Below are positions 1 to 64,000 of a stretch of 64,000 bases of DNA, in pieces. This stretch comes from Escherichia coli (GTDB taxonomy: Bacteria; Pseudomonadota; Gammaproteobacteria; Enterobacterales; Enterobacteriaceae). Under the pieces are notes generated by a model. The model saw only the letters and a list, made by a program, of their open reading frames with translations. It did no database searches and was not told the DNA's origin. Both the position numbers and the translations under genes were made by a program. Location: assembly GCF_003334815.1 (NCBI RefSeq), contig NZ_QOWO01000002.1; one strand, 5' to 3'. Each line of letters starts with the position of its first letter. The first letter of the stretch is position 1.

Positions 1-108
1 GTAACCTAAGCCGAGGTTAATTAATAGCGACTGTAAAAAGTAGAACGCAGTCCACGGGCTAAATACCCGGCTACGGGTAACAAGCGATTCTTTGAGGGTT
101 AAATTCAT
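1..108 (-). CDS. opgE: phosphoethanolamine transferase OpgE (YbiP), N-terminal 36 codons only; gene runs off the window edge
   Basis: Minus-strand ATG at 108 opens a frame reading MNLTLKESLVTRSRVFSPWTAFYFLQSLLINLGLGY to position 1; hydrophobic N-terminus and location next to mntS match the K-12 gene order as I recall it. Confidence 0.5.
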   Translation of the reverse strand, partial: MNLTLKESLVTRSRVFSPWTAFYFLQSLLINLGLGY

Positions 109-379
109 ATGCCACTATCGTAACAAACGCCATGTGCTTACCCTGGCGTCAAGGGTCAATACCTGCAAGAGTGCGTGAAGAGTGGAAAGGGGTCCGCATC
201 CGCGAGCCGCAATATACGCAGGGCTGCAAGAAGATAGAGCGAGCCGCCGTTCAGGTCAACTACTGACGAACAAATCTTTTGCGAAGGGGATTGCAAATCC
301 GACAAAAAGTGGGGTTTTTCAGACCAAAACGCGTTATGCCTGCATGAAAGCAGGAGTGAAGCGGCGTACCGCGACGCCG

Positions 380-508
380 CTATTTATCGGAAGGTTTATC
401 TTGCTGCGGTTTGTTGTTGACCATATCGCACAACATAGAGAGCAGCATTAACCGTACTTTAAAGGGAGAATGACTAAACACGCGCATACACCTCTTGAAC
501 TCATTCAT
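380..508 (-). CDS. mntS: small manganese-homeostasis protein MntS (42 aa), encoded within the rybA transcript
   Basis: Minus-strand ORF ATG(508) to TAG(380) translates MNEFKRCMRVFSHSPFKVRLMLLSMLCDMVNNKPQQDKPSDK, matching my recollection of MntS; too short for the ORF track; sits upstream of mntR as in K-12. Confidence 0.85.
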   Translation of the reverse strand: MNEFKRCMRVFSHSPFKVRLMLLSMLCDMVNNKPQQDKPSDK

Positions 509-565
509 AAGACCTCCTGACTTGCTAATCCCGTCGATCCTTGAGGGATGATTGCATTACATACA

Positions 566-585
566 GATATAGCACAGGCTATATT
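566..585. promoter_or_regulatory. putative MntR operator upstream of mntS (palindrome ATATAGC-N4-GCTATAT)
   Basis: Near-perfect inverted repeat atatagcacaggctatat at 567-584, resembling the ATAGC-N4-GCTAT core of MntR boxes; located about 60 bp upstream of the mntS start codon. Confidence 0.55.
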
Positions 586-693
586 ATATAGCTATTGCTA
601 AAACGTTAATTTTTTGTACCTTCGCAACTCTGGTTTACAATGTGCGCACGAAATGAGAACGCTATGTATGCGTCACCATAATGAGGAAGCACA

Positions 694-1161
694 ATGAGTC
701 GTCGCGCAGGTACGCCAACAGCAAAAAAAGTGACGCAGTTAGTGAACGTGGAAGAGCACGTTGAAGGGTTCCGCCAGGTCAGAGAGGCGCATCGGCGCGA
801 GCTTATTGATGATTACGTTGAGCTGATTTCTGACTTGATCAGGGAAGTGGGGGAAGCTCGTCAGGTGGACATGGCTGCTCGTCTGGGAGTTTCGCAACCG
901 ACGGTGGCTAAAATGCTTAAGCGGCTGGCAACCATGGGGCTGATTGAAATGATCCCCTGGCGTGGCGTGTTTTTAACGGCAGAAGGAGAGAAGCTGGCGC
1001 AGGAAAGCCGCGAGCGACATCAGATAGTCGAAAATTTCTTGTTGGTGTTGGGCGTCAGTCCGGAAATCGCCCGTCGCGACGCGGAAGGCATGGAGCACCA
1101 TGTTAGTGAAGAGACGCTCGACGCTTTTCGTTTGTTTACCCAGAAACACGGTGCCAAATGA
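694..1161 (+). CDS. mntR: manganese-responsive transcriptional regulator MntR (DtxR family), 155 aa
   Basis: Track ORF 694..1161; protein begins [18 protein letters not shown] and matches MntR in length and sequence as recalled. Confidence 0.95.
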
Positions 1162-2276
1162 GCCTGCCTTTTTTACGCACGCTGCAAGGCGATCGTTTTT
1201 TTCAGTTATTAATTCTTGTTGGTATCGGATTAAGCTTTTTCGTGCCCTTTGCACCGAAATCCTGGCCTGCTGCTATCGACTGGCACACCATCATCACCTT
1301 AAGCGGCCTGATGCTGCTGACCAAAGGTGTGGAGTTAAGCGGTTATTTTGATGTGCTGGGGCGCAAAATGGTGCGCCGCTTTGCTACGGAGCGTCGGCTG
1401 GCGATGTTTATGGTGCTGGCGGCGGCGCTGCTTTCTACCTTTCTGACCAACGATGTCGCGCTGTTTATTGTTGTTCCGCTGACTATCACGCTAAAAAGAC
1501 TGTGTGAGATCCCGGTTAATCGGCTGATTATTTTTGAGGCGCTGGCAGTCAACGCTGGTTCGCTACTGACGCCAATTGGCAACCCGCAAAATATTCTTAT
1601 CTGGGGACGTTCTGGTCTTTCGTTTGCCGGATTTATTGCCCAAATGGCACCGCTGGCTGGCGCAATGATGCTGACGCTCCTGCTCCTGTGCTGGTGTTGT
1701 TTCCCTGGAAAGGCGATGCAATACCATACGGGGGTGCAAACACCGGAGTGGAAACCGCGGCTGGTGTGGAGTTGTCTGGGGCTGTATATCGTCTTTCTGA
1801 CGGCGCTGGAGTTCAAACAAGAGCTGTGGGGACTGGTGATTGTGGCGGCAGGCTTTGCGCTGCTGGCACGTCGCGTGGTGCTCAGTGTGGACTGGACGCT
1901 GCTGCTGGTGTTTATGGCGATGTTTATCGACGTCCATTTACTGACCCAGCTTCCAGCGTTGCAAGGCGTGTTGGGTAACGTGAGTCATCTATCTGAACCC
2001 GGGTTATGGTTAACGGCAATCGGTTTATCGCAGGTGATCAGTAACGTGCCGAGTACCATATTGTTGCTGAACTATGTGCCGCCGTCTTTATTACTGGTAT
2101 GGGCGGTAAACGTAGGTGGCTTTGGGTTATTACCCGGATCGCTGGCAAATTTGATTGCGCTACGTATGGCGAACGATCGCCGCATCTGGTGGCGTTTCCA
2201 TCTCTATTCAATACCGATGCTGTTGTGGGCGGCGTTGGTGGGATATGTTTTGTTAGTTATACTCCCGGCCAACTAG
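1158..2276 (+). CDS. ybiR: inner-membrane transporter YbiR (ArsB/NhaD-type permease fold), 372 aa
   Basis: Track ORF; strongly hydrophobic multi-TM protein; start overlaps the mntR stop (ATGA), consistent with an mntR-ybiR operon. Confidence 0.9.
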
Positions 2277-2290
2277 GGTCTGGCAAATAA

Positions 2291-2317
2291 AAAAGGCGGA
2301 TTATGAGTCCGCCTTTT
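2291..2317. terminator. bidirectional rho-independent terminator between convergent ybiR and ldtB
   Basis: GC hairpin aaggcgga-ttatgag-tccgcctt flanked by an A-run upstream and a T-run downstream. Confidence 0.7.
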
Positions 2318-2334
2318 GCTTTAAGTTTTGAAGA

Positions 2335-3255
2335 TTAATTCAGACGAACCGGCATCCCGGAGCGGTTTTTAATCGCTTCATCAAGAACAACCTGATCAAC
2401 ATCTGGCTGACCGGTCACTGTCTGCACGCTCTTCGTCAGGGTAATTGGCACAATTTCCTGACCTTCAAACTGGGCTTCGGTGGTAGACAGCGGGTTATGG
2501 ACTTCAATATAACGGCTGCCGTCTGGCTCGGTGGTCGCTTTTACCGGCTCATCAATAAACTGTACGCGGGTACCGACCGGTACTTTCTCGAACAGGAATT
2601 TGATGTCTTCGTTACGCAGACGCACACAACCATGACTTACACGCAGGCCGATACCGAAGTTGGCGTTGGTGCCATGGATAGCATACAGGCGACCGATATA
2701 GAGTGCATACAGCCCCATCGGGTTATCCGGACCTGCCGGAACGACAGCCGGAAGCGGTTCGCCCGCAGCGCGGTACTCTGCGTGCATTTTGGCGGTCGGC
2801 GTCCAGGTCGGGCCTGCTTTTTTACGCTCAACTTTGGTGGTCCAGTTGATAGGCGTATCTTTGCCTAACTGACCAATGCCGATCGGCAGCACGATAACGG
2901 TGTTGGTCCCTTTCGGATAGTAATAAAGACGCATCTCAGCACTGTTAATGACGATGCCTTCATGAACGGTATCCGGCAGGATCAGCTGCTGCGGAATGTT
3001 CAGTACAGTACCGCCTTTCGGCAGGAAGGTATCCACACCCGGGTTCGCTTCCATCATATTGGAAAGCCCCATCTGGTACTCGGCGGCAAAATACTCCAGC
3101 GGCTGAGTGTTACCTTCAGGAATGGTGATCACCTGATTCTGACCAACCAGGCGACTCCCGTCGGTTGGCAGAGGATAAGTTACCGCAGAGGCGGTACTGC
3201 AAAAGCCGACAACAGCGAAGGCCGCTGCGAATAATGTTTTCAATTTCATATTCAT
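2335..3255 (-). CDS. ldtB: L,D-transpeptidase LdtB (YbiS), 306 aa
   Basis: Track ORF; N-terminal signal peptide [24 protein letters not shown]; length and sequence as recalled for YbiS. Confidence 0.92.
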
Positions 3256-3473
3256 GTTAAGCGAGATTTTGTGCCTGGCAGGCCATTGGGTTGAGAATAT
3301 TAGAGTATTGGAAGCGCATTATAAGTTCATTCCAGCTCACAGTGAAATCAGATGTGTACGAAATCACATTTTTTGCCTTTGGCTTGAGTGTAGACCTTAA
3401 GCGAGGAGCAGGATCTTCTTTCAGACTTATGGCATAATGCGCGGTTTGTCATATCTCTTTTCAGGATACGCCT

Positions 3474-5066
3474 GTGTTAGTTTCCAGTAACGTCACCATG
3501 CAGTTCGGCAGTAAGCCGTTGTTTGAAAACATTTCCGTCAAATTTGGCGGCGGCAACCGTTACGGCCTGATTGGCGCGAACGGTAGTGGTAAATCCACCT
3601 TTATGAAGATCCTCGGCGGCGACCTTGAGCCGACGCTGGGTAACGTTTCCCTCGATCCCAACGAGCGCATTGGTAAACTGCGTCAGGATCAGTTTGCCTT
3701 TGAAGAGTTCACTGTGCTGGATACGGTGATCATGGGGCATAAAGAGTTGTGGGAAGTGAAGCAGGAGCGCGACCGCATCTATGCTTTGCCGGAAATGAGT
3801 GAAGAAGACGGCTATAAAGTGGCCGATCTGGAAGTTAAATACGGCGAAATGGACGGTTACTCTGCGGAAGCTCGCGCCGGTGAACTGTTGCTTGGCGTGG
3901 GAATTCCAGTGGAACAGCACTACGGCCCGATGAGTGAAGTTGCTCCTGGCTGGAAGCTGCGTGTGCTTCTGGCGCAGGCGCTGTTTGCTGATCCGGATAT
4001 TCTCCTGCTCGACGAACCGACCAACAACCTCGACATCGACACCATTCGCTGGCTGGAACAGGTGCTGAACGAGCGTGACAGCACCATGATCATCATCTCG
4101 CACGACCGTCACTTCCTTAACATGGTCTGTACCCACATGGCGGATCTGGATTACGGCGAGCTGCGCGTTTATCCGGGTAACTACGATGAGTACATGACGG
4201 CGGCGACCCAGGCGCGTGAACGTCTGCTGGCCGATAACGCCAAGAAGAAAGCGCAGATTGCTGAGTTGCAATCTTTCGTTAGCCGCTTTAGCGCCAACGC
4301 CTCGAAATCTCGCCAGGCAACTTCGCGCGCGCGCCAGATTGATAAAATCAAACTGGAAGAGGTGAAAGCCTCCAGCCGTCAGAACCCGTTCATCCGTTTT
4401 GAACAGGATAAGAAACTGTTCCGTAACGCGCTGGAAGTGGAAGGTCTGACCAAAGGGTTTGATAACGGTCCGCTGTTTAAAAATCTCAACCTGCTGCTGG
4501 AAGTGGGTGAAAAACTGGCGGTACTGGGTACCAACGGCGTCGGTAAATCAACGCTGCTGAAAACGCTGGTGGGCGATCTGCAACCGGACAGCGGCACCGT
4601 AAAATGGTCTGAGAACGCGCGCATTGGTTACTATGCTCAGGACCACGAATATGAGTTTGAAAATGATCTGACCGTGTTCGAATGGATGAGCCAGTGGAAG
4701 CAGGAAGGCGATGACGAGCAGGCGGTACGCAGTATTCTCGGTCGTTTGCTGTTCAGCCAGGACGACATCAAAAAGCCAGCTAAAGTGCTTTCCGGTGGGG
4801 AAAAAGGGCGGATGCTGTTTGGTAAGTTAATGATGCAGAAGCCGAACATTCTGATCATGGACGAACCGACCAACCACCTGGATATGGAATCCATTGAGTC
4901 GCTGAACATGGCACTGGAACTGTATCAGGGCACGCTGATCTTTGTTTCACACGACCGTGAGTTCGTAAGCTCCCTGGCGACCCGCATTCTGGAAATCACC
5001 CCGGAACGCGTGATCGACTTTAGCGGTAATTACGAAGATTACCTGCGTAGTAAAGGGATCGAGTAA
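3474..5066 (+). CDS. ybiT: ABC-F family ATPase YbiT (two ABC domains, no membrane domain), 530 aa
   Basis: Track ORF with GTG start; two Walker A motifs (GANGSGKST and GTNGVGKST) and two LSGG signature motifs. Confidence 0.93.
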
Positions 5067-5125
5067 GTGATTATCCGTCACCCCGATACTGTCGGGGTGA
5101 CGGCGGCTGATGACAAATGCAAAAT

Positions 5126-5226
5126 AGCCTGATGCGCTACGCTTATCAGGCCTACGCAGTACCTGCAATATATTGAATCTGCAGGACTTTGTAGGCCGGA
5201 TAAGGCGTTAACGCCGCATCAGGCAT
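5126..5226. repeat. REP/BIME element (two inverted REP units with a central palindrome)
   Basis: gcctgatgcgctacgcttatcaggcctac and gtaggccggataaggcgttaacgccgcatcaggc are classic REP sequences; related copies occur at 47205-47302 and 48258-48344. Confidence 0.85.
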
Positions 5227-5306
5227 TAACAAAGCGCATTTGTCAGCAATCTGAGTAACGTCGAATCGATTTTCTTAATCCCACATCAATTCACTTCCAT
5301 TAATTC

Positions 5307-6572
5307 TCAAACATCCATGCCCAACGCTCGCTTACCGTGAATGTTGAGGTCGGCAAGCGTAAAGCGTCCTTCCCAGTTTGTTTCATAGTCCTCGCGCGGG
5401 AAGTCGCCCGGCGATGCGCCTTTTTCCAGTGCGGCCTTCACCTTGTGCGCGTAGGCAAGATTTTTCTCGCACATCGGTGCCGCAGGAATGTACATCACGT
5501 TGCCCCAACCTTGTTGATTTTCAACGGGGGCAACGGAATGGATGACGTCGCAGTGCCACCAGACGGAGTCTCCGGCTTCGAGTTTTGGAATGCTGGTTAA
5601 CGCCTCAATCAACAGTGGATGCCATTGCTCTGATACCGGCAATACTCTTCCGGGCGCTACGCCGCACAGTTCATCCTCCGGCACATCATCAAGCAGCGGA
5701 CGTAACAGTACGTACGCCATAGCTTCAGGAATGGGCACGACGTGCAGCAGCCCCTGACCAGGCAGCATATCAGAGAGCGCTGTCCAGCCCTGGAATGTCC
5801 GAAACACGGAACATTTGGTGGTGTTGTCCACCGTGTACTCTTCAACTTCCGTACGATGTGCCGCATGCCAGGGATCATATTGCGCCAGATTGCCATTAAA
5901 GACGTTGGCGAAAACGCGCTGATACGCTGGAAGCAGCCAGCGTTCCAGTGCCCCGGAGTCGGTATGCGCTCCAAGACCTTTGGAGGTCGTTCCGGGCGGA
6001 CGGCGGCGGATACGGTCAGGGTAGATGACGCTCACATCCGGGTTAAACCATTGCTTTCCATCACTTTCAAATGTCCACAGACGATTGAGAAACGACTGCG
6101 CATTCGCCATTTCTTCACTCTGGCGGGCCTGCATTTGCGCCTGCGACCAGTAGATGGGGTAAATCTCGGGACGTGAAGCGCTGAGCGTCCCGAAGAAATT
6201 ATCGCCGGGGCCTTTGTAGACCTCGTCAAAGCGGTTGCGGTCCAGATAGTCCAGCATCGACTGATCCCAGCCTAGCGCTTGTTCGCGGGGGAAATGGCCT
6301 TTTATCACCGCACAACCGCGACGTTTAATCTGTTCGCGCTGCTCTGCAGTAACATGACCTGCTTTGATATCGGCATAAGACAGCACCGGCCAGACGGCAT
6401 CGCCCTGTGCTTTGAGTGCGTTGATTTCAGCCACTCGCGTGGCAATGTCATCGCTTAGCTGATTAAAGATCTGCTGGACGTCGCCAAGCTGCGCCCGCAG
6501 CGCGTGCTTCATCTGACGGATAGCTGCTTTGTGATCGGCAGGCAATGTGTCGCTGGTAAAAGTAGAAGCCAT
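5307..6572 (-). CDS. ybiU: DUF1479-family protein YbiU, 421 aa
   Basis: Track ORF 5307..6578 begins at a GTG; the ATG two codons in (MASTFTSD...) follows the SD gagagg and gives the 421-aa length I recall. Confidence 0.88.
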   Translation of the reverse strand: MASTFTSDTLPADHKAAIRQMKHALRAQLGDVQQIFNQLSDDIATRVAEINALKAQGDAVWPVLSYADIKAGHVTAEQREQIKRRGCAVIKGHFPREQALGWDQSMLDYLDRNRFDEVYKGPGDNFFGTLSASRPEIYPIYWSQAQMQARQSEEMANAQSFLNRLWTFESDGKQWFNPDVSVIYPDRIRRRPPGTTSKGLGAHTDSGALERWLLPAYQRVFANVFNGNLAQYDPWHAAHRTEVEEYTVDNTTKCSVFRTFQGWTALSDMLPGQGLLHVVPIPEAMAYVLLRPLLDDVPEDELCGVAPGRVLPVSEQWHPLLIEALTSIPKLEAGDSVWWHCDVIHSVAPVENQQGWGNVMYIPAAPMCEKNLAYAHKVKAALEKGASPGDFPREDYETNWEGRFTLADLNIHGKRALGMDV

Positions 6573-6681
6573 AACCACCTCTCATTAACTTTCATTCGAA
6601 ACCATTCTGATTTGCATGTGACAATATAAGTTATAAATAAGTTAATGCAAGTTTAATGATTTGATGTGATGTACAGGATGT

Positions 6682-6716
6682 AAAAAGAAGGGAAAACCGG
6701 AGCGCACGGCTCCGGT
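6682..6716 (-). terminator. rho-independent terminator downstream of ybiV
   Basis: Minus-strand hairpin accggagc-cgtgcg-ctccggt followed by tttcccttcttttt. Confidence 0.7.
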
Positions 6717-6723
6717 AGAGAGG

Positions 6724-7539
6724 TCAGCTGTTAAAAGGGGATGTGTTATCCAGCACCGCCTGAATCACATTCAGCGCGCCTTCATGATTATTATCATCGG
6801 TAGCGTAACGGGCGATTTGTTTAATGTTTTCCGCAGCATTGCCCATCGCAAAGGAATAACGCGCCATTTTCAGCATCTCCGCATCGTTACCGCTGTCGCC
6901 AATCGCTACCACATTTTGCGGTGACAGATCCCAGCGTTTCAGTAACCGCGAAATACCGTTTGCTTTATGTAGACCGGGAATAATCAGGTCGATAAAGCCA
7001 AAACCACTGGTAACGGGTTTCATAATGCCATCGAGCGCTACGTGCAGTTTGTCGATCACTAACGGGATTTGTTCATCCGGCAGGTTGAGCGAAAACTTGA
7101 ACAGTACGTCGTCAATCTCCTGATAATCTTTTACAGGTTTCAGGCGATGGTAGTGTTTTGCCATCAGTGCGACAAATGCTTCGGGGGCATTTTCGCTGAC
7201 ATATGCACTTTGCAGACCGCAGGCGACAAAATTGAGTTGCTTATCTTTTAGCAACTCGCCAATAACAATCCGCGATTCATGTCGGGTCAGTTCGCCGTGG
7301 AACAACTGCTTGCCATGTTCGTAAACCAGTGCGCCGTTTTCCGCGACAAAAGAGATCTCATCCTTTAGCTCAGGAAAGAATGAAATAAGCTGGTAATACT
7401 GATTACCGCTGGCAACAACGAACTTAATGCCGCGCTTTTTCAGTTCCTGATATTGCGCCATAAAACGTGGTTGGTTGTACGTTTTGGCGTCGTTAAGAAA
7501 AGTACCGTCCATGTCTGTGACGATAACTTTTACGCTCAT
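6724..7539 (-). CDS. ybiV: sugar phosphatase YbiV (HAD superfamily, Cof-type), 271 aa
   Basis: Track ORF; HAD motif I DMDGT near the N-terminus; paralogous to ybjI in this same window. Confidence 0.93.
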
Positions 7540-7684
7540 AGGTGTGCTCCTGGCTCGAAAATGAAACCGTAACAGTGTAATAACAATGTGACGCAGAGCA
7601 CAAATTATATTTCGAATGAAAGTAAGGATGAAATTGATGATGTGAATGATTTAGCCCGGCGACGACGCCGCCGGGCCGAGGAGA

Positions 7685-10117
7685 TTACAGCATATGTTCA
7701 GTACGGGCGATGATATCGTCCTGAGCGTCTGGAGAGAGCGCGGTGAAGAACGCGGAATAGCCCGCGACACGCACTACCAGATCGCGATACTGATCGGGAT
7801 GTTTTTTCGCATCCAGCAGCGTTTCGCGGGAAACGATGTTGTACTGAATATGCCAGCCTTTATGCACTTCAAAGAAGGTACGCAGCAGGATCATCAGTTT
7901 CTGCTTGTCAGATTCGTTCTCCAGCGTTGCCGGATTCAGTTTCTGGTTGAGCAACACGCCGCCGAGAATCGCTGCCGTAGGCAGTTTACCCACTGAGCCA
8001 ATGACCGCAGTAGGGCCAAGATGGTCAGTACCGGAGGCCGGGCTTGCGCCTTCTGCCAGCGGGGTGTGGGCTTTACGCCCGTCCGGTGTTGCCATAGTCT
8101 GCGCGCCAAACGGTACGTTAGCGGAGATTGATGACGTACCCGCGTAATAGTTGCCGCCAACCGGACCACGACCGTAGCGCGGATTATGGTACTGTTTCAG
8201 TTCGTCGATATAGGTCTGATAAGCGCGAGCCAGCAGCGTATCGACAGTATCATCGTCGTTGCCGTACTTCGGCGCACCGTTAATCAGCCGCTGACGCAGC
8301 TGCTCGTGAGTCAGGCCGTCGAAGTCATCTGCCAGTGCGGCAGCAAGCTGTTGCTGACCAATCGCACCTTGTTCAAACACCAGTTTCTTCACTGCCGCCA
8401 GGCTGTTGCCGAGGTTGGCAATGCCGACCTGCAGGCCAGAAACCCAGTCATATTTCGCGCCGCCTTGCTTGATACTTTTCGCTCGCTCAATACAGTCATC
8501 CACCAGCGCCGAGCAGAGAATATCGTGCACGTTCTCTTCCAGCATGGTGTCGACGACATATTCGATTTCGATTGATTTGCGGGTGTAGTAACGGATTTGC
8601 GTATCCCACGCGTCCATCACTTCATCGAAGTTGTTGAAGTTACCTGCCGACAACGCTTTTTCTTGTGGCAGGAACACTTTGCCGCTGGTGGCATCATGCC
8701 CGCCTTCCAGCGCCGCCAGCATCACGCGGGCGAAGTTGATAAAGCTCATGCCGGTACAGCGATAGCCCCATTTGCCACCGACGGCGGTTTCTATACAACC
8801 AATCGCTGCGTAGTCATAAGCGTCCTGCGGTTCAATACCGAGTTTAATAAATTCCGGGATCACGATTTCGTCGTTGTTGAACGCCGGCATCCCGAAGCCG
8901 CAACGGATCACCTGTACGCAGGCGTCGAGGAAATCGTTGCTCATTCCTGCATGGTAACGCACGCTGAGGTTAGGCTGAGTGGAACGCAGGCGACCGCAGG
9001 ATTCGAGGATCGCGTAAGAGAGTGGATTCACCGCGTCCATTGGTTGACCATCAACCAGATTTTGCCCGCCAATAGTGACGTTCTGATACAGCGGACTTCC
9101 CGCAGAGGCTTTTGAGTGTGAGCCGGAGCGGATCTTGTTCACTTCCAGCAGTTTCAGCCAGCAGCTATGCAGCATCTCGATGGCGTGTTCGCGATCCAGC
9201 GTCTGGTTGAGTTCAACGTCGCGGCGATAGTACGGGTAGAGATACTGGTCCATACGACCAAACGATACTGAGTGACCGTTAGATTCGATCTGCAAAATCA
9301 ACTGGATGAAGTAACACAGTTGCAGCGCCTGCCAGAAAGTCTGCGGCGGCTGGTGGGCGATAAGATCGCAGTTTTCTGCCATCGCCAGCAGTTCATCGCG
9401 ACGGCTTTCGCGGGTTTCGGTCGCGGCCATTTCACGCGCCAGGGCAGCGAAACGTTCAATGTGTTCACTGACTGCCACCAGCACGATATCAATCGCTTTC
9501 AGGAATTGCTCACCGTGTAAATCTTCCAGCACCGTCAGGTTGATGCGCGAGCGACGTTCCGCTACTTTCTCGCGCAGACCATCAAGCCCTTTTTCCAGCA
9601 GCAGCGGGAAATTCACCGCCAGGTGCGCATCGCCGGAGGTCATATTGCCTTCCGCTTTAATGATTCCGGTCGCCAGCAGACCTTTTTGCTCATCGGTAAA
9701 CATGCCGTAGCAGCGATCCTGTACGGTCTGACCGCGCCACCACGGGCACACTTCATGCAGAACGCGTTTGTTCTCTTCGCTCACCGCAAAGCCAGCACCG
9801 GGACGATCTGCCAGATCATCAATCTCTTTTTCGATCCACGAGACAGTATATTCCGGGAAGATCGGCGCGGCGCGAACTTCGCTTGCCTGGTTGCCAATGA
9901 TCAACTCATCGTGTTTGATCCAGATGGTGCGATTCGCCAGGTGATGCGCCAGTGCCAGCGCGCGACGTACCGGGATCGGCTTATCGAGATGTTGTTGATA
10001 CATCTCGGTATAGTGCTGCGCGCGCTCGGTACAGACTGGCGGTTTCACAATATGCACCAGCGCATTTTTGTGCGCTTTAATGCGGTCGCTGAGCGTGTCC
10101 AGTTTCAGTGTGGTCAT
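7685..10117 (-). CDS. ybiW: glycyl-radical enzyme YbiW (PflF, pyruvate formate-lyase homologue), 810 aa
   Basis: Track ORF; C-terminal glycyl-radical motif RVAGYSA present; length as recalled. Confidence 0.93.
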   Translation of the reverse strand: MTTLKLDTLSDRIKAHKNALVHIVKPPVCTERAQHYTEMYQQHLDKPIPVRRALALAHHLANRTIWIKHDELIIGNQASEVRAAPIFPEYTVSWIEKEIDDLADRPGAGFAVSEENKRVLHEVCPWWRGQTVQDRCYGMFTDEQKGLLATGIIKAEGNMTSGDAHLAVNFPLLLEKGLDGLREKVAERRSRINLTVLEDLHGEQFLKAIDIVLVAVSEHIERFAALAREMAATETRESRRDELLAMAENCDLIAHQPPQTFWQALQLCYFIQLILQIESNGHSVSFGRMDQYLYPYYRRDVELNQTLDREHAIEMLHSCWLKLLEVNKIRSGSHSKASAGSPLYQNVTIGGQNLVDGQPMDAVNPLSYAILESCGRLRSTQPNLSVRYHAGMSNDFLDACVQVIRCGFGMPAFNNDEIVIPEFIKLGIEPQDAYDYAAIGCIETAVGGKWGYRCTGMSFINFARVMLAALEGGHDATSGKVFLPQEKALSAGNFNNFDEVMDAWDTQIRYYTRKSIEIEYVVDTMLEENVHDILCSALVDDCIERAKSIKQGGAKYDWVSGLQVGIANLGNSLAAVKKLVFEQGAIGQQQLAAALADDFDGLTHEQLRQRLINGAPKYGNDDDTVDTLLARAYQTYIDELKQYHNPRYGRGPVGGNYYAGTSSISANVPFGAQTMATPDGRKAHTPLAEGASPASGTDHLGPTAVIGSVGKLPTAAILGGVLLNQKLNPATLENESDKQKLMILLRTFFEVHKGWHIQYNIVSRETLLDAKKHPDQYRDLVVRVAGYSAFFTALSPDAQDDIIARTEHML

Positions 10118-10122
10118 GGTTG

Positions 10123-11022
10123 TTATCCTCGTAAGGTCGCGGTTAACCCTTTCTGGCAGGCATACTGCTGGGCAAAGTCGAGCAGTTCTGGCGCATCAAG
10201 CGGTTTTTCCGGGGCGTCATAGGGCAGATTAAGTAAGTGATATTTGTTGATGCCCAGCGTGTGGTAGGGCAGAAAATGAATTTCGCCAACGTGCAGCTCG
10301 TCGGCGGCAAAATCGGTAATGGCTTTTACAGAGGTTTCGTCGGCATTAAAGCCCTGAATCAGCGGCACGCGGATAATGATTTTTTTGCCCGCTGCGGCGA
10401 GTTTTTTCAGGTTATCCAGCACTCTGGCGGCGTTACCGTCGGTCCACTGTTTAAACGGCGCGTCGGCAACGTGTTTTAAATCGGCAAGAAACAGATCGAT
10501 ATAGGGCAGAGAAGGGGCGATATATTTCCACGGCACATGCAGACAGGTTTCTACCGCAGTATGAATGCCTGCCTCGTGGCTGGCTTGCAGTAGCGCCATC
10601 GCCATTTCCGGCTGCATAAAGGGCTCACCACCCGAAAGCGTTAAACCGCCGCCGCTGCGATCGTAAAACGGTTTATCGCGCAGAACGGTCGTCATGATCT
10701 CCTCAACGCTTTTCACTTCACCACACACGGTTAATGCCTGTGTCGGACAGCAGTCGGTTAACGCCGTCAGATGCTCCGGGGTTAACTTTTCCCGATGAAT
10801 AAGCAAACCATTCAGCGCGCGCTCAATCACTTCCGGCGCGGCCTTAGCGCACAGCTCGCAGCCTTCCAGACACAGTCGTGCGTCATACAGCAGATCCTGC
10901 GTGCGGGCGCGGCTTTCCGGGTTCTGACACCAGCGGCAGCCCAGCGAACAGCCTTTAAGAAATACGACCGTGCGGATACCGGGGCCATCATGGGTCGAGT
11001 AGCGCTGAATATTGAAAATCAT
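10123..11022 (-). CDS. ybiY: glycyl-radical enzyme activase YbiY (PflE, radical SAM), 299 aa from second ATG
   Basis: Track ORF extends to 11049 (308 aa), but that ATG has no SD; the ATG at 11022 is preceded by gagagg; radical-SAM cysteine motif CSLGCRWC present; sits 5 bp upstream of ybiW. Confidence 0.85.
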
Positions 11023-11152
11023 AGTTGCCTCTCTATTTCGTTCAAGCATTAAAATACTTTCGAATGAAAGTTAGATTGATGTGCGTCAACTGTTCAGAGA
11101 GTTTTCCCGTGATAGTCTACATTCAGACAAAAAGTACATTTTGAGGATGGTT

Positions 11153-11815
11153 ATGGAACTGTATCTGGATACTTCAGACGTTGTTGCGGTGAAGGCGCTG
11201 TCACGTATTTTTCCGCTGGCGGGTGTGACCACTAACCCAAGCATTATCGCCGCGGGTAAAAAACCGCTGGATGTTGTGCTTCCGCAACTTCATGAAGCGA
11301 TGGGCGGTCAGGGGCGTCTGTTTGCCCAGGTAATGGCTACCACTGCCGAAGGGATGGTTAATGACGCGCTTAAGCTGCGTTCTATTATTGCGGATATCGT
11401 GGTGAAAGTTCCGGTGACCGCCGAGGGGCTGGCAGCTATTAAGATGTTAAAAGCGGAAGGGATTCCGACGCTGGGAACCGCGGTATATGGCGCAGCACAA
11501 GGGCTGCTGTCGGCGCTGGCAGGTGCGGAATATGTTGCGCCTTACGTTAATCGTATTGATGCTCAGGGCGGTAGCGGCATTCAGACTGTGACCGACTTAC
11601 ACCAGTTATTGAAAATGCATGCGCCGCAGGCGAAAGTGCTGGCAGCGAGTTTCAAAACCCCGCGTCAGGCGCTGGACTGCTTACTGGCAGGATGTGAATC
11701 AATTACTCTGCCACTGGATGTGGCACAACAGATGATTAGCTATCCGGCGGTTGATGCCGCTGTGGCGAAGTTTGAGCAGGACTGGCAGGGAGCGTTTGGC
11801 AGAACGTCGATTTAA
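11153..11815 (+). CDS. fsaA: fructose-6-phosphate aldolase 1 (FsaA), 220 aa
   Basis: In-frame ATG at 11153 gives [32 protein letters not shown], the FsaA N-terminus as recalled; the track ORF is a 24-codon upstream extension. Confidence 0.92.
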
Positions 11816-11890
11816 CCGGACGTTCTGCATCCTCATAAATTGCTGATGACGTGGCGGAGTGCCGCGTCTTATCAGGCCTGGAGGTGGCAA

Positions 11891-12640
11891 TTACTGCCCA
11901 CACACCTCACACCCCGGATTACGCATCAGTTTCATTTCGCGAAACTGACAGGTCATCGCATCGTACATGACGATTTTCCCGCTGGCCGGTTTGCCATAAC
12001 CTGCCAGCATTTTGATCGCTTCCATTGCCTGCAACGAACCAATTACGCCGATCAACGGTGCCATTACGCCTGCTTCCACGCAGGTTAATGCATTTTCACC
12101 AAACAAACGGCTAAGGCAGCGATAGCACGGTTCACCGTCCTGATAAGTAAAGACGGTGATTTGACCTTCCATACGAATTGCCGCGCCGGAAACCAGCGGT
12201 ACCTTCGCGGCAAAACAGCCTGCGTTCAGTTGATTACGTACCGCAACGTTATCCGTACAGTCGAGCACCAGATCGTGTTCAGCAATCAATGCTGCAAGTT
12301 CTGCGTCATCCAGCAGTGCATTGACTGGCGTAATCGCGATATGTGGGTTGATCCGCGTCAGGGCGTCACGGGCGGATTCCACCTTCGGTTGCCCGACCGT
12401 GGCATCACTGTGCAGTGTCTGGCGTTGCAGATTCGAGAGCGAAACCGTGTCGAAGTCGAGCAGCGTCAGGTTACCGACACCGGCGCTTGCCAGATACTGC
12501 GAGGCTGCACAGCCGAGGCCGCCCAGGCCCACTATCAGCACGCGAGAATCTTTCAGCGCCTCCTGGCCGTCAAAATCAAAGCCGCGCAGAATGATTTGCC
12601 GGTTGTAGCGCAGCATCTCCTGATCGCTGAGTTCCGCCAT
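11891..12640 (-). CDS. moeB: molybdopterin-synthase adenylyltransferase MoeB, 249 aa
   Basis: Track ORF; ThiF/MoeB nucleotide-binding motif GLGGLG and C-terminal CxxC pair. Confidence 0.95.
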   Translation of the reverse strand: MAELSDQEMLRYNRQIILRGFDFDGQEALKDSRVLIVGLGGLGCAASQYLASAGVGNLTLLDFDTVSLSNLQRQTLHSDATVGQPKVESARDALTRINPHIAITPVNALLDDAELAALIAEHDLVLDCTDNVAVRNQLNAGCFAAKVPLVSGAAIRMEGQITVFTYQDGEPCYRCLSRLFGENALTCVEAGVMAPLIGVIGSLQAMEAIKMLAGYGKPASGKIVMYDAMTCQFREMKLMRNPGCEVCGQ

Positions 12641-13875
12641 TACAGGCCTCCGAACAACGCGTTAAACGGTTCTACTTCCACCCATTCGCCCACTTCCACA
12701 TTGCCGCGATCGCGTTCCAGCACGATAAAGCAGTTGCCGAGGCTAAAGGAGCTAAATATATGTGAACCCTGATGTCCGGTGGTCGTCACTTCCAGTTCGC
12801 CATCGGCGTTGCGTTGCAGCACGCCGCGCTGGAAATCAAGACGTCCTGGCGTTTTTTTCAGGCGGGACGCTGTGCGTACGCGCTGGCGCGCGGGCAGGCC
12901 GCTGGCGGTGTTACCGCTTAGTTTTGCCAGCAAAGGCTGTACCAGTTGATAGAAGGTCAGCGTCGCTGAAACCGGGTTGCCCGGCAGGCCGCAGAACCAG
13001 CTATTGCTGAGTTTACCGAACGCGAACGGTTTACCTGGTTTAATCGCCAGCTTCCAGAAGGCGATCTCCCCCAGCTCTTCAAGAATCGTTTTGGTGTAAT
13101 CCGCCTCACCCACTGAAACACCGCCGGAACTGATCACCACATCCGCCTGGCTGTCGGCTTCAATAAATGCGGCGCGCAGGGCATGGGGATCGTCGCGGAT
13201 AATCCCTAAGTTAATTACCTCGCATCCCAACTGTTCTAACATCAGGTGTACGGCGAGACGGTTGGTATCGTAGATTTGGCCGTCGCCCAGCGGCTGACCG
13301 GGCAACTGGAGTTCATCACCGGTAGAAAAAAGCGCTACACGCACTTTACGAATCACCGGAACTTCGGCAATCCCCAGTGAAGCAATTACTGGCAGCTCTG
13401 CGGTAGTCAGGCGAGTTCCCGCCGGGAAAACAACCGCACCTGCAGAGATATCTTCACCGCGACGGCGAATATTTTGCCCGCTACGCACTTCAGCAGTAAA
13501 ACGCACGCCATTGTCCATTTGTTCAGTCTGCTCCTGCATCACCACCGCTTCGCAGCCTTCCGGCACCGGCGCACCGGTCATAATACGAATGCAGGTACCC
13601 GCAGGCCATTCACCATGGTATGGCTGACCGGCAAAGGATTTACCGGCAACGGGCAGCGGTTGCCCGGAGGCAATATCGGCTAAACGCACCGCGTAGCCGT
13701 CCATTGCGGAGTTATCAAACCCCGGAACATCAAGCGGCGAAACGACATCGCTCGCCAGAATACGACCAAAACACTGTACCAGTGGCAGCGTTTCCTGGGC
13801 GGTCAGTGGGGTGACGCGAGAAAGCATCTCATTAAGCGCGGTGTCGAGCGACATCAATCCGGTGGTAAATTCCAT
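12640..13875 (-). CDS. moeA: molybdopterin molybdenumtransferase MoeA, 411 aa
   Basis: Track ORF; stop overlaps the moeB start (moeAB operon). Confidence 0.95.
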
Positions 13876-14078
13876 GAAAACACTCCTGCGGAGGCAAAAT
13901 CGAATTTGCCTATTATGTCAGAAAAACGCCACAGACTGTATGCCACCTCGGGCGTAGCGCTGGGTCCTGCCTTTACATGCCATATCCATCTTTCTATATT
14001 CAAAAATTGAATGAGTAATTCATAAAAATTCTGATATTTATAGCAAAAGTGGCGAACCACCCTTAATGGACGAATACT

Positions 14079-15044
14079 ATGGGCAAAGCAGTCATTGCAA
14101 TTCATGGTGGCGCAGGTGCAATTAGCCGCGCGCAGATGAGTCTGCAACAGGAATTACGCTACATCGAGGCGTTGTCTGCCATTGTTGAAACCGGGCAGAA
14201 AATGCTGGAAGCGGGCGAAAGTGCGCTGGATGTGGTGACGGAAGCGGTGCGTCTGCTGGAAGAGTGTCCACTGTTTAACGCCGGAATTGGCGCTGTCTTT
14301 ACGCGTGATGAAACCCATGAACTGGACGCCTGTGTGATGGATGGTAACACCCTGAAAGCCGGTGCGGTGGCGGGCGTTAGTCATCTGCGTAATCCGGTTC
14401 TTGCCGCCCGGCTGGTGATGGAGCAAAGCCCGCATGTGATGATGATTGGCGAAGGGGCAGAAAATTTTGCGTTTGCTCGTGGCATGGAGCGCGTCTCGCC
14501 GGAGATTTTCTCCACGCCTTTGCGTTATGAACAACTACTGGCAGCGCGCAAGGAAGGGGCAACCGTCCTCGACCATAGCGGTGCGCCACTGGATGAAAAA
14601 CAGAAAATGGGCACCGTGGGGGCCGTGGCGTTGGATTTAGACGGCAATTTGGCGGCAGCCACGTCCACAGGCGGAATGACCAATAAATTACCCGGACGAG
14701 TTGGCGATAGTCCCTTAGTGGGTGCCGGATGCTACGCCAATAACGCCAGTGTGGCGGTTTCTTGTACCGGCACGGGCGAAGTCTTCATCCGCGCGCTGGC
14801 GGCATATGACATCGCCGCGTTAATGGATTACGGCGGATTAAGTCTCGCGGAAGCCTGCGAGCGGGTAGTAATGGAAAAACTCCCTGCGCTTGGCGGTAGC
14901 GGTGGCTTAATCGCTATCGACCATGAAGGGAATGTCGCGCTACCGTTTAACACCGAAGGAATGTATCGCGCCTGGGGCTACGCAGGCGATACGCCAACCA
15001 CCGGTATCTACCGTGAAAAAGGGGACACCGTTGCCACACAGTGA
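14079..15044 (+). CDS. iaaA: isoaspartyl dipeptidase / L-asparaginase IaaA (Ntn hydrolase), 321 aa
   Basis: Track ORF; begins [14 protein letters not shown]; length as recalled. Confidence 0.93.
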
Positions 15045-16902
15045 TGAACTTGATGCCGGTAATGTGCTGGCGGTTGAAAATCTGAATATTGCCTTTATGC
15101 AGGACCAGCAGAAAATAGCTGCGGTCCGCAATCTCTCTTTTAGTCTGCAACGCGGTGAGACGCTGGCAATTGTTGGCGAATCCGGCTCCGGTAAGTCAGT
15201 GACTGCGTTGGCATTGATGCGCCTGTTGGAACAGGCGGGCGGTTTAGTACAGTGCGATAAAATGCTGTTGCAGCGGCGCAGTCGCGAAGTGATTGAACTT
15301 AGCGAGCAGAACGCTGCACAAATGCGCCATGTTCGCGGTGCGGATATGGCGATGATATTTCAGGAGCCGATGACATCGCTGAACCCGGTATTTACTGTGG
15401 GTGAACAGATTGCCGAATCAATTCGTCTGCATCAGAACGCCAGTCGTGAAGAAGCGATGGTCGAGGCGAAGCGGATGCTGGATCAGGTACGCATTCCTGA
15501 GGCACAAACCATTCTTTCACGTTATCCGCATCAACTCTCTGGCGGGATGCGCCAGCGAGTGATGATTGCGATGGCGCTGTCATGCCGCCCGGCGGTGCTG
15601 ATTGCCGATGAGCCAACCACCGCGCTGGATGTCACTATTCAGGCGCAGATCCTGCAATTAATCAAAGTATTGCAAAAAGAGATGTCGATGGGCGTTATCT
15701 TTATCACTCACGATATGGGCGTGGTGGCAGAGATTGCCGATCGGGTACTGGTGATGTATCAGGGCGAGGCGGTGGAAACGGGTACCGTCGAACAGATTTT
15801 TCATGCACCGCAACATCCTTACACCCGTGCGCTGTTAGCTGCTGTTCCGCAACTTGGTGCGATGAAAGGGTTAGATTATCCCCGACGTTTCCCGTTGATA
15901 TCGCTTGAACATCCAGCGAAACAGGCCCCCCCCATCGAGCAGAAAACGGTGGTGGATGGCGAACCTGTTTTACGAGTGCGTAATCTTGTCACCCGTTTCC
16001 CTTTGCGCAGCGGTTTGTTGAATCGCGTAACGCGGGAAGTGCATGCCGTTGAGAAAGTCAGTTTTGATCTCTGGTCTGGCGAAACGCTATCGCTGGTGGG
16101 CGAGTCTGGCAGCGGTAAATCCACTACCGGGCGGGCGTTGCTGCGCCTGGTCGAATCGCAGGGCGGCGAAATTATCTTTAACGGTCAGCGAATCGATACC
16201 TTGTCACCCGGCAAACTTCAGGCATTACGCCGGGATATTCAGTTTATTTTTCAGGACCCTTACGCTTCGCTGGACCCACGTCAGACCATCGGTGATTCGA
16301 TTATCGAACCGCTGCGTGTACACGGTTTATTGCCAGGTAAAGACGCGGCTGCACGCGTTGCGTGGTTGCTGGAGCGCGTGGGCCTGTTACCTGAACATGC
16401 CTGGCGTTACCCGCATGAGTTTTCCGGCGGTCAGCGCCAGCGCATCTGCATTGCTCGCGCGTTGGCATTGAATCCAAAAGTGATCATTGCCGACGAAGCC
16501 GTTTCGGCGCTGGATGTTTCTATTCGCGGGCAGATTATCAACTTGTTGCTCGATCTCCAGCGTGATTTCGGCATTGCGTATCTGTTTATCTCCCACGATA
16601 TGGCGGTGGTAGAGCGGATTAGTCATCGTGTGGCGGTGATGTATCTCGGGCAAATTGTTGAAATTGGTCCACGGCGCGCGGTCTTCGAAAACCCGCAGCA
16701 TCCTTATACGCGTAAATTACTGGCGGCAGTTCCGGTCGCTGAACCGTCCCGACAACGACCGCAGCGTGTACTGCTGTCGGACGATCTTCCCAGCAATATT
16801 CATCTGCGTGGCGAAGAGGTGGCAGCCGTCTCGTTGCAATGCGTCGGGCCGGGGCATTACGTCGCACAACCACAATCAGAATACGCATTCATGCGTAGAT
16901 AA
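15031..16902 (+). CDS. gsiA: glutathione ABC importer ATPase GsiA (two fused ABC domains), 623 aa, TTG start
   Basis: Track ORF begins at 14923 inside iaaA; the TTG at 15031 gives the [12 protein letters not shown]-terminus and 623-aa length I recall; two Walker A (GESGSGKS) and two LSGG motifs. Confidence 0.88.
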
Positions 16903-16921
16903 CATTCAGGCGGAGAATAAA

Positions 16922-18460
16922 ATGGCAAGAGCTGTACACCGTAGTGGGTTAGTGGCGCTGGGCATTGCGACAGCGTTGATGGCATCTTGTGCATTCGCTG
17001 CCAAAGATGTGGTGGTGGCGGTAGGATCGAATTTCACCACGCTCGATCCGTATGACGCAAATGACACGTTATCTCAGGCCGTAGCGAAATCGTTTTACCA
17101 GGGGCTGTTCGGTCTGGATAAAGAGATGAAACTGAAAAACGTGCTGGCGGAGAGTTATACCGTTTCCGATGACGGCATTACTTACACCGTGAAATTGCGG
17201 GAAGGCATTAAATTCCAGGATGGCACCGATTTCAACGCCGCGGCGGTGAAAGCGAATCTGGACCGGGCCAGCGATCCGGCGAATCATCTTAAACGCTATA
17301 ACCTGTATAAGAATATTGCTAAAACGGAAGCGATCGATCCGACAACGGTAAAGATTACCCTCAAACAGCCGTTCTCAGCGTTTATTAATATTCTTGCCCA
17401 TCCGGCGACCGCGATGATTTCACCGGCAGCGCTGGAAAAATATGGCAAGGAGATTGGTTTTTATCCGGTGGGAACCGGACCGTATGAACTGGATACCTGG
17501 AATCAGACCGATTTTGTGAAGGTGAAAAAATTCGCGGGTTACTGGCAGCCAGGATTGCCCAAACTGGACAGCATAACCTGGCGTCCGGTGGCGGATAACA
17601 ACACCCGCGCGGCAATGCTGCAAACCGGTGAAGCGCAGTTTGCTTTCCCCATTCCTTACGAGCAGGCCACACTGCTGGAGAAAAACAAAAATATCGAGTT
17701 GATGGCCAGTCCGTCAATTATGCAGCGTTATATCAGTATGAACGTGACGCAAAAGCCGTTCGATAACCCGAAGGTCCGTGAGGCGCTGAATTACGCCATT
17801 AACCGTCCGGCGCTGGTGAAAGTTGCCTTTGCGGGCTATGCAACGCCAGCTACTGGTGTGGTACCGCCAAGTATCGCCTACGCGCAAAGTTATAAACCGT
17901 GGCCTTACGATCCAGTGAAAGCGCGCGAATTACTGAAAGAGGCGGGATATCCCAACGGTTTCAGTACCACGCTGTGGTCGTCACATAACCACAGCACCGC
18001 GCAGAAAGTGCTGCAATTTACCCAGCAGCAGTTAGCGCAGGTCGGGATTAAAGCCCAGGTGACTGCGATGGATGCCGGACAGCGGGCGGCAGAAGTTGAA
18101 GGTAAAGGGCAAAAAGAGAGCGGCGTGCGGATGTTCTACACTGGCTGGTCGGCTTCAACCGGCGAAGCGGACTGGGCACTATCGCCGCTGTTTGCCTCGC
18201 AGAACTGGCCACCGACGCTGTTTAATACCGCGTTTTACAGCAATAAACAGGTGGATGACTTCCTGGCTCAGGCACTGAAAACTAATGATCCGGCGGAAAA
18301 GACCCGCTTATATAAGGCGGCGCAGGATATCATCTGGCAAGAATCGCCGTGGATCCCGCTGGTGGTAGAAAAACTGGTGTCGGCACACAGTAAAAACCTG
18401 ACCGGTTTTTGGATCATGCCAGACACCGGCTTCAGCTTTGAAGACTCGGATTTGCAATAA
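16922..18460 (+). CDS. gsiB: glutathione-binding periplasmic protein GsiB, 512 aa
   Basis: ATG at 16922 preceded by SD ggag; signal peptide [26 protein letters not shown]; the track ORF is an upstream extension overlapping gsiA. Confidence 0.93.
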
Positions 18461-18477
18461 GCAACGCAGGGAGTGGA

Positions 18478-19398
18478 ATGCTTAATTACGTTATCAAACG
18501 CTTACTGGGGTTGATTCCGACGCTGTTTATCGTCTCGGTGCTGGTGTTTTTATTTGTCCATATGCTGCCCGGCGATCCGGCGCGATTGATTGCCGGGCCC
18601 GAAGCTGATGCGCAGGTTATAGAACTGGTGCGTCAGCAGCTGGGGTTGGATCAGCCGCTGTATCACCAGTTCTGGCACTATATCAGCAATGCTGTGCAGG
18701 GGGATTTTGGCCTGTCGATGGTGTCGCGTCGTCCGGTTGCCGATGAGATTGCCAGCCGCTTTATGCCAACGCTGTGGCTGACCATAACCAGTATGGTCTG
18801 GGCGGTTATATTTGGTATGGCGGCGGGAATTATCGCCGCCGTCTGGCGTAACCGTTGGCCGGATCGATTGAGTATGACCATTGCGGTGTCGGGGATCTCG
18901 TTTCCGGCATTTGCTCTGGGGATGCTTTTAATTCAGGTATTCTCCGTTGAACTGGGCTGGCTGCCTACCGTGGGAGCAGACAGTTGGCAGCACTACATTT
19001 TACCCTCCCTGACGCTCGGCGCGGCAGTGGCCGCCGTGATGGCGCGCTTTACCCGCGCGTCGTTTGTCGATGTTTTAAGCGAAGATTATATGCGTACCGC
19101 GAGGGCGAAAGGGGTGAGCGAAACCTGGGTTGTCCTCAAACACGGGCTACGTAACGCGATGATCCCGGTAGTGACCATGATGGGCTTACAGTTTGGCTTT
19201 TTGCTCGGTGGTTCCATCGTTGTGGAGAAAGTTTTCAACTGGCCGGGACTTGGACGCTTACTCGTTGACTCCGTAGAAATGCGTGATTACCCGGTGATTC
19301 AGGCGGAAATTCTGCTTTTCTCGCTGGAATTTATTCTTATCAACTTAGTGGTGGATGTGCTTTACGCCGCCATTAACCCGGCTATCAGGTACAAGTAA
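18478..19398 (+). CDS. gsiC: glutathione ABC importer permease GsiC, 306 aa
   Basis: Track ORF; polytopic membrane protein of the DppB/OppB type. Confidence 0.93.
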
Positions 19399-19400
19399 GG

Positions 19401-20312
19401 ATGCGACTATTTAACTGGCGACGTCAGGCGGTGTTAAACGCCATGCCACTGGTCAAACCTGACCAGGTACGTACACCGTGGCATGAATTCTGGCGACGAT
19501 TTCGCCGTCAGCATATGGCGATGACCGCCGCATTATTCGTTATTTTATTGATTGTGGTGGCCATTTTTGCACGCTGGATCGCTCCCTATGACGCCGAAAA
19601 TTATTTTGATTATGACAATCTGAATAACGGACCTTCTTTGCAGCACTGGTTTGGCGTCGATTCACTGGGGCGTGACATTTTCAGCCGTGTCCTGGTTGGT
19701 GCGCAAATCTCGCTGGCGGCGGGCGTGTTTGCCGTGTTTATCGGTGCGGCGATCGGGACGTTGCTGGGCTTGCTCGCTGGATATTATGAAGGCTGGTGGG
19801 ATCGGCTGATCATGCGCATTTGCGATGTGCTGTTTGCCTTCCCGGGTATTTTACTGGCGATCGCTGTTGTTGCGGTGTTGGGAAGCGGCATTGCTAACGT
19901 GATTATTGCAGTCGCCATTTTTTCCATCCCCGCGTTTGCCCGCCTGGTGCGCGGCAACACGCTGGTGTTGAAACAGCAAACCTTTATTGAGTCAGCACGC
20001 AGTATTGGTGCCAGCGATATGACCGTTTTGTTGCGTCATATCCTGCCTGGGACCGTCTCTTCTATCGTGGTGTTTTTCACCATGCGCATTGGTACCTCGA
20101 TTATCTCTGCCGCCAGCCTCTCATTTCTCGGCCTCGGTGCGCAGCCGCCGACACCAGAGTGGGGAGCAATGCTCAATGAGGCTCGAGCGGATATGGTTAT
20201 CGCGCCGCATGTCGCTGTTTTTCCGGCCCTGGCTATTTTTCTGACCGTACTGGCGTTCAATTTGTTGGGCGATGGTTTACGCGATGCGCTGGATCCGAAA
20301 ATTAAAGGATAG
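19401..20312 (+). CDS. gsiD: glutathione ABC importer permease GsiD, 303 aa
   Basis: Track ORF; DppC/OppC-type permease; 2 bp after the gsiC stop. Confidence 0.93.
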
Positions 20313-20489
20313 TTACGTTTGAATATTGCTTGAAAGGGTAATCACCTCACAGGAAATTATTGCCCTAAGCAAGTGTTGTAACTTTCTGCTGATTTTGTAG
20401 AATCGGGTAATTTGGTTAAAAAGCCGCAGCAAGGGACAATTTTTGCAGCGGCACAGCGTTCAGATAGTTATTTTGTTAAATGTATTAAC

Positions 20490-22838
20490 ATGCTGAGTTT
20501 ATACGAAAAGATAAAGATAAGGCTGATAATTTTATTTTTATTGGCAGCACTGTCATTTATTGGTCTTTTTTTCATCATTAACTATCAACTGGTATCGGAG
20601 CGCGCGGTAAAACGTGCCGATAGCCGCTTTGAACTTATTCAGAAAAACGTTGGCTATTTCTTTAAAGATATTGAACGTTCGGCCCTGACATTAAAGGACT
20701 CACTGTATTTATTAAAAAATACAGAGGAGATTCAACGCGCCGTGATTCTTAAAATGGAAATGATGCCATTTTTAGACTCGGTGGGACTGGTACTTGATGA
20801 TAATAAATATTATCTTTTTTCGCGGAGGGCGAATGATAAAATCGTTGTTTATCATCAGGAACAAGTAAATGGACCGCTTGTCGACGAGTCAGGGCGGGTT
20901 ATTTTTGCCGATTTTAACCCATCGAAACGACCGTGGTCGGTGGCTTCAGATGACTCTAACAACAGCTGGAATCCGGCATACAATTGCTTTGATCGTCCGG
21001 GTAAAAAATGTATCTCTTTTACGCTACACATCAACGGCAAAGATCACGATTTGTTAGCGGTGGATAAAATTCATGTCGATTTAAACTGGCGATATCTGAA
21101 CGAGTATCTTGATCAAATCAGCGCTAATGATGAAGTTCTATTTTTGAAACAAGGCCATGAGATCATTGCCAAGAATCAACTCGCTCGTGAAAAACTGATT
21201 ATTTATAATAGCGAAGGTAATTATAATATTATTGATTCTGTCGATACTGAATATATCGAAAAAACATCAGCGGTGCCAAACAACGCATTATTCGAAATCT
21301 ATTTTTATTATCCTGGCGGTAATTTATTGAACGCATCAGATAAACTTTTTTATCTGCCGTTTGCGTTCATTATTATCGTATTGCTGGTGGTTTATTTAAT
21401 GACCACTCGTGTGTTCCGTCGGCAATTTTCTGAAATGACAGAGCTGGTTAATACGCTGGCGTTTTTGCCTGACTCAACGGATCAAATCGAGGCTCTGAAA
21501 ATTCGTGAAGGCGATGCGAAAGAGATTATCAGCATCAAAAATTCGATCGCGGAAATGAAAGATGCCGAAATTGAACGGTCAAATAAATTGCTCTCACTGA
21601 TCTCTTACGATCAGGAAAGTGGTTTTATTAAAAATATGGCGATTATTGAGTCTAACAATAATCAGTATCTGGCTGTGGGGATCATCAAACTGTGTGGTCT
21701 GGAAGCCGTGGAAGCGGTGTTTGGTGTTGATGAGCGCAATAAAATCGTCAGGAAATTGTGTCAGCGAATTGCCGAGAAATATGCGCAATGCTGCGATATC
21801 GTGACATTCAATGCCGATCTCTATTTACTTCTGTGTCGGGAAAATGTACAGACATTTACCCGTAAAATAGCGATGGTAAACGATTTTGACAGCAGCTTTG
21901 GCTACCGCAATCTGCGCATCCATAAGTCTGCCATTTGTGAACCTTTGCAGGGGGAAAACGCCTGGAGTTACGCAGAAAAACTGAAACTGGCGATTTCCAG
22001 TATCCGTGACCATATGTTCTCAGAGTTTATTTTCTGTGATGACGCGAAACTCAACGAAATAGAAGAGAATATCTGGATTGCGCGTAATATTCGCCATGCA
22101 ATGGAAATTGGCGAACTATTCCTCGTCTATCAACCGATCGTTGATATTAACACCCGCGCCATTCTGGGCGCGGAGGCGTTGTGCCGTTGGGTGTCTGCGG
22201 AGCGGGGGATCATTTCACCGCTGAAGTTCATTACCATTGCTGAAGATATCGGGTTTATCAATGAGCTGGGTTATCAGATTATTAAAACGGCAATGGGTGA
22301 ATTCAGACATTTTAGTCAGCGTGCGTCGCTGAAGGATGATTTCTTACTGCATATTAATGTTTCGCCCTGGCAGTTAAACGAACCACACTTTCATGAGCGT
22401 TTTACCACCATCATGAAAGAAAATGGCCTGAAGGCGAACAGCCTCTGTGTTGAGATCACTGAAACCGTGATCGAGCGAATTAATGAACATTTTTATCTCA
22501 ATATTGAACAACTGCGTAAACAAGGGGTACGGATATCGATTGATGACTTTGGCACCGGTTTGTCAAACCTGAAACGTTTTTATGAAATTAATCCAGACAG
22601 CATAAAGGTGGACTCGCAATTCACCGGCGATATTTTCGGTACTGCGGGAAAAATTGTGCGCATTATTTTCGACCTGGCACGCTATAACCGGATCCCGGTG
22701 ATTGCGGAAGGCGTAGAGAGCGAAGACGTTGCGCGCGAATTAATCAAATTAGGATGTGTTCAGGCTCAGGGGTATCTGTACCAGAAACCCATGCCATTCT
22801 CCGCCTGGGATAAAAGTGGAAAATTAGTAAAAGAGTAG
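20490..22838 (+). CDS. pdeI: c-di-GMP phosphodiesterase PdeI (YliE), membrane-anchored EAL-domain protein, 782 aa
   Basis: ATG at 20490 ([12 protein letters not shown]...) gives the recalled length; EAL motif in GAEALCRW and DDFGTG motif present; track ORF starts 26 codons upstream. Confidence 0.9.
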
Positions 22839-22845
22839 TTTACGT

Positions 22846-24174
22846 ATGTCCAGAATCAATAAGTTCGTACTTACAGTCAGTCTGCTGATTTTTATCATGA
22901 TTTCAGCAGTTGCCTGCGGGATCTACACTCAAATGGTAAAGGAACGGGTGTATAGCCTGAAACAGTCCGTTATTGATACTGCTTTTGCGGTGGCAAATAT
23001 TGCTGAATATCGGCGTAGCGTGGCAATTGATCTTATCAACACGCTAAATCCCACGGAGGAACAGCTGTTGGTTGGTTTGCGCACAGCTTACGCCGACTCG
23101 GTTTCCCCCTCTTATTTGTACGATGTCGGTCCTTATCTGATTTCCAGTGACGAATGTATTCAGGTAAAGGAGTTCGAGAAAAATTATTGTGCAGATATTA
23201 TGCAGGTTGTGAAGTATCGACATGTCAAAAATACAGGGTTTATCTCTTTTGACGGTAAAACCTTCGTCTATTACCTCTATCCGGTAACTCACAATCGTAG
23301 TCTGATATTTTTGCTTGGTCTGGAGCGTTTTTCTTTACTGTCAAAATCGCTGGCGATGGACAGCGAGAACCTGATGTTCTCTCTATTTAAGAACGGTAAA
23401 CCGGTGACCGGTGATGAATATAATGCTAAAAACGCCATCTTCACCGTTTCGGAAGCGATGGAGCACTTCGCCTATTTGCCGACCGGATTGTATGTATTTG
23501 CGTATAAAAAAGATGTTTATTTGCGGGTTTGTACATTGATTATTTTCTTTGCCGCATTGGTGGCAGTGATATCGGGTGCCAGTTGCCTCTATCTGGTACG
23601 CAGAGTGATTAATCGTGGTATTGTGGAGAAAGAAGCCATCATTAATAACCATTTTGAACGCGTACTGGATGGCGGGCTTTTCTTTTCGGCTGCCGATGTC
23701 AAAAAACTCTACAGTATGTATAACTCGGCGTTCCTGGACGACCTGACCAAAGCAATGGGCAGAAAATCCTTTGACGAAGATTTAAAAGCGCTGCCGGAAA
23801 AAGGCGGTTATTTGTGCCTGTTTGACGTCGATAAATTCAAAAACATTAACGACACCTTCGGTCATTTGCTGGGCGATGAAGTGTTGATGAAAGTGGTGAA
23901 AATCCTTAAATCACAGATCCCGGTAGATAAAGGTAAAGTCTACCGCTTCGGCGGTGACGAATTTGCGGTGATTTATACGGGTGGAACGCTGGAAGAGTTG
24001 CTATCGATTCTAAAAGAAATCGTTCATTTCCAGGTGGGAAGCATTAATTTAAGTACCAGTATCGGTGTAGCACATTCAAATGAATGTCCTACCGTCGAAC
24101 GCTTGAAAATGCTGGCGGATGAGCGGCTGTATAAGAGTAAGAAAAACGGCAGGGCACAGATTAGCTGGCAGTAA
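22846..24174 (+). CDS. dgcI: diguanylate cyclase DgcI (YliF), GGDEF-domain membrane protein, 442 aa
   Basis: Track ORF; intact GGDEF motif in RFGGDEFAV. Confidence 0.92.
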
Positions 24175-24183
24175 TCATTATTC

Positions 24184-24213
24184 GCAGGCCGGACAAATGA
24201 TTTTGCCCGGCCT
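24184..24213. terminator. hairpin between convergent dgcI and rimO (probable bidirectional terminator)
   Basis: 8-bp GC stem caggccgg / ccggcctg with a 13-nt loop. Confidence 0.5.
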
Positions 24214-24220
24214 GAATTAA

Positions 24221-25546
24221 TTAAACCCGGCTACCCCACAAATCGTACTCATCGGCGTGCTCGACTTTCACACGCAGGATATCACCCGGCTTAACGTTGG
24301 TTTCACCATTGAGATAAACCGCGCCGTCGATTTCCGGTGCATCTGCCATGCTGCGACCAATCGCGCCTTCTTCGTCCACTTCGTCGATAATCACCAGAAT
24401 TTCACGGCCCACTTTCTCTTGCAGGCGCTCGGCGGAAATCTGCTGCTGCAGCTGCATGAAACGGTTCCAGCGTTCTTCTTTAACTTCTTCCGGAACCTGG
24501 TCAGGCAGGGCATTGGCGTCTGCACCTTCAACCGGGCTGTATTTAAAGCAGCCAACGCGATCCAGACGCGCTTCTTTCAGGAAGTCGAGTAGCATCTGGA
24601 AATCTTCTTCTGTCTCGCCAGGGAAGCCGACAATAAAGGTTGAGCGTAGGGTCAGTTCCGGGCAGATTTCGCGCCACTGTTTGATGCGCGCCAGTTGGCG
24701 ATCTACAGAACCCGGACGCTTCATCAGTTTGAGAATGCGCGGGCTGGCGTGCTGCAACGGAATGTCCAGATACGGCAGGATTTTGCCTTCTGCCATCAGT
24801 GGGATGACGTCGTCCACATGCGGATAAGGGTAAACGTAGTGCAGACGTGTCCAGATCCCCAGTTTCGATAACTGTTCGCACAGGCTGACCATGCTGGTTT
24901 TTACCGGCTCGCCGTTGTGGAAGCCAGTACGATGTTTAACATCAACGCCATAGGCGGAAGTATCCTGCGAGATCACCAGAATCTCTTTAACGCCCGCATC
25001 TACCAGACGTTTCGCTTCACTTAACACTTCGCCAATCGGACGGCTCACCAGGTCGCCGCGCATAGACGGAATAATGCAGAAGGTGCAGCGGTGATTACAG
25101 CCTTCAGAAATTTTCAGATAGGCATAATGACGCGGCGTCAGTTTCACACCTTGTTCTGGCACCAGGCTCAGGAATGGGTTGTGTTTCGGTTTTGGCACGT
25201 AGTGATGAACGTGCTCCAGAACCTGCTCATAGCTATGAGGCCCGGTGATTTCCAGCACTTTCGGGTGGACTTCGCGGATCTGATCTTCTTTTGCCCCCAG
25301 ACAACCGGTCACAATAACCTTGCCGTTTTCATTCAACGCTTCACCAATGGCTTCCAGTGATTCTTGTACCGCGCTGTCAATAAAGCCGCAGGTGTTGACG
25401 ATCACCATGTCCGCATCGTCATAGCTCGGTACCACGTCATAACCTTCAGTGCGGAGTTCGGTGAGAATACGCTCTGAATCAACAAGGTTTTTCGGACAGC
25501 CAAGGGAAACAAAGCCGATTTTCGGCTGGGGAGTTACTTTGCTCAT
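24221..25546 (-). CDS. rimO: ribosomal protein S12 methylthiotransferase RimO (radical SAM), 441 aa
   Basis: Track ORF; N-terminal MTTase cysteines and radical-SAM motif CNHRCTFC. Confidence 0.95.
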
Positions 25547-25758
25547 AGCTTAAAAAATATTCAGTTACAGGAAAGGTCAGGGCAGGGATTCTACAGAGTT
25601 CTGGATAAAATTTGTATCGCAATCTCATTCGCTGGCGGAGGCGAAGGAAATGTAAATTTTGTTAATTCGGCGTGAAGAATTGATCCTGGACAGCATTTTG
25701 CTCAAAAAATAGCCATACTATTTAATTGCAACAAGGCTGGGAAGAGGAGGATCGAAGT

Positions 25759-26142
25759 ATGTTCGTTGACAGACAGCGAATCGATCTGCTGAACCGGTTG
25801 ATCGACGCACGCGTTGACCTCGCCGCATACGTGCAACTGAGGAAGGCAAAAGGATACATGTCCGTCAGCGAAAGCAATCATCTACGAGATAACTTTTTTA
25901 AACTGAATCGCGAACTGCACGATAAATCGCTGCGGTTGAATCTTCATCTGGATCAGGAAGAGTGGAGTGCTCTTCATCATGCTGAAGAAGCATTAGCGAC
26001 AGCCGCAGTATGTTTGATGAGTGGGCACCATGATTGCCCGACTGTTATTACCGTCAACGCCGATAAGCTTGAAAATTGTCTGATGAGCTTAACGCTGAGT
26101 ATCCAGAGCCTGCAGAAGCACGCCATGCTTGAGAAGGCCTGA
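25759..26142 (+). CDS. bssR: biofilm regulator BssR (YliH), 127 aa
   Basis: In-frame ATG at 25759 (MFVDRQRIDLLNRL...) gives the recalled 127-aa protein; track ORF starts 11 codons upstream. Confidence 0.88.
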   Translation: MFVDRQRIDLLNRLIDARVDLAAYVQLRKAKGYMSVSESNHLRDNFFKLNRELHDKSLRLNLHLDQEEWSALHHAEEALATAAVCLMSGHHDCPTVITVNADKLENCLMSLTLSIQSLQKHAMLEKA

Positions 26143-26149
26143 AAACTAA

Positions 26150-26180
26150 GGGGGAGAAAGCGTCTCCCCCTTCATGTTTA
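26150..26180 (+). terminator. rho-independent terminator of bssR
   Basis: Hairpin gggggaga-aagcg-tctccccc followed by a T-rich tract. Confidence 0.75.
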
Positions 26181-26252
26181 AGTTTTTGTAAAAATGAATT
26201 TGTTATCTCCTCCACTGACTACGCTTTAAGCCAGAGTCAATCCGGAGGCGTT

Positions 26253-27368
26253 ATGCATCGACAATCCTTTTTCCTTGTGCCCCTTATTTGTCTTTCTTCC
26301 GCTCTCTGGGCGGCTCCTGCAACGGTAAATGTCGAAGTACTGCAAGACAAACTCGACCATCCCTGGGCACTGGCCTTTTTACCCGATAATCACGGTATGT
26401 TAATCACTCTGCGCGGCGGCGAGTTGCGTCACTGGCAAGCAGGAAAAGGATTATCTGCGCCGCTTTCCGGAGTTCCGGACGTTTGGGCGCACGGGCAGGG
26501 CGGCCTGCTGGACGTGGTTTTAGCGCCTGATTTTGCTCAGTCTCGCCGCATCTGGTTAAGTTATTCCGAAGTTGGCGATGATGGCAAAGCCGGAACTGCT
26601 GTGGGTTATGGCCGCTTAAGTGATGATCTCTCAAAAGTGACCGACTTCCGCACCGTCTTTCGCCAGATGCCAAAACTGTCTACCGGCAACCATTTTGGCG
26701 GGCGGCTGGTATTCGACGGTAAAGGTTATCTTTTTATTGCTCTGGGCGAAAACAATCAGCGCCCGACGGCGCAGGATCTGGATAAATTACAGGGCAAACT
26801 GGTGCGTCTGACCGACCAGGGCGAAATCCCGGATGATAATCCTTTTATAAAGGAATCCGGTGCGCGCGCCGAGATCTGGTCTTATGGCATTCGTAATCCG
26901 CAAGGAATGGCGATGAATCCGTGGAGTAATGCACTGTGGCTGAATGAACATGGCCCGCGCGGTGGTGATGAAATTAATATCCCGCAAAAAGGCAAAAACT
27001 ACGGCTGGCCGCTGGCAACCTGGGGAATCAACTATTCAGGCTTTAAGATACCGGAAGCGAAAGGGGAGATCGTCGCCGGGACCGAGCAACCTGTTTTTTA
27101 CTGGAAAGATTCGCCCGCTGTGAGCGGCATGGCCTTCTATAACAGCGATAAATTCCCCCAGTGGCAGCAAAAATTATTTATTGGCGCGCTGAAAGATAAA
27201 GATGTCATTGTGATGAGCGTCAACGGCGACAAAGTGACAGAAGATGGCCGTATTTTAACGGACAGAGGGCAGCGAATTCGTGATGTTCGCACTGGACCCG
27301 ACGGTTATTTATACGTTCTCACCGACGAGTCCAGTGGGGAATTACTTAAAGTTAGCCCACGCAATTAG
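26253..27368 (+). CDS. yliI: soluble aldose sugar dehydrogenase YliI (PQQ-dependent, beta-propeller), 371 aa
   Basis: Track ORF; signal peptide; length as recalled. Confidence 0.92.
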
Positions 27369-27991
27369 CTAACGGGAATCATCACCACTTTGCGCACTGC
27401 GGGGCGTTCAGTGAGTTGCTGATACCAGCGTTGCAGATTTGGACGCGGTGTCCAGGTCAGGCCAACGTTAAACAAATTGTAGATGAACGGTGCGATAGCG
27501 ATATCGCCCACACCAAACTCGTCGCCAGAGAACCATTTTACTTTTGCCAGTTCCGCATCGAGCAGGGCAAACAGGGCGTCGCACTCTTTGCAACTGGCAT
27601 CAATGGCGGCCTGATCGCGCTCTTCCGGTGGTGTTCTGACTAATCCCATCAGGATCCCGCGATGAGCATTACTGAGCGTCTGGTTTGCCCAGTCCATCCA
27701 TTTTTCCGCTTCCGCACGACGTGCCGGTGAGTCGATCCACAGGCGTTTTTGCCCGTACTGTGCCGCCAGATAGCGGACAATGGCGTTTGATTCCCAAAGA
27801 ATGAGATCACTTTCGTCGTCACGCAACAACGGCACCAGCCCGTTAGGGTTCATCGCCAGAAAATCAGCATCGTGATTTATCCCAAACTCACGGCCCGCGA
27901 GAATTTGCTCATAAGGTAGTTCCAGTTCTTCGAGCGTCAGCAATACTTTTTTTACGTTAGTTGAATTATTCCGACCCCACAGCGTAATCAT
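27365..27991 (-). CDS. gstB: glutathione S-transferase GstB (YliJ), 208 aa
   Basis: ATG at 27991 gives [15 protein letters not shown]; track ORF is 2 codons longer; stop overlaps the yliI stop. Confidence 0.92.
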
Positions 27992-28236
27992 ACTCACCCC
28001 TTTTCCGACAGGCAGCCACAGGCTGAACAGGACTCCGATGGTGAAGTAAAGTTAACTTTTAAGCAACAGCTGGCAAAAAAATGACACCAGAAGCAGCGAA
28101 GCGGCAGGATATTGCATAAACTTTAAAAACTTTACCAACTTACGGTTTCTTTAAGTTTGTGTGTGCGTTATTAATCACCAAACTTATCATACGGCGATAT
28201 AACGTATTTTTTTGAATGGATACTCGGGTGGCATTT

Positions 28237-29439
28237 ATGACGCAATACTCCTCTCTCCTTCGTGGTCTTGCAGCGGGTTCTGCATTTTTATTCCTTTTTG
28301 CCCCAACGGCATTCGCGGCGGAACAAACCGTTGAAGCGCCGAGCGTGGATGCGCGTGCATGGATTTTAATGGATTACGCCAGCGGTAAAGTGCTGGCAGA
28401 AGGCAATGCGGATGAGAAACTGGATCCCGCGAGCCTGACTAAAATCATGACCAGCTATGTGGTTGGGCAGGCGCTTAAGGCCGATAAGATTAAACTCACC
28501 GATATGGTGACGGTCGGTAAAGATGCCTGGGCGACGGGAAATCCGGCACTGCGTGGTTCATCGGTAATGTTCCTCAAACCGGGCGATCAGGTTTCGGTGG
28601 CAGACTTGAACAAAGGTGTGATTATCCAGTCCGGTAATGACGCCTGTATTGCGCTGGCTGATTACGTTGCCGGGAGCCAGGAGTCATTTATTGGTCTGAT
28701 GAATGGTTATGCCAAAAAACTGGGTCTGACCAACACTACCTTCCAGACGGTGCACGGCCTGGATGCGCCGGGGCAGTTCAGCACCGCGCGCGATATGGCA
28801 TTGCTGGGTAAAGCATTGATCCACGATGTGCCGGAAGAGTACGCCATTCATAAAGAGAAAGAGTTCACCTTCAACAAAATTCGTCAGCCTAACCGTAACC
28901 GTCTGCTGTGGAGCAGCAATCTGAATGTTGATGGCATGAAGACAGGAACCACGGCAGGCGCGGGATATAATCTGGTTGCTTCGGCTACCCAGGGCGATAT
29001 GCGTTTAATCTCCGTAGTGTTGGGGGCGAAAACCGACCGTATCCGTTTTAATGAGTCTGAGAAATTATTGACCTGGGGTTTCCGCTTCTTTGAAACCGTG
29101 ACGCCAATTAAACCTGATGCCACCTTTGTGACTCAGCGCGTCTGGTTTGGTGATAAGAGCGAAGTGAATCTCGGGGCAGGTGAAGCGGGCTCAGTGACCA
29201 TACCGCGTGGGCAGCTGAAAAACCTGAAAGCGAGTTATACGTTAACGGAACCGCAGCTTACCGCACCGCTGAAAAAAGGTCAGGTTGTCGGGACCATTGA
29301 TTTCCAGCTTAACGGTAAATCCATTGAGCAGCGTCCGCTGATCGTGATGGAAAATGTGGAAGAGGGCGGATTCTTTGGTCGGGTGTGGGATTTCGTGATG
29401 ATGAAATTCCATCAGTGGTTCGGCAGCTGGTTCTCTTAA
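28237..29439 (+). CDS. dacC: D-alanyl-D-alanine carboxypeptidase DacC (PBP6), 400 aa
   Basis: ATG at 28237 gives [27 protein letters not shown] signal peptide; SxxK (SLTK), SGN and KTG motifs present. Confidence 0.93.
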
Positions 29440-29446
29440 TCTTCTG

Positions 29447-29479
29447 ATAACCGGATGGCGCGAAACGTCATCCGGTTAT
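29447..29479. terminator. hairpin between convergent dacC and deoR (probable bidirectional terminator)
   Basis: 11-bp stem ataaccggatg / catccggttat; no clean U-tract on either side. Confidence 0.45.
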
Positions 29480-29485
29480 ACGTCA

Positions 29486-30244
29486 TTAATACATCAACTT
29501 AATGCGCTGCGTCTGCGCGTACTTCACATACTCATCTTCCGGGCAACAATCGCTCACCACAATATCAAAGCGTTTCAGGTCACCCATGCGCGCCGGACGC
29601 ACCTTGCCAAATTTACTGTGGTCGACAACCAGCACATGCTTTTGCGCCATCGACATGGCCCAGTGTTTTACCGGCAACTCTTCAAGATTAAAACAGGTAG
29701 CGCCTTTACTGACATGCACGCCCGCCGCAGAATAAAAAGCGATATCCGGGCAAAAATTATTCAGCGTTTGCTGAAAATCGATGGGTTTGAAAATGGCGTT
29801 GCTGGCGTGAAATTCACCACCGCAAAGAAACGCGCGGCAATGGGGTTTCTCTTTCAGCGCCAGAAAGGTATTTAGCGAATAACAAACGGCGGTAAAAGGG
29901 ATTTCATTATCAATCGCTTCAATAATCCACGGCGTGGTGGTGCCACAGTCAAAAAAGAGGGTCTGATCGGGTTCTACCAGCGTCGCAGCCAGTTTTGCCG
30001 CCCGGCGTTTTTCTTCCACCAGGCGGGATTTTTGATCGCTTAACAGGTAATGGCTGGCACTGCGCGGTTCCAGAACAATATAGCCGCCGAGCAAAACGAC
30101 GGGCGCACTGTGGTTGTTCAGATCGCGACGAATCGTCATCTCCGAAACCCCAAGCAGGGCGGCGGCGTCTTTAAGATGTAACTTATCGCTGCGTTTTAAT
30201 TCTTGCAGCAGCTGCCCGATACGCTCTTCGCGACGTGTTTCCAT
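29486..30244 (-). CDS. deoR: DeoR transcriptional repressor (deoxyribose operon), 252 aa
   Basis: Track ORF; N-terminal HTH and C-terminal DeoR sugar-binding domain. Confidence 0.93.
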   Translation of the reverse strand: METRREERIGQLLQELKRSDKLHLKDAAALLGVSEMTIRRDLNNHSAPVVLLGGYIVLEPRSASHYLLSDQKSRLVEEKRRAAKLAATLVEPDQTLFFDCGTTTPWIIEAIDNEIPFTAVCYSLNTFLALKEKPHCRAFLCGGEFHASNAIFKPIDFQQTLNNFCPDIAFYSAAGVHVSKGATCFNLEELPVKHWAMSMAQKHVLVVDHSKFGKVRPARMGDLKRFDIVVSDCCPEDEYVKYAQTQRIKLMY

Positions 30245-30301
30245 AATCCCTCTGAATAGTTATTGAAGCGAGCCGCTCAATACTACACTTTTTAGCAGAG
30301 A

Positions 30302-30898
30302 TCAGTCACGCACCCAGCCTTTGCGGATCGGTAATGCAAAACAGACGCGATACCACGATTGCAGACGTTGATAGAGTTTATGCCCCATCGCTTGCCAGAT
30401 AATCTGGGCACTAAGGCAGCCAATCATACCTGCCAGCAATCCACCGAGCATATCCAGCGGCCAGTGGACGCCAAGATAAACGCGCGACCAGGCAATGACG
30501 ACGGCCAGCACCATTAAAAGTGAGCCGGACCACAGGCGATGCCAGCATAAAAATGCCAGTGCAAAGGTGAAAATCACCGTACCGTGATCGCTTGGGAATG
30601 AGTCATCCGCCGCATGATGCAGGAAGTTATAGCCGATATTTTCGACAAAGGGTCGGTCGTGCGGAAAAAGATGTCCCATCGTCCAGGACACAAACAGGCT
30701 GACCGCCAGCGCGATAGCGATTTTTATCACCAGTTGCCGTTGTGCTGTAAGCCCCCACAACCAAAGTACCACGGCCAGCAACGGCACCACGGTAATCAAA
30801 TCTTTAGCAATAAAAATCGCCAACGAGATCATCCACGGAGCCGAGTCTGGCGTCGCGTTAATAAGAGAGAATAGAGAGAGATTCAAATTTTCCAGCAT
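30302..30898 (-). CDS. ybjG: undecaprenyl-pyrophosphate phosphatase YbjG (PAP2 family), 198 aa
   Basis: ATG at 30898 gives MLENLNLSLFSLINATPDSAPWMI; PAP2 motifs; track ORF is 5 codons longer. Confidence 0.9.
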   Translation of the reverse strand: MLENLNLSLFSLINATPDSAPWMISLAIFIAKDLITVVPLLAVVLWLWGLTAQRQLVIKIAIALAVSLFVSWTMGHLFPHDRPFVENIGYNFLHHAADDSFPSDHGTVIFTFALAFLCWHRLWSGSLLMVLAVVIAWSRVYLGVHWPLDMLGGLLAGMIGCLSAQIIWQAMGHKLYQRLQSWYRVCFALPIRKGWVRD

Positions 30899-31182
30899 AA
30901 CTTCCCGACGCAAAGTGATTAAAAGGGAGCCAATACAGGCAAGTCGTTGAGAATAAAGTGCAGGTTAAACTGGGTAAAGCGGCATCGTCTTATTTCCCTC
31001 AAGCGGCCTGTTTACGGTGGGTGATTGTAACGGGCATAGGTTAAATAAAACTTAAAGAAAGCGTAGCTATACTCGTAATAATGTAAGAATGTGCTTAACC
31101 GTGGTTTCAGCTACAAAATTCGCTTTCTCGTTAGCTGCGCTTTTATTAAACTCTGCGCGATTATTATTGGCGAAGAAATTGC

Positions 31183-32415
31183 ATGCAAAATAAATTAGCT
31201 TCCGGTGCCAGGCTTGGACGTCAGGCGTTACTTTTCCCTCTCTGTCTGGTGCTTTACGAATTTTCAACCTATATCGGCAACGATATGATTCAACCCGGTA
31301 TGTTGGCCGTGGTGGAACAATATCAGGCGGGCATTGATTGGGTTCCTACTTCGATGACCGCGTATCTGGCGGGCGGGATGTTTTTACAATGGCTGCTGGG
31401 GCCGCTGTCGGATCGTATTGGTCGCCGTCCGGTGATGCTGGCGGGAGTGGTGTGGTTTATCGTCACCTGTCTGGCAATATTGCTGGCGCAAAACATTGAA
31501 CAATTCACCCTGTTGCGCTTCTTGCAGGGCATAAGCCTCTGTTTCATTGGCGCTGTGGGATACGCCGCAATTCAGGAATCCTTCGAAGAGGCGGTTTGTA
31601 TCAAGATCACCGCGCTGATGGCGAACGTGGCGCTGATTGCTCCGCTACTTGGTCCGCTGGTGGGCGCGGCGTGGATCCATGTGCTGCCCTGGGAGGGGAT
31701 GTTTGTTTTGTTTGCCGCATTGGCAGCGATCTCCTTTTTCGGTCTGCAACGAGCCATGCCTGAAACCGCCACGCGTATAGGCGAGAAACTGTCACTGAAA
31801 GAACTCGGTCGTGACTATAAGCTGGTGCTGAAGAACGGCCGCTTTGTGGCGGGGGCGCTGGCGCTGGGATTCGTTAGTCTGCCGTTGCTGGCGTGGATCG
31901 CCCAGTCGCCGATTATCATCATTACCGGCGAGCAGTTGAGCAGCTATGAATATGGCTTGCTGCAAGTGCCTATTTTCGGGGCGTTAATTGCGGGTAACTT
32001 GCTGTTAGCGCGTCTGACCTCGCGCCGCACCGTACGTTCGCTGATTATTATGGGCGGCTGGCCGATTATGATTGGTCTATTGGTCGCTGCTGCGGCAACG
32101 GTTATCTCATCGCACGCGTATTTATGGATGACTGCCGGGTTAAGTATTTATGCTTTCGGTATTGGTCTGGCGAATGCGGGACTGGTGCGATTAACCCTGT
32201 TTGCCAGCGATATGAGTAAAGGTACGGTTTCTGCCGCGATGGGAATGCTGCAAATGCTGATCTTTACCGTTGGTATTGAAATCAGCAAACATGCCTGGCT
32301 GAACGGGGGCAACGGACTGTTTAATCTCTTCAACCTTGTCAACGGAATTTTGTGGCTGTCGCTGATGGTTATCTTTTTAAAAGATAAACAGATGGGAAAT
32401 TCTCACGAAGGGTAA
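31183..32415 (+). CDS. mdfA: multidrug efflux MFS transporter MdfA (Cmr), 410 aa
   Basis: Track ORF; 12-TM MFS protein; length as recalled. Confidence 0.95.
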
Positions 32416-32455
32416 AAAAATGCCTGACTGCTTTGTGCGATCAGGCATTCTCGAA

Positions 32456-32740
32456 TTAATGGTGATGGTCGTCAATCTGGTGTTCGATAACCATCCCTTC
32501 ACCTACGCTGGCAAGATGGCGAACATAAGGATGCGGGCGGTAAGCCGGAGCTGGCGCAGGAGCCACATAGACGGTTTGCGGCACAGTCGCGACGCTGACC
32601 GCTTGTGGAACGCTGACTGAATCAGGAACCACAACCACTTTGTATCCACTCGGCACATCGACGGTGACACTTTGCGCCATCGCCACACCAGTAAAGCCCA
32701 TTAAAAGCGCGCCCAACAGTAGACAATTTTTCATAATCAT
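32456..32740 (-). CDS. ybjH: secreted small protein YbjH, 94 aa
   Basis: Track ORF; signal peptide MIMKNCLLLGALLMGFTGVAMA. Confidence 0.85.
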   Translation of the reverse strand: MIMKNCLLLGALLMGFTGVAMAQSVTVDVPSGYKVVVVPDSVSVPQAVSVATVPQTVYVAPAPAPAYRPHPYVRHLASVGEGMVIEHQIDDHHH

Positions 32741-32825
32741 TTCGCCTGAAATAATGCAGCGGGTTAATTTCCGCGAATTATGCAGCCTTCATTCAGGCAT
32801 TGTGTTGCCGGGCGTGCTGCCGGTT

Positions 32826-33641
32826 TTATTGGTCAAATGGCGCTTCGTGTTTAAGAACTTTATCGATCACATCCAGTACGCCTTCACGGTTATTGGAGCC
32901 TGCGCGGTATTTTGCCGCTGCGACGACCGCGCTACCGGCATTTTCCATTGCAAAACTAAAGCCTGCCTGACGCAGCATCTCAATATCGTTACCGCCATCG
33001 CCAAAGACCACCACTTCGCTGTCGTCTATTCCCCATAATTTCTGCAGTTGGCGAAGGCCATTGGCTTTATGTACGCCGGGGATAATCAGATCGATGCTGC
33101 CGTTGCCGGTGTGGACCGACACCATAATATCGCCGATGGCCTCATGTAATGCTTTTTGTACTTGTGGAATCAGTTCATCGGAAAGATTCAGGCCAAACTT
33201 AAAGAAGATATCCTCTAAGTTGTCAAAGTTATCGACGTATTCCAGACGGTGATAATACATTTCCGCCACCGTTTTCATGGCATCGTCATATTTTTTGAGT
33301 GTATAGGCACTATTTTTTCCGCAGGCAATAATTTCCACTTCCGGGCGCGTCAGCAAATGTTCCACGACAGTAGCAAACGCATCCTTCGATAGCTCGCCAT
33401 TAAAAACATCTTTGCCTTCGCTCACTACCCAGCCGCCGTTTTCAGCCACAAAGGCAATTTCATTAGCAATTTCAGGGAAGAAAGAGATCAACTGATAATA
33501 TTGATTCCCGCTGGCGACTACAAAGCGAATTCCTTGTGCTTTCATTTGCTGATACTGAGCCATAAACCGCTCACGGTTATAGGTTTTTTGATCGCTTAAG
33601 AAAGTACCATCCATGTCTACCGCAATTAATTTAATGCTCAT
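32826..33641 (-). CDS. ybjI: HAD-family FMN / sugar phosphatase YbjI (Cof-type), 271 aa
   Basis: ATG at 33641 gives [15 protein letters not shown]; paralogue of ybiV (same DMDGTFL motif and 271-aa length). Confidence 0.92.
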   Translation of the reverse strand: MSIKLIAVDMDGTFLSDQKTYNRERFMAQYQQMKAQGIRFVVASGNQYYQLISFFPEIANEIAFVAENGGWVVSEGKDVFNGELSKDAFATVVEHLLTRPEVEIIACGKNSAYTLKKYDDAMKTVAEMYYHRLEYVDNFDNLEDIFFKFGLNLSDELIPQVQKALHEAIGDIMVSVHTGNGSIDLIIPGVHKANGLRQLQKLWGIDDSEVVVFGDGGNDIEMLRQAGFSFAMENAGSAVVAAAKYRAGSNNREGVLDVIDKVLKHEAPFDQ

Positions 33642-34849
33642 CAACTATTCTCCATCGCCGTCTGCGTTTTGGTATCGGGTTTGGCGACGGCTTTCGCGAC
33701 AATAGCCGCGAGAATAACCAGCGCCAGTACAACCAGCATTGCACTACGTAATCCATAATGTTCGCCGAGATAGCCCAGCAGCGGCGGCCCGACGAGGAAA
33801 GCCAGATAACCGGTCGTTGCTACCACACTGACGCGGGTTGGTGCATCGGGGCCGGTATCGCTGGCGGCAGAAATGGTCAGCGGGAAGCCCAGCGAGGCAC
33901 CCAGTCCCCAGAGTACAACAGACACCCCAGCGACCCAGGCGCTATCGACAAAAATAATCAGCCCAATACCCAACGCCCCCATTAGTGCACTGGCCCGAAC
34001 CACGGCAACGCGACTGTAACGGTCGATGAACCAACCGCCGGTGAAGCGTCCAACGGTCATCCCCAGGGTAAAACCGGCATAAATCAGCGAGCCGGAAGTA
34101 GGGCTAAAACCGTGACCGTCAACCATTAATAAGGGTAACCAGTCGTTGGCAGAACCTTCGGCAAAGGCCATCGCCAGCACCACAACACCTATCAGCAGCA
34201 ACTGGATATCGCGATAAAAAGGTACGCCTTTTTCGCCATGCTGGGTGCCATCGGCAGCATTTTTGCCCGTACCGTCAGGGATTGCCTGAATGGCGATATA
34301 AATAGGTGCGATACCTACCAGCGCCGCCAATAAAATGTGCACCGTTGCCGGAACGCCAAAGGCCGTCAGTGCCATCCCGACACCTGCGCCTGCCAGCGTG
34401 CCCAGGCTATAAAAACCGTGCATCATCGGCAAAACCGTCTTATTCATTTCTCGCTCAACGGCAGCACCTTCAACGTTTATCGCCACTTCCGCAGAACCAA
34501 AACTTGCCCCAAAGACGCCGAGACCAACGGCAAAGAGCAGGGGCGATGTCAGCCAGAGTGCCAGACTTAATATCATCATCCCGATCAATGCGCAGGACAT
34601 CGTGACCAGGATGACATTACGTGTCCCAAAGCGTTTCACTAACCACGCCGAGCAGAGAATACCGCTCATCGAACCGATCGACAGACCAAAGAGAACACCG
34701 CCCATTTCAGCGATCGAGACAGAGAGAATATCGCGGATAGCAGGCGTACGGGTTGCCCAGGACGCCATTAACAGGCCTGGCAAAAAGAAGAACATAAACA
34801 GCGCCCAGGTTCGGCGTTTCAATGCATTACGTGAAGAATTTACGGTCAT
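33641..34849 (-). CDS. ybjJ: MFS transporter YbjJ, 402 aa
   Basis: Track ORF; 12-TM MFS; stop overlaps the ybjI start by 1 nt. Confidence 0.92.
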
Positions 34850-34932
34850 AGATCACGTCAAAATAAGAAGAGGGAAGACAACATTAGCAAGGTTGTGTAC
34901 ATTTGTACACAATTGCAGAGAGAGGAAATGAC

Positions 34933-35469
34933 ATGCGTCGCGCTAACGATCCGCAACGGCGAGAAAAAATTATCCAGGCCACGCTGGAGGCGGTGAAACT
35001 TTACGGAATACATGCTGTTACGCACCGCAAAATTGCTACCCTTGCCGGGGTACCGTTGGGATCGATGACCTACTATTTTTCAGGAATTGATGAGTTGTTA
35101 CTGGAGGCGTTCAGCAGTTTTACTGAGATCATGTCCCGGCAATATCAGGCATTTTTTAGCGATGTTAGTGATGCTCCGGGCGCATGCCAGGCTATCACCG
35201 ATATGATCTACAGCTCACAGGTTGCAACGCCGGATAACATGGAGCTGATGTACCAGCTCTACGCGCTGGCTAGCCGAAAACCGCTATTAAAAACGGTAAT
35301 GCAAAACTGGATGCAGCGCAGTCAGCAAACGCTCGAACAATGGTTTGAACCCGGAACCGCCCGCGCGCTTGATGCGTTTATTGAGGGGATGACGCTGCAT
35401 TTTGTCACCGACCGTAAGCCGCTATCGCGCGAGGAGATTTTGAGGATGGTTGAGAGGGTTGCAGGGTAG
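34933..35469 (+). CDS. rcdA: TetR-family regulator RcdA (YbjK), 178 aa
   Basis: ATG at 34933 gives [21 protein letters not shown]; track ORF starts 10 codons upstream. Confidence 0.9.
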
Positions 35470-35488
35470 TAGATAAGTTTTAGATAAC

Positions 35489-35567
35489 AAAAAACCCATC
35501 AACCTTGAACCGAAATGGCGGGGTTGATGGGCTCCACAAAATGGGGACATCAAAGAAAAGCAGTGGC
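35489..35567 (-). ncRNA. rybB: sigma-E-dependent small RNA RybB (about 79 nt)
   Basis: Minus strand reads GCCACTGCTTTTCTTTGATGTCCCCATTTTGTGGAGCCCATCAACCCCGCCATTTCGGTTCAAGGTTGATGGGTTTTTT, matching RybB as I recall it, with its terminator hairpin and U-tail; lies between rcdA and ybjL. Confidence 0.85.
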
Positions 35568-35573
35568 ACTAAT

Positions 35574-35601
35574 TAAGACTGATGCCCTGCGGAAAAGTTC
35601 T
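35574..35601 (-). promoter_or_regulatory. sigma-E promoter of rybB
   Basis: GAACTT about -33..-28 and TCTTA about -11..-7 relative to the RybB 5' end, fitting the sigma-E consensus GGAACTT-N16-TCTGA. Confidence 0.65.
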
Positions 35602-35643
35602 GCGGTTGTGCAAAAAAATTTCATTTTCAGGGCAACTTCAGTT

Positions 35644-46026: not shown

Positions 46027-47154
46027 ATGCAGTGCGCACTTTACGACGCGGGTCGCTGTCGTTCCTGTCAGTGGATAATGCAGCCGATTCCAGAGCAACT
46101 CTCCGCTAAAACCGCCGATCTTAAAAATCTGCTCGCCGACTTTCCGGTTGAGGAATGGTGCGCGCCGGTGTCAGGCCCGGAACAAGGGTTTCGTAATAAA
46201 GCCAAAATGGTGGTGAGTGGTAGCGTTGAAAAACCACTGCTCGGTATGCTGCATCGCGATGGCACACCAGAAGACCTTTGTGACTGCCCGCTTTATCCTG
46301 CCTCATTTGCGCCCGTTTTTGCGGCGCTAAAACCGTTTATCGCCCGAGCGGGGTTAACGCCCTACAACGTGGCGCGTAAGCGTGGCGAACTGAAATACAT
46401 TCTGCTGACTGAAAGCCAGAGTGATGGAGGCATGATGCTGCGCTTTGTACTGCGTTCTGATACCAAGCTGGCGCAACTGCGTAAGGCGCTGCCGTGGTTA
46501 CACGAACAACTACCGCAGCTGAAAGTTATTACCGTCAATATTCAGCCGGTACATATGGCGATTATGGAAGGGGAGACGGAGATCTACCTGACCGAACAAC
46601 AGGCACTGGCGGAGCGTTTTAATGACGTACCGCTGTGGATCCGTCCGCAAAGTTTCTTCCAGACTAATCCGGCGGTCGCCAGCCAGTTGTACGCCACCGC
46701 GCGCGACTGGGTACGACAGCTGCCGGTTAAACATATGTGGGATCTGTTCTGCGGTGTGGGGGGCTTTGGTTTACACTGCGCGACGCCTGACATGCAGTTA
46801 ACCGGGATCGAAATTGCATCAGAGGCCATTGCCTGTGCAAAGCAGTCAGCCGCTGAACTGGGCTTAACGCGTTTGCAATTTCAGGCGCTGGACTCCACTC
46901 AGTTTGCCACCGCTCAGGGGGATGTGCCGGAGCTGGTGCTGGTTAACCCGCCGCGCCGCGGCATTGGTAAACCGCTGTGTGATTATCTCTCAACGATGGC
47001 ACCGCGTTTTATCATCTACTCCAGCTGTAACGCCCAAACTATGGCGAAAGATATCCGCGAACTGCCTGGGTTTCGTATTGAACGGGTGCAGCTTTTCGAT
47101 ATGTTCCCGCATACCGCGCACTATGAAGTGCTGACGCTGCTGGTGAAGCAATAA
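46027..47154 (+). CDS. rlmC: 23S rRNA (uracil747-C5)-methyltransferase RlmC (RumB), 375 aa
   Basis: Track ORF; N-terminal Fe-S cysteine cluster [12 protein letters not shown] and SAM-methyltransferase fold. Confidence 0.95.
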
Positions 47155-47204
47155 AAAAGCCGCATGTGCGGCTTCAGATTGCTGACAAAGTGCGCGTTGT
47201 TTAT

Positions 47205-47302
<98 letters not shown>

Positions 47303-47352
47303 AATTTTACCTTTGTCATCAGTCTCAAGCCGCGGTTGCGGCTTTCTGAATC

Positions 47353-48084
47353 TTACTGTGGGAACCACTGGTCACTGATTTTTTGATAAGTACCGTCAGC
47401 TTTAATTGCTGCCAGCGCGTTATTCAGTTTTTCCAGCAGGGCTTTGTTATCCGGACGTACAGCGATGCCCAGGCCGGTGCCAAAATATTGCGGATCGGTC
47501 ACTTTCTCAGTAGCAACACCAAGTTGTGGATTGGTTTTCAGCCATTCGTTTACCACCGCTGTGTCACCAAATACCCCATCAATACGACCATTTTTCAGAT
47601 CGATAAAGGCATTCTGATAACTGTCATAAGAGACAGTTTTCACTTCCGGGTGCTGATCCTGAATATATTTCTGGTGCGTAGTACCGTTTTCCATCCCAAT
47701 ACGTTTGCCTTTCAGATCGGCAAACGTTTTGTAGGTATCTTTTTTGGCAATCACGACGGCTGAGTTTTCATAGTAGGGCGTGGTAAACGATACCTGTTTG
47801 CTACGCTCCGGGGTGATATCCATACCGGAGATTACGGCGTCATATTTTCTGAATTTCAGGGACGGGATCAGGCTGTCGAACGCGTGATTAGTAAAAGTAC
47901 ATTCTGCCTGCATTTGTTTGCACAAGGCTTTTGCCAGATCGATATCAAAGCCGACAATCTCATTATTAGCACCTATAGATTCAAAGGGTGGATAGGTGGC
48001 TGAAACGCCAAAATTGATTTTCTCTGCGGCAGAAGCACCGAAAGTAAAGGAAGCAAGTAAAGCGGCAAGAACTAACTTTTTCAT
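47353..48084 (-). CDS. artJ: arginine-binding periplasmic protein ArtJ, 243 aa
   Basis: ATG at 48084 gives signal peptide MKKLVLAALLASFTFGASA; track ORF starts 17 codons upstream. Confidence 0.93.
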   Translation of the reverse strand: MKKLVLAALLASFTFGASAAEKINFGVSATYPPFESIGANNEIVGFDIDLAKALCKQMQAECTFTNHAFDSLIPSLKFRKYDAVISGMDITPERSKQVSFTTPYYENSAVVIAKKDTYKTFADLKGKRIGMENGTTHQKYIQDQHPEVKTVSYDSYQNAFIDLKNGRIDGVFGDTAVVNEWLKTNPQLGVATEKVTDPQYFGTGLGIAVRPDNKALLEKLNNALAAIKADGTYQKISDQWFPQ

Positions 48085-48197
48085 GATGGAACTCCCGTCT
48101 GTCAATCTTATGATTTTTGGCCGTGTCTGCGGCATGGGATAACAATGCCATCAAGTGAATTTATATGCAATAAACATGATTAAATAATTTAAATGAA

Positions 48198-48233
48198 ATA
48201 AAAAAGACGGACAACTTAGTGGGTTGTCCGTCT
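48198..48233 (-). terminator. rho-independent terminator of the artPIQM operon
   Basis: Minus-strand hairpin agacggacaac-ccactaa-gttgtccgtct followed by ttttttatttc. Confidence 0.75.
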
Positions 48234-48257
48234 TCATTATAAGAATTTATGCACTAT

Positions 48258-48344
48258 GTAGGCCGGATAAGGCGTCCCCGCCGCATCCGGCACAGGCACC
48301 GTGCTGATGTCTGATGCGACGCTGGCGCGTCTTATCAGACCTAC
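48258..48344. repeat. REP/BIME element (two inverted REP units)
   Basis: gtaggccggataaggcgtccccgccgcatccggca and gatgcgacgctggcgcgtcttatcagacctac. Confidence 0.85.
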
Positions 48345-48374
48345 AAAACCCCCCGGCGAATGTACGCAGCCACA

Positions 48375-49043
48375 TTAATTTCGCCGTTCGAATGCCAGCG
48401 CTTTGCGCTCGATCAGACGCATCATCAGCGTCAGCAGGCCGTTAACGACCAGGTAAATAATCCCTGCCGCACCGAACACCATTACATCGTAGGTGCGTCC
48501 GTACAACAACTGGCTGTATCCCATCACTTCCATCAGCGTAATGGTGTATGCCAGAGAGGTACTTTTGAATACCAGCACCACTTCGTTGGAATAAGAAGAG
48601 AGCGAGCGTTTAAAGGCATACGGCAGCAGGATCGCCAGCGTATCTTTTTTGCTCATTCCCAGGGCGCTACAGGACTGCCACTGACCTTCCGGGATCGCAC
48701 GAATTGCACCGTAAAACAGCTGCGTGGTATACGCCGCACTATTCAGCGACAACGCAATCAGCGCACATAACCACGGTTCTGACAACAAATGCCACAGTGC
48801 CGGATACTCCTGCAAAGTCGGAAACTGGCCCGGCCCGTAATAAATCAGGAAGATCTGCACCAGCAGCGGCGTACCGGTAAACAGCGTGATATAACCCCGC
48901 ACCAGCCACACCAGCACCGGCGTTTTCAGCGTCAGGATGATGGTAAAAATCAATGCCAGAATCAGTGCCACAATCAGCGAGGCAACGGTTAGCGTCAGGC
49001 TGGTGTGTAGCCCTTTCATCAGTTCGGGTAAATACTCAAACAT
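48375..49043 (-). CDS. artM: arginine ABC importer permease ArtM, 222 aa
   Basis: Track ORF; His/Glu/Gln/Arg-type permease. Confidence 0.95.
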   Translation of the reverse strand: MFEYLPELMKGLHTSLTLTVASLIVALILALIFTIILTLKTPVLVWLVRGYITLFTGTPLLVQIFLIYYGPGQFPTLQEYPALWHLLSEPWLCALIALSLNSAAYTTQLFYGAIRAIPEGQWQSCSALGMSKKDTLAILLPYAFKRSLSSYSNEVVLVFKSTSLAYTITLMEVMGYSQLLYGRTYDVMVFGAAGIIYLVVNGLLTLMMRLIERKALAFERRN

Positions 49044-49759
49044 TAGCTGGGCCTCCGCTCAAAACGTGTCGCGCGCAGGTCAATGCGTTTGAGAATGTAC
49101 TGACTGAGCAGGGTGATCACCAGGTAAATCGCCGCCGCCACAATGTACCAGGTAAATGGTTCCTGGGTACGAGTAGCGATGCTTTTTGTTTGCAGCATTA
49201 AATCATTCACACTAATCAAACTGACCAGCGCGGTATCTTTCAGCAGCACCAGCCACTGGTTACCGAGGCCAGGCAGCGCATGACGCCACATCTGCGGCAT
49301 CACCAGACGGAAAAAGATAGCCGATTTCGACAGCCCCAGCGCCTGACCAGACTCCCACTGACCCACCGGCACCGCTTTCAACGCGCCCCGAAGCGTTTGC
49401 GAGGCATAGGCGGCATACAGCAGTGACAGAGCGATGACACCACAAAGGAACGGGCTAACGTCGAAGTTCTCAATGTCCATCTGCACTGGGATCTGCACGA
49501 ACCCAAGATTGATAGTGAAGCCATCCGAAAGCGTCAGCAGCAGCTGCGAGGAGCCAAAATAGATAAACAGCACCACCAGAATTTCTGGCAGGCCACGCAG
49601 AATGGTTACCAGCGCTGAACCTGCCCACGCGACAGGACGCCATTTTGCCGACTCCCATACCGCAAAGAACATCGCCAGCGCCAGCCCGACAATCAATGCA
49701 CAAACGGCAAGGCCGACGGTCATCCCGGCGGCGCTTGCTAAAGGAAAAAATTCATTCAT
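49043..49759 (-). CDS. artQ: arginine ABC importer permease ArtQ, 238 aa
   Basis: Track ORF; stop overlaps the artM start. Confidence 0.95.
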
Positions 49760-49765
49760 CAGGAA

Positions 49766-50497
49766 TTACTTCTGGAACCATTTGTTGTAGATGGTTTCGT
49801 AAGTGCCATCTTTCTTCACTTTTTCCAGCGCAGTGTTGAGTTTCTGCTGCAGCTCAGTGTTGCCCTGACGTACCGCGATGCCGAGGCCAGTGCCGAAGTA
49901 ATCTTTATCGGTCACTTTGTCGCCCACCGCCGCCAGTTTCGGGTTATCTTTCAGCCACTCAGTGACCACTGCGGTGTCACCGAAGACGCCGTCGATACGC
50001 CCGTTTTGCAGATCCAGTTTTGCGTTCTGGTAGCTGTCATACGGAACGGTAGTGATTTCCGGGTGCTTATCCATAATGAATTTCTGGTGTGTCGTCCCGT
50101 TCTGTACGCCGACTTTTTTGCCTTTCAGCTGATCAACACTGGTGTATTTGCCTTGCTGACCCACAAACAGGGCAGAGTTGTCATAGTACGGGGTGGTAAA
50201 CAGCACCTGCTTTTCACGCTCCGGAGTGATATCCATGCCCGCCATCACGGCTTCTACGCGACGGAATTTCAGGCTTGGGATCAGGCTGTCAAACGCCTGG
50301 TTAGAGAAAGTGCAGGTTGCATCAATCTCTTTACACAGCGCTTGTGCCAGGTCGACGTCAAAACCAACGATCTGGTTGTTTGCATCAATCGATTCAAACG
50401 GAGGATAGGAGGCTTCGGTAGCAAAACGAATGGTTTCGGCAGCTGTGGCGGAAAGACTAAAACCTGCAATTAACGCGGCAATCAGAACTTTTTTCAT
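49766..50497 (-). CDS. artI: arginine-binding periplasmic protein ArtI, 243 aa
   Basis: Track ORF; paralogue of artJ. Confidence 0.95.
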   Translation of the reverse strand: MKKVLIAALIAGFSLSATAAETIRFATEASYPPFESIDANNQIVGFDVDLAQALCKEIDATCTFSNQAFDSLIPSLKFRRVEAVMAGMDITPEREKQVLFTTPYYDNSALFVGQQGKYTSVDQLKGKKVGVQNGTTHQKFIMDKHPEITTVPYDSYQNAKLDLQNGRIDGVFGDTAVVTEWLKDNPKLAAVGDKVTDKDYFGTGLGIAVRQGNTELQQKLNTALEKVKKDGTYETIYNKWFQK

Positions 50498-50514
50498 TGT
50501 TGTTATCCCGAATC

Positions 50515-51243
50515 TTAGTGAGAGAGATAGTTTTTAAATGCTTCGGTTTGCGGCTCGGTAAAGCAGCTCGCGTCGCCTTGTTCTACGATATGACCATTTT
50601 CCATATACACCACTCGGCTGGCGGTTTTACGCGCCACTTCAACTTCGTGGGTGACGATCACCTGGGTAATATTCGTTTCTGCCAGCTCACGAATGATGCT
50701 GACGATTTGTGCCGTAATTTCCGGGTCCAGTGCGGCGGTCGGTTCATCGAACAGCAGTACCTGCGGTTCCATCATCAACGCACGGGCAATAGCAACACGC
50801 TGCTGCTGACCACCAGAAAGATGCAGCGGGTAACGATCGCTATAAGGTTTGAGACGCAGACGTTCCAGCAGTTTTTCTGCACGGGCCAGCGCCTGATCTT
50901 TACTCAACCCCAGTACACGGCAGGGCGCTTCAATCAGGTTTTGCTGCACGGTCAGATGCGGCCACAGGTTGTATTGCTGAAACACCATGCCAACGTTACG
51001 ACGCAAATCGCGAATCGCTTTGTCAGAGGGTGTTTTGGTGAAATCGAAATGGTTGCCTGCAATGTTGAGCGTACCGGAGCGCGGCATCTCAAGCAGATTG
51101 AGTACACGCAGCAGCGAGCTTTTACCCGCGCCGCTGGGGCCAAGTAACACCAGCGTTTCGCCCTGTGGGCAATCCAGCGTGATATCGAACAGCGCCTGAT
51201 GCGCGCCGTAGAAGCAATTAATGCCGTTTAATTGAATACTCAT
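50515..51243 (-). CDS. artP: arginine ABC importer ATPase ArtP, 242 aa
   Basis: ATG at 51243 gives [23 protein letters not shown]; Walker A GPSGAGKS and LSGGQQQR motifs; track ORF starts 33 codons upstream. Confidence 0.93.
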
Positions 51244-51460
51244 TGACACTCGTATACTGGCAGTCTGATAGCTATTGAGGTCGAAGATAGTACCTTTGAC
51301 AGAATAATTATGCAATATTTCTGCTTTAAAAGTTAAAAGCAAAGCGCATTATTCAATAAACATAGCACAAAATAACGGGGGCGGTGGTCGGCGAGCATAA
51401 ATGTCGGCATTCCTCACGAAATGCCGGACAATTTACGGGGTTTATTGGTTGATCAAGGCG

Positions 51461-51976
51461 TTAGCGATTCTCGATGGACTGACGGAGCGTACCCGCCGTG
51501 GCATGAACGCTACCGCCTAAGTAACGCACATCGTCGATGACCCAACACTGGCCTTCCTGAATCATTAACACTTCATCCTGCCAACCCTGGTCACCCTGTT
51601 TGAGATCCACGCGCAATGGAATGTTACGGGCATCACGATTAGGGATAGTCGATGCACTGGCAACGTGGGCGCTATCTGGCAAGGTGGTTCGACTGGAGAA
51701 TGGATCGTTGGTCAGTAGTTCCCGATGGTTATTATCCCGGGAGGCATCGCTAAGCAGTGTCGCCAGTTTGTCGCTCAGATAAGGGCGCAAGGCGGTGATG
51801 TCGTTGCTGCGGTGCAAAATGCGGTAGTCATAAAATTGCTGGGCCACGTTATCCGGGCCTCCTTCAACGCAAGGACCACTGCGTGTGCCGTTATCTTTAT
51901 AAGCTGGAGTGACTGTGGTGCAGGCACTGAGGAGCAGTGCGCAGGGGATAAGCATTGTCAATTTGCTGTAGCGCAT
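51461..51976 (-). CDS. ybjP: lipoprotein YbjP, 171 aa
   Basis: Track ORF; lipobox LLSAC in the signal peptide. Confidence 0.9.
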   Translation of the reverse strand: MRYSKLTMLIPCALLLSACTTVTPAYKDNGTRSGPCVEGGPDNVAQQFYDYRILHRSNDITALRPYLSDKLATLLSDASRDNNHRELLTNDPFSSRTTLPDSAHVASASTIPNRDARNIPLRVDLKQGDQGWQDEVLMIQEGQCWVIDDVRYLGGSVHATAGTLRQSIENR

Positions 51977-52101
51977 AATGATTTCCTTATAAGCGATCGC
52001 TCTGAAAGCGTTCTACGATAATAATGATATCCTTTCAATAATAGCGTATCAGTCTGATAATGCTTTTGAGATCGAAGGCTTAGCAAACAAGGAGATCGAT
52101 C

Positions 52102-52425
52102 ATGCAATTTTCTACAACCCCAACTCTGGAAGGCCAGACCATCGTTGAATATTGCGGTGTGGTGACCGGCGAAGCGATTTTAGGTGCCAATATTTTCCGT
52201 GATTTCTTTGCCGGTATCCGCGATATCGTTGGCGGACGTTCCGGTGCGTATGAAAAAGAACTGCGTAAAGCACGGGAGATCGCCTTTGAGGAATTAGGCT
52301 CCCAGGCGCGGGCGCTGGGGGCCGATGCCGTCGTCGGTATTGATATCGACTACGAAACGGTCGGGCAAAACGGCAGTATGCTGATGGTTAGCGTCAGCGG
52401 TACGGCGGTGAAAACGCGTCGATGA
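52102..52425 (+). CDS. ybjQ: UPF0145-family protein YbjQ, 107 aa
   Basis: Track ORF; stop overlaps the amiD start (ATGA). Confidence 0.9.
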
Positions 52426-53252
52426 GAAGATTCTTCTGGCTGGTCGCTGCCGCTCTGTTATTGGCAGGGTGTGCAGGCGAAAAAGGCATTGTCGAGAAAG
52501 AGGGATATCAGCTTGATACCCGACGCCAGGCGCAGGCGGCGTATCCGCGCATTAAAGTGCTGGTGATCCACTACACCGCAGATGATTTTGATAGCTCGCT
52601 GGCGACACTGACCGATAAGCAGGTCAGCTCGCATTATCTGGTCCCTGCGGTACCACCGCGATACAACGGTAAACCGCGCATCTGGCAACTGGTGCCGGAA
52701 CAAGAACTGGCCTGGCATGCGGGGATTAGCGCCTGGCGCGGGGCAACGCGCCTTAACGACACCTCTATTGGCATTGAGCTGGAAAACCGTGGCTGGCAAA
52801 AATCGGCCGGAGTGAAATATTTTGCCCCGTTTGAACCGGCACAGATTCAGGCGCTTATTCCACTGGCGAAAGATATTATTGCCCGTTATCACATCAAGCC
52901 GGAAAACGTAGTGGCACATGCGGATATCGCACCGCAGCGCAAAGACGATCCGGGGCCATTATTTCCCTGGCAGCAACTGGCGCAGCAGGGGATTGGTGCC
53001 TGGCCGGATGCGCAGCGGGTTAACTTTTACCTTGCCGGGCGCGCGCCGCACACACCGGTAGATACCGCGTCATTGCTGGAGCTTTTGGCGCGCTACGGTT
53101 ATGACGTTAAACCTGATATGACACCGCGCGAGCAGCGGCGCGTGATTATGGCATTCCAGATGCATTTCCGCCCGACGTTATATAACGGCGAAGCGGATGC
53201 AGAAACTCAGGCGATTGCCGAAGCATTGCTGGAGAAATACGGGCAGGATTAG
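52422..53252 (+). CDS. amiD: N-acetylmuramoyl-L-alanine amidase AmiD (lipoprotein, zinc amidase_2 family), 276 aa
   Basis: Track ORF; lipobox LLAGC; length as recalled. Confidence 0.93.
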
Positions 53253-54262
53253 CGCGGCAGTTTTCCGTGGTCGCGTAGCCAGGCGGCAGTTTTCTCGATA
53301 CCTTCATCCAGGGTGATGACCGGCTGATAACCTAACTCTTCCTGCGCACGCGTAATATCCAGCGTAAAGTCAAAATTCAACTTGGAGACGCCGTAGTGGG
53401 TCAGCGGCGGCTCTTTTGCTGACTTGCGGCCTAAACGCTCCATGCTGCGGGCGATCATATCCAGCATCGGGTAGGGGACGGAACGAATACGACAGTCAAT
53501 ATTCAACTCGTCGATCAGCTTCTGCACGATGCTGCGCAGTGTGCGATGCTCGCCGTTGGTGATGTTGTACACACGCCCGGAAGGTAGCTTATCGCAGGCT
53601 TCCTGGCTTGCCAGCCACATTGCGTGCACGGCATTTTCATAGTAGGTCATATCGACCAGCGCACTGCCGCCATGCGGTAACAGAATACTGCCGTAGTGGT
53701 GCATCATATGCGCCAGACGGGGAATAAAGACTTTATCGTGCGGTCCGAACAGACTTTGTGGGCGCAGAATAGTAAAGCGCGTTTGTGGATTCGCCTGCGA
53801 AAGCATATTGATCACTTCTTCGCTGGCTGCTTTGCTGCGGGCAAACTCGTTGGCGAAGCGGTGAGGGCGAAAATCTTCTTTAATATCGCGATGGTGGTGA
53901 TAATCGAAGTACAGGGAGGGGGAAGAGATATGAATAAAGTTACGCACACCCCAGGCGACAGCCCATTCACCCAGGCGGCGAGTGGCGCGAACGTTAGCCA
54001 GATCGAAAGCCTGTTGTGTCCCCCAGGGTGAGGTAAAGCTGGAGCAGTGCCACAGCGTATCAATGCCCGCGAGCATCACTTTAGCTTGTGATGAAACCAG
54101 CTCGGTCAGATCCGCCGGAACAAACTCTGCGCCCATTTTTTCCAGCAATTTGCCCATTGCCTCGTTGCGACCGGTCGCTCGCACGCTGATGCCTTTCTGG
54201 CATAAAAACTCTACCGCGTTTCGACCTAAGCCGCTGGTGGCGCCGGTAACCAGTACCTTCAT
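53249..54262 (-). CDS. ybjS: NAD-dependent epimerase/dehydratase-family protein YbjS, 337 aa
   Basis: ATG at 54262 gives [20 protein letters not shown] (Rossmann GxxGxxG); track ORF starts 21 codons upstream. Confidence 0.9.
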
Positions 54263-54360
54263 ATCAATCCACTGTTGTTGAGAAAATAACGTGCGCATTC
54301 TTCCGTGATTTCCCCCATGATGCAATGGGAAACATGAAAGAATAACGCAGGTTTTGTCGA

Positions 54361-55791
54361 TTAATCTGTGCTTTGTTCTGCCAGTCTGGCGATTTGTTTT
54401 GCCATTCCGCGAAAAATAAACAGATGCGCGGGGATCATCAATAACCAGTAAAACAGCCCCGGCATACCGTGCGGATGCCAGAAAGCGCGGACATCGATAG
54501 TACGATAGTCGCCTTTATCTTCCAGGCTAAAACACAGTCGTCCCAGCCCCGGCGCTTTCATGCCAAATAACAACGTAAGTTGTTTTTCCGGTTCAACGAC
54601 AATCACTTTCCAGCTATCCACCGCATCGCCAGTCTGTAAATATTCGCGCTCCGGGCGGCCTTTCGCCAGCTTATGACCGATCGCGCGGTCCATCAACGCC
54701 CGTGTCTGCCACAAAATATTGCCAAAGAAATAACGCTCTTTACCGCCGATTTGGTTCACTACCTGCCATAAAGCAGCAAGGCTGGCGGACGTTTTAACGG
54801 TAAACCCCGCCTGTTTGGCAAAATAACCGTACTCCGGTCGCCAGCGGGCAAAGGCCTGAGCGTCGTAGCCCCAGTCGCTGGAGTTGACCAGTTTTTCCTC
54901 CTCTTTCAACGTGCTACGTACCGCGTCATCGAAAGCGATCAGCCGTTGTGGGATGAGTGCACGTAGCGCGGTATCATCCGCCAGCAGATCGTGTTTCAGC
55001 CCCTGAATCAACGCCCTGGCGGTGGTGGGCGGTACGGAAGTAATCACATTGAGAAACCACACCGAAATCCAGCGGGTGGGGAGGGGGATGGGGATCAACC
55101 AGCGGCGCTTACCGCTCACCGCCATAAAATGTTCAAACTGTTGCTGATAACTGAGCACCTCTGGTCCGGCGGCTTCGAAGATGCGGTGTTCGCTGGCCGG
55201 ATGATCTAACAACGCAACCAGATAGTGCAGCAAGTTTTCCAGCGCAATGGGCGTGGTGCGTGAACGAACCCAGCGCGGAGGCGTTAAGACTGGCAGGTTG
55301 TAGACCATATCGCGCATGACTTCGAACGCCGCGGAACCTGCGCCAACGATAATTCCGGCCCGCAGTTCGGTCACGGGTACATTCGCTTCACGCAGAATGT
55401 CCGCCGTAGCCTGACGAGCACGCAGATGATCCGACTGCTCATGTGGCGGGGCCTGCAACGAACTAAGAAAGATTAATTGCTTAACTGGTACTTCACGTAG
55501 CGCATCGCGGACGTTGAGAGCCACCTGGCGCTCCTGAGCGATAAAATCGCCGCCTTCGCCCATGCTGTGCACCAGAAAATAGACCGTATCGATATCCTGC
55601 AACAGGGCCGGTAGGTTATCCGGCCAGCTGAGATCGACTTTATGGCAACTGACGTTTGCCAGTTGCAGCTTTGCAAGCCTGTCGACATGACGTGCCGCCG
55701 CCAGGATCTGATGCCCTTGCTGGCTGAGTGTGCGCACCAGATGCTGACCAATGTAGCCACTGGCACCGAGAACTAAAATGCGTTGCGGCAC
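54361..55791 (-). CDS. ybjT: NAD(P)-binding Rossmann-domain protein YbjT, 476 aa, GTG start
   Basis: GTG at 55791 after SD gagagag gives (M)[17 protein letters not shown]; track ORF starts 25 codons upstream and would overlap ltaE. Confidence 0.88.
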
Positions 55792-55801
55792 GTCTCTCTC
55801 C

Positions 55802-56803
55802 TTAACGCGCCAGGAATGCACGCCAGTGGGCGGCGACTTCCGCCAGTTGTTCGCGCGAGACGTCAAGATGCGTCACCAGGCGGACAATCGGCGAGGCGTT
55901 AATCAGCACGTTTCTCGCTTTCATGTATTCGCCTAACGCGGCAGCATTTTCTTCCCCGACGCGAACAAACAGCATATTGGTGTCCTGACGCATCACATCC
56001 GCGCCTGCTTCACGCAGCTGCTCCGCCATCCAGGCAGCGTTGTCGTGGTCTTCCTGCAAGCGCGCAACGTTATTTTTCAGGGCATATATCCCGGCGGCAG
56101 CCAGAATGCCGGACTGGCGCATCCCGCCACCTGTCATTTTCCGCCAGCGAATGGCACGTTTAATGTAATCACGATTACCGACGAGTAATGAACCGACTGG
56201 CGTCCCAAGACCTTTCGACAGGCAAATGGTGAACGAATCACAATATTGCGTGATCTCTTTCAGTTCGCAGCCGTAAGCCACCACGGCATTAAAGATGCGC
56301 GCACCGTCAACATGCAGCGCCAGATTGCGCTCGCGGGTAAATTCCCATGCTTCTTTCAGGTATTCCCGCGGCAACACTTTGCCGTTGTGGGTGTTTTCCA
56401 GACTGAGTAATTTGGTGCGGGCGAAATGGATATCGTCGGGTTTGATTTTCATCGCCACTTTATCCAGCGGTAGCGTGCCGTCGGCAGCCGCGTCTATGGG
56501 TTGCGGTTGAATACTGCCCAGCACCGCCGCGCCACCGGCTTCAAACAGATAGTTATGCGCGGCCTGACCGACAATATACTCTTCGCCGCGTTCGCAGTGA
56601 CTGAGCAGAGCGACCAGGTTGGCCTGAGTGCCGGTAGGCAGAAAAATGGCGGCTTCTTTACCGGAAAGCTCTGCTGCGTAGTCCTGCAGAGCATTAACGG
56701 TAGGGTCGTCTCCGTAAACGTCGTCCCCAACCGGGGCGGCCATCATCGCTTCGAGCATGGCGCGGCTTGGTCGGGTAACGGTATCACTGCGTAAATCAAT
56801 CAT
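55802..56803 (-). CDS. ltaE: low-specificity L-threonine aldolase LtaE (PLP-dependent), 333 aa
   Basis: Track ORF; begins [13 protein letters not shown]. Confidence 0.95.
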
Positions 56804-56839
56804 GGCATGTCCTTATTATGACGGGAAATGCCACCCTTT

Positions 56840-58558
56840 TTACCTTAGCCAGTTTGTTTTCGCCAGTTCGATCACTTCATCACCGCGTCCGCTGATGATT
56901 GCGCGCAGCATATACAGGCTGAAACCTTTGGCCTGTTCGAGTTTGATCTGCGGTGGAATGGCTAACTCTTCTTTGGCGACCACCACATCCACCAACACCG
57001 GACCGTCGATGGAGAAGGCGCGTTGCAGGGCTTCATCAACTTCAGACGCTTTTTCTACACGGATACCCGTAATGCCGCACGCTTCGGCAATGCGGGCAAA
57101 GTTTGTGTCGTGTAGTTCGGTGCCGTCAGTCAAATAGCCACCAGCTTTCATCTCCATCGCCACAAAGCCCAGCACGCTGTTGTTAAAGACGACAATTTTC
57201 ACTGGCAGTTTCATCTGCACTACTGAGAGGAAATCGCCCATCAACATGCTAAAACCGCCATCGCCGCACATGGCGACCACCTGACGTTCTGGCTCTGTCG
57301 CCTGCGCACCCAGCGCCTGCGGCATGGCGTTAGCCATCGAACCGTGGTTAAACGAACCTAACAGGCGACGCTTGCCGTTCATTTTTAGATAACGTGCCGC
57401 CCACACCGTTGGCGTACCAACGTCACAGGTGAAAATAGCGTCATCGGCGGCAAAATGACTAATTTGCTGCGCCAGATATTGCGGGTGAATGGCTTTCTCG
57501 CTCGGTTTAGCTAAATCGTCCAGCCCTTTGCGGGCGTCGCGGTAATCTTCCAGCGCTTTATCCAGAAACTTGCGATCGGCTTTTTCTTCCACCAATGGAA
57601 GCAATGCACGCAGAGTCGACTTGATATCGCCGACCAGTGCCATATCCACCTTGCTGTGAGCGCCGATGCTGGCTGGGTTGATATCAATCTGAATGATTTT
57701 GGCATCGGTCGGGTAGAAGGCGCGGTAGGGAAATTGCGTGCCGAGTAGCACTAACGTGTCGGCGTTCATCATGGTATGGAAACCTGACGAGAAGCCGATT
57801 AACCCGGTCATTCCAACATCATACGGATTATCGTATTCGACATGTTCTTTACCGCGCAGGGCATGAACAATAGGCGCTTTAATTTTCCCGGCAAACTCAA
57901 CTAACTCTTTATGCGCCCCCGCGCAGCCGCTGCCACACATCAGGGCGATATTGCTGGAATAACGCAGCAGTTGCGCCAGTTTGCGTAACTCTTCTTCTTC
58001 CGGCGTCACGACTGGTTGTGGCGCATGATACCAGTGCATGGTTGCCCCTTCTGGCGCAGGTTTTAACGCCACGTCGCCTGGTAACACGACAACCGAAACG
58101 CCACGGTTAAGCACCGCTTTGCGCATGGCAATCGCCAGTACTTGTGGGATCTGCTCCGGGCTGGAAACCAGCTCGCAATAGTGACTACATTCGCGGAATA
58201 GCTCTTGTGGGTGGGTTTCCTGGAAATAGCCGCTGCCAATTTCGCTGGAGGGAATATGAGCGGCAATCGCCAGTACCGGAACGTGATTGCGGTGGCAATC
58301 GAACAGGCCGTTGATTAAGTGCAGGTTGCCGGGGCCGCACGATCCGGCGCAGACCGCCAGTTCTCCGCTAAGTTGTGCTTCAGCGCCAGCGGCAAAGGCC
58401 GCCACTTCTTCGTGGCGGGTGGACATCCACTCGATGGTGCCCATGCGATTAAGACTGTCACTAAGACCGTTCAGAGAGTCGCCTGTGACTCCCCAGATGC
58501 GTTTCACCCCTGCCGATTCGAGTGTTTTGGCGATATAAGCTGCAACCGTTTGTTTCAT
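56840..58558 (-). CDS. poxB: pyruvate oxidase PoxB (TPP/FAD, ubiquinone-dependent), 572 aa
   Basis: Track ORF; begins [32 protein letters not shown]. Confidence 0.95.
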
Positions 58559-58690
58559 GGTTCTCCATCTCCTGAATGTGATAACGGTAACAAGTTTAGT
58601 TCATCTGACGGAGGGGGAAGGGATGGGAGAGAAAGGAGGCACTAACGGTTAAATAGCCCGATGAAAGGAATATCATCGGGCATAAGGCGA

Positions 58691-59659
58691 TTATGCGAGA
58701 ACCAAATCCCCCTGCGGATGGCAGGAGCAGGCCAGTACGTAACCTTCAGCGATTTCGGCGTCGGTCAGCGTCATTGTGCTGCTCACCGTATATTCACCGG
58801 AAACCACTTTTGTCTTACAGCAGCCGCAAACACCCGCACGGCAGGCAGCGACAACCGGAACGTTATTGCTTTCCAGCGCCTCCAGTAGCGTGGTGCCAAC
58901 CGGGGCGTAAAATTCTCGTGCCGGTTGCAGTTTGGTGAATTTCAGACCGCTGGTCGCCGCTTCTGCTACTGGGGTGAAGAATTTCTCTTTAAAGAAACGC
59001 GTCACGCCGAGCGCTTTCACTTCCTGCTCTACCCAATCCATATACGGAGCCGGGCCGCAGGTCATCACGGTACGTGAAGCTAAGTCAGGTACACCTGCCA
59101 GCAGTTCGCGAGTGAGACGACCAGCGATAAAGCCTTCGGTAACGTTATTTTCTGCCACCAGCGTTACCGGATAGTTACGCCACTCATCGGCGAAAATAAC
59201 ATCCTGCGGCGTACGCACGTTGTAGATCACCCGCACATCGGCCTGTGGACGGTTCTTCGCAAGCCAGCGACGCATCGACATAATCGGCGTGACGCCGCAG
59301 CCTGCCGCCAGCAACAGGAATTTATCTTCTGCTTTATCGTCGCAGGTAAATTCCCCCATCGCGTCCGAAAGCCAGAGATAATCACCGCGTTTTACATCGC
59401 GCGTCAGCCACTGGGAGCCGACACCGTCATCAATCCGCCGCACGGTCAGGGTGATATATTCACTCACGCCTGGCGTGGAGGAAATGGTGTAAGCACGCAG
59501 CGTTTCCGCTGAGTTTCGCACGCTGACCAGTGCATATTGCCCGGCGCGATATGGGTAGTAATCGTGGCAAATCAGGGAAATCGTCCACACATCCGGCGTT
59601 TCTTGCGTAATGTGATGAACCTGCATCCGCCACGGGCATTGATTCGTTGGCATCGTCAT
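58691..59659 (-). CDS. hcr: NADH oxidoreductase Hcr (FAD/NAD-binding with C-terminal 2Fe-2S ferredoxin domain), 322 aa
   Basis: ATG at 59659 gives MTMPTNQCPWRMQVHHI; C-terminal cysteine cluster CRAGVCGCC; 11 nt downstream of hcp. Confidence 0.92.
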   Translation of the reverse strand: MTMPTNQCPWRMQVHHITQETPDVWTISLICHDYYPYRAGQYALVSVRNSAETLRAYTISSTPGVSEYITLTVRRIDDGVGSQWLTRDVKRGDYLWLSDAMGEFTCDDKAEDKFLLLAAGCGVTPIMSMRRWLAKNRPQADVRVIYNVRTPQDVIFADEWRNYPVTLVAENNVTEGFIAGRLTRELLAGVPDLASRTVMTCGPAPYMDWVEQEVKALGVTRFFKEKFFTPVAEAATSGLKFTKLQPAREFYAPVGTTLLEALESNNVPVVAACRAGVCGCCKTKVVSGEYTVSSTMTLTDAEIAEGYVLACSCHPQGDLVLA

Positions 59660-59670
59660 CGACAAACTCC

Positions 59671-61323
59671 TTACGCGCTCAACAGTTGCTTCATGTCTTC
59701 TTCAACAGTGGTGATAGAACGCAGGCCGAATTTCTCGTTCAGCACCGCCAGCAGGTCTGGTGTCAGGAAACCAGGTGCAGTCGGGCCGGTGACGATATTT
59801 TTCACGCCCAGAGAAAGCAGCGTCAGCAGAATGACGATCGCTTTCTGTTCAAACCAGGAGAGCACCAGCGACAGCGGCAGATCGTTGACACCGCAGCCCA
59901 GTTTCTCTGCCAGAGTGACAGCCAGAATAATCGCTGAGTAAGCATCGTTACATTGACCTGCATCTACCAGACGCGGCAGACCTTCGATATCGCCAAACTC
60001 AAGTTTGTTAAAGCGATATTTACCACAGGCGAGGGTCAGGATCAGGCAGTCATCCGGCACGCTGGTGGCGAAATCGGTGAAGTAGTGGCGCTCGCCGCGT
60101 GCGCCGTCACAGCCACCAAGCAGGAAGATATGACGCAGTTTTTCACGGCTCACCAGATCAATCAGCGTATCAGCAGCGCCAAGCAGCGTCTGGCGACCAA
60201 AACCCACGGTGATAAGGTGCGGAATTTCGCTGTACGGGAAGCCTGCCATCTGTTGCGCCTGGGTGATAACCGCAGAGAAATCATCACCGTCCAGATGACG
60301 CACGCCAGGCCAGCCAACAATGCTGCGGGTCCAGATACGATCGTCATAAGCGCCTACGGTTGGGTCGATGATGCAGTTCGAGGTCATCACGATGGGGCCA
60401 GGGAAACGAGCGAACTCCACTTGCTGATTCTGCCAGCCGCTGCCGTAGTTACCGACCAGATGCTTGAATTTACGCAGCTCCGGGTAGCCATGCGCAGGCA
60501 GCATTTCGCCGTGGGTGTAGACATTAACGCCCGTGCCTTCGGTCTGTTCCAGCAGGTTGTAGAGATCTTTGAGATCGTGACCGGAAATCAGAATGCATTT
60601 ACCCGCCGTCGCTTTGACGTTGACCTGGGTTGGCGTCGGGTGACCGTATTTACCGGTTTCGCCTGCATCCAGAATGCTCATCACTTTGAAGTTCATCTGG
60701 CCGATTTCCATTGAACACTCAAGAAGCGCGTTCATATCGGCAGGCCAGGTCCCCAGCCACGCCATGATTTTATGGTACTGGGCATAAATATCGTTGTCGT
60801 ATTGACCGAGAACATGCGCGTGTTCCATATAGGCCGCCGCACCTTTCAGGCCATACAGGCACAGCAGACGCAGGCCGAGAATGTTTTCGCCAATCGCCGC
60901 TTTATCTTTGTTAGGGGTAAATTCTGCTGCCTGACGTTGCAGCTCGCCGAGATCGTCGCTCACCAGTTGCAGGTCAGCCATCGGGTTATCGACGCGCGCG
61001 TTGGCATCTACAGCCAGGCATTGCGCTTTCAGCGCCTCGCGCAGGGCAATCGCTTCACGAGCGTAGCCGACAATACGCGGAGAATCGAAGTTAACGTTGG
61101 TCAGGGTTGAGAAAAAGGCACGTGGCGCGAAGCTGTCAACATCGTGGTTGATGATGCCGTATTCACGCGCTTTTACCGCCCAGGCAGAAAGCCCTTGCAG
61201 CGCCGCGATGAGTAAATCCTGAAGGTCAGAAGTTTCCGCCGTTTTACCACACATCCCCTGCGCGTATGAGCAGCCGTTTCCTGCCGGAGTACGGATAGTT
61301 TGTTCACATTGCACACAAAACAT
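59671..61323 (-). CDS. hcp: hybrid-cluster protein / hydroxylamine reductase Hcp, 550 aa
   Basis: ATG at 61323 gives [27 protein letters not shown] (N-terminal cysteine cluster); track ORF starts at a GTG two codons upstream. Confidence 0.93.
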
Positions 61324-61334
61324 GATCACACCTT

Positions 61335-61435
61335 TTAAAGTTATATTTAATATACATGTTTAAGGTTAAGACGCTTAACGCGGGGATAAAAGGGATTTTT
61401 CATGCAACTTTAAGGGAGATTGATTTAGCGCAATT
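61335..61435 (-). promoter_or_regulatory. hcp promoter region with putative NsrR-type AT-rich palindrome and FNR-like box
   Basis: aacatgtatattaaatataac (about 61340-61362) resembles NsrR operators; ttgatttagcgcaa (61421-61434) resembles an FNR half-matched TTGAT-N4-ATCAA box; assignment from motif resemblance only. Confidence 0.4.
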
Positions 61436-61466
61436 TTGGCGGCAGGGATCTACCGCCAGAGAGGTA

Positions 61467-62366
61467 TTACGCAGAGAAAAAGGCGATGAGGATCGGCACT
61501 AACAGGCTAAGAATAAAACCGTGAACAATTGCCGCCGGGACCATATCCAGCCCGCCAGTACGTTGAAGAACGGGCAGGGTGAAATCCATTGATGTGGCAC
61601 CGCATAAGCCCAGTGCAGTAGAGCGGCTGCGGCGAATCAGCCCAGGGATCAACATAATAGCAATCAGTTCACGGGCCAGATCATTAAAAAACGCCGCGCT
61701 CCCGATTACCGGACCAAAAGATTCGGTCAATAAAATACCGGAAAGAGAATACCAGCCGAAACCGGAGGCCATTGCCAGCGCGGTATTGATGGGGAGATCA
61801 AGAATAAAGGCGTTAATTAAACCACCAATTAATGAACTGACAACCACCACCACGGCGACAATCATTCCCCGGCGATTAAGGACAATCTGCTTTAAGGTCA
61901 TGCCATTATTGCGCAACTGAATACCAACGAGGAAAAGTAGCAAAATTAACGTGTATTCACTGGCTTCGGTCGCGTGTTGTAAGAAAGCCAGTCCACTTAG
62001 ACCAATGGCAAAACCAATCACTACTACGCCGCACAGTTTTAGCGACTCCAGCGCCATCGCAATACGCGACGGGAGTTTTTCTTGCTGATGGTGGTTGCGC
62101 CACGGCAGGCCTCGCTCCAGCCACATCAGGGCGGCAATATTACACAGTAAAATAACGGTAATACTGACGGCAGAATAATGCAGAATCGCCAACAGGTTAC
62201 TGGCGAGGTTATCGAGAAACGCCAGACTGATACCCATAAAAAAGAGAATAAGGTAAACCATCCAGCTTAATAGCTGATTAATAACTTTTAACGCAGCTTG
62301 TTGGCGAAGCGGAATGAGGTAACCCACAATCAGGGGAACCAGAATGATTAACAGCCCAGAAAACAT
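61467..62366 (-). CDS. lysO: lysine exporter LysO (YbjE), 299 aa
   Basis: ATG at 62366 gives MFSGLLIILVPLIVGYLIP; track ORF starts 16 codons upstream. Confidence 0.9.
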   Translation of the reverse strand: MFSGLLIILVPLIVGYLIPLRQQAALKVINQLLSWMVYLILFFMGISLAFLDNLASNLLAILHYSAVSITVILLCNIAALMWLERGLPWRNHHQQEKLPSRIAMALESLKLCGVVVIGFAIGLSGLAFLQHATEASEYTLILLLFLVGIQLRNNGMTLKQIVLNRRGMIVAVVVVVSSLIGGLINAFILDLPINTALAMASGFGWYSLSGILLTESFGPVIGSAAFFNDLARELIAIMLIPGLIRRSRSTALGLCGATSMDFTLPVLQRTGGLDMVPAAIVHGFILSLLVPILIAFFSA

Positions 62367-62821
62367 GAAAACCCAGTCCTTGCAAAGATGAAGTCGAAAT
62401 GCGCGATGACACACTACTGAAAGCGGAAGGACGAGTAAAGTTGCAATTAAAAGGAAATGTTATGCATAAGGAGCAGTAGAGTATTCGTTTTCATTTAAAG
62501 ATATTCTTGCGCTTTAATTACAAACTGCACCGATGTTGGTGGCGTCAAAATCGCCGAGGCGTTCCCTGAAGGCCGGGGCAGCCCACATGGATGTGGGCTG
62601 AGGGCGCGTTTTACAGGGATGTTACCTCGCGCCCGACCCGGTAGCCGTAAGGGATAAGTCGAGGGCACCGCGCAGCGGCGATTTTGTTCGCCAGAGCCCG
62701 GGGGTGCAGGGGGCGGCGGCGATTGGCCGCCCCCTGCGCGCTCCTTGCGCCAGTGGCAATATGTTGCTTAGCTCATGAAAGGAGCGCAACAAGATGATGA
62801 ATCAACATATAACAACATCTT

Positions 62822-62850
62822 AAAAAAAGGCCTGACATTACGCCAGGCCT
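62822..62850 (-). terminator. rho-independent terminator of aqpZ
   Basis: Minus-strand hairpin aggcctg-gcgtaatgt-caggcct followed by ttttttt, directly after the aqpZ stop. Confidence 0.8.
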
Positions 62851-62860
62851 TCTGCGTTAA

Positions 62861-63556
62861 TTAATCACGCTTTTCCAGCAGGGTCCGGTAAATCAGACCA
62901 CCGATAATGCCGCCGACAATTGGCACCACCCAGAAGAACCACAGTTGTTCTAATGCCCAGCCGCCCTGGAAGATAGCAACCGCGGTGCTGCGCGCCGGGT
63001 TAACAGAAGTGTTAGTCACCGGAATACTAATTAAGTGAATCAGGGTTAAGGCCAGACCAATAGCGATCGGCGCAAAACCTGCCGGCGCGAATTTGTCGGT
63101 TGCGCCGTGGATCACCAACAGGAAACCTGCACTCAATACCAGTTCAACTACCAGCGCGGAAAGCATGGAATAACCGCCTGGTGAATGCTCGCCATAACCG
63201 TTAGAAGCAAAACCGCTGGCTGCCGCGTCAAAACCCGTTTTACCACTGGCAATTAAATACAGCAGCGCCGCTGCAACAATACCGCCGACAACCTGGGCAA
63301 TTACGTAGCCAACGACTTCTTTTGCCGGAAAACGTCCGCCAGCCCATAAACCAATAGTGACCGCCGGGTTAAAATGACCACCAGAAATATGACCAACAGC
63401 AAAGGCCATCGTCAGAACGGTCAGACCGAACGCCAACGCCACGCCGGCAAAACCAATGCCTAATTCCGGGAAGCCTGCGGCCAGTACAGCACTACCACAG
63501 CCACCAAAAACAAGCCAGAAAGTACCAAAACATTCAGCTGCTAATTTTCTGAACAT
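62861..63556 (-). CDS. aqpZ: aquaporin Z (AqpZ), 231 aa
   Basis: ATG at 63556 gives [19 protein letters not shown]; both NPA motifs (HFNPAVT and SVNPARS) present. Confidence 0.95.
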
Positions 63557-63981
63557 ATCCACCTCAATTAAAAATTGACCCTGTGAAAAATATGGTCGTT
63601 TTATAGGGTCGTCGTAAAAAAGTGACGACGGAAATAATGCGCGGCTATTTTAAAAACGAAGGCGAGTCATTCACCAGATAAATAAATCCAGTAAATTTGA
63701 TTTAGGGCAACAGCGGGTTGCCCCATATAGTCATTTGTCTGATTGACAGTGTAGTGCACGCAAAAGATTTAATCCTTTAGGCGTAATAAAAAATAATTTA
63801 TCATGCTAATTATTTGATTTTGTTGTTTTTGCAGACTTATCAGCAAGAGGGAGTATAACGCGATTATTCGCTCATTTTTCAGACATTTGCCATGCTTAAA
63901 TGTGATGTCATCACGTATTAGCAAGGCCTTTCCCGTTATACTGCCAGCGTAAAGGATAAGTCACATATTTCTGGAGGGGAT

Positions 63982-64000
63982 ATGATTCTTGAGCGCGTTG
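63982..64000 (+). CDS. ybjD: start of ybjD (first 6 codons only; gene continues beyond the window)
   Basis: ATG at 63982 preceded by SD ggagggg; reads MILERV, consistent with my recollection of the YbjD N-terminus and the K-12 gene order after aqpZ. Confidence 0.4.

Follow-up and report, generated by a model that had tools for sequence, protein, structure and literature searches.

The GC-rich lysO–aqpZ intergenic block of Escherichia coli is very probably the known repeat TRIP1a/RRS-lysO, a member of a dispersed family with a conserved hairpin fold

The GC-rich block lying between lysO and aqpZ in the 64,000-nucleotide stretch of Escherichia coli DNA analysed here (hereafter the window) is, with high probability, best explained as a whole by a repeat that has already been described, TRIP1a (Rudd 1999; Li et al. 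2024, Genes 15:236), later renamed and studied as RRS-lysO (Pham et al. 2023 NAR 51:5527; Pham et al. 2024 NAR 52:6392; Kusi-Appauh et al. 2026 bioRxiv; together the RRS papers), and is not a new element. The block was identical to that of E. coli K-12 MG1655, with its core matching MG1655 positions 915025–915246 without a mismatch, and the interval 62500–62800 shared 100% identity with K-12-type strains. Window positions were converted to MG1655 coordinates using an offset of 852491, obtained from the positions of lysO (61467–62366, minus strand) and aqpZ (62861–63556, minus strand). Since RRS-lysO is defined as bases 168–389 upstream of lysO (Kusi-Appauh et al. 2026 bioRxiv) and lysO starts at 62366, this 222-bp 'replication risk sequence' occupies 62534–62755, with its G-rich 'RRS-G4' strand corresponding to the plus strand of the window. 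Both the sequence and the position 168–389 nt upstream of lysO thus agreed with the MG1655 element.

Two near-identical 222-bp GC-rich repeats are known in E. coli K-12, the lysO copy and a copy adjoining dusC. The copy between dusC and yohP, which lies on the opposite K-12 strand, had 94% identity overall and was nearly identical over 220 bp (62536–62755). Taken as the extent of homology to this second copy (TRIP1c; Megablast against dusC–yohP loci, query positions 28–298 of 62500–62800), the full TRIP1a unit spans 62527–62797 on the plus strand, compared with a published length of 266–273 bp (Li et al. 2024). Weak similarity among Escherichia-type copies may reach left to about 62507. TRIP1a was originally placed 31 bp downstream of the aqpZ terminator (Rudd 1999), which we located outside the repeat at 62827–62851 on the minus strand (inverted repeat I15, AAGGCCTG / CAGGCCTT, with a T run after it on that strand). 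The published TRIP1/RRS-lysO and RRS-dusC and the window element are the same object, sharing sequence, position, G tract, the dusC paralogue and a deletion form at putP, and no difference was found within the window.

The features that the earlier note had read from the block held up. GC content was 0.55–0.73 across 62500–62799 (100-nt windows), compared with 0.36–0.46 in the flank towards lysO and 0.42 in the flank towards aqpZ, and the given distance of about 170–400 nt from lysO was correct. All three inverted repeats were recovered. The first (I7) has 10-nt, 100% complementary arms at 62579–62588 and 62591–62600, equivalent to the 9-nt arms and 4-nt loop reported before; the second (I18) has 7-nt arms at 62602–62608 and 62628–62634 with 19 nt between them; and the third (I3) is a perfect 12-nt repeat with an 8-nt loop (62706–62717 / 62726–62737). 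The unit GCGGCGATT does occur twice, both times inside a direct repeat (D1, 62665–62683 and 62706–62724), and no ORF of 60 aa or more was present, since the two longest ones overlapping the block, both encoded by the minus strand, measure 57 and 56 aa. A small ORF of 9 codons at 62779, preceded by AAGGAG (ATGATGAATCAACATATAACAACATCTTAA), was rejected as it was not conserved in the dusC copy. Two helices came in addition to those claimed earlier, a 16-nt outer stem (I1, 62546–62561 / 62671–62686) and a further hairpin (I9, 62738–62746 / 62779–62787).

Together, these helices build a fold with several parts, all given here on the plus strand. The 5' domain (62546–62686; RNAalifold helices 1–5) consists of the outer stem I1, with a tandem A.G/G.A mismatch, round a multiloop holding hairpins 1 and 2. 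Hairpin 1 (62579–62600, I7) presents the loop motif CATGGATG at 62586–62593 and hairpin 2 (62602–62634, I18) the loop motif CAGGGATG at 62614–62621. A third GGA motif, AAGGGAT, is located in the multiloop 3' of hairpin 2 (62649–62655), within AGGGATAAG, which was nearly invariant in our alignment (A4) and lay outside the search pattern used to collect the copies. Further 3', the G-rich tract GGGGGTGCAGGGGGCGGCGG (62700–62719), quoted as the published G-quadruplex-forming sequence in PMC11194060 and read at these coordinates, is overlapped by the perfect 12-bp GC hairpin (62706–62737, I3). Hairpin 3 (62738–62787, I9; GCGCTCCTT / AAGGAGCGC) closes the unit; its loop is variable and measures about 32 nt. 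The structure exceeds chance expectation on both strands. Folded as DNA, the 222-nt core reached −73.4 kcal/mol on the plus strand (z = −6.8) and −71.0 kcal/mol on the minus strand (z = −6.9), with 0/200 shuffles as good, and the 274-nt unit folded as RNA reached −143.3 kcal/mol (plus, z = −5.0) and −131.1 kcal/mol (minus, z = −5.9).

The fold was also conserved across the family. We aligned 57 distinct copies from about nine genera, a set ascertained by a search pattern that fixed the loops of both anchor hairpins. Across these copies, 98.8% of the cells in the 13-helix fold pair, compared with 37–43% when the partners were slid, and compensatory changes occurred in 24/58 pairs versus 2–8 in the slid controls. 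The covariation score was 0.263 (0.02–0.06 slid) and none of 500 shuffles reached the observed values. Compensatory changes across genera indicate selection on structure, though possibly for the element's own propagation. Helices 1–3 of the 5' domain carried compensatory changes (RNAalifold). In helix 6 (hairpin 1), three of the six pairs had changed on both sides, including flips from C-G to G-C, and this stem was fully compensated in a copy from a Thiotrichales MAG (CAATCTTCA/TGAAGATTG). At the closing pair of hairpin 2 (helices 7–8), 31 copies had A-U and 26 had G-C. The loop of this hairpin varied only as CA(G/C/A/T)GGA(T/C)G, exactly the form that the search pattern had required. Helices 10–12 (the 12-bp hairpin) had 7/10 pairs changed on both sides and helix 13 (hairpin 3) 3/7, e.g. 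GCGCTCC/GGAGCGC versus CGTTCAC/GTGAACG. With 56 G.T (G.U) wobbles on the plus strand versus 10 A.C cells, the G-rich plus strand is the folding strand. The hairpin fold is thus kept by selection and it is the G-rich strand that folds. As the outcome that would count against its proposals, the earlier note had named a multi-copy dispersed repeat with no strand-specific conservation; the copy number part of this applies, but the strand part does not, because the wobble pairs favour one strand.

The G-quadruplex followed a different pattern from the hairpins. At the lysO copy, the G4Hunter maximum was +1.84, in the G tract on the plus strand, and the minimum −1.2, so that a G-quadruplex is predicted on one strand only, as described for TRIP1/RRS. 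G4 potential was uneven among the copies, with G4Hunter values of 0.96–1.08 in 8/57 and a canonical G3x4 motif in just one of the 57, and the 12-bp hairpin was retained in copies whose G4Hunter score fell to about 1.0. Natural changes in K. aerogenes include G-to-A in the G run together with the matching C-to-T, a combination that would leave the hairpin without the G4. Judged from these alignments, the 12-bp hairpin may matter at least as much as the G-quadruplex. The available text of the three RRS papers attributes the polymerase block to the G4 and presents computational folding of both strands, with no comparative or mutational test of a hairpin reported there; secondary structure is discussed in these papers and the word 'hairpin' is never used.

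The published experiments show a polymerase block, gap formation, dependence on the element, and ectopic activity. When the G-rich strand is the lagging-strand template it blocks polymerases, leaving a gap of roughly 1.4–2.5 kb that is coated by RecA and SSB (Pham et al. 2023, 2024; Kusi-Appauh et al. 2026). The RecA/SSB peaks mark single-stranded DNA on the lagging strand and are lost upon RRS deletion, ectopic RRS gives rise to new peaks, and in vitro the G4 site stalls Pol I, II and IV (RRS papers). In single-molecule assays, almost all encounters produced a gap when the G strand was the lagging template, compared with about 66% for the C strand (RRS papers). The published peak interval (MG1655 913842–915206) maps to 61351–62715 of the window and ends inside the G tract at 62700–62719. 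The GC skew of the element's plus strand was positive, both over 63.7 kb of the window (+0.031) and at the dusC locus (+0.030), so the window plus strand is the lagging-strand template, as published. The G-rich strand is accordingly the lagging template at both K-12-type loci, in agreement with their MG1655 replichore positions; this fails for the family at large and for the O157-type lysO allele.

Combining these data, a fork unwinding the site would leave the G-rich plus strand, as lagging-strand template, briefly single-stranded. This strand could then snap into the very stable multi-hairpin fold, possibly together with a G-quadruplex over 62700–62719. The lagging-strand polymerase, travelling right to left, would halt at the fold and restart elsewhere, and a gap would remain leftward over lysO, onto which RecA and SSB would load. 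Such a slippage-prone structure fits the finding that, in nature, the hairpin core has been deleted between short direct repeats. The repeats concerned, GTTCCCTGAAGGCCGGGG (62561–62578) and GTTCGCCAGAGCCCGGGG (62686–62703; together D2, 62561–62703, plus strand), bracket the segment that is missing from two deletion forms, TRIP1b and the lysO allele of strain 2A. A pure polymerase block leaves the constancy of the CANGGAYG loop on different stems unexplained. According to the RRS authors, programmed gap formation is known to be triggered by just one other sequence, the pilE G4 of Neisseria gonorrhoeae. This is a short, canonical G4 linked to pilin recombination, which differs in having no multi-hairpin domain and in not being a dispersed repeat. 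As for its purpose, the RRS authors hypothesise that the gap acts as a topological 'relief valve' close to the border of the Ter macrodomain. In vivo, no RecA/SSB peak formed at an inverted RRS, yet this RRS still rescued viability (RRS papers), which suggests that the essential role may not be the gap itself.

A BLAST search for copy number revealed a dispersed family with a median of three places per E. coli genome (range 1 to 8–9, depending on the query; Li et al. 2024 count 0–5 copies), and the candidate of a short repetitive extragenic element other than REP was thereby the right one, in the form of TRIP1a/RRS-lysO. At least 13 places were found in one Klebsiella chromosome and at least seven in Enterobacter sp. 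ENT03, numbers well beyond 'a pair flanking Ter' that count against the main reading. The strongest competitor, although we consider it unlikely, is a MITE- or REP-like extragenic repeat, selfish or neutral, that spreads or persists in tolerated 3' intergenic sites and causes gaps and large inversions as side effects of its extreme foldability. Besides this widely varying copy number, several observations favour such a repeat. At five E. coli loci, the presence of the element differs between strains, and TRIP1 mediates inversions of up to 1.3 Mb (Li et al. 2024). Convergent 3' ends of genes were favoured (26/48 contexts) and divergent promoter regions largely avoided (3/48). Tandem and head-to-head composites and recurrent internal deletions exist, including the putP–efeU copy (TRIP1b, downstream of putP), which lacks the two-hairpin core. 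The element usually adjoins REP in Klebsiella and is allelic with a Box-C-like repeat at alx–sstT. A single locus can hold both orientations with different short flanks.

Also counting against the main reading, about a quarter of E. coli genomes did not have an intact K-12-type allele at lysO; in O157:H7 and in strain EC12 the element was inverted in situ, and the first ~101 nt upstream of lysO were the only part common to alleles of opposite orientation. The orientation of copies showed no bias with respect to local GC skew (positive for 26, negative for 40). As this comparison is noisy over 3–14 kb, more weight was given to copies of opposite orientation that lie within 20–44 kb of each other. 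Likeness to REP/BIME, Box C and other enterobacterial repeats extends to being intergenic, GC-rich, hairpin-forming and multi-copy, with a preference for 3' gene ends. TRIP1 differs in being much longer (about 270 nt), in its complex 13-helix fold and in its few E. coli copies, and has neither similarity to the REP consensus nor an evident RAYT-type tetranucleotide.

Against a purely selfish repeat stands the genetics: deletion of both K-12 copies needs a compensating amplification or a replacement copy (RRS papers). The maintenance of the fold by many compensatory changes across genera, and the conserved positioning around Ter reported by the RRS authors, argue in the same direction. We also found no terminal inverted repeats, target-site duplication or linked transposase, and the phage collection gave no match. 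An empty site or target-site duplication was sought at alx–sstT, where no footprint was readable and K-12 has a different repeat. The 'plasmid' matches that we inspected bear chromosomal housekeeping genes and look like chromosome fragments filed as plasmids, and so do not point to carriage on plasmids.

Less probable still is that the element also, or instead, works as an RNA. Here, a plus-strand transcript related to the TwoAYGGAY motif would bind a CsrA dimer through two or three CANGGAYG hairpin loops, and so titrate CsrA or tag neighbouring transcripts. TRIP1/RRS would then represent a GC-rich enterobacterial branch of TwoAYGGAY, its loops being putative protein sites, most likely for CsrA on the plus-strand transcript, with a trans-acting RNA role beside or underlying the replication phenotype; we rate this as a long shot. 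The covariance-model check suggested in the earlier note was performed as an Rfam search of the window and of 15 related loci at relaxed thresholds, and gave TwoAYGGAY (RF01731) as the only family, always below the gathering score of 43. The match in the window lay at 62545–62684 on the plus strand and scored 30.6 bits. Riboswitches, leaders, Csr/Rsm families and known E. coli sRNAs were all without a match. Other E. coli copies scored 30.9 and 33.1 bits, again on the plus strand only, and Klebsiella copies gave no match even at the relaxed threshold. A divergent relative, found with a TRIP1-derived pattern, came close to the gathering score at 41–42 bits (L040 copies, 41.9 and 41.0; E = 0.003–0.004).

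TwoAYGGAY (Weinberg et al. 2010) resembles the element in having two adjacent hairpins with A-Y/N-G-G-A-Y loops in an enclosing stem with tandem G.A mismatches, and its listed taxa include gamma-proteobacteria and human gut. The loop AUGGAU of hairpin 1 fits the AYGGAY motif. The E. coli loop of hairpin 2, AGGGAU, fails at position 2, having a purine in place of the motif's pyrimidine, and some copies from Klebsiella, Leclercia and Silvania have ACGGAC or AUGGAU in this second loop. TRIP1 further differs by its two additional 3' hairpins and its GC content of about 65%.

TwoAYGGAY has been proposed to bind CsrA (RMfam paper). Both main loops of the element, CATGGATG and CAGGGATG, match the RsmA/RsmF consensus CANGGAYG, the property shared with the CsrA/RsmA-sequestering sRNAs (CsrB, CsrC, RsmV/W/Y/Z), which present GGA in such hairpin loops. 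Hairpin 2 (UUACAGGGAUGU) matches 11 of the 12 positions of the CsrA SELEX consensus, RUACARGGAUGU. Only nine CANGGAYG sites occur in the 64-kb window against 16 expected, and two of these lie 28 nt apart in the element. Such a spacing suits a CsrA dimer. Additional hairpins with CANGGAYG loops on unrelated stems, which the search pattern did not force, numbered 23 within ±700 nt of an anchor (76 kb) versus five in 479 kb further off. The wobble pairs favour the plus strand. A trans-acting product with a promoter of its own would be in keeping with ectopic and inverted copies restoring viability, and in one of two divergent Thiotrichales MAG copies a terminator-like hairpin and T run follow on the motif strand.

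Several results weigh against an RNA. A consensus scan of 62300–62950 detected no sigma-70-like promoter or intrinsic terminator for the element, and the left flanks of several Escherichia-type copies, read manually, held a weakly conserved block with no convincing −35/−10 pair. The MG1655 annotation has no feature at the block, RNA included, and in the supplementary gene table (file 4) of a CsrA CLIP study, which covers genes only, so that peaks between genes would be missing from it, ybjE and dusC are marked 'No' in all four yes/no columns. There was no polarity towards neighbouring genes (tandem contexts split 10 to 9, with convergent ones dominant), such that read-through would give either strand. 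G.T wobbles are equally expected for folded single-stranded DNA, and it was the search pattern that forced the loops of the two anchor hairpins to be invariant. Two exact CANGGAYG hairpin loops plus a third AAGGGAU place the element at the low end for the Csr/Rsm class; CsrB has 18 GGA motifs against these two or three sites, and the element lacks the promoter- or terminator-like sites (consensus scan) and the Rfam match of that class. No RNA product is considered in the available text of the three RRS papers.

The remaining candidate of the earlier note was a structured 5' leader for lysO. Such a leader, or a regulatory element acting on lysO in cis, was not supported and is very improbable: the block is strongly structured and lies upstream of lysO on the side of the lysO-coding strand, but near-identical copies occur downstream of the unrelated dusC and putP, the wobble-indicated folding strand is antisense to lysO, natural alleles are inverted or partly deleted and have no more than about 101 nt upstream of lysO in common, single RRS deletions caused no growth defect or measurable stress (RRS papers), and no Rfam riboswitch or leader family matched. 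The single-copy, fixed-orientation state and conservation with the downstream gene expected of a leader were not found at lysO, for which (as lysO or ybjE) no mapped transcription start was found in the searchable literature.

The lysO–aqpZ block is thus a rediscovery rather than a new finding, of an element that could be spotted from its sequence, whereas its functional recognition had needed a purpose-built genomic assay. What the present analysis adds concerns the family: many more Klebsiella and Enterobacter copies, head-to-head composites, covariation-supported hairpins, G4 potential lost from some copies that keep the hairpin, and constant CANGGAYG loops. A multi-copy repeat of mixed orientation in Klebsiella and Enterobacter complicates the picture of a pair flanking Ter, and the comparative data identify the hairpins, including the 12-bp stem over the 'G4', as the conserved feature. 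Loops equal to the CsrA/RsmA consensus, together with a near-threshold match to an orphan Rfam motif, offer a cheap and testable hypothesis at the RNA level. If true, a trans-acting role of such an RNA could explain why ectopic, even inverted, copies rescue the double deletion.

The GC-rich block between lysO and aqpZ (62527-62760) is RRS-lysO, also known as TRIP1a, an element that has already been described and studied by experiment. TRIP1a was named by Rudd (1999) and surveyed again by Li et al. (2024); in the RRS papers it goes by the name of the 'Replication Risk Sequence' RRS-lysO, and TRIP1c by that of RRS-dusC. In a 2026 preprint, RRS-lysO runs from base 168 to base 389 upstream of lysO, which equates to 62534-62755 in the window and nearly coincides with the interval delimited in the earlier note. 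The published G4 string GGGGGTGCAGGGGGCGGCGG was read on the + strand at 62700-62719. Adding 852491 to a window coordinate gives that of MG1655; the published RecA/SSB peak interval (913842-915206) therefore corresponds to 61351-62715, and its end falls inside the G tract.

According to the RRS papers, RecA and SSB coat ~1.4-2.5 kb of lagging-strand ssDNA adjoining each RRS. These peaks are gone after RRS deletion, new ones appear when an RRS is moved to other sites, and none is seen in vivo with an inverted RRS. In vitro, the G4 site on the G-rich strand (G strand, + in the window) stalls Pol I, II and IV, and removal of both RRS was possible only with a 200-kb amplification or with ectopic/inverted copies. 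In a reconstituted single-molecule system, gaps formed at nearly every encounter with the G strand as lagging template and in ~2/3 of encounters with the C strand in that role. Topological relief near the Ter macrodomain is the authors' own hypothesis for the purpose of RRS.

The block is surrounded by hcp (59671-61329), lysO (61467-62366) and aqpZ (62861-63556), all on the - strand. Its GC content, in 100-nt windows over 62500-62799, was 0.55-0.73, compared to 0.36-0.46 toward lysO and 0.42 toward aqpZ. All three inverted repeats reported in the earlier note were recovered at their positions, as was the duplication of GCGGCGATT, and the longest overlapping ORFs were 57 and 56 aa, in agreement with its statement that no ORF of 60 aa or more exists here. 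It had missed a 16-nt outer stem (62546-62561/62671-62686) and a third hairpin (62738-62746/62779-62787). As DNA, the 222-nt core gave -73.4 kcal/mol (z = -6.8) on the + strand and -71.0 kcal/mol (z = -6.9) on the - strand; as RNA, the 274-nt unit gave -143.3 and -131.1 kcal/mol, respectively. Either strand is thus predicted to fold far more strongly than shuffled controls, and GC profile, repeats and folding together bear out the original observation. The right edge of the repeat (62779-62823) has a 9-codon ORF, ATGATGAATCAACATATAACAACATCTTAA, 9 nt after an SD-like AAGGAG; it is probably not a gene, as the dusC copy shows only ATGAGAGACTGA there.

All 5,426 complete E. coli genomes searched by Megablast with 62500-62800 gave matches, with a median of 3 and a maximum of 8 places per genome. 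The block is therefore a dispersed repeat, and the suggestion of a repetitive extragenic element other than REP was right. The second full E. coli copy lies between dusC and yohP, and the third, downstream of putP (TRIP1b), carries an internal deletion. At least 13 places were found in one Klebsiella pneumoniae chromosome, a count derived from Blast matches in a plasmid collection that are mis-filed chromosome fragments. Scanning one genome per species with a sequence pattern gave 56 loci, in Escherichia, Klebsiella, Enterobacter, Leclercia, Silvania, Pseudescherichia, Pseudocitrobacter, Kluyvera and Raoultella. The pattern fixed CATGGATG, GAGGG, CANGGAYG and CCCRACCC, so the invariance of these columns is built in, and relatives differing there lie outside the reach of the scan. 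A few of the contigs with matches are attributed to unrelated organisms and have the look of contamination. In a Bacillus sp. (L048, a 583-bp contig at coverage 0.7) and in Desulfacinum (L024), Sporobacter (L036) and Proteobacteria (L030) MAGs, copies nearly identical to the E. coli or Klebsiella type sit on short or low-coverage contigs and most likely reflect assembly or binning contamination; on the L048 contig, the left flank is that of lysO and the right flank that of putP. K. pneumoniae strain 176 (L013:2558-3272) carries two full tandem copies 437 bp apart, flanked by a mechanosensitive-channel gene and the pca operon.

Based on crude ORF calls at 48 loci, 26 elements lay between convergent genes, 19 between tandem genes (10 in one orientation, 9 in the other) and 3 between divergent genes. 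They thus sit at 3' ends and show no polarity, which argues against a leader or a fixed-strand 3'-UTR element; the proposed 5' leader for lysO is not supported, given also that natural strains can carry the element inverted or partly deleted at lysO. In Enterobacter, Leclercia, Silvania and Pseudescherichia, many copies are joined head to head with a second, related unit in larger composites. Enterobacter sp. ENT03 (L016-L022) has at least seven such composites of ~640 nt, each comprising an inverted 'type-B' relative, an AT-rich spacer of ~110 nt and an E. coli-like unit, head to head; three of them lie within 20 kb in alternating orientation. In Klebsiella, a REP is usually found just upstream. 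In the alx-sstT spacer, the element and a Box-C-like repeat are alternative alleles, and comparison of the two revealed no readable target-site duplication. K-12 has the Box-C-like repeat CCCTCTCCC...GGGAGAGGG...GGGTGAGGG there (L074:3540-3760) and strain 64A:C has TRIP1d in its place (L014:2898-3334), so the same spacer holds different extragenic repeats in different strains.

In both full K-12 copies the G strand is the lagging-strand template, judged by positive flank GC skew, in agreement with the papers. This rule is not general, as skew across the family was positive for 26 copies and negative for 40. Three ENT03 copies within ~20 kb are oriented -, +, -, and Pseudescherichia vulneris has two of opposite orientation 44 kb apart. 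At lysO itself, the intact K-12-type allele was present in 4032/5426 genomes, the remainder having other forms. In O157:H7 strain 3384 (L071) and EC12 (L073; see also L064) the element is inverted in situ, with different flanks of ~40-60 nt, and the aqpZ terminator hairpin of K-12 is absent; these alleles share with K-12 no more than the first ~101 nt upstream of lysO. Strain 2A (L072) carries a deletion form. Both L072 and TRIP1b (K-12 putP-efeU, L005:1815-2356) lack the two-hairpin core, with junctions at the short direct repeats (G)CCCGGGG / GGCCGGGG. They look like independent deletions, apparently made when replication slipped over the folded domain. The RRS mechanism is not refuted by mixed orientation, since gaps also form in vitro with the C strand, though the idea of a strict orientation requirement is weakened.

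Across 57 distinct aligned copies, RNAalifold predicted 58 pairs in 13 helices. Standard pairs filled 98.8% of cells, compared to 37-43% with partners slid by 1-3 columns; 24 pairs had changed on both sides (2-8 when slid), the covariation score was 0.263 (0.02-0.06 when slid), and 0/500 shuffles matched the observed pairing values. Compensatory changes were present in every major helix, including the 12-bp stem over the G tract, with variants such as GCAGGGGGCGG/CCGCCCCCTGC, CCAGGGTGGTGG/CCACCACCCTGG, CTAAGGGGG/CCCCCTTAG and GGGGGAGGAGG/CCTCCCCC. G4Hunter scored 1.84 in E. coli and 0.96-1.08 in 8/57 copies that still kept the stem, and the canonical G3x4 motif occurred in 1/57. In this alignment, the hairpin is more conserved than G4 potential. 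The + strand had 56 G.T cells versus 10 A.C cells, therefore the G-rich strand is the one selected to fold; this bias fits a lagging-template ssDNA fold and a + strand RNA equally.

That RRS-lysO has an RNA role as well, its CANGGAYG loops being read by CsrA in the manner proposed for TwoAYGGAY (RF01731), is improbable, and we regard it as a lead. The only Rfam signal was a sub-threshold TwoAYGGAY match of the 5' domain, on the + strand only (30.6-33.1 bits in E. coli copies versus a gathering score of 43), and Klebsiella copies gave no match to this model. Divergent copies on a contig filed as a Thiotrichales MAG, also picked up by the pattern scan, scored 41.9 and 41.0 bits (E = 0.0025 and 0.004, 63-kb search). 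CsrA binding of TwoAYGGAY was already proposed by RMfam, and the element's hairpin loops, CATGGATG and CAGGGATG, match the RsmA/RsmF consensus CANGGAYG. This motif occurs 9 times in the 64-kb window (16 expected), two of them 28 nt apart in the element. Hairpins not forced by the search pattern, on quite different stems, also bear such loops, with 23 within +-700 nt of the anchor versus 5 in the remaining 479 kb; the loop appears to be read by something. However, a consensus scan found no promoter or terminator in or around the E. coli element, the MG1655 annotation has no RNA there, the gene-level table of a CsrA CLIP study, which covers genes only, offered no support, and the element lacks polarity relative to flanking transcription. 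A stable ncRNA, also suggested in the earlier note, is a candidate of low probability.

The Thiotrichales-labelled copies (L040:10476-10700, +, and 11070-11290, -; 41-42 bits) are inverted ~370 nt apart, within 1.2 kb of non-coding sequence that separates a methyltransferase-like from a HAD-like gene, the first being followed by a terminator-like AAAAGGGGTGCCCTTTT and a T run. Elsewhere, L025 (~3300-3400) and L035 (~6590-6680) contain, within the element, a ~75-nt insert with an extra hairpin, GCCCCA(G/A)GGATGGGGC, hairpin 1 is duplicated in L033, and in L015 GGCCCATGGATGGGCC is found on the 3' side. CANGGAYG hairpin modules are both gained and lost in this family. The Pseudomonas aeruginosa RsmV, an sRNA sequestering RsmA/RsmF, likewise has aqpZ as a neighbour, its gene lying between mucE and aqpZ; the shared neighbour is probably a coincidence.

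As the element was already known, the discovery value of the block is low. Modest value resides in the conservation of hairpin over G4, in the multi-copy, mixed-orientation picture of the family, and in the CANGGAYG/TwoAYGGAY link.
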